A stretch of 34,236 nucleotides of DNA from Bacteriovoracaceae bacterium (lineage in GTDB: Bacteria > Bdellovibrionota > Bacteriovoracia > Bacteriovoracales > Bacteriovoracaceae), in NCBI GenBank assembly GCA_049599895.1, contig JBMYPC010000015.1, positions 1-34,236 of the forward strand. The letters are read 5' to 3'. Both the position numbers and the translations under genes were made by a program. The notes beneath the pieces are model-generated. The model worked only from the letters and a program-made list of their open reading frames with translations, was not told where the DNA came from and ran no database searches. Of the stretch, positions 1-34,236 are shown piece after piece; the first letter of the stretch is position 1; each line of letters starts with the position of its first letter.

Positions 1-1211
1 ATCTGAGGTGGGATTGATCCTGAAGCGATGATGGTTTCGCCGTTATAATTTTTTTCAAGGTAGTCTTTGAGTTTTTGAATATCTTCAGATTTCTTTTCAT
101 TACCAATAAGGCAAAATTTATTTTTGGGAGCAAAAACTGTTCGATAAGCTTTAGTGTGTGAGCCCATAGCACTAGTGATGAAAGCGATTGTAATGAAGCT
201 TAGAACCTTTTTTGACTTGAGAATCTCTGTTGAGTTTCGACTTAAAAGAAAAATCATAAAAAGAGGCGCTGAAATTTGCGCCCCATACTGAAAATGAAAA
301 TTATTAGCAATAAATTGAATCGCAAAGATAGGAAGAAGAAAGGCAAAGGTTTCAACTACGGGACTTTGAATTTTGAAGTCCTCTTTTTTTGAGTTTTTAA
401 GGGAGAGTATTCCCCATAAGAGAAAAGGGAAGAAGAGCTTTAAGAAGGCCTTATATTCAAATACTCCAAGAAGGCTAAAGAGTGCTTTAAATGGGTTCTC
501 TAAATAAGGCTTTAAAATTTGTGCTCCATAACCAATTGTTGGGCCAAGAAGAACTGATCGAAAGTGAAAGTTAAAGACGAGTATAAGAATTGAAATGACA
601 ACCAGAAGAGAACTCTTTTTGTCTTTTTTGATAATAAGTCGATAAAGCCCAAGAGTGAAAAGGCTAAAGGCAAAACTTTCTTTAAAAAAACAAATGGCAA
701 TACCTGAAAGGGCAATTCCAAGAAAAGAGTTTTTATAAATAAAGAGAACTAAAAGAGCTGCTGGAAACAAACTCCAGGTTGTAGGATGAATGGGATATTG
801 AAGACCGGAAAGGATTCCTTTTAAAAATAATCCACAAAATAAAAGAGTTATCCTAGTCTTTAAGGGAAGGGCCTTTGAGCTTTTCCATACCAAAGCCAAA
901 AAACCAAAAAACCAAAGATATTCAAAAACGAGCAATGACTCTGGTGAATATTGAAAGATCTTAGTAAAGACCGCCGCGATAAGAATCACGGGATCAAAAT
1001 GATCGTTGAAGATTTTGACGTTTCGAATCGTAATATAGGGATTAAGGCTTACACCATCTGCTATGTCATAGATGGCCTGCTGGTAGATTGAGAAGTCCGT
1101 TGCATGGATACAGCTATTATTTAAACGAACAATATTGCCAATGAGCGGCATAATAAAAAGGGTGAGAAACAACGTTCCCAGGAGAATCTTTGAAAGAGTG
1201 TTCGTTTTCAT
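1..1211 (-). CDS. DUF2079-like polytopic membrane protein (putative GT-C glycosyltransferase); 3' end runs off the window
   Basis: Not in the ORF track because it has no stop inside the window. Manual translation from ATG at 1211 gives MKTNTLSKILLGTLFLTLFIMPLIGNIVRLNNSCIHATDFSIYQQAIYDIADGVSLNPYITIRNVKIFNDHFDPVILIAA, and the same frame reads TIIASGSIPPQ at the window edge. It is a clear paralog of 7396..8835 (CTHAVDFSIYQQAI...NPYLTVRDMKIFNDHFDPIIL). Confidence 0.85.
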   Translation of the reverse strand, partial: MKTNTLSKILLGTLFLTLFIMPLIGNIVRLNNSCIHATDFSIYQQAIYDIADGVSLNPYITIRNVKIFNDHFDPVILIAAVFTKIFQYSPESLLVFEYLWFFGFLALVWKSSKALPLKTRITLLFCGLFLKGILSGLQYPIHPTTWSLFPAALLVLFIYKNSFLGIALSGIAICFFKESFAFSLFTLGLYRLIIKKDKKSSLLVVISILILVFNFHFRSVLLGPTIGYGAQILKPYLENPFKALFSLLGVFEYKAFLKLFFPFLLWGILSLKNSKKEDFKIQSPVVETFAFLLPIFAIQFIANNFHFQYGAQISAPLFMIFLLSRNSTEILKSKKVLSFITIAFITSAMGSHTKAYRTVFAPKNKFCLIGNEKKSEDIQKLKDYLEKNYNGETIIASGSIPPQ

Positions 1212-1275
1212 GAAGGACCATCATAAACGAGTCGAAAGGGATCGTGATTGTGCACCGCTCACGCTAAAGGCCTTC

Positions 1276-1304
1276 TTGGAGATCAATTTCATTAGTGGTA
1301 GGAT
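1276..1304 (+). promoter_or_regulatory. Putative sigma70 promoter for the epimerase-epimerase-GT2 operon
   Basis: TTGGAG-17 bp-TAGGAT with an extended -10 TG, about 35 nt upstream of the GTG start at 1339. Confidence 0.45.
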
Positions 1305-1338
1305 ACCTCGTTAATAATTCGACTATTAAAAGGTATTC

Positions 1339-2406
1339 GTGAAACGAGTTCTTATCACTGGTGGAGCTGGCTTTGTCGGTTCAAGCCTAGCGAAAATGAT
1401 TAAAGCAGATAATCCTCAATCTGAGGTCTGGGTTCTTGATAATCTTAAGCGCCGTGGATCGGAGCTTAATCTTCCAACCTTTGCTGAACTTGGAATCAAT
1501 TTTGTCCATGGAGATATTCGAGATTATTCAGACTTTGAGAATCTAAATGGTGATTTTGATCTTTTAATTGAGGCCTCGGCTGAACCATCTGTTCATAGTG
1601 GAATTTCAGGGGGCTTAAGTTATCTTGTCGATACTAATCTTTCGGGAACCTTAAACTGTCTTCGTTTTGCAAGAGAAAGATGTGAGAAAACTCTTTTTCT
1701 TTCCACTTCAAGAGTTTATTCAATTGATGCCCTAAGAGAAATTGAACTTGAAGAGAATGAAACTCGTTTTCAGGTCAAAGAGGGGATTGATTATCTCGGT
1801 CTTAGAGATGGCGGAATCCTAGAAAACTTTGATGTTTCAAGATTTAGATCATTTTATGGGACCACAAAATTATCTTCAGAATATTTTATTCAAGAATATG
1901 TCGAGACCTTTGGTCTTAAGGCCATCATTAATCGCTGTGGAGTGATTGCTGGGCCAGGGCAATTTGGAAAAGTTGATCAAGGAGTTTTCACTCTTTGGGT
2001 TGCCAATCATTACTTTAAAAAATCATTAAAATATATGGGCTTTGGTGGAAAAGGATTACAGGTTCGCGACCTTCTTCACCCTCGAGACCTTTACAATCTT
2101 ATTCTTGCTCAAGTGAAATCCAATCATAGTTGGAATGGAGAGGTTTACAATGTTGGCGGTGGTTTAAACTGTTCAACATCTCTTCTGGAATACACTAAGC
2201 TTGCTGAAGAAATCACTGGAAATAAAATTGAGATCGCTTCAGCTCCTGAAACAGCCAAAGTGGATATTCCTTATTATGTGACCAACACTGATAAAGCTGA
2301 AAAAGATTTTGATTGGAAAGTCAGCTATGATTCAAAGGCGATCGTTCAAGATATTTTTACGTGGATGAATGAGAACGAAGCCCTTGTAAGTAAAGTATTT
2401 AATTAG
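1339..2406 (+). CDS. NAD-dependent epimerase/dehydratase (CDP-paratose 2-epimerase-like extended SDR)
   Basis: TGGAGFVGS Rossmann motif, YGTTK catalytic YxxxK, QVRDLLH motif; GTG start after AAAGG. Confidence 0.9.
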   Translation: MKRVLITGGAGFVGSSLAKMIKADNPQSEVWVLDNLKRRGSELNLPTFAELGINFVHGDIRDYSDFENLNGDFDLLIEASAEPSVHSGISGGLSYLVDTNLSGTLNCLRFARERCEKTLFLSTSRVYSIDALREIELEENETRFQVKEGIDYLGLRDGGILENFDVSRFRSFYGTTKLSSEYFIQEYVETFGLKAIINRCGVIAGPGQFGKVDQGVFTLWVANHYFKKSLKYMGFGGKGLQVRDLLHPRDLYNLILAQVKSNHSWNGEVYNVGGGLNCSTSLLEYTKLAEEITGNKIEIASAPETAKVDIPYYVTNTDKAEKDFDWKVSYDSKAIVQDIFTWMNENEALVSKVFN

Positions 2407-2426
2407 ACCCTTAAAGGATAAATAAA

Positions 2427-3494
2427 ATGGCAGTGGTAATTGTAACTGGATCAGCAGGCCTAATTGGAAGTGAAGCTGTTAAATTCTTTCACGAAAAAGG
2501 TTTTGATGTTGTTGGGATTGATAACGATTTAAGAAAGTATTTCTTTGGTGATGACGCCTCAACTTCATGGAACCGGAAAAAACTTGAAGAGGGGCTTCCT
2601 CGCTATACTCATCATTCAATTGATATTAGAAACCTTGAAGACGTTCAAAATATTTTTAAAAAGTATGGATCGGATATTAAAACGGTCATCCATACAGCGG
2701 CTCAGCCTTCCCATGACTGGGCAGCGAGAGAGCCATTAACTGATTACAGTGTTAACGCAACCGGAACGATGAACCTTCTTGAGGCAACTCGAGAGATTTG
2801 CCCAGACGCTGCTTTTATTTTTACTTCAACCAATAAAGTCTATGGAGATACTCCAAATTTTCTTCCACTCGTTGAAAAAGAAACTCGTTATGAAGTGGAT
2901 GAGGCTCACGCCTATTTTAAAGATGGAATTGATGAGTCCATGTCTATTGACCAATGTAAGCACAGTCTTTTTGGTGCTTCAAAAGCGGCTGCAGACTTAA
3001 TGGTTCAGGAATACGGACGATACTTTGGTCTTAAGACCGGAACCTTTCGAGGTGGTTGTCTTACGGGTCCTGCTCACTCTGGAGCTGAACTTCATGGCTT
3101 TCTCGCTTATCTTGTAAAATGTGTGGTCACGGGAAAGAAGTACACAATCTTTGGTTATAAAGGAAAGCAGGTAAGAGACAATATTCATAGTTTTGATCTT
3201 GTATCAGCTTTTTGGGAATTTTCAGAAAAGCCTCGCTCTGGTGAAGTCTATAATATTGGCGGAAGTCGTTTTTCAAACTGCTCAATGCTTGAAGCGATCA
3301 CCATGTCTGAGAACTTTGCGGATCGAAAGCTTGATTACACTTTAAGTGATGACAACCGAATTGGTGACCATATTTGGTGGATCAGTGATGTGAATAAATT
3401 TAAATCTCATTATCCTAATTGGGATTTTAAATATGATATCGAAACAATTCTTAAAGAAATTGTCGAAGCGACAATTGAACGAGAAAGAAACTAG
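2427..3494 (+). CDS. NAD-dependent epimerase/dehydratase (CDP-paratose 2-epimerase-like)
   Basis: [39 protein letters not shown] motifs; SD AAGGA. Confidence 0.9.
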
Positions 3495-3503
3495 GATCGC
3501 TCT

Positions 3504-4238
3504 TTGAAACTCTCAATCGTCATTCCCGCCCATAATGAAGAAGGTTGTATTGAATCTACCGTAAGAGCTCTTCATGAAAAGCTTAAAGGGGAGAGTATTG
3601 AGCATGAGATTCTTGTGATCAATGATAATAGCTCTGATCGAACAGAAGAAATTTTAAAAAGTCTTAAAGATGAATCTTCATCAATAAATTATATTAACAA
3701 CCAGCCCCCTAACGGATTTGGTTTCGCTGTAAGAAGAGGCCTTGAAAGCTTCACTGGGGATGCAGTCGCTGTTTATATGGCCGATGCCTCTGATGATCCA
3801 AACGATGTGGTGAAGTTTTTCAGAAAGCTTGAAGAAGGTTATGACTGCGTCTTTGGTAATCGTTGGGCCAAAGAAGGTCGAGTTTATGATTATCCATGGT
3901 TTAAGCTTGTTCTTAACCGAGGTTTTAATTACTTTATAAGTCTTATTTTTCAAATTCGTTATCAAGATACGACTAACGCTTTTAAAATGTACCGAAAGCC
4001 TGTGATGGATGGACTTAGGCCATTTTTAAGTCACCATTTTAATCTTACTGTTGAACTTCCTCTTAAAGCGATTGTTCGAGGGTATTCCTATGCTGTGATT
4101 CCCAACAGCTGGACCAATCGAACGACAGGGGTTTCAAAGCTTAAGATTAAAGAGATGGGAAGTCGGTATTTGTTTATTGTGATTTATTGTTTCATCGAGA
4201 AATGGCTCTCACGAGGGGATTATAAAAAGGATTCCTAG
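3504..4238 (+). CDS. GT2 glycosyltransferase, polyprenol/dolichol-phosphate sugar synthase-like
   Basis: LSIVIPAHNEE, INDNSSD, GFGFAVRRG, MADASD, DTTNAFKMY motifs; TTG start after AGGA. Confidence 0.9.
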   Translation: MKLSIVIPAHNEEGCIESTVRALHEKLKGESIEHEILVINDNSSDRTEEILKSLKDESSSINYINNQPPNGFGFAVRRGLESFTGDAVAVYMADASDDPNDVVKFFRKLEEGYDCVFGNRWAKEGRVYDYPWFKLVLNRGFNYFISLIFQIRYQDTTNAFKMYRKPVMDGLRPFLSHHFNLTVELPLKAIVRGYSYAVIPNSWTNRTTGVSKLKIKEMGSRYLFIVIYCFIEKWLSRGDYKKDS

Positions 4239-4306
4239 CTGGGTCTTTCTTCCTCTTGGTGCTTATCTTTAGCTTTGGCAAATTGTTTTATTATAAACGA
4301 AAGCTC
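4235..4306 (-). pseudogene. Possible C-terminal remnant of a lost convergent gene (ELSFIIKQFAKAKDKHQEEERPS*)
   Basis: Stop-free minus-strand frame with no start. Its TAG overlaps the GT2 stop in the same geometry as the 4434 gene's stop overlaps the second GT2-end copy. Confidence 0.4.
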
Positions 4307-4391
4307 TTAGTTTTATCTGATCTCTAGACGAGATCATCTGTCCGCTCGATGCTTCAAAGCGTGCCACTGGCACCCTTTGCCGCAGACCGGT
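4304..4391 (-). repeat. REP/MITE-like multi-hairpin element, copy 1
   Basis: Reverse complement is 85/88 identical to 19121-19208. It contains the hairpins TGATCTC-N5-GAGATCA and CAAAGcGTGCCAcTGGCACcCTTTG. Confidence 0.9.
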
Positions 4392-4433
4392 TATTGAGAA
4401 ATGGCTCTCACGAGGTGATTACAAAAAAGACAG

Positions 4434-5849
4434 CTAAGATCTTTTCGATCTGAACCTAAAAATCAAGAGCATCATCAGAAGCAGACTAAATCCAGTCGTA
4501 TAAGAAGAAAAATAAAAGAGATTGTCATAAGTACTTGGCTTATCAAGAAGATTCCCACTTAAAAAGCCAAGTGGTCGCGAAGAACGATCGAGGAAGTAAA
4601 GTTTTGCGTGAGAATAGAGATCAGACTTTAAAAGATAGAGCCCAATTGAGCCAAGGATGAAGTAAGGAACTTTGGCTTTAAAGGTTTTTTGATGATCTTC
4701 AAAGCTTCTTACTGCTTGGAAGATAAAGAAAATGAGAGGGATCGTGAGAAACCTCGTACTAACTCTGATCCCTGAATAGACCGGTATGTGAAGGCTTTGA
4801 ACTAATTTATAAATTGGGCCAATTGAGATCAGTGTGAGAACGATAAAGGGAAGAAAGTAGTTTTTGATATAGGCTTCGTTTCGGTGTCTATAAACAAAAT
4901 AGAGAAGAAAGCCAAAGCCAATAAAACCAATATAGAAATTATGTTCAACCCATTCTCCACCCCAAGGATTGTGATAGCTTGGTTTTTCAGCGACGAGTAG
5001 ACCGTGAAAGAGTTGATCAATACTTCTAAAGGGATGAAGAAAATTCCCGTCTTTTCTTTTTCCAAGAAATTCAAAAACGGCAGGGATTGTTCGTATTGCT
5101 GAAAGTCCGGCCAGAAGTCCATAGCTCACGAGAACTTTCTTTGGGCAAAACTTATTGAAAAGAGCGTAAAGCATATAAAAAAGAGTGAAGATTAAAAGTA
5201 TGTGAAGACTTCCAAAAAAGATCAGCACACTAAGAGTGAAAACAAGATAGAGGTCGTGAATTGTAAATTTCTTCGGAGATAATCTTAGATTCTCAAAAAA
5301 GCAGTAAAGATAAGGTAAAAGAAAATATCCGTACCACATCAAATGTCCTCGATGCATCCTTGCGATAATTTGCCCGTTAAAGAAAAACAGAAGAAACAAA
5401 ATGGCATAACTCAGCCAATTGAGTTTGAACTGTCTTTTTAAAAGAAGTGTTCCAAGGAAGCCAATAAAGAGAATAAAGACCGTATTGATATGATCAAAGT
5501 TTCCAGGTGTTTTAAAATAATGAATAAAGGGAGTGAGTGGGGTAAAGGTCACTTCAGGGTTTGCAAGAAAGCTTTGGGATCCTTGAAAGAACTCTACTGT
5601 AAACCAGGGGAGAGTTTTCGTTTCAAAAGCCTCTTTGATTGTCGAAAGATATTTTAAATTTTTTGACCAATCGTAACCGTCGTAGGGGATAAGTCCCTTG
5701 GCGAGGATTCTTCGATAGATCTCTCTTGCCATATTGGTGAATGTGGCAAAAAAGAAGAGGAACACTGCAGTATTAGCAGCTTTTGATTTGAAACTTTGTT
5801 GGTAAAGCTTCTCAAGAAAGCTATTTATTTTGTCTTTTAAATTAGTCAT
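4434..5849 (-). CDS. Polytopic membrane protein, YfhO-like putative GT-C glycosyltransferase
   Basis: 471 aa with many TM segments. Motifs QSFLANP, GHLMW, EHNFYIG and RVSTRFL are shared with 8844..10523. Confidence 0.7.
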   Translation of the reverse strand: MTNLKDKINSFLEKLYQQSFKSKAANTAVFLFFFATFTNMAREIYRRILAKGLIPYDGYDWSKNLKYLSTIKEAFETKTLPWFTVEFFQGSQSFLANPEVTFTPLTPFIHYFKTPGNFDHINTVFILFIGFLGTLLLKRQFKLNWLSYAILFLLFFFNGQIIARMHRGHLMWYGYFLLPYLYCFFENLRLSPKKFTIHDLYLVFTLSVLIFFGSLHILLIFTLFYMLYALFNKFCPKKVLVSYGLLAGLSAIRTIPAVFEFLGKRKDGNFLHPFRSIDQLFHGLLVAEKPSYHNPWGGEWVEHNFYIGFIGFGFLLYFVYRHRNEAYIKNYFLPFIVLTLISIGPIYKLVQSLHIPVYSGIRVSTRFLTIPLIFFIFQAVRSFEDHQKTFKAKVPYFILGSIGLYLLKSDLYSHAKLYFLDRSSRPLGFLSGNLLDKPSTYDNLFYFSSYTTGFSLLLMMLLIFRFRSKRS

Positions 5850-5938
5850 AATGAAGTGCAGTATGACCCCGTAAATTATTGGTTTGCTTCACAAAAAGCG
5901 TACTTTATTTTTACACAACTTGTCGAACGGAAAGTAGA

Positions 5939-7399
5939 TTGGATCAGCTTAAAGAAAAGGCCTTAAAAAAGACACAAAAGACTCTAATGGTCATCTTTTG
6001 GATTATTCTTGCCCTTAAGTTGCTCGAATGTCTTTATCCATTTTCACATGGTGATGCTCTTAATTATCACCTTGTGATTGCAAAACTCGTCATGGCCTAT
6101 GACTGGAATTATGTCTTTCAGTATTTCTTTCCCGTTTACCTTGCTGGCTATTTTGAACTTATTTATTTTATTCCTGTGTTTTTGTTCAAAAATACACTTT
6201 GGGCACAACTCGCTGGTCAATTGATTCATTTTCTTTTCTCAGCCGGACTCGCAGTCTTTTTAAGTTTTAAATATATTAAAGACAAACGAAGTGCGATTTT
6301 AACCAGTCTCATGTTTCTTACGATCGCTATGGGTGGGGATTTTCTTCTCTATGCAAAGAATGACGGAGTCGTGGCCTCCCTCTGTCTTTGGATCTTTTTT
6401 ATTATTCATAAAAACCGAGAACAAAAAGAATATCCTCTTATTGGATTAGGACTTCTTTTTGGGATCGTGCCGGCGATTAAACTTTCTGGGGTTTTTGTTC
6501 TGATTCCACTCTTTGTTTATCTTGCTCTTAACTCTAAGAGTCTTATGAGATCGGCTCTTACAATTATTGGCGTATCTCTTTTCGTGTATTCACCTGTTCT
6601 TTTGATTAAGCATATCTATTTAGGTGGAGCTTATTTTTATCCTTCACTTTTAAACCTTTTCCCTGGAAACCTTCCTTCTGAAACAATCACAAGCTTTAAT
6701 GAGTTCACAAATGCTCCACTAAGAATGGAAACTTTTGTGAAAAATACACTTGTGGTGATGAAGGCCAAGTGGATTCTTCTTTTGTTGCCGCCACTTTTAT
6801 TCATAAGGCGAAGAGAACTTCGAGTCTTAAATACTTTTTATGGGTTAACCATTCTTTCCTATGTTCTCTATCTTATTGTTAATGGCGGAGTCTTTAGCGA
6901 AAGGTTTCTTTTTCCCATCGTTTTTATAGAGTTTGCGATATTGGGACTTGCATTTGAAAAGCTTAAAATTAAGCCAACTCAAGTATGGCCAATCTTGATT
7001 CTCATTTTTATTGATTCAAAAGTTGATAAGAGTATCAAACGAGTCTCTTTTGTTGGCGAGTATTTTAAGAAAGAAAGAGTCGTGATTCGAGAAGAGAAGA
7101 TCCCTCAGTCAAAAATTTGGAATTTTGTGACTTTGGATGATAAAGCTCCTCATTATATCTTCTCTGATAAGTTTGCTCAGATCTTTTATGGCCCTGATAA
7201 TGTGATTCTCGATCATTATCCTACAACACCTACTGCGAGCCTTTACACCAATTGCCAATCAATTGAAGATGTTGAGAAGTATCGCTATTTTATTTTGAGT
7301 GATGACTATAACCATAACCCAACTTGTGCCAAGGCCATTACAAACGAAACAAATCTCAAAGTGAGAATTCTTGACTTTGAATTGAGAGAAAGAAAATGA
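5939..7399 (+). CDS. Polytopic membrane protein, putative GT-C (ArnT/PMT-like) glycosyltransferase
   Basis: HGDALNYHL first-loop motif, AKNDG, IKLSG, ERFLFP and many TMs. The start is uncertain: TTG 5939 or ATG 5987; the ORF-track start at 5879 is too close to the divergent gene. Confidence 0.7.
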   Translation: MDQLKEKALKKTQKTLMVIFWIILALKLLECLYPFSHGDALNYHLVIAKLVMAYDWNYVFQYFFPVYLAGYFELIYFIPVFLFKNTLWAQLAGQLIHFLFSAGLAVFLSFKYIKDKRSAILTSLMFLTIAMGGDFLLYAKNDGVVASLCLWIFFIIHKNREQKEYPLIGLGLLFGIVPAIKLSGVFVLIPLFVYLALNSKSLMRSALTIIGVSLFVYSPVLLIKHIYLGGAYFYPSLLNLFPGNLPSETITSFNEFTNAPLRMETFVKNTLVVMKAKWILLLLPPLLFIRRRELRVLNTFYGLTILSYVLYLIVNGGVFSERFLFPIVFIEFAILGLAFEKLKIKPTQVWPILILIFIDSKVDKSIKRVSFVGEYFKKERVVIREEKIPQSKIWNFVTLDDKAPHYIFSDKFAQIFYGPDNVILDHYPTTPTASLYTNCQSIEDVEKYRYFILSDDYNHNPTCAKAITNETNLKVRILDFELRERK

Positions 7400-8835
7400 A
7401 GAGTTTGCATTTTAAGGGCTCTTGTCTTTTTCTTTTATTGATCTACTTGGTGATTCCTATTGGGCAAATCAATAATATTTTCACCCATTGCACCCACGCA
7501 GTTGATTTTTCAATTTACCAACAAGCAATAGGAGAGATCGCAAATACTGGGAACCTTAATCCGTATCTTACAGTCAGGGACATGAAGATCTTTAACGATC
7601 ATTTTGATCCCATTATTTTATTAGCGGCTCCTTTTGTGAAACTCTTTAATTACTGGCCTGGATCATACTTTCTTTTTGAGTATCTTTTTTTTACAGCACT
7701 TATTGCTCTCACTCTTTTTTATTGTAAACATTTAACTTTAAATCAAAGACTATCCGCCGTTTTGATGATCCTTTTTACAAAAGGAATCTTAAGTGGTTTG
7801 AATTTTCCCATTCATCCAACGACTTGGATTATGCTTCCTGGATTTCTTTTGCCATGGATAATTGAGCGTGATCGACCAAAAGAAATTATTGGCTTCTTTG
7901 TCCTCACAAGTCTTTTTAAAGAGACAATGCCACTAGTTTTAATGTGTTTAAGTTTAGTGTTTTTTAAAAGAAGAAAACTTTTCTTTGGGCTTCTTGCTTT
8001 TTGTATCGCTATGAATGTCTTTAACTTTCATTTTCGAGGGATTCTTTTTGGTGAGACAAAGGCTTATGCGGGGACATTCTCAAAGTTTACGAATGATCCC
8101 AATTTTAATGTCATTGATTTTATCTTAGGACAAAATTATAAAGCCATTTTCAAAATGTTTTTACCCTTTCTCTTTATTTATGGGTTTTTAATTAAAGACA
8201 AGAAGTGGAAAGACCCAACTGTGATTAAAACTCATTTTTTTGTCATTCCTGTATTTGGAATTCAGTACCTTAGAGAGGAGTTTCATTATCAGTATGGAGC
8301 GCAGATTGTGGCACCTCTTATAGGGCTTATCCTTCTTCCAAAGTTTAAATCAGTCTTTTTTGATAACAAGAGGCGCTTAGTTGCCCTTTGTCTTGTTTTC
8401 ATTTTAACGGGGATGGGATCGATCTCTAAAAATGTCCGTGCAGCACTTCGAATTAATCGAAAAAACTGCCTTCCTACACCTGAAAAGCGTTTTGAAAATG
8501 AACAGCTTCGTGAATTTGTAAGGTCAAGAATTAAGAACAATGAGACCGTTCTAGTCACTGGCGGGCTTGTTCCTGATCTCTATCGACCAGGTATGAAAAT
8601 CTATCAAATGGCCTATTTCTCAAAGGCTTTAGATTTTTATGATTATGTTATCTTTGAAAGAAAGCGAGGAGGACTCGTTTATCCTCTTCATGAAAATGAT
8701 ATTGAAAGCGAGTTTATTCCTGCCTGCAAAGAATCGTCAGAGGGAGTCGTTTTTGAAAGTGAATATTTTATTGTCTTTCATCAAGTTGGAGGACGATGTA
8801 TTGAACTCGTTGAAAAAAGAAGAGTTCATTTTTAA
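7396..8835 (+). CDS. DUF2079-like polytopic membrane protein (putative GT-C)
   Basis: DFSIYQQAI, DHFDPI, FPIHP, LFKE, FHYQY motifs; ATGA overlap with the upstream gene. Confidence 0.78.
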   Translation: MKSLHFKGSCLFLLLIYLVIPIGQINNIFTHCTHAVDFSIYQQAIGEIANTGNLNPYLTVRDMKIFNDHFDPIILLAAPFVKLFNYWPGSYFLFEYLFFTALIALTLFYCKHLTLNQRLSAVLMILFTKGILSGLNFPIHPTTWIMLPGFLLPWIIERDRPKEIIGFFVLTSLFKETMPLVLMCLSLVFFKRRKLFFGLLAFCIAMNVFNFHFRGILFGETKAYAGTFSKFTNDPNFNVIDFILGQNYKAIFKMFLPFLFIYGFLIKDKKWKDPTVIKTHFFVIPVFGIQYLREEFHYQYGAQIVAPLIGLILLPKFKSVFFDNKRRLVALCLVFILTGMGSISKNVRAALRINRKNCLPTPEKRFENEQLREFVRSRIKNNETVLVTGGLVPDLYRPGMKIYQMAYFSKALDFYDYVIFERKRGGLVYPLHENDIESEFIPACKESSEGVVFESEYFIVFHQVGGRCIELVEKRRVHF

Positions 8836-8843
8836 AGGTTTTA

Positions 8844-10523
8844 ATGTTTAAGACAAAAAAATTATCATTATTTTCAATCGTTCTTATTGTTCTAAGCTTT
8901 GGAACAAGTCTTTATTTCTTTAATATAAGCCTTGGTCACGATTGGGATTATTTTGATAGTCTCGCTCTTGTAAAGAGATCGTCTCTTTTAAACTTTGGAG
9001 AGTTTCCTCTTTTCGATCCCTTTATTTGCGGTGGGCAATCAATTCTTGCTAACCCTCAAAGTTGGTTGTTCTCACCCTTTATCTTACTTACTTTTTTATT
9101 TCCTCCTATTTTTTCAAATCTTATTTCGTGGATCATTTGTGCTGTTATCGGCTTCTTGGGGGCAAAGAGATTTTTTGGAAAATTTCTAAAAACCGATGCC
9201 ACAATCATTCTGTGCTCATTTTTATTTGTGAATTCAAGTTGGATTGGCCTTCATCTCTATGCGGGACATGTTCCTTATCGAACTTTTTGTTTTCTTCCTT
9301 TTCTTCTTTCCTTTATTCTCGATCGTCCCTCAAAAAAGAGTTACATCTCGATCTTTGCTCTTCTTTCTCTTTTTATTCTTGATGGGGGAATGTATGCATT
9401 TGTTTTTGCCTTTGTATGGACAATGGCGTCTTTTTTATTCAGACAGATTTCATTTAAAGAACATATGCTGTTTATAAAAAAGAATCTTCTCTTCATTGCA
9501 GCGGTAATGGGATCTTCTGTTTTGATTGCTTCGGCGAAGCTCTTCCCTTCGATTCTAGAACATCATGCAAGAGAACCGATTCTCGATTCGATTATTATTC
9601 GTTTGCCAGATCTTTTAAAATCATTTTTCTCTCCCTTTCAACGGACCATGGATCCGATTCTAAAGCATGTGGTGAACTTTCATGAGATTGGTTGTTATTT
9701 GGGAGTGATTGGATTCTCATTTTTTCTCTACGGTCTTTTTAGGGCAAAAATTCCAAGTAAAAAGAATATGCTTTGGGTTGGGGGACTGTTTCTTGTTATA
9801 GGGACAGGAATTTTTAAAGAGGGAAATCCCTATTCATTATTAGAGTTTATCCCTATCGTAAACAATGCCCACGTTCAAACCAGATATCTCATTATTTTTT
9901 ATCTCTATTTTCTTATTTTCTTAGGCCTTGGTCTCGAGAAGTTTAAATGGGCCGACAATAAAAAGTTTCTTTTCATTCTTGTCTTAATGTTTGAATCTTT
10001 CTTTGTCAGAATTTACACCTCATATTCAACATATAAAAAACGTCCTCTTGAAAATCCTTACTCTGTCTCGATTACACGAACAACTTACAAAGAGATGGCC
10101 CAAAAAGTGAAAAAGCCTGAGATTTATTTCACTGATGGAATCAACAGCCTGAAGTGCTACGAACCAGCAATGAGAGAACATAAAATATACTCATCTTTTG
10201 ACAAGGAGTATTACGGAGTTCTTGAAAATGAGAATTTAGATATTAATCATTTTTCATTTTCAGAGATCAATATAGAAAATAAAACCAAGATGAAGCAGTC
10301 TTCTCGCTTTAATATGGGCTATTCTGAGCACTTCATCAGTTCAGGTGAGGGGGCCATATCCCAAAATGACAACGGTGAATTTATAGTTGAAGTGGCCCCG
10401 TCTACTACTCTAAGCGTTAAATACAGACCTGGGTTTTTTAATCTTCTGATTTTCTGTTATATTCTTGGAATTCTTGGATTAAGCATCCTGTATTTTAAGT
10501 TTAGGAACACTGAAAATGAGTGA
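8844..10523 (+). CDS. Polytopic membrane protein, YfhO-like putative GT-C glycosyltransferase
   Basis: DWDYF, PLFDPFICGGQSILANPQ, AGHVPY, EIGCYLG, TRYL motifs; periplasmic C-domain and final TM. Confidence 0.72.
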   Translation: MFKTKKLSLFSIVLIVLSFGTSLYFFNISLGHDWDYFDSLALVKRSSLLNFGEFPLFDPFICGGQSILANPQSWLFSPFILLTFLFPPIFSNLISWIICAVIGFLGAKRFFGKFLKTDATIILCSFLFVNSSWIGLHLYAGHVPYRTFCFLPFLLSFILDRPSKKSYISIFALLSLFILDGGMYAFVFAFVWTMASFLFRQISFKEHMLFIKKNLLFIAAVMGSSVLIASAKLFPSILEHHAREPILDSIIIRLPDLLKSFFSPFQRTMDPILKHVVNFHEIGCYLGVIGFSFFLYGLFRAKIPSKKNMLWVGGLFLVIGTGIFKEGNPYSLLEFIPIVNNAHVQTRYLIIFYLYFLIFLGLGLEKFKWADNKKFLFILVLMFESFFVRIYTSYSTYKKRPLENPYSVSITRTTYKEMAQKVKKPEIYFTDGINSLKCYEPAMREHKIYSSFDKEYYGVLENENLDINHFSFSEINIENKTKMKQSSRFNMGYSEHFISSGEGAISQNDNGEFIVEVAPSTTLSVKYRPGFFNLLIFCYILGILGLSILYFKFRNTENE

Positions 10524-11280
10524 CTTTGATTACGATTCTATCCCTGTTGGCTATTACGATGACATTCTCGAGAATGGCTCTCCGATAAGAAAGTTTTGGC
10601 ATTGGCTTAAGTTTAATTCTGTTGAAAAAGTTGTTGAGGCCAGGCAAAAAGAAGCTCCTGGAACTTTATTGGATATTGGCTGCTTTGCTGGCTCGTTTCT
10701 TAAAACTCTCAACCTTGATCATTTTGAAAAGCTCCATGGTGTCGATATTCTTCAGAATCAAATTGATTACGCTAGTGAAACCCATGGCCATGAAAAGCGA
10801 ACTTTTCAATGCATCCCAGATTTTAAACAAGTTCTTGATAAGCCTATTTCAGATAGGCCCTTTGACTTCATTACAGTTATTGAAGTGATTGAGCATCTTC
10901 ATCTTCAAGAAATTCGCGATCTCATTCAATTTGTAGATGTGAATCTCAAGCCGGGTGGTCAGTTGATTATGACCACGCCAAATTACTTAAGTATCTGGCC
11001 TTTACTCGAGTATTATCTGAATCATTTTGCCGATATCACCTATGAAGAGCAGCATATTACAAAGTTTACCTATTTTAACTTTGATAAAAAGCTTGGAAAT
11101 ATCTCTCCACTTTTTAAAGAGAAGTATGATCTTGAGTTTAAGACTTCAACTCATACGTTAACTCCATTTCTAGCCCCACTAAGCTATGACTTTTCTCAAA
11201 GGCTTTCAGGTGTGATCACACCAAGAAAATGGTCTTTTCCTTTTGGGCCATTAGTTCTTGCGGTTTTTAAGAAAAAATAA
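10516..11280 (+). CDS. Class I SAM-dependent methyltransferase
   Basis: LLDIGCFAG motif I, FDFITVIEVIEHL, LKPGGQLIMTTPN. Confidence 0.88.
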   Translation: MSDFDYDSIPVGYYDDILENGSPIRKFWHWLKFNSVEKVVEARQKEAPGTLLDIGCFAGSFLKTLNLDHFEKLHGVDILQNQIDYASETHGHEKRTFQCIPDFKQVLDKPISDRPFDFITVIEVIEHLHLQEIRDLIQFVDVNLKPGGQLIMTTPNYLSIWPLLEYYLNHFADITYEEQHITKFTYFNFDKKLGNISPLFKEKYDLEFKTSTHTLTPFLAPLSYDFSQRLSGVITPRKWSFPFGPLVLAVFKKK

Positions 11281-12642
11281 TTAATCACAGCGAACAAGAA
11301 CAAGATCTTGGCTTTCTTTAACTTTTAGACAGTCTTTTGGAATCGGATTCTCTTTATAGAAAAGACCGTACCCAGATCTGACAGAGCCTTGTTTTTCACC
11401 AAAGCATGTTCCAAGTATGGGATAAGATTCATCTGGGGAGCGAAAGGGATATTCTCGATTCCAAGGAAATTCAGGAGTTGAATTTTTTAGATCCTTACAT
11501 TGAGCAGCGATTCGCCACTCTCTTTTTTTATGAGATTTAAATAAAGGTTTGATCCCATAGAAACTCTCAATCAAATTGAATACAAGAAGGGCTGCGAGAC
11601 TTACTTTAAGAAACTTATCGGGAAGGCTATTCAAGACCTGGCCAAAGAGAAGGCACGCGAGAGGAGCGACTCCTAGATAATAATAGGTATGCCAGAAAGC
11701 ATGGTTTCCTGTAACAAGATTAACGAAGATTATTTGAATCAAAAGACAAAGAATAAGGGGGATGTAATTTTTAAATCTTGATCTTCCAATTGTAAAAAAA
11801 TAAAGAAGAGGAATAATCCAAAGAAAAGGAAGAAAAAGCCTTTTGTGAAAGATGTGAAAGAACTGAATAAAGTCTGAAAAGATTTGGCTTATTGCAAGTG
11901 TTAGGCTCTTTGGTTTAGTTGAAAACATTGAGGAAATATCTGAATGAGAGTTAATAAAATCCACTCCCCAGATAAAATAGACTCCCGCTAGGGCCACAGA
12001 TACTGCCCCCAAAAAGAGCTCTTTTTTGTATTTCAAGGAAAGCATAGGGAGAAACAGAATAAAAAGATTGAGATTGGTGGGCTTAAGCATACCTCCAATG
12101 GCAATTAAGGCAATTGCGACAATAAGCTTTCTTTGCGCTCTAATTAATCCGACTCCTACAAAGATGGAGATCATGCTGAAATAATCAGGCATGAATTTCC
12201 CAAAGTAGGGATGGGAGAAACTTAAAAGAATAAGAAGAAGAGGCGAGACTCCAAATTCAAATCCAAAGAACTTTTGTTTTTTGTAAATCTGGTAGGCCCA
12301 CCAAGTCAGTGAAAGGTTAAGGGTTATCAGGATAAGACTTGCTAGGCTTTTTCCCCAGATAGGACCTAGGAAAAATACTGGAGCAAGGACGAGGTTGAGG
12401 ATGGGAAATTCCATCGCGTTAATCCCGTAAGCATTCCCCGATTGGAGAATCGCGGGGAGTAATGACTTAAAGCCTTGAAATCCTTCATTTGACCAACGGT
12501 TAAAATAGCGAAGAGTTACCCCAAGAGTATCGTACTGGCGCCACACATGAGGTCCCGTAAGAGCGACAAAGGCTCCTGTAAGCCAGAAGAAGACTCGTAG
12601 ACCGAAGAGATATTTAACGCTTCTCTCTAAACTTTTAATCAT
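11281..12642 (-). CDS. ArnT/GT39-like GT-C membrane glycosyltransferase
   Basis: HVWRQYDT, MEFPI, FMPD, LKP, HTYY motifs; many TMs. Confidence 0.72.
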   Translation of the reverse strand: MIKSLERSVKYLFGLRVFFWLTGAFVALTGPHVWRQYDTLGVTLRYFNRWSNEGFQGFKSLLPAILQSGNAYGINAMEFPILNLVLAPVFFLGPIWGKSLASLILITLNLSLTWWAYQIYKKQKFFGFEFGVSPLLLILLSFSHPYFGKFMPDYFSMISIFVGVGLIRAQRKLIVAIALIAIGGMLKPTNLNLFILFLPMLSLKYKKELFLGAVSVALAGVYFIWGVDFINSHSDISSMFSTKPKSLTLAISQIFSDFIQFFHIFHKRLFLPFLWIIPLLYFFTIGRSRFKNYIPLILCLLIQIIFVNLVTGNHAFWHTYYYLGVAPLACLLFGQVLNSLPDKFLKVSLAALLVFNLIESFYGIKPLFKSHKKREWRIAAQCKDLKNSTPEFPWNREYPFRSPDESYPILGTCFGEKQGSVRSGYGLFYKENPIPKDCLKVKESQDLVLVRCD

Positions 12643-12646
12643 TGTT

Positions 12647-15600
12647 TTATTCTAACAACTGTTCAAAGTCTTTCATGGTCAGTTTCCCTGTGAAATAACT
12701 TTGGTCTTCTGTATCTGGTAAAAGATCAAGAAAGAGTTCTCGTTTGATTCTTTGAAGCTCAAGAACTTTTTCTTCAACTGAACCTTGAATAATTGGTCGA
12801 TAAACCGTGAGGGTATTCTTTTGACCGATTCTATGGGCCCGATCAATTGCCTGAGATTCAACAGCAGGGTTCCACCAAGGGTCCATAAGAAAGACATAGC
12901 TTGCGGCAGTTAAGTTAAGACCAACACCGCCGGCTTTTAATGAGATGAGGAAAACCTCGGCTTCACCATCTTGAAAATAATCCACTTGCTCTTGTCTCTT
13001 CTTGATGGACTGACTTCCATCGATTCTGGCAATTTTATAATGAAGCTCATGAAGAGAACGTTGAATATGATCCAAATAAGTTGTGAACTGAGAAAAGACA
13101 ATGGCCTTGTGACCTTCTTCTTTTATTTGATTGAGGTTCTCGATAAGAAAATCAATCTTGGTTGACTGAATAGGCTGTCTTGTCACTTGATGAATCGCTT
13201 GTGATTTTTGCCAAAGACAGTTCTTTCTTAACTCCAGAATCCCTTTAAGGATCTCTCCATATTTCTTATTCGAAGGAGAGAGGATAATCTTACTTTTAAT
13301 GCCCTTAAGAAGATCTTGGTAGTTTTTCTGTTCGTCATTATTAAATGAAAGAAAAACATTATTTTCAGACTTTGGCGGAAGTTCGGTAAGAACTTGAGAT
13401 TTTGTTCTTCTTAAAATAAAAGGCCTTGCGGTTTTCCTTGCGAGCAAACGTGACTTTTTATTAGAGACCGTTCTTACAAACTCAAGATTTCCCCAAACAC
13501 CAGGGACACAGAGATCGAGAATGTTATAAAATTCAGAAAGATCGTTTTCAACAGGTGTACCAGTGAGACAAATTCTAAAGTCAGCATTAATTGATCTCGC
13601 GGCATAAGCGCCAAGAGAGCGGATGTTTTTTAAGTGCTGAACTTCATCAAGAATCAAGACATCAAAATGATAATCTTTAAAGGTCGTATCGTGTTCTTTT
13701 TTCATCACCCCGTAACTCGTCAAGATGACTTTTTTCTCGGGATCAATTTTTCTTGCGCCACCGTGATAAATTGAAATATCGACATTTGAAAACTTTTGGA
13801 ATTCTTTTTCCCAGTTTAGAAGAATAGAAACGGGGCAAACGATGAGAACCTTCTCAAATTGGTCATAGTTTTTTTCAATAAAGGCAATTGCTTGAAGTGT
13901 CTTACCAAGACCCATATCATCGGCAAGACATGCTCCAAGGCGATATTCGTAGAGAAAGTTGAGCCATTGATAGCCTGTTTGTTGATAGGGACGAAGAACA
14001 TCTTTAAGTTTGTCCGGAAGTGGAAACTCTGGCATTTTCTCAAGACTGGCAAACTTATGACAAAGCTCTTCTTCCTCTTCTGTTAAGGCCCCTTCAATTC
14101 CAAGCTTTTTAAGTTCGAAAAGTTCAAAAATTCGTGCTCGTTGAAAGGGAAGAGAAAAACGCTTAAATTCTTCTTTTTCTTCTTCCGGTGCCTCGTCTTG
14201 ATTTTCTTCTTTTCCTTCAAACTTTGTATACTTCTTCATGAAGCGAATGAGATCTTTTTGCTCTTGAGAAAGAAGAATGAGCCCATTTTTGGTAAGAACA
14301 GTCCCTTGTTCAAGGTCAGCGCTGGTAATAACTTCAAGATCTTCTTTTGAGATTTTAAGGTCGAGGTCAAACCATTTTGTTGTCCCAGTCTTTCTCTCAA
14401 AGCGAATTCTTGAGTTCCACTTTCGAACTTCAATTTTATCGTAATAAAGAGAGAGTCCTAGGTGGTTAAGGGTTTGATAGAACCCCGAGATACCATTTAA
14501 AAAAGTATTCGTGGGGATTACGTATTCAAGTTCTTGGCGATCATCGTAATATTCAGAAAAACGAAAACTCGTTTCAGAGAAAGACTCGACGAATCTGCAA
14601 ATAAAACTTTTTATGAATTGATAGTCGATAATATGAATTTGCTTTCTTCTCTCATCATAAAGCTTTTGATCATTTTTTGAAAAGACATCTTCAAAGAATA
14701 ACCCAAGTCTCTCTTTGTTCGTTATCTGATGAAGATGACGTTTCGAAATCTCTGTTTCTTCCATAAGATCAATTGAAAGATCTTTCATAAAGTCGTAAGC
14801 GTCTTTTTTTCTTCTAAAGCTTCCAAAGAAGCCATTAGTAAAAGTGAGCTCTTTTAAAACCTTTGGTGGTTTTCGAACCACTTCGTTTGCGTCATGAAAG
14901 TTTAAGGTGATAGTGAGAAAGCCTTTCTTTTCCGAAGGCTTTACTGACAATCGGCTATTAACCTGTGCAATAGGAACTTCAGATAAGAGAACCCCGTCAA
15001 TTCTAAGAATAAGAGTTTCCTCGAGCTTTTCTTGAGTACAAAAGTTTACGAGCTCATCAGGGGAGTGAAACCTCTTTGAAAAACGAAGTTTTTGAATAAT
15101 GTCTTTAAGCTCTCGAGGAATATTATAGGCTGTCCCATCTGACCAGTTAAAGATATAGAGATTCTCAAAAAGTGAGACTTCTCGAACTTCTTTTCCGTCT
15201 TCTCCAATATAAGAAAAGCGAATCATTGGAACTTTTAGGTAATTAATCTCACCATCTTCACCTTCTAAGCTGGTGATGATGTTTAAGGAAAGTTTTCCTC
15301 GAAAAGGAACAGGACTTGGGAAATGAATAACTTTACGGTTTGTGAGTAAGTAACTCAGAGTCGAATAGGTGTTTCCCGAGTTCGCTCCTTCAAGGCTTCC
15401 GGGTCCTGCGAGGATTGTCCCAAACTCTTCAACGTAAACAGCATGGTCATTTGAAAAAGCATAGTTCGAAGTAGGAAAGAGATTGTTATCGTTAGTAGAA
15501 TGCTTTTGATTTCCAATGAGATAATAAAGAAACAGAGTTGCTGTATGAGAACATCTTCCAAATTCTTTATGGGCACTACAATTACAAGTTGTTTTTAAAG

Positions 15601-15820
15601 GCCCAGCTTCAGAGTCTTTTTCTTTTGCCTTGTAAGTGAATTTACACTCATGAGTGTTGCCGTCTCTTACGATCCCCGAACAGATCAGATAAGAGTCCAT
15701 ATCACCTTTAACAAATGAAGTAGTGACTCTTTTTGTGGAGACTAACCTGAGTGCTGTTTGCACAAATCTTTGGTCAAAGTAGCTCTTTGCTATATTGATG
15801 AGATTTTCAGAGATTTCCAT
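12647..15820 (-). CDS. SWIM zinc-finger SNF2-family (RapA/HepA-like) helicase
   Basis: CNC-x8-CSH SWIM motif, LADDMGLGKT, DEVQ, LTGTPVEN, SLKAGGVGLNL, QAIDRAHRIGQ. Confidence 0.93.
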   Translation of the reverse strand: MEISENLINIAKSYFDQRFVQTALRLVSTKRVTTSFVKGDMDSYLICSGIVRDGNTHECKFTYKAKEKDSEAGPLKTTCNCSAHKEFGRCSHTATLFLYYLIGNQKHSTNDNNLFPTSNYAFSNDHAVYVEEFGTILAGPGSLEGANSGNTYSTLSYLLTNRKVIHFPSPVPFRGKLSLNIITSLEGEDGEINYLKVPMIRFSYIGEDGKEVREVSLFENLYIFNWSDGTAYNIPRELKDIIQKLRFSKRFHSPDELVNFCTQEKLEETLILRIDGVLLSEVPIAQVNSRLSVKPSEKKGFLTITLNFHDANEVVRKPPKVLKELTFTNGFFGSFRRKKDAYDFMKDLSIDLMEETEISKRHLHQITNKERLGLFFEDVFSKNDQKLYDERRKQIHIIDYQFIKSFICRFVESFSETSFRFSEYYDDRQELEYVIPTNTFLNGISGFYQTLNHLGLSLYYDKIEVRKWNSRIRFERKTGTTKWFDLDLKISKEDLEVITSADLEQGTVLTKNGLILLSQEQKDLIRFMKKYTKFEGKEENQDEAPEEEKEEFKRFSLPFQRARIFELFELKKLGIEGALTEEEEELCHKFASLEKMPEFPLPDKLKDVLRPYQQTGYQWLNFLYEYRLGACLADDMGLGKTLQAIAFIEKNYDQFEKVLIVCPVSILLNWEKEFQKFSNVDISIYHGGARKIDPEKKVILTSYGVMKKEHDTTFKDYHFDVLILDEVQHLKNIRSLGAYAARSINADFRICLTGTPVENDLSEFYNILDLCVPGVWGNLEFVRTVSNKKSRLLARKTARPFILRRTKSQVLTELPPKSENNVFLSFNNDEQKNYQDLLKGIKSKIILSPSNKKYGEILKGILELRKNCLWQKSQAIHQVTRQPIQSTKIDFLIENLNQIKEEGHKAIVFSQFTTYLDHIQRSLHELHYKIARIDGSQSIKKRQEQVDYFQDGEAEVFLISLKAGGVGLNLTAASYVFLMDPWWNPAVESQAIDRAHRIGQKNTLTVYRPIIQGSVEEKVLELQRIKRELFLDLLPDTEDQSYFTGKLTMKDFEQLLE

Positions 15821-16040
15821 GATTTAGCTTTGACCTTGTACCTGTGTTCAAAGTTTCTATTATACACGGACCTGTCTGTTTTCGCAGTTAAATTGAGATT
15901 TGGAATACTGTAGGGGATAAGTTTTATTCTTTCTAGATGAGGAAGAATGGGCTGCAATCTTGATTATTCTTGTTGGGTTTTATTTTGATTGCGCGTTTGT
16001 GCTAAAATTCGAAGGATAAAATCAGTGTCTAGAGAGAAAA

Positions 16041-16358
16041 ATGAAAATTATCTATCCCAAATCAAATTCTGAAAAACACATCGGTGTAACCGCTCCTTCA
16101 AGTGGTCTTGGAAATGATGTTTTTAATAGTCGGTTTAATTTAGTGCGCGATCAGCATAAGGAGAATGGTTTTGAGGTCACTGAAGGAGAGTGTCTTAGGG
16201 AGGACAACTTGTCTGTGAATGCTGATAGTAAGGCAAGAGCTGAAGACTTTCTTCGCATGTGGGAAAACCCAAAGATAAGTTTAATTCAGCCTCCGTGGGG
16301 AGGAGAGTTTTTAATTGATATTCTTGAGCATATTAATTTTGAAGAGCTTAAAGATTAA
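16041..16358 (+). pseudogene. Truncated S66 LD-carboxypeptidase/MccF-like peptidase (N-terminal third only)
   Basis: IGVTAPSSG, ARAEDF and PPWGGEF motifs, but it stops at 105 aa, just before the expected catalytic G(Y/F)SD serine. Confidence 0.75.
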
Positions 16359-16626
16359 TAATCAAATTGTTTCGGCGGCATGGGTAAAGTTTGACCAAGA
16401 TACGATTGAGCTTACCGAGATTGCCACAAGGCCTGAGTGCAAAAAACAGGGATATGCAAAGCGTCTTTTAGAAAGCATTGAGAAGTGGGGATTTCGACAA
16501 GGTTATAAGAAAATGTCTTTAAAGGTTAAAGAGGAAAATTTGCCGGCTATTAATCTTTATAAGTCATTAAGATACGGCAACAATGTGAACCTTAAGCAGT
16601 ATTGGGTTTACAAAAATAGGGCCTAA
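16315..16626 (+). pseudogene. GNAT acetyltransferase, C-terminal fragment
   Basis: IATRPECKKQGYAKRLL acetyl-CoA motif A and ENLPAINLYKSL motif B. There is no credible start or RBS, and the apparent N-terminus overlaps the peptidase fragment. Confidence 0.6.
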
Positions 16627-16681
16627 TTTCTACGTTATTTAATTCGACTTGATATAAGGTATTGAAAATATGTTAAAACCC

Positions 16682-16710
16682 TTGAATTAACTGTCTTTTT
16701 TTGATATTGT
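16682..16710 (+). promoter_or_regulatory. Putative sigma70 promoter, near-leaderless transcript of the ATPase operon
   Basis: TTGAAT-17 bp-TATTGT with extended TG; the ATG is 9 nt downstream and has no SD. Confidence 0.4.
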
Positions 16711-16719
16711 TATTCAAAT

Positions 16720-17877
16720 ATGGACAGTTATTTAAAAAGGTTAATTTACAAAGAACTGGAAGAATCTCTAGAAGACTACCCCGTTGTCGCAATTTTAGGG
16801 CCTAGGCAAGTTGGGAAATCAACTTTAGTAAGAGATTTACTGGAGGTTGAGTCAAAGGTTTATTTAGATCTGGAACTTAGTAGTGAGATCAGAAAACTAT
16901 CTGAGCCAGAAATTTTCTTTGACCGTCATGTTGATTCCTTAATTTGTTTGGATGAAATTCAACTTGCACCTGAAATTTTCAAAACGATTAGAGGGACTGT
17001 CGACAAAAATAAAAAAAATTCTCAGTTTTTAATTTTAGGGAGTGCTTCAAGGGATTTACTTAGACAGAGTAGTGAATCGTTGGCGGGAAGGATTTCTTAT
17101 TTGGAAATTATGCCCTTTAATATTTTAGAAGTTGGTGTTGAAAACTTTGAAAAACTTTGGGTCAGAGGAGGGTTTCCTAAAAGTTTTCTCGCTGCAAATA
17201 ATGAGAAAAGTTCAAAGTGGAGAGAGAACTATATTAGAACATACCTTGAAAGAGATATTCCACAATTGGGCTTTAATATTCCTGCAAAATCAATTGAGAG
17301 ATTGTGGAGAATGTTGGCCCATTCTCATGGGCAAACTTTAAATTCATCAAAAATTGCTAGCTCGCTTGGAGTTAGTTCACATACGGTTAATTCTTATATT
17401 GATATTTTGGAGCAAACGTTTCTCGTTAAATCATTAAGAGCGTTTGAACCTAATATTAAGAAACAATATATTAAATCTCCAAAAGTTTATTTGAGAGATA
17501 CCGGCCTTTTGCATACATTTCTTAATCTTGAGTCATTTGATGATCTCTTAGGGCATCAGGTGTTTGGGTCTTCATTTGAAGGTTTTGTTATAGAGAACTT
17601 AATGCAAATCTTTCCAAGATGGAAGTTCCACTACTATAGAAATAAGAGTGGAGCCGAAATAGATCTAATTATGTCTAAAGGAAACCGGAGACTTGCAATA
17701 GAGATCAAGGCATCTAAGGCACCAAAGTTAGCCAGAGGGTTTTGGACAGCTTGCAATGATATTAATGCTACAGATAAATTTGTCATCTCAATGGTTGATG
17801 ATTCTTATGAGATTCAAAATAATACTTATGTCACAAACTTGGAGTTGTTTTTAAAGGAAAAGGCAAATGAGATGTAG
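16720..17877 (+). CDS. AAA_14 ATPase with DUF4143 domain
   Basis: GPRQVGKS Walker A, LDEIQ Walker B, SESLAGR, RGGFP, KSPKVYLRDTG; C-terminal EIDL..AIEIK (PD-(D/E)xK-like). Confidence 0.9.
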   Translation: MDSYLKRLIYKELEESLEDYPVVAILGPRQVGKSTLVRDLLEVESKVYLDLELSSEIRKLSEPEIFFDRHVDSLICLDEIQLAPEIFKTIRGTVDKNKKNSQFLILGSASRDLLRQSSESLAGRISYLEIMPFNILEVGVENFEKLWVRGGFPKSFLAANNEKSSKWRENYIRTYLERDIPQLGFNIPAKSIERLWRMLAHSHGQTLNSSKIASSLGVSSHTVNSYIDILEQTFLVKSLRAFEPNIKKQYIKSPKVYLRDTGLLHTFLNLESFDDLLGHQVFGSSFEGFVIENLMQIFPRWKFHYYRNKSGAEIDLIMSKGNRRLAIEIKASKAPKLARGFWTACNDINATDKFVISMVDDSYEIQNNTYVTNLELFLKEKANEM

Positions 17878-18526
17878 GCCTGGAAGTCATTTTGTCAAAA
17901 GGCATATCAGAATAAGCAAGAATGGGGTTAAACATATTGTTGAGGCTCATTGTCGTAAAAACTCAAAGTCTAAAAAGAGTTTCCTTTACAGGTCTAATTT
18001 AAACTACATCTACGAAAACTTTAGAAATAAGTATAAATATAAAAACCTGAAAAGAATTAAAGGATTTTCTCAAGATAAAGGTCAGTATGATGAATTAGTC
18101 CAGTTCTGGTTTAAATATTGGAAAGACCAAGGTCTTATCAAAGAAGATATTGATCCTTTGCTAATTAAGGCAATTATCGCAGTTGAGTCTAGCTTCAGAG
18201 AAAAAGTTATTACAAATATTTCAAATAGTACAGCTACAGGCTTAATGCAGATTACGAAGACAACAATGAGAATACTTGCAAAAAAACTTGGAACTGAAAT
18301 AAGAAAATTTAATATCGACATTACTCAAAATGAAGCAAAAGAGGCAAATCCCAACATTGCAGCAGGAGTTCGTTGGCTGATTTACAAAATAACTACATCC
18401 CCTTGGAAAAGAAAGTCTTCAAAAAAAGATAGGATCTTTGGAGGGGTAAAATACTATCATTCATGGGATTCAGATGGAGAGGAATATGCTAGAAAAGTTT
18501 TGGACTTATATAATAAGTCTAAATAG
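17867..18526 (+). CDS. Lytic transglycosylase (SLT/lysozyme-like) domain protein with a Cys/His-rich basic N-terminus
   Basis: IDPLLIKAIIAVESSF (catalytic Glu), ATGLMQI, NIAAGVRWL, terminal YARKV; SD AAGG; no signal peptide. Confidence 0.8.
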   Translation: MRCRPGSHFVKRHIRISKNGVKHIVEAHCRKNSKSKKSFLYRSNLNYIYENFRNKYKYKNLKRIKGFSQDKGQYDELVQFWFKYWKDQGLIKEDIDPLLIKAIIAVESSFREKVITNISNSTATGLMQITKTTMRILAKKLGTEIRKFNIDITQNEAKEANPNIAAGVRWLIYKITTSPWKRKSSKKDRIFGGVKYYHSWDSDGEEYARKVLDLYNKSK

Positions 18527-19121
18527 TTTAGCTTTACTATTTTTAAGTTTATCCTGTTCGCAATTGACTCAAATTGAAAATGAAGATCATGCTGAGAGTG
18601 AGAGCATGATTGGTAAAGAGGAACAAACTAAGCAAAGTGTAAGATGCACTTCGGCTGGCAAAATTGAATATTACGAAGTCGGGGATCTGCCTTGCATAAG
18701 AAATAAACTAGATATTAATTCGAGAGAAAAGCTAATAATTCATTTTGTTATTACTAATAAAAACTCTGAAGACCCTTACAAATATGGATATCAAGAGCTC
18801 TTAAGGTATAAGGATGGAAAAGTTGTTGAGAAAATAAAACTTAGAAAAGATGGTGATGCTTATTGGACCATGGTTCCTTTCGTGAGGGTTAGAAAGCAAA
18901 AGTATTTTGAGGATTTAGACGGGGATGGAAGTTTAGAGTTTGCGGTATTCCCATTTCATCCAGGAAGTGCAATATGGATGAGAGCTCGAATCTTTAGCTT
19001 AAAAAAAACCATAGAGTTTTGGGGAGAGGGGAAATACCAATACGAGGGAAACTCATTTGTTCAGCTAAATTGTATGGATTGTTCAAAGTTTAATCCCAAG
19101 GCTTGTCAAAAATGTCAATGA
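18486..19121 (+). CDS. Putative lipoprotein with a DxDGDG Ca-binding (FG-GAP/VCBS-like) motif
   Basis: GAGG upstream of ATG 18486, hydrophobic stretch plus lipobox LSLSC, EDLDGDGSLEF, C-terminal CMDC...CQKC. Confidence 0.65.
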   Translation: MLEKFWTYIISLNSLALLFLSLSCSQLTQIENEDHAESESMIGKEEQTKQSVRCTSAGKIEYYEVGDLPCIRNKLDINSREKLIIHFVITNKNSEDPYKYGYQELLRYKDGKVVEKIKLRKDGDAYWTMVPFVRVRKQKYFEDLDGDGSLEFAVFPFHPGSAIWMRARIFSLKKTIEFWGEGKYQYEGNSFVQLNCMDCSKFNPKACQKCQ

Positions 19122-19208
19122 CCGGTCTGCAGCAAAGGGTGCCAGTGGCACGCTTTGAAGCATCGAGCGGACAGATGATCTCGTTCAGAGATCAGATAAA
19201 ACTAAGAG
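19121..19208 (+). repeat. REP/MITE-like multi-hairpin element, copy 2
   Basis: 85/88 identity to the reverse complement of 4304-4391; begins at the stop codon of the lipoprotein gene. Confidence 0.9.
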
Positions 19209-19294
19209 TAGTATTTTATAAGAAGTTTTTTAATTCGCTTGCGCTCATATCGCGCGCTTTCCGTGCGCTGACGCTTACTCGCTTGCTTGTCTGC

Positions 19295-19333
19295 CTCGCT
19301 TCAAAAGTGTCCACTGGACACTTTTGATGCGAG
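19295..19333. repeat. Long palindrome related to the REP-like element, directly after the rpoD stop; may also act as a terminator
   Basis: CTCGC-t-TCAAAAGTGTCCA-c-TGGACACTTTTGA-t-GCGAG; same CCA(C/G)TGG centre and AAAG...CTTT arms as the hairpin at 19128-19162. Confidence 0.8.
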
Positions 19334-21079
19334 TCAGTTATCGATGTAGCTTTTAAGCTGTTTCGCACGACTAGGATGTCTAAGCTTTCTTAGCGCCTTG
19401 GCTTCAATCTGCCTGATACGTTCTCTTGTAACGAAGAAATCTTGACCAACTTCCTCGAGAGTGTGGTCAGATTTTTCACCGATTCCAAAGCGCATTCTTA
19501 AAACTTTTTCCTCACGTGGAGTTAGGGTTGAAAGGACACTTCTGGTGGCCTCACTCAGTGTGATGCTCATGACAGCGTCTTGAGGTGAGATGATTTTTTT
19601 ATCTTCGATAAAATCTCCGAGTGATGAATCTTCTTCTTCACCAATTGGAGTTTCAAGAGAGATAGGCTCTTTTGAAATCTTTTGAACTTTTTTAACTTTC
19701 TCAACTGGAAGTTCCATTCTCTCAGCAATTTCTTCTGGAGTTGGCTCTCGTCCAAGTTCTTGAATGAGTTGTCTTGAAGTTCTTACCATTTTGTTGATGG
19801 TTTCGATCATGTGGACAGGGATACGAATTGTTCTTGCTTGGTCAGCAATGGCTCTTGTAATCGCCTGACGAATCCACCACGTGGCATATGTTGAGAATTT
19901 ATAACCACGACGGTACTCAAACTTATCAACCGCTTTCATAAGACCAATGTTTCCTTCTTGAATGAGATCAAGGAATTGAAGTCCACGGTTTGTATATTTT
20001 TTAGCAATTGAAACAACAAGACGAAGGTTGGCTTCAACAAGTTGGGCCTTGGCTTTATCGGCTTTTTCTTCACCCTTAAGAATAATCTTATAAACTTTTT
20101 CGATGTCAGCGAATTCCATTCCAGCGTCAATTTCAAGGCGTCTAAGGCGTCTTAAAATGTCTTCTTGGTTTCTGATAAGCTGCTCGATCTTTGCATCAGA
20201 TGTGAAAAGGTCTTTTGCAAGAGTTCTTTTGTAGTTATCGTCATCCATTACTTTGTCGTAAAGTTGGCGATACTCTTCGATATTAGGGACTTCAAGAAAC
20301 TTAAAAATACGATCTTGTTGTCCATAGAGATCTTTAAATTTTAAATAGTACTTCTTAACAGGATCAACAAAGCTGTTGATGATTTTTCTGTTGAAAGTCA
20401 GATCGGCAAGAGTGAGTCCAAACTCGTCCATTCTTTTCTTTTGAGCTTCATCAAACTTTTTCATTGTTCCGTCTTCAAGCTCAACTTCTTTAAGAATAGA
20501 CTCAAGGTCATCACAGACTTTATAAATCGTTTCTTGCGTTTTCTTAATATCTGCTGGACTTGATTCATCATCAAGGCCACGAACAAGTTCTTTTACAAAT
20601 TCTGCTTGATTATCTTGAGTTTCAACTCTTTCTTTAAGTTTAATAATTTCTTTAATCGCGTGAGTTGAAGAAATAGCAGAAAGAACGATTTCTCTTTCAC
20701 CTTCTTCAATTTCTTTAGCGATATGAACTTCACCTTCTCTTGTAAGAAGGGCAACTGAACCCATTCTTTTAAGGTAAAGCTTTACTGGGTCTGTCGAAGC
20801 TGAACGAAGCTCGGCTTTTTCTTCTTTTGAAAGGGCCTCTTCAATAACTTCTGTACCATCAAGCTTGATTCCTTCTTCGTCTTCTTCAACTTGTTGGTTT
20901 TGAATTTCAATTCTTGCTTCAGCGATTTTTAGAATAATTTCATCCACTGAATCAGGCTCAACAATCCCTGCAGGAATCGCATCATTGATCTCTTCTGGTG
21001 TGAGATACGATTGATCTTTTCCCTTGAGGATAAGCTTTGAGAATTCTCTTGAGTTAATGAACGCAGTAACGACTGACAT
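19334..21079 (-). CDS. rpoD: RNA polymerase primary sigma factor sigma70
   Basis: Region 1.2 [49 protein letters not shown]. Confidence 0.98.
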
Positions 21080-21103
21080 TGCGTCTCCCTTTAAATAAAG
21101 CGC

Positions 21104-23038
21104 TTAAATATTGCTAGTATCTTTTTTTGAAATTTTAAATTTTAGTTCACTTAAACTTCTTTCCACTTGAATGAGCTCTGAAAGAATTGTTTCAGCTTCG
21201 TCTCGATTATTGGCCTTGAGATGCTTCGATTTTAATTCGAGCTTCTTTTTTTTGAGTCGGTCTTCTGTGGCCATTTTTAACATTTGATCTAAGTCCAAAT
21301 CTTCTTGTGATAATTTCTTATCGTCTTTTTTAAATAAACTTAGACTTATTCCTTCTCTGATCTTGCTAGAAAGTTCGTCTTTATGAACAAGTTCAAGCAG
21401 ATACTTCTCATAGTTTTTTTCATCTATTTCGAAGTAGAGATTTTTAAGTTCCAAGATTACCTGTTTTACCTCAGAATTGTTAATATTTTCAAGTATTTCC
21501 TTGAATTCAGACTTCTCGAAAAGCTCTGGTTTGGTGATGATAATTTCAAGGAGAACTTTGTCCCAATGGCTAAGGCTTGACTCCATTGAAGGCTGTTCAT
21601 CTGGATGGGGCAGATGGTCCTGCTCTTCAAAGTAAGGAGGAGCTTCATCATAGACAGGTGTTATCTCAGAACTATTTGAAATTGCAGGTTTTTTAGGAGC
21701 AGGCGTGGATCTTTGTGAATAATCTCTTCGCTTATGAGATTCAAGATATTCTTCGTAACTTTTGAGAATTTGTCCGCTCGTAAGACTAAGACCAAGTTTC
21801 TTGGCTGCTGCGTTAAGTCTTTCAGTCGCTTTAAGATCCATTTTAAGAGGTGAGACAATTTCAAAAAGTTTCTCTAAAAGTTCAATTTTTCTGTCGATCA
21901 CTTCAGGGATTTTTTCAGGGAGCGCTAAGTCAATAAGAAGATCGAGCATTTTCTTGGCATTGGTCAGTCTCTCTTCAAAAGCAAGACTTCCGAGATTGAC
22001 GACAAACTCATCGGGATCTTTGTAAGGAGACAGGTCAACATAGGAGGGGAGAATTCCCATTGATGTAAAGAGAGTGTTCACTCTTTCAGCAGCCTTCATT
22101 CCCGCTTCATCATTATCAAGAGCAAGGTAAACATTTTTAGTGTATGAGCTTAAAATTTTTGCGCTACTTTCACTCATGGCGACACCCATAATGGCAACAG
22201 ATTCTCTAAAACCATTTTGAGCAATTGAGATCTGGTCCATATTCCCTTCGGTGACAATAATTCGATCTTTTTCTCTTATGATTTTTTTTGCAATATGAAT
22301 TCCGTAAAGAAGTGCCTTCTTATTAAACACAAAAGATTCTTTTGAGTTTAAGTACTTCGCTTTTTGATAATCTTTGGTTGCCCTACTGGTAAAACCGATC
22401 ACATGACCTGATTGATCTTGAATGGGAAACATGATCCTTTCTCGAAAAGTATCAATCCACTCTTCACCATTATAGGTTTTAATGAGGCCAATTTCTTTGG
22501 CGATTTCAATTGCTTTTTGTTTTTCAGAATTGTCCTTAATAGAAAGAAGATAATTGTAAAAGACATTGTGTTTAGGCGAATGCCCTAAGTTATAATTTTC
22601 GACGGTCTCTTTTGTGAGACTCCTTTTACTGAGAAATTCTTTAAACTCTTTAGCTTGTCCCTGAGTCCCTATTTTATTATAAATTACTGCTGCGGTATGA
22701 AGAAGCTTTCTTGCAAGAGTGAGCTTGGGATTAATATTTTTTTTGTCTTTATAACTTTCAAAGTCCCAGCCCATTTTTGAACAGAGGTCTTCAAGGGCCT
22801 CCATAAAAGAACATTTGAGGTAATGCATGACAAAGTGAATAGCATCTCCTCCAATTTGATCAACAAAGCACATATAGAGACCTTTTTGATCATTGATATG
22901 AAGGGAAGGATTTGTGTCGTTGTGAAAGGGACAGTGAGCAACAAAGTATTGGCCTTTCTTAGTCACATCGATATAGCGCCCAATAATATGGGAGATGGGC
23001 GTCTCTTTAATTTGATTTTTCAGTACTTCAATCGACAT
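21104..23038 (-). CDS. dnaG: DNA primase
   Basis: CPFH zinc-binding domain, FRERIMFPI, KYLNS, TOPRIM EGNMD and DNDEAG, KDPDE; directly upstream of rpoD. Confidence 0.95.
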   Translation of the reverse strand: MSIEVLKNQIKETPISHIIGRYIDVTKKGQYFVAHCPFHNDTNPSLHINDQKGLYMCFVDQIGGDAIHFVMHYLKCSFMEALEDLCSKMGWDFESYKDKKNINPKLTLARKLLHTAAVIYNKIGTQGQAKEFKEFLSKRSLTKETVENYNLGHSPKHNVFYNYLLSIKDNSEKQKAIEIAKEIGLIKTYNGEEWIDTFRERIMFPIQDQSGHVIGFTSRATKDYQKAKYLNSKESFVFNKKALLYGIHIAKKIIREKDRIIVTEGNMDQISIAQNGFRESVAIMGVAMSESSAKILSSYTKNVYLALDNDEAGMKAAERVNTLFTSMGILPSYVDLSPYKDPDEFVVNLGSLAFEERLTNAKKMLDLLIDLALPEKIPEVIDRKIELLEKLFEIVSPLKMDLKATERLNAAAKKLGLSLTSGQILKSYEEYLESHKRRDYSQRSTPAPKKPAISNSSEITPVYDEAPPYFEEQDHLPHPDEQPSMESSLSHWDKVLLEIIITKPELFEKSEFKEILENINNSEVKQVILELKNLYFEIDEKNYEKYLLELVHKDELSSKIREGISLSLFKKDDKKLSQEDLDLDQMLKMATEDRLKKKKLELKSKHLKANNRDEAETILSELIQVERSLSELKFKISKKDTSNI

Positions 23039-23041
23039 TCA

Positions 23042-23767
23042 CTATATCTTTGGCCTGATTGCCATGGCCTTAATGTTGATATTTTTCGAAATGAAAAGCT
23101 TTTCAAATTTTGTCATAAAACCTTTAAAAAAGCTTTCTTCTTTCGAGGATTTGTCGAGAATTTCTTTATTTTCCCAAAGGTCAAAAGTTTCATAGAGAAC
23201 TTCAAAACCCTTGTGTTCTTCTACGACTTTTCTCATATGGTCAAAATAATCATCGTGGTCAGTTTTGATGAACATGATGCCATCAGTTTTTAAGACTCTT
23301 TTTACTTCATCGAGGAAATGAGTTTGAAAAAGTCTCTTTTTTTGGTGACGTTTCTTAGGCCAAGGGTCTGGAAAAAAGTAGAAGAGCTTTTCAATCTCAT
23401 TTTCTCCAAAAAGAAACCCAAGTCGTTCACCTTTTGCTCGCAGGTAGCGCAAGTGCGGTGCCCCTAGTTTTTCTAGTTTTTTAGCGAGATTGAAAGAACG
23501 TTTGAAGCGGTAGTCAATCCCCACGAAGTTGACATCTGGATTGTTACTGCAAAACTCGAGCATGAAGTGACCGTAACCACTTCCAATCTCAACACAGAGA
23601 GGGGCCTCTCGCTCAAAAACAGATTCATTCCATTTGGTCTTGAACTCTTCAGCCTCAAGGTCTCTGAGAACAAACTTGTCGAAAGCTGCGAGACGATCGT
23701 GATAGGGATTTTTGTGAGTGTAGACAAAATCTTTTTGATAAGCTTGATCGTTGGTTTGCTTGCTCAT
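23042..23767 (-). CDS. trmB: tRNA (guanine-N7)-methyltransferase
   Basis: VEIGSGYG, FPDPWPKKRH, IKTD, TKFE motifs; ATG 23767 (MSKQ) is preferred over the longer ORF-track start. Confidence 0.92.
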   Translation of the reverse strand: MSKQTNDQAYQKDFVYTHKNPYHDRLAAFDKFVLRDLEAEEFKTKWNESVFEREAPLCVEIGSGYGHFMLEFCSNNPDVNFVGIDYRFKRSFNLAKKLEKLGAPHLRYLRAKGERLGFLFGENEIEKLFYFFPDPWPKKRHQKKRLFQTHFLDEVKRVLKTDGIMFIKTDHDDYFDHMRKVVEEHKGFEVLYETFDLWENKEILDKSSKEESFFKGFMTKFEKLFISKNINIKAMAIRPKI

Positions 23768-24057
23768 ACATAGTAACTTCGTAAATTCCAAGTGGGTTGC
23801 ATTCAATTTAGGGTCCTTGGGTTCTAACAGAATCGACACTGCTTTGCAATATTAAGGGGTTAGTTGGACGAAAAAGCTCTCTATGGCAAGAAGTCGTGAA
23901 CTCGGAGATTGCAATTTCAGGAACTTAACCTATTAAGTCGGTCAATTTTTCCTTTGATGAAAAATCCGCTAAGTTTAGGTACAATATTATGGTTCGAGCA
24001 ATGAGGCTCGAAAGATCTTTGGCATCTTTAGGTATTTTCTACGGAAGGAAAAAACAC

Positions 24058-24627
24058 ATGATGAAAAATTTTATTCTCTGCATTTCATTTTTAATTGTTA
24101 CAGGATGTACACTCAACCCATCGACGCAAAATCCTGATGTGGTGATCGGTGATAATGTCATCGATAGACCAGTCCGTGAATTTGGGGCATTACCAACAGA
24201 CCTCAAAAATCTTTATCCCTTTATTAATGGAAAAACTCTTGTTTCTGTTTATGAATCAGCAAAAGGTGATCAGTGGAAAAGGTTTACTGTTCTCAATATT
24301 GCTCGATTTAAAGTGAAAGAGAAATTAACTGCTGAAGAAAAACAAAACTTTCAAACTCTTTTTAATATGGCCATCAAAGATGACTTTGAATGGAACCAGA
24401 CAATTGGCGTTTGGGGACTCGGAGCCTCTGGCTCAATGGATGATATGCGCACACTAATCTCGATGCTTGATCATTCGAACCCGATTATCGTGGATGAGTC
24501 TCTGCTCGCCCTTGAAATTCTCTTCGATAGAGAGCAGACGGTCGAGCCAACAAGAGCTCCAGCTTCAAAAGAAGATGATGTCGTCACTCTTCACGACGTA
24601 AACTATTGGAAAAATCTTAAGCTTTAA
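24058..24627 (+). CDS. Putative lipoprotein with HEAT-like repeat
   Basis: MMKNFILCISFLIVTGC lipobox after AGGAA; HEAT-like segment GVWGLG...LISMLDHSNPIIVDESLLAL. Confidence 0.7.
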   Translation: MMKNFILCISFLIVTGCTLNPSTQNPDVVIGDNVIDRPVREFGALPTDLKNLYPFINGKTLVSVYESAKGDQWKRFTVLNIARFKVKEKLTAEEKQNFQTLFNMAIKDDFEWNQTIGVWGLGASGSMDDMRTLISMLDHSNPIIVDESLLALEILFDREQTVEPTRAPASKEDDVVTLHDVNYWKNLKL

Positions 24628-25717
24628 AACTTAGAGCGTGCTGAATGACTTCATTGGTATGCTCTTCAGTTAAAAAGGCATGCATTGGAAGACCGGCTAC
24701 AGTAGTGGCAAACTTCTCTGCGTTTTCTTTTTCACCTTGAAAATGACTGAGGGCAGGTTCTTGGGAAAGAGCTTTCATATAGAAATTGCTCGTACCAATT
24801 CCAACTTCTTTCATATGATCTTGAAATTTTTGTCTTAACTCACTTGTTTCAAAGCGAATAGGGTAGATATGAAAAGAAGAAGTTTCGAGATACTTTGAAG
24901 GAAGAAGCTTAAAGATTTCATTTCTAGAAAGACCCTCATGATATCTTTTAGCAGCTGCTTTTCTTTGATCATTTTGAGCTTCGATTTGTTTCATCTTAAG
25001 ACAAAGAACAGCTGCTTGAAAATGATCACAGCGACTGTTTCTCCCCATGACTTTTCCATCGCTGCCTCTGCCATGATTTCGGATTTGGTCAATTTTATGA
25101 GCTTGTTCTTCTGTTTCACAAAGAATGGCTCCAGCATCACCCATGGCACCTAAATTTTTTGTAGGATAAAAACTAAAAGTTGTTAGGTTGCCACTGGCAC
25201 CAATGGGTTTCCCATTGATAAATGCTCCACAAGCTTGAGCGGCATCTTCAATAACGGGAATATCTTTTTCGACAGCAATTTTATTAAGTGTCGGAATATC
25301 TGCTGGAAGTCCATATATATGGACAGACATGAAGGCCTTGATTTCGAAGCGATCACAAATTTTTTTAAACGATTCGGGACAAGCGAGTCCTGTTTCAGGA
25401 TCGACATCGACAAAGACCGGAACTGCGCCAACATTGAGAATGGCTTCCGCTGTCGCATAGAAAGTAATTCCAGGAACAGCAACATGATCACCTCTTTCAA
25501 TTCCATGAACTAATAAAGAAATTTCTAAGGCATCAGTTCCATTGGCGACAAGCCGACAGATCTTTGCTCCTTGAAGTTTCGCGAAGTCATTTTCGAATTG
25601 CTTATTATAGGGTCCATCAACAAAAGAATTATTTTTCATGATTTCAGAAAAAATTTCTAATGCTTCAGTTCTTAGGTTTTCGTTATGAAGGGAGTCAAAA
25701 TCAATATATTTAATCAT
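24617..25717 (-). CDS. DegT/DnrJ/EryC1/StrS PLP-dependent sugar aminotransferase
   Basis: ANGTDAL, VHIYG, EDAAQA, SFYPTKNLGAMGDAG (PLP lysine). Confidence 0.93.
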   Translation of the reverse strand: MIKYIDFDSLHNENLRTEALEIFSEIMKNNSFVDGPYNKQFENDFAKLQGAKICRLVANGTDALEISLLVHGIERGDHVAVPGITFYATAEAILNVGAVPVFVDVDPETGLACPESFKKICDRFEIKAFMSVHIYGLPADIPTLNKIAVEKDIPVIEDAAQACGAFINGKPIGASGNLTTFSFYPTKNLGAMGDAGAILCETEEQAHKIDQIRNHGRGSDGKVMGRNSRCDHFQAAVLCLKMKQIEAQNDQRKAAAKRYHEGLSRNEIFKLLPSKYLETSSFHIYPIRFETSELRQKFQDHMKEVGIGTSNFYMKALSQEPALSHFQGEKENAEKFATTVAGLPMHAFLTEEHTNEVIQHALSFKA

Positions 25718-25789
25718 GCTCTAAAGGTAGAACTCCCTTAGAGTTTTGTCACGTAGATATTTGTTTAAGTTTTTGAAAACTCGTAGAGC

Positions 25790-25987
25790 CTATTTTAATC
25801 CCTTTAAGAGTTCCTCTATGATCAGTGCGGCTTTTTTGGCTGCACTCTTATCTTTTATTTTCTGGGAGATAAGTGTTTGCAGTCTCTCGATTTCCTGTTT
25901 TTCAAGTCGTGGGTTTTTCGACTTTTGACCAACCGAATGACTCGAGTTTTTTGGGAGCTTTCTTGCCCCAGAGCCTTTATGTTTCAT
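25790..25987 (-). CDS. Small basic hypothetical protein
   Basis: 65 aa ORF co-oriented in the minus-strand run; ends with a helical KKAALII segment. Confidence 0.55.
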   Translation of the reverse strand: MKHKGSGARKLPKNSSHSVGQKSKNPRLEKQEIERLQTLISQKIKDKSAAKKAALIIEELLKGLK

Positions 25988-26005
25988 GGCGCGACGAGTT
26001 CGGTG

Positions 26006-26224
26006 CTATGCGGCAGCAACTGGCTTTCTGATCGACTTGTCAGCAACTTTATCAAGGTGTTCTTCAATGATGTCGTAAAGCTCAAGCTTTGTTGTTCTTG
26101 GATCAATCCCTGCTGGAAGAGCAGAATAGATAAAATCATTTTCAACTTCAGTAAAGACAAACCATGTATTTCCTAATTTTTGGAAAAGTACTTCGGCTTC
26201 ATTAATTTGATTTGATTTTTGCAT
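26006..26224 (-). CDS. Small hypothetical protein
   Basis: 72 aa with a strong SD (AGGAGG) and globular-looking composition. Confidence 0.75.
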   Translation of the reverse strand: MQKSNQINEAEVLFQKLGNTWFVFTEVENDFIYSALPAGIDPRTTKLELYDIIEEHLDKVADKSIRKPVAAA

Positions 26225-26315
26225 GATTCCCTCCTGGAACTAGATGATTTAACTACTCATCGACAGGCCCAAGAATGAATTTTAAGGTTTTCTTTTGGGA
26301 GGCAATATCTGCCGC

Positions 26316-27383
26316 TTAATACTCCGACTGAGTCCCAAAAAAGAAGGTATAAACACCACCAAGCGGGTAGTTGTAGTTGTCATCATCTTCATTCCAAAGG
26401 TCTGCATTGGATATTCCAGAAGAAGAGGAGAGTTCATAAGCAATATTGAACTGAGTTTGAACACCAAGAACAATATCTCCCCAAGGAATGATTTCTTTTA
26501 AGTGAAATTGAGTCGCAAGTTTTGGTGTTAGCCCAAAACCTTGAAAAATTCTCTCTTCAGATTCTCCGTTATCAGAGATTTGATGAATAAACATTCGATC
26601 GTAGTTCACAGTGAGTGAACCCCAAAGAGTGATTCCAATATTTCCTCTTCTAAAAAACTCATAGGATAAAATAGGTCCGATTCCCAATTGTCCTCTTGCT
26701 TCATTCGCAGTAATCCCATCCTCAAGAACAAAGGTTGCTGAGTCTCCATGGAGATGAAGGTAAAATCCGTAATAGAAACGATCGAGGGGATCGAAAGGGA
26801 CCTTTTTCATATAGGCCAAATCAACTTGATGACGGAAGTTTACTGTCTCTCTTTGAATTTTTCTGGGATAAGTGTAATTGGTTTGATGAGCTGAGCCAAG
26901 TCCATAAGACCAAAAAAGTTTTCTTTTTTCTTGATCATAGAAAGGGTATTCCTCAGTGATCGGCTCATAAATTCTGTAATCGGTATCGTCTTGAGTGATG
27001 AACTTGTGCTCGTTATCTCGTCCGTCATCATGGATGACTCGCAGGTGTTTTCTTGGGATGTAAACTGTTCTTCCTATAGAATCGATGCTTTCATAAAAAT
27101 CATTTCCTTCTGAGTCTCTTGCAAAGCTTGGTGTTTCAGAGCTTGCTTCGTAGGAGATCTCATGAGGACTGATTCCGACATTTCTAAGGCGAACTCGAAT
27201 TTTATCGCCTTTTCTTTTTAACTGACTGACAGGAGCTGAAAGTTTTGGTTCGAGAAGAAGAGGCGTTTCAAGAACAACGACCTCGGCATAGTAGACTTGT
27301 TTATAAAGTTCATTTTCCATCACATTTGAAAACGCAAATGTTGAGAAAAAAAGAAAATTAAATAGGGTGATTATTCTTTTCAT
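26316..27383 (-). CDS. Exported protein, probable outer-membrane beta-barrel with an SH3b-like N-terminal segment
   Basis: Signal peptide MKRIITLFNFLFFSTFAFS from ATG 27383; amphipathic beta-strand pattern; ends FFFGTQSEY. Confidence 0.65.
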   Translation of the reverse strand: MKRIITLFNFLFFSTFAFSNVMENELYKQVYYAEVVVLETPLLLEPKLSAPVSQLKRKGDKIRVRLRNVGISPHEISYEASSETPSFARDSEGNDFYESIDSIGRTVYIPRKHLRVIHDDGRDNEHKFITQDDTDYRIYEPITEEYPFYDQEKRKLFWSYGLGSAHQTNYTYPRKIQRETVNFRHQVDLAYMKKVPFDPLDRFYYGFYLHLHGDSATFVLEDGITANEARGQLGIGPILSYEFFRRGNIGITLWGSLTVNYDRMFIHQISDNGESEERIFQGFGLTPKLATQFHLKEIIPWGDIVLGVQTQFNIAYELSSSSGISNADLWNEDDDNYNYPLGGVYTFFFGTQSEY

Positions 27384-27393
27384 ATTGCTTTCC

Positions 27394-28422
27394 CTAGAGC
27401 CATTGATCGAATCGATAACCAAAAGAAAAATTGATACTCGTAATTTCTCTTCGGTCTGAACTTTGCTCTATCGTGCCGATGCTACTTTTTTTAATATGAC
27501 CTCTTAAGAGTCTATAGCCTAAAGTAAAAACATAAGTATTTTTTGCAAAATCAATCTCAAGCTCACTCATGGCAAGCCAAGTATTACTTGAAAGTTGAAA
27601 GCTTTTTTCAACGTCAAAAAATAAACTTTTATCAAGCCCGATTTCTGTATTAAACCGCCAATTGTCAGCTCTAAAAAGGTTGGTTCTAATTCGTGGGCCA
27701 AGGTAAGCAGCATTCCAAGCAAGCTCACTTCCCCCTTCAAAGTTATTCCACCTACCATCTTGATAGCTTGTGGCCAGTCCAAAGTGCACAGGGAGTCCTA
27801 GAGGAAGATAAGATTTCCATTCGAGTCGATTGGCCCTACCACCGGTGGACTCCTGTTCGAAAATATCAGAGAAGTAAACTGCTCGAATGTTTTCAAGGTG
27901 AAAACTTAAGGTGTGTTCAAGTTGAAGGTGGGTATCGAAGCTATTGTGTTCGAAGTCTTTTCTTTTCCAACTTTTATTCGTATCGACTTTAAGGTCGAGA
28001 TCAACAACGTCCTCCACTTTTGTTAAGTCTTTTGAAAAGACGATATAAACTGGGACTTGTTTTTTATTATAGATATAAGCTCTTTCTCCACCCTTGATAA
28101 TTTCGTTGGCGTAAACAATCGCTTCTCTTTTCGCTCTCCAAGACTCTTTCATATCTAGTGAGTAGATCACGGTATTTCTTTTGATATGGGCCTTGTAGGC
28201 GGGAAAAGAATTTTTTTCTAAAGTGTCCGGTGGTGAAACTCTTTTTATGTGATGATTTTGAGCTCTTCGAATATTAGATTCTGCTTTTTTGAGATAGAGC
28301 AGTGACTCTTTATCAATGGAGGGTTTGGTGCTTGTCTTCTGAGTTTGGGCCAGTACGAGATTGGGAGTAAAAACTAGGGCCAGGGCCAATGCGTTGCTGT
28401 GTAAATAATATTTCAATGACAT
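27394..28422 (-). CDS. Exported protein, probable outer-membrane beta-barrel
   Basis: Signal-peptide-like N-terminus (VLA-Q), alternating beta strands, C-terminal INFSFGYRF. Confidence 0.65.
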   Translation of the reverse strand: MSLKYYLHSNALALALVFTPNLVLAQTQKTSTKPSIDKESLLYLKKAESNIRRAQNHHIKRVSPPDTLEKNSFPAYKAHIKRNTVIYSLDMKESWRAKREAIVYANEIIKGGERAYIYNKKQVPVYIVFSKDLTKVEDVVDLDLKVDTNKSWKRKDFEHNSFDTHLQLEHTLSFHLENIRAVYFSDIFEQESTGGRANRLEWKSYLPLGLPVHFGLATSYQDGRWNNFEGGSELAWNAAYLGPRIRTNLFRADNWRFNTEIGLDKSLFFDVEKSFQLSSNTWLAMSELEIDFAKNTYVFTLGYRLLRGHIKKSSIGTIEQSSDRREITSINFSFGYRFDQWL

Positions 28423-28539
28423 ATCTCTATTATATTTGACCTGAGGCTAAATAAAAGGACTCATTTAATGAAAAAACCATAGGATTTTACTGTGACACTC
28501 GATTGTTACAACGTGTCCCAAATGATATGAATTAATCTT

Positions 28540-29193
28540 ATGGAAGATATTATCTTTAGACTCGCTGTGTCTATTCCGGGGTTTTTATTAGCAATTGTAT
28601 TTCACGAAGCTGCCCATGCTTATGTGGCCCTGCGTTTCGGTGATCCAACTGCTAAGCTCCAAGGAAGATTGAGTCTTAATCCAGCGGTTCATTGGGACTT
28701 GGTGGGAACCATTATTATGCCAATCTTCTTCATTGTGTTGGGATGGGGGATTTTTGGTTACGCAAAGCCTGTTCCGGTTGATCCGAGAAATCTTAAAAAC
28801 GTAAAGTGGGGAATCTTCTGGGTGAGTTTCGCTGGACCTCTCGCAAACGTTGCCCTTGCAATCATTAGTGCTTTTGCTCTGGTTGTCTGCGCTTTAAAGG
28901 TTTCGCCAGATTTTTACCTCTATGACGTTTTAAGAAAGATGCTAGAGTCATCAGTTTATATCAATATCATCCTAGCGGTTTTTAATTTGATCCCTTGGCC
29001 ACCTCTTGATGGTTCAAAAATGGTGGCGACATTTCTCGATTACAATCAAGCGAGAAAGTATGAGGAGCTTCAGCGCTTCAGCCTCTTATTTTTTATTATT
29101 TTATGGCAAACCAATATTTTAAGTTATGTTATGTCTCCGGCCATGATGGCCGCAAACGGCGTAATTCACTTATTTGGAGCTTTATTAAGTTAA
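28540..29193 (+). CDS. Site-2 protease family (M50) intramembrane metalloprotease
   Basis: HEAAH, FGDPTA, AGPLAN, FNLIPWPPLDG; typical position upstream of scpAB. Confidence 0.93.
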   Translation: MEDIIFRLAVSIPGFLLAIVFHEAAHAYVALRFGDPTAKLQGRLSLNPAVHWDLVGTIIMPIFFIVLGWGIFGYAKPVPVDPRNLKNVKWGIFWVSFAGPLANVALAIISAFALVVCALKVSPDFYLYDVLRKMLESSVYINIILAVFNLIPWPPLDGSKMVATFLDYNQARKYEELQRFSLLFFIILWQTNILSYVMSPAMMAANGVIHLFGALLS

Positions 29194-29196
29194 CGG

Positions 29197-29210
29197 ACAC
29201 ACACACACAC
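29197..29210. repeat. (AC)7 simple sequence repeat
   Basis: acacacacacacac between the protease stop and the scpA RBS. Confidence 0.9.
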
Positions 29211-29227
29211 TTAGAGAGATTACGTTA

Positions 29228-30148
29228 ATGTTAGATACATCAATTCAAATTAAAACAGATCGGTTCGATGGACCTCTTTCTCTACTACTGATGCTTATTC
29301 AAAAAGAGCAAGTAGAGATTCGCGATCTTAGTTTAACAAAGATCACTGAACAGTACCTTGAGTATCTCGATCGAATGCAAGAGTTGAACTTCAATATCGC
29401 AGGAGACTATCTCTACCTCGCTGCGACTCTTATTTATTTAAAATCAAAAGAATGTCTTACAGAACAGGACAAAGAGGCCTTAGGTCAGTTTGAAGCTGGC
29501 TCTGATAAACTCGTCATTGAGTCTCAAGCTGAGCTTATTCAGCGCCTTGAAGACCTTCAAAGATATCAGAAACTTGGCCAGCTTCTGTGGAAACTTCCCA
29601 AGAAGGGTGAAGATATTTTCACCAGACCAAGACTTAATAAGAAGTATCATTTCTCATCATTTTTAAAGCGTATTGATGTGGAAGAGCTGACTCTTTCGAT
29701 GATGGATTACCTCGTTCGTGAAAGTCGCAAGTATAAGGTTGTTAAAAGAGACAGGCTTTCGATTAAGGAAAAGCTGGTTTTCTTAAAGAACCTTCTTAAT
29801 GTCGGTGAAACAAAAACTTTAGATGAAATTATTGGCGTTCAGAATGACGGCACTATTACAAATGTTGTGATTAACTTCATTTCTTTACTTGAGCTTGCAA
29901 GATTAAAACGAATTGAAGTTTTCCAAAATGAAGATAGAGGAAGTGTTTATTTTAAAGTTGTAAAAGAACTTGATGATCTTGACCTTGCATCTGCCAATGG
30001 TTTTGAAGATGAAAATGAGCAAGAAAACACAGAAGAAAATAAAGAAAATAGCGAACAAGAACAAATAGCACTTTCTCAGGAAGAGAATAGCGATGTTGTT
30101 CAGCAAGCCAACATTGAAGATAATGTCGCAAGTCCTTTAATGCAGTAG
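29228..30148 (+). CDS. scpA: Segregation and condensation protein A (kleisin)
   Basis: FDGPLSLLL, ITEQYLEYL, AATLIYLKS, FISLLELAR. Confidence 0.93.
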   Translation: MLDTSIQIKTDRFDGPLSLLLMLIQKEQVEIRDLSLTKITEQYLEYLDRMQELNFNIAGDYLYLAATLIYLKSKECLTEQDKEALGQFEAGSDKLVIESQAELIQRLEDLQRYQKLGQLLWKLPKKGEDIFTRPRLNKKYHFSSFLKRIDVEELTLSMMDYLVRESRKYKVVKRDRLSIKEKLVFLKNLLNVGETKTLDEIIGVQNDGTITNVVINFISLLELARLKRIEVFQNEDRGSVYFKVVKELDDLDLASANGFEDENEQENTEENKENSEQEQIALSQEENSDVVQQANIEDNVASPLMQ

Positions 30149-30170
30149 TTGGATTAAGACGGAGAGAGTT

Positions 30171-31649
30171 ATGGAGACAGAGAACCACACAGAACAGGCT
30201 CAAGAAACTTTAGAAGTGCAAGAGGCAAAAGACGCTCAAGACGCTCAAGAAGTTCAAGAAACACAAAGTGCAGATGAGACCGAAGAGTTTTCACTTGAAC
30301 TTAATTTTCTTGATGAAGAAAAACAAAAAGAAAAAGAGTGGAAAGAGAAAACGGGGCTCAACGAGGTTACAATTCTTGCTGCGATCGAGACAATTGTCTT
30401 TATGAGTGAAAAGCCTGTTTCAATTGAAAAGATTAAAAAGGCCATTAACTCAGAAATGCCATTAAGGCCAATCTATACAGCCCTTTCAGAACTTCAGGCT
30501 AAATACGAAGAGCCAACCCATGGAATTCGTCTGGTTGAGGTTGCTGAAGGTTATCAATTCCGAACCAAACTCAATTACGCTAATTATGTTGAAACTGTTC
30601 ATAAGTCGAATTCATTTACATTAACCCCAACCGCATTAGAAGTTCTTGCGATCATTGCTTATAGACAACCAATTTCAAGAACTGAAATTGATCGTCTAAG
30701 AGGTGTTGATAGTTCTCATATCGTAAGAGCACTTATGGATAAAAGACTTGTGGCAATTGCTGGTCGGTCTGATGAGTTAGGGAGACCAACAACTTTTAAA
30801 ACAACTCCTGAGTTTTTAGAGTTTTTTAATCTTGCTGACTTAAGTGATCTTCCTGATGAAGAAGAACTCAAAGAAATGACTGCAAGTGGAGTTGGCGAAA
30901 TTTCAGATATCAAAGATCTTGTGAAGAAGACCGGTGAGGGAGAGTTCTCTTTCGACGATATTGATGAGCTTGATCAACTTGCAAGTGAAATTAAAGAGAT
31001 TGCTTCCGATACGGAATTCACAAAGCTTCTTAAGCAAAAACCTAAAAAAGATGAAGAAGGTGTGGGGGCAAAAGCTCTTTCACCTTTTGAAATTATTGAA
31101 GACTTTCTTAACCAAGAGCAGATTTCCACTGAAAATCAAAAAGCGATGGAAAGTGAGCTTTTTACAGCAGTTACTGATGTTGAGATTATTTCAAATCCTC
31201 AGGGTGAGAATGATTATAATATTCCGGAAGAGGGTTTAGATCTTAATGACCTTGAAACAGCAGCTCCTGTTTCTGATGGAGATCTTTATGAAGAGATCCC
31301 TGAAAGAGAGCAGCTAGAGCAAAAGTTTAAAGAGATCCAAGAGCTTCCCAATAAACTTGAAGAACTTGAGAAAGAAGATGAAGAGCTTCTTGCTCAAGAG
31401 GAAACTTTAAGTGCTGAAGAAAGCCCAGAGGTTGAAGAAGAGGCCCTCTTTTCAGATATGAGTGAGGATGAACTTTCTGATGTTCTTGATGAGAAGTTCA
31501 TGGCATTTGAAGACGGAGAATCTGAAGAGTCTGAAAATAAGAATGAGAATGAAGACAGTTTTGATGAAGTTGATGCGGCTATGATCGCTAAGTCATTAGA
31601 AACAGATCAGCCTTCTGATGAAAGTCTTCTAGACTCTGTTGACGAATAG
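30171..31649 (+). CDS. scpB: Segregation and condensation protein B with long acidic extensions
   Basis: GYQFRTK, ALEVLAIIAYRQPISRTEIDRLRGV, GRPTTFKTTPEFLEFFNL. Confidence 0.92.
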   Translation: METENHTEQAQETLEVQEAKDAQDAQEVQETQSADETEEFSLELNFLDEEKQKEKEWKEKTGLNEVTILAAIETIVFMSEKPVSIEKIKKAINSEMPLRPIYTALSELQAKYEEPTHGIRLVEVAEGYQFRTKLNYANYVETVHKSNSFTLTPTALEVLAIIAYRQPISRTEIDRLRGVDSSHIVRALMDKRLVAIAGRSDELGRPTTFKTTPEFLEFFNLADLSDLPDEEELKEMTASGVGEISDIKDLVKKTGEGEFSFDDIDELDQLASEIKEIASDTEFTKLLKQKPKKDEEGVGAKALSPFEIIEDFLNQEQISTENQKAMESELFTAVTDVEIISNPQGENDYNIPEEGLDLNDLETAAPVSDGDLYEEIPEREQLEQKFKEIQELPNKLEELEKEDEELLAQEETLSAEESPEVEEEALFSDMSEDELSDVLDEKFMAFEDGESEESENKNENEDSFDEVDAAMIAKSLETDQPSDESLLDSVDE

Positions 31650-31715
31650 CTCCATCCTCGCTAAATAATCAATACTTTTTACGAACCGCCGTGAGGCAGA
31701 TCAAAGGATATCTCC

Positions 31716-32702
31716 ATGCAAATGTCAGATGACAAGCAATCTCTTATTCGACTTCAAAAATACATCGCAGATTCAGGAATAACTTCAAGAAGAAAAGCTG
31801 AAGAGCTTATGCTTGAAGGAAGAGTGACTGTTAATGGAAAAAAGTGGACTCAGCTTGGATCAAAGATTAATCCTCAGACAGACGCTGTTTGTGTTGATGG
31901 AGATCCCATTGATCCAAGGCTTAATGAGAAAGTCTACCTTGTTTTTCATAAGCCTAGAGGCGTTATTACTTCTGTTTCTGATCCAGAAGGAAGAAAGACG
32001 GTTCTCGATTTTGTTAGCAATATCACATCGAGAATTTATCCGGTAGGAAGGCTTGATTATCTTTCAGAAGGTCTTCTTCTTATGACGAATGATGGAGAGC
32101 TTGCTCAACAGATTTCTCATCCAAGTTATCGAGTTCCAAAGGTTTATGAAGTGAAAGTCTTTGGACATGTTGATCTTAGTCTTTTAAAGGCCATGAAAAA
32201 AGGTGTGCAAACAGAAGTTGGAAAGATTAGACCCGAATCTGTTCGAGTCATTAAGCAGCTTCCTTCTAAAACTTGGCTTGAGATTCGCCTTATGGAAGGA
32301 AAGAACCGTGAGATTCGAAGACTCTGTGATGCTTTTAATATCACAATCGATAAACTTAAAAGAGTCGCGATTGGAAATCTTTCCATTCAAGGAATTAAGC
32401 CAGGGTCATATGACATGTATTCAAAGAAACAACTTCTTAAGGCCATTGGAATCAATGAATCAGGTGAGTTTAAAGCAAGTAAGCAAGGTTTCTTTTCTGC
32501 TAAAAAGACTGTCAAAATTAAAGAACATCGTGTGAGTCAGGAAAAGCTTGCAAATCAAGAAAAGTATGGGCGATACAAAAAAGAAGCTTACTATGATTCT
32601 CTAAAAGCCTATGAGGCATTTAAGGAGAAGCAGGCCCTAAAAGAAAAAATGGAAAGAAAGGCAGAAAGAGAAGCTTACAAGCAGTCTAAAGCAAAATCTT
32701 AG
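31716..32702 (+). CDS. rluB: RsuA/RluB-family 23S rRNA pseudouridine synthase
   Basis: S4 domain RLQKYIA...SRRKAEE, YPVGRLD catalytic Asp, EGKNREIRR; follows scpAB. Confidence 0.88.
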   Translation: MQMSDDKQSLIRLQKYIADSGITSRRKAEELMLEGRVTVNGKKWTQLGSKINPQTDAVCVDGDPIDPRLNEKVYLVFHKPRGVITSVSDPEGRKTVLDFVSNITSRIYPVGRLDYLSEGLLLMTNDGELAQQISHPSYRVPKVYEVKVFGHVDLSLLKAMKKGVQTEVGKIRPESVRVIKQLPSKTWLEIRLMEGKNREIRRLCDAFNITIDKLKRVAIGNLSIQGIKPGSYDMYSKKQLLKAIGINESGEFKASKQGFFSAKKTVKIKEHRVSQEKLANQEKYGRYKKEAYYDSLKAYEAFKEKQALKEKMERKAEREAYKQSKAKS

Positions 32703-33511
32703 AAAAAATATTGAAAAGCAAGTTCAGGATGAAGAGAGAAGTCTGTTCTGATTTTCTCTTCATTAAGTTCTTGGTCATAGCCTTCCCGAGTGCTTAAAAG
32801 CTCCTGTTGATAATCATTTCTCTCACTATTTTCTAGATCAACTATAATCCCATCGTAAGTTGAGCTCATAGAGAATCCAATCTGAGCGAGAAAGTTGTCG
32901 CCTTTAAAAACAAATGAAGTTCCAACATGAATTCGAGGGTAAACATCGGAGACGTGAAGAACTCCGACTTCACCTAAGACTGAAATGCCTTTACTTATCT
33001 TTACTTCGTGTAGAGTTGAGATATTAAATTGATAGGGGGTGTTGTTAACAGTAGGCCTTCTCAAGGAAAAGGGAAACTGATCGTCTGAATAATAGCTACC
33101 GATAATATTGAAGTGAAACTTATAATTGGCACTGACTTTTCGAGAGTAAATATAATAAGTCCAAAATGAGTTCATTTTAAAGCCGGTGTACTCATCAGCA
33201 TAAGTTTGAAAATAGGCAAGCTCTAAAGAATGAGTTGTTTTGCCGCTCTTGTAAACGTTCTTTCTAAGATAGGCATTGTTCATATTATAAAAAGAAATCA
33301 GAAAAGGACTGGTTCCCACAATATAATCGTTACCTCCACAAGCTGTAATTTGAAAACCAAGTGTACAGCGAGCTTCATTGAAGGTGTAATCGGTATGAGA
33401 AAGATTGTGACCAAAAGAGCGAATTTCTTCTTTGGGGGCGGCAAAGCTTGTTTTTATTAGGAAGGTCGAAAAAACAAAAAAGCCTACTAAACTTTTTATA
33501 ATCATATTCAC
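32699..33511 (-). CDS. Exported hypothetical protein, possible beta-barrel
   Basis: Signal peptide (TSFA-A) and C-terminal LAFQYFF. Confidence 0.65.
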   Translation of the reverse strand: MNMIIKSLVGFFVFSTFLIKTSFAAPKEEIRSFGHNLSHTDYTFNEARCTLGFQITACGGNDYIVGTSPFLISFYNMNNAYLRKNVYKSGKTTHSLELAYFQTYADEYTGFKMNSFWTYYIYSRKVSANYKFHFNIIGSYYSDDQFPFSLRRPTVNNTPYQFNISTLHEVKISKGISVLGEVGVLHVSDVYPRIHVGTSFVFKGDNFLAQIGFSMSSTYDGIIVDLENSERNDYQQELLSTREGYDQELNEEKIRTDFSLHPELAFQYFF

Positions 33512-33610
33512 CTAAAAATTCCTTTTTTAAGTGCGACTCCAATCGCTTGTCTATTGTATCAAAGGATTTTTGGTGAATGAGAAGAAGTTAGTAAAGGCAA
33601 AAACTACACT

Positions 33611-33640
33611 AAAAAAAAGGCACCATTAATACTGGTGCCT
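33611..33640 (-). terminator. Rho-independent terminator
   Basis: On the minus strand, an AGGCACCA-N7-TGGTGCCT hairpin runs into a T tract, 45 nt downstream of the 33685 stop. Confidence 0.75.
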
Positions 33641-33684
33641 CAATGATCCCAAACTAAATAGTCTGTTATTGATTTTGTAAGAAG

Positions 33685-33996
33685 TTAGTTATCGTAGCGA
33701 ACAACTGATTTTTTCTCGAGATGTTCTTGGAGAATATCCATCGAGAACTCTATAGCTTGTTTTGCGTAGGGAATGTTTGAGTTTTGATTTCTAGGAAAAC
33801 TCGATTGCTTAATCATTCCAGCGCAGACTCTCATGATTTCAGCACAGCTATCAAAAAACTGGTGCTCATCTGGAGTACTCATCGCTTCAAGCATAAGAGC
33901 GTTAAGTGATTTCATTAATCGAACCTGGGCGGGAGTTAGATCATACTCTTCAATTGATACTTCTAGCATTTTCTGTGATTCTTTAATTAAACTCAT
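33685..33996 (-). CDS. Hypothetical helical protein
   Basis: About 103 aa from ATG 33996 (GAGG upstream), followed by a terminator. Confidence 0.7.
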   Translation of the reverse strand: MSLIKESQKMLEVSIEEYDLTPAQVRLMKSLNALMLEAMSTPDEHQFFDSCAEIMRVCAGMIKQSSFPRNQNSNIPYAKQAIEFSMDILQEHLEKKSVVRYDN

Positions 33997-34181
33997 AATT
34001 ATTGACCTCATTTTGATGATTCATTATCACGCTCAATATTCTTATCGCCGGTTCTCTACGAAATATTAGATATTTATGTCGGACCACAATACTTCGATCA
34101 GTTTTTGTAAAGGAGTTCTGGACAAGTTTAATTAGATCCCATATACTCACCTTCAATTTGATTAAGAAATCAAACACTTAG

Positions 34182-34236
<55 letters not shown>

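Follow-up and report, generated by a model that had tools for sequence, protein, structure and literature searches.

At the 3' end of a glycosyltransferase gene in a Bacteriovoracaceae bacterium lies a 199-nt stretch that is probably a gene-less mobile unit from a related lineage, which now supplies the working tail of the gene and has left the native tail stranded behind it. Silent recoding of the tail, membership of a hairpin family, comparable units at metK and an unchanged downstream gene at the compared sites together make a foreign insert the most likely reading. The window (the whole stretch of DNA analysed, 34,236 nt) contains the proposed unit at positions 4192-4390 on the plus strand, comprising the working tail, a spacer, an accessory hairpin and a core hairpin ending in CGG. 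The repeat offset is 199 nt with the junction after CGG, and the boundary proposed here is deduced from the same layout at other loci. The mobile piece is likely this tail-plus-hairpin unit, rather than the downstream cassette proposed by the first-pass annotation.

Two synonymous ends of the GT2 gene

The GT2 glycosyltransferase gene (3504-4238, plus strand; 244 aa; PF00535, E = 4.5e-26), many homologs of which are named dolichol-phosphate mannosyltransferase in their sources, is intact and uses the upstream of two tails. The working tail (4192-4238, plus strand) stops with TAG, and the startless spare tail (4391-4437, plus strand) with TAA. Positions 4194-4238 and 4393-4437, offset by 199 nt, both encode IEKWLSRGDYKKDS* and differ at 8 of 45 nt, every change being silent; the peptide was retained in 0 of 200,000 trials with eight randomly placed substitutions under each of two mutation models. 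The duplicated end with purely synonymous differences was thus correctly read in the first-pass annotation, as was the perfect 20-nt core shared by the tails (4197-4216 and 4396-4415). Sequence 3' of the core is likely donor-derived in the working tail and likely native in the spare one. The convergent TAG that overlaps both stops, described earlier as "identical geometry", carries no evidential weight because a Ser codon ending in C before TAA or TAG creates it automatically. The combination of TAG in the working and TAA in the spare tail was found in four cases in the source genome; as a general rule it was rejected, the order being mostly reversed at metK.

The GT2 protein cluster has one member, so what is said here about the past of this locus is extrapolated from loci elsewhere with hairpins of its family. 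The best other homolog in a protein search was 76% identical, and the top identity among the 80 + 80 loci kept was ≤73%. From a set of 164 homologous loci, 18 that lacked 300 nt of flank or the stop were left out. Two of the remaining 146 (L079 and L087) had a spare tail in which amino acids were changed, and no such hairpin was visible there by eye, which indicates that spare tails can arise otherwise.

A hairpin family in the source genome

The 88-nt hairpin element that had been placed at the joint is real (4304-4391). It includes an accessory module (4304-4340, plus strand) with a small GATCTC/GAGATC hairpin, common to window positions 19172-19208 and contigs C105 and C53, and a core DNA hairpin (4341-4390, plus strand) with a stem at 4355-4379, an ACT loop at 4366-4368, a C-C mismatch at 4360/4374 and a CGG 3' end. 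Contigs C105 and C53 and the window itself (19115-19208) hold copies of the whole element that are 85-96% identical; the core of 50 nt occurs on more than 20 contigs. The second window copy (19121-19208, minus strand) abuts the stop of ORF 18474-19121, and a third family hairpin (19297-19336, plus strand) abuts the rpoD stop; no tail copy was detected at either.

The source genome (G000) holds about 46 distinct copies of these multi-copy, extragenic, imperfect palindromes, mostly single or in direct tandem, with some (uncounted) back-to-back with a variant hairpin. Covariation supports the stem, with 93.8% of cells paired and 63 double changes against 19 in shuffles. The C-C mismatch is present in 37 of the 46 copies and the CGG end in 28; the tetranucleotide GTAG at the stem foot is missing from a 32-sequence alignment (A3). 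The unit has no terminal inverted repeats and carries its conserved hairpin at one end only. Rfam gave no match at gathering score for 4100-4600 (two chance-level matches), and the whole GT2 unit folds weakly better than shuffles (z = -1.7).

A copy of the upstream sequence was found 3' of the hairpin in 9 of 46 cases, against 2 of 44 on the wrong side and 1 of 230 at random positions; none was detected at the other 37 hairpins, and in two of the nine positives (C105 and C163) the repeat consists of the element's own modules. Repeat lengths span about 14 nt to more than 100 nt, and the copies can be recoded; in the diverged cases similarity ends at, or a few bases from, the stop codon or tRNA end. 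A second recoded gene tail was found at wcaJ on C8 (7 of 42 nt different, all silent; peptide retained in 1-4 of 200,000 random trials), there without a long perfect core. We rejected the idea that recoding builds a hairpin, since with flanking sequence the working tails fold less stably than the spares would at both GT2 (-7.5 versus -11.5 kcal/mol) and wcaJ (-16.4 versus -18.4 kcal/mol).

The same layout in related genomes

Among 74 loci from relatives, an upstream copy lay 3' of the hairpin in 44 of 68, on the wrong side in 15 of 67 and at random positions in 18 of 340, counts that are inflated by tandem arrays. The copy begins 9-21 nt past the hairpin core (most commonly 12-13), and unit lengths range from 94 to 326 nt. 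Arrays of identical units (4 × 175 and 4 × 247 nt in G129; 2 × 100 nt on C45) fit repeated copying of a circle. A strict 50-nt pattern matched 0 of 120 family genomes, a misleading zero because a looser pattern matched 16 of 300 and a covariance model 22 of 149; two hairpin patterns had no match in viral contigs. The sites cover many unrelated targets, including both ends of tRNA and tmRNA genes, on either strand and mostly without an adjoining larger element, and the targets are mainly tRNAs and housekeeping genes rather than glycosylation genes.

Nearly identical units at metK in diverged species

In one genus of the same family as the source bacterium, a 149-nt unit of working tail plus hairpin occupies the same site at metK in 4 of 12 parsed genomes (12 of 13 shown, G407 left out). 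This provides the best evidence for two claims of the first-pass annotation, that both GT2 ends were functional in different lineages, given that the hairpin family is the same, and that the layout resembles an att site at which an insert restores the gene's 3' end. In G015, G390 and G320, whose metK gene bodies are 4-8% apart, the working tails show no difference (0 of 51 nt) and 146-148 of the 149 nt of the units match. The 500 nt 5' of the unit are 92-96% identical, with differences reaching the codon before it. At 7% divergence the probability of at most one difference in 149 nt is 2.5e-4, presuming the unit to be no more constrained than the gene body; the G015-G390 comparison by itself is not significant (P = 0.06). 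G396 has a unit at the same site that is about 15% diverged. Among the four spare tails the differences amount to 4-8 of 51 nt, with silent changes only in 8 of 10 variable codons, and working and spare tails differ at 11-16 of 51 nt. A putative crossover within the identical core is marked by a single polarised base in G320. G344, whose gene body is 97% identical to that of G015, has no unit, and its tail is 10 of 51 nt off the G015 spare tail and the same off the working tail, which leaves the spare as the putative native tail. At metK and at gmhA the downstream neighbour is one and the same whether the site is filled or empty (for gmhA, 8 of 9 genomes parsed, G386 left out).

These data bear on an old local duplication, in which the two tails would alternate as the working end through excision and regain or through conversion, without interspecies transfer. 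Alternating use would place both tails under purifying selection, and metK spare tails do evolve like coding sequence, their distances roughly tracking those of the gene bodies; exact or near-exact duplications of tail plus flank also exist at C18, L260, L261 and L265. However, cycling would homogenise the tails, which at metK remain 11-16 nt apart, and the frozen metK working tails of species diverged by 4-8% are left unexplained, as is a GT2 spacer that does not resemble the sequence following the spare tail. We consider a local duplication unlikely.

Homology-facilitated uptake of linear DNA underlies another alternative, in which a donor fragment underwent homologous recombination within the GT2 body and became attached illegitimately at the hairpin, which would be a hot spot for such joining without belonging to a self-contained unit. 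Donor-like and native-like tails would follow without a circle, and L079, with its GT2 tail, truncated downstream frame and second tail, offers such an arrangement where no hairpin of this type was seen. Set against this, G015-G320 identity at metK has a sharp start at the repeat's first base, with no co-converted tract further upstream (46 of the preceding 50 nt match), and one and the same junction recurs in four species, which makes linear uptake improbable as the source of the unit.

The spacer and the downstream gene

The 65-nt spacer (4239-4303, plus strand) is likely the 3' flank of the gene in the donor lineage. It shows no relation to the sequence that follows the spare tail, the alignment of the two being matched or beaten by 34% of shuffles; the possibility that the spacer derives by decay from the end of the convergent gene was rejected on an alignment no better than shuffles. 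Its minus-strand frame, ending KDKHQEEERPS and earlier taken for a start-less convergent gene, is open for 22 codons and could not be distinguished from intergenic DNA: 29% of 60,668 intergenic 66-mers are also stop-free, 37% of these are as coding-like, and 18% of 1,322 real gene ends have a score this low. The frame had no other match in the source genome or the 164 homologous GT2 loci. An 18-nt match of the spacer on C21 falls within AT-rich sequence and was attributed to chance.

The convergent gene (4434-5849, minus strand), whose stop overlaps the spare tail, encodes a 471-aa protein of no known family. Neither Pfam nor NCBIfam gave a match, leaving the earlier "YfhO-like" label unsupported. 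The protein has three other homologs (best 46%), and a search of 200 family genomes with the 471-aa query did not find it.

The first-pass annotation had suggested a repeat-anchored swap of a glycosylation cassette downstream of GT2, the spacer being the stump of the displaced gene. A spacer with an open minus-strand frame that is unlike the present flank, the failure to find the convergent gene in those 200 genomes and the varied downstream neighbours of GT2 homologs would all suit such a swap. Yet the frame cannot be told from intergenic DNA and had no further match in the source genome or the GT2 loci, the metK and gmhA units leave the downstream gene as it is, and the family's targets are mostly tRNAs and housekeeping genes. 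For the nearest GT2 homolog and the nearest convergent-protein homolog, moreover, the longest contig is listed with the same length of 44,320 nt, a hint that the two genes may have long been neighbours. An exchange of downstream glycosylation genes is accordingly quite improbable.

Assembly of the joint

Contigs of X1, the probable source run, end at 4357 and begin at 4355, inside the repeat core, and none bridges it, as would be the case if two loci or strains had been joined through the repeat. The copy at 19128-19180 has in common with this one the 53-nt core in which the break lies, and a short-word assembler is bound to stop within such a core. In X2, a 176-nt contig of depth 2.8 follows the window through 4262-4390, after which come 47 letters foreign to it; this can be a low-depth join via the 35-nt core shared with the C163 copies. 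Against an artefact, the X1 contigs to either side agree with the window throughout (0 differences) and have matching depths of 9.3 and 8.7, the X1 contigs listed include no second GT2 allele, and a random mis-join would hardly put a homologous tail at just the place 3' of the hairpin where copies in this family lie. A mis-assembly thus appears highly improbable. No joints skipping or repeating the GT2 unit were listed among the contigs of X1-X4, a survey of contigs only in which rare forms are possible.

A proposed route of transfer and its candidate enzymes

For the preferred reading, a mobile unit of foreign origin, we propose that a putative host or trans-acting single-strand nuclease or recombinase would recognise the folded hairpin and cut after CGG, releasing tail, spacer and hairpin, probably as a small circle. 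The circle could then re-enter a homologous gene end by a crossover inside a short identical core (the 20-mer in the case of GT2). Re-entry in the same genome would give exact tandem copies, and in another species recoded copies. Only insertions that rebuild the gene would survive, and units would therefore be found at gene and tRNA ends. More tentatively, the family may represent undescribed selfish "tail-homing" units of 100-250 nt, made of an ssDNA hairpin and a gene-end copy, that circularise, cross species, enter orthologous gene ends and silently rewrite the tails of essential genes.

Neither RAYT nor GIY-YIG yielded a candidate enzyme tracking the hairpin in the genomes and loci checked. 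RAYT was rejected, with RAYT-like genes in 8 of the 11 genomes that have the hairpin and in 22 of the remaining 25 (no association in 36 genomes) and a hairpin nearby at 1 of 13 RAYT loci scanned (L247). The only RAYT-like gene of the source genome (on C53; 63.6 bits, cut-off 80) has a different, 24-copy repeat family on its flanks, unlike REPs or REPINs with their RAYT. GIY-YIG was likewise discarded, the one gene lying on a contig from which the hairpin is absent. As noted in the first-pass annotation, the window has no integrase (none among the 16 window ORFs checked; none of the 7 PF00589 matches on this contig). Two PF00589 matches were observed near hairpins at tRNA/tmRNA sites on C193 and C83.

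Comparison with known elements

Gene-end replacement at an att site is known from prophage e14 in icd. The microCIMEs of Streptococcus salivarius are, in the available text, gene-less elements of 130-220 bp in tandem with ICEs or IMEs (PMC7563491). The microCIMEs are in the size range of the present units, and att-bounded elements in general share with them a direct-repeat-flanked insert that restores a gene's 3' end, but are tied to an integrase and a few fixed targets, whereas the hairpin has many unrelated ones.

REP, BIME and REPIN sequences, as presented in the accessible portions of their descriptions, are likewise small extragenic ssDNA hairpins; they conserve a mismatch in the stem, form tandem clusters in which flanking sequence is repeated and have a plausible HUH cut beside the hairpin (PMC8266576, PMC3116915). 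Unlike these, the GT2-type hairpin lacks GTAG and has its junction at CGG instead of C|T, and recoded gene tails form no part of those portions of the REP/RAYT descriptions. The TLRs of E. coli are close in layout, with units, often in tandem, that follow tRNA and rRNA genes and close with a copy of the 3' end of the gene; that copy is given in the available text as a fixed 18-19 bp and confined to tRNA/rRNA operons (PMC8144298). The hairpin units, in contrast, have copies of variable length, use protein-gene tails (a 47-nt copy at GT2) and tRNA 5' ends, and are shared between species.

PATEs and MITEs are also small, transposase-free mobile repeats (PMC3119063, PMC3184786). In the portions of these sources available, PATEs have near-terminal palindromes, no terminal inverted repeats and no target duplication, and MITEs have terminal inverted repeats and fresh target copies. 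The hairpin units differ from the former in that duplication is their hallmark and the hairpin stands at one end only, and from the latter in that their copies are recoded. The literature searched, which held few subscription journals and no supplements, contained no description of recoded tails with such hairpins.

Significance

The spread of small extragenic hairpins is a long-standing question; the available text of the respective sources describes REP dissemination as poorly understood (PMC8266576) and the function of TLRs as not known (PMC8144298). The hairpin units store their own history by pairing the tail of a donor with the stranded native one, and this built-in record, together with a near-identical metK unit in diverged species, makes the mechanism directly testable. 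As the GT2 protein stays the same, the unit probably has no effect on this particular gene. If homing is true, these units would exchange gene ends between species without encoding a gene, possibly by a compact chemistry of site-directed insertion.

The end of the GT2 gene is written twice

The sugar-transferase gene GT2 (3504-4238, plus strand) carries PF00535 in a profile search, and its protein ends in IEKWLSRGDYKKDS before the stop. The first-pass annotation reported a second spelling of this end at 4393-4437, and this was borne out, with 8 differences in 45 nt and a perfect 20-mer inside. The divergence is silent only, as had also been claimed; the peptide was preserved in 0 of 200,000 random placements of 8 substitutions under each of two models. 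The spare tail (4391-4437) lacks a start codon and starts directly behind the repeat. At both stops (4229-4242 and 4428-4441) there is a Ser TCN/AGY swap on each strand, and the hexamer preceding the spare stop reads as the reverse complement of the bases that surround the working stop. The two stop regions may be interconvertible by inverting 10 nt and making two changes, or the likeness may be due to chance.

Contigs from sequencing runs, among them X1 (possibly the source run) and X2, were compared with the window at this repeat. In X1, positions 1-4357 lie on one contig and 4355-12000 on another. Both match without a difference, at depths of 9.3 and 8.7. The repeat is bridged by none of the X1 contigs, and the contigs listed include no second GT2 allele. 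The break falls inside a 53-nt core common to a hairpin copy at 19128-19180. One low-depth X2 contig spans 4262-4390 and then runs on with other letters, which is either a join via a 35-nt core common to copies on contig C163 or a genuine variant. Mis-assembly of the duplicate is considered very improbable.

Other arguments drawn from the surroundings of the duplicate did not survive. The minus-strand frame in the spacer, proposed to be a gene remnant, resembles a gene no better than intergenic DNA does (29% of the 66-mers there lack a stop, and 37% of these reach its score), and nothing like it turned up elsewhere in the genome or at 164 homologous loci. The overlapping TAG of the convergent gene (4434-5849, minus strand) arises automatically wherever a Ser codon with a final C precedes TAA or TAG. 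The 'YfhO-like' label of its 471-aa protein found no support, with no family match in profile searches. Elsewhere in the glycosylation cluster, 3-1211 and 7396-8835 encode two paralogous proteins on opposite strands (40% identity over 392 aa), the latter with a weak DUF2079 match.

A family of hairpins with a one-sided rule

The element at 4304-4391 is built of a 50-nt core hairpin (4341-4390) preceded by an accessory module, and has no match in Rfam. About 46 hairpins of this family were found in the genome. Stem covariation was strong (93.8% of cells paired, 63 double changes vs 19 in shuffles, 34-45% paired in slid controls), these figures being inflated by relatedness among the sequences. 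Of 46 distinct copies, 37 retain a C-C mismatch and 28 have CGG as their 3' end. G-U pairs are scarce in the stem, which would suit a hairpin that is made of DNA and read from one strand. Within the same bacterial family, 22 of 149 genomes hold 1-18 copies each by a covariance model, and a looser sequence pattern also picked up the hairpins in further families of the phylum.

In this genome, 9/46 hairpins are closely followed on the 3' side by a repeat of upstream sequence, vs 2/44 on the wrong side and 1/230 at random positions; in 74 loci of relatives the counts were 44/68, 15/67 and 18/340. Tandem arrays inflate the counts in relatives, and two of the nine positives here repeat the element's own modules. 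The copy begins 9-21 nt past the hairpin core, mostly 12-13. Targets in this genome are GT2, wcaJ, aconitase, tRNA-Gly (both ends) and tRNA-Cys (twice), to which inspection by hand added a gene with an Lrp/AsnC domain, copied exactly, tRNA-Pro at its 5' end, and a short case at rpsS. The wcaJ tail copy has 7 differences in 42 nt, all silent (1-4 in 200,000 random trials), and that of aconitase has one silent difference and a changed last codon. Similarity in the diverged cases ends at the gene boundary or within a few bases. Targets in relatives include many tRNA and tmRNA ends, metK, queC and gmhA, so glycosylation genes are a minority.

Several other placements were observed. A variant hairpin, oriented the opposite way, adjoins several tRNA genes at their CCA end (contigs C1, C88, C118, C193, C200, C222 and C242), with no copy detected where tested. 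Two tandem arrays in genome G129 each hold four near-identical units, with periods of 175 nt (C23:293954-294530; L271) and 247 nt (C58:168956-169748; L298). On contig C62 of genome G082 (L234), a hairpin adjoins a tmRNA gene and an ORF that we take to resemble a large serine recombinase. In the window, the stretch 16041-19336 between an SNF2 gene and rpoD holds an S66 peptidase fragment, a short GNAT frame, an AAA/DUF4143 gene, an SLT-domain gene and an unknown ORF, terminates in two hairpins of the family, has a GC content of 33-36% over much of its length, and is possibly an island.

Units at metK, gmhA and queC across species

Congeners of this genome were not found, so g16, another genus of the same family, was used for comparison. 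A 149-nt metK unit lies at the same base in 4 of its 12 parsed genomes. Among G015, G390 and G320, the working tails differ at 0/51 nt and the units are identical at 146-148 of 149 positions, whereas the preceding 500 nt are 92-96% identical, with differences reaching the codon before the unit. The probability of at most one difference in 149 at 7% divergence is 2.5e-4 (0.002 for G390-G320; 0.06 for G015-G390). The unit is not frozen by nature, because the G396 version has diverged by about 15%. The four spare tails differ at 4-8/51 nt, and 8 of 10 variable codons vary only silently. Most simply, the unit would have swept from species to species in the recent past, the spare tails having served as the working ends until then. 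That the spare is native is inferred, since the single tail of G344, which lacks the unit and has a gene body 97% identical to that of G015, is equally far (10/51 nt) from both G015 tails. This G344 tail (L333) looks like a mosaic of spare-type and unit-type sequence, followed by a different structured module.

Two old local tail copies used alternately would explain the coding-like spare tails but leave the frozen working tails unexplained, and we regard this as improbable. Homology-facilitated uptake of linear DNA, which we rate slightly lower, is at odds with the sharp metK boundary and fits two GT2 cases that lack a hairpin, out of 146 homologous loci. At L079 (1858-2461), the GT2 homolog has behind it a truncated frame of 118 aa, presumably methyltransferase-like, and another GT2 tail, whose changes are partly silent and partly not; inspection by eye found no hairpin of the family. 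At L087 (6686-7735, from a Spirochaetia MAG), a GT2 homolog and a second, diverged tail lie about 940 nt apart, and between them are two small ORFs of 117 and 131 aa that converge and may resemble a bacterial nuclease/immunity pair.

The cassette swap downstream of GT2 suggested in the first-pass annotation is less probable again; a demonstrable stump is absent. The records of the nearest homologs of GT2 (76% identical) and of the convergent protein (46%) agree in the length of their longest contig, which hints weakly that the two genes have long been adjacent. At metK, the downstream gene is unchanged in all six close species. The gmhA site is filled in G320 and empty in seven others that retain the matching downstream region, and the queC unit occurs in one of eight genomes listed. 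We conclude that the units insert and do not exchange neighbor genes.

A proposed mechanism

By analogy with the other loci, the unit at GT2 would span 4192-4390 (199 nt) and consist of tail, 65-nt spacer, accessory module and hairpin. The spacer does not resemble the flank present today, and probably it came along from the donor, where it lay 3' of the gene. Some protein likely recognizes the strand in its folded form, cutting it after CGG, and the unit probably moves as a small circle that would cross over within a short identical core. A crossover inside the core fits the base pattern at one site, metK of G320, where the working copy keeps the species-specific base 5' of the core and the spare has the other species' base. 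Identical tandem arrays are in keeping with repeated copying.

The only Y1/RAYT-like gene of this genome (C53:3416-4110) scores 63.6 bits, short of the 80 that NF047646 sets as its cut-off, and has its own repeat family, unlike the hairpin family. An inverted pair of that second family flanks the gene; its 24 copies (C53 and 10 other contigs) are mostly REPIN-like inverted doublets 140-220 nt apart. RAYT-like genes did not track the hairpin (8/11 hairpin-positive vs 22/25 other genomes, of which some may hold it and two are positive by covariance model), and a hairpin lies near 1 of 13 RAYT loci. In that case (L247:1099-1240, G344), a RAYT gene passing the cut-off is preceded, at a distance of about 330 nt, by a unit whose duplicate measures 21 nt. 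None of the seven tyrosine-recombinase matches in this genome is on the window's contig.

Relation to known systems

The GT2 unit works in like manner to att-site gene-end replacement, as by prophage e14 in icd. Its type matches microCIMEs in size but departs from both parts of the CIME definition, a single target and a linked integrase (PMC7563491). The hairpins and tandem clusters resemble REP/REPIN sequences as outlined in PMC8266576 and PMC3116915, but the family is without GTAG and a cognate RAYT. The units generalize the layout of E. coli TLRs (PMC8144298) and are neither MITEs (PMC3184786) nor PATEs (PMC3119063). No description of recoded tails with such hairpins was found in a search of openly accessible articles; new here are the one-sided rule with its controls and the comparison of metK between species. 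The GT2 duplicate is real and part of a wider class of tail-replacing hairpin units, which may represent a new class of homing micro-element, a reading we place just short of an even chance.
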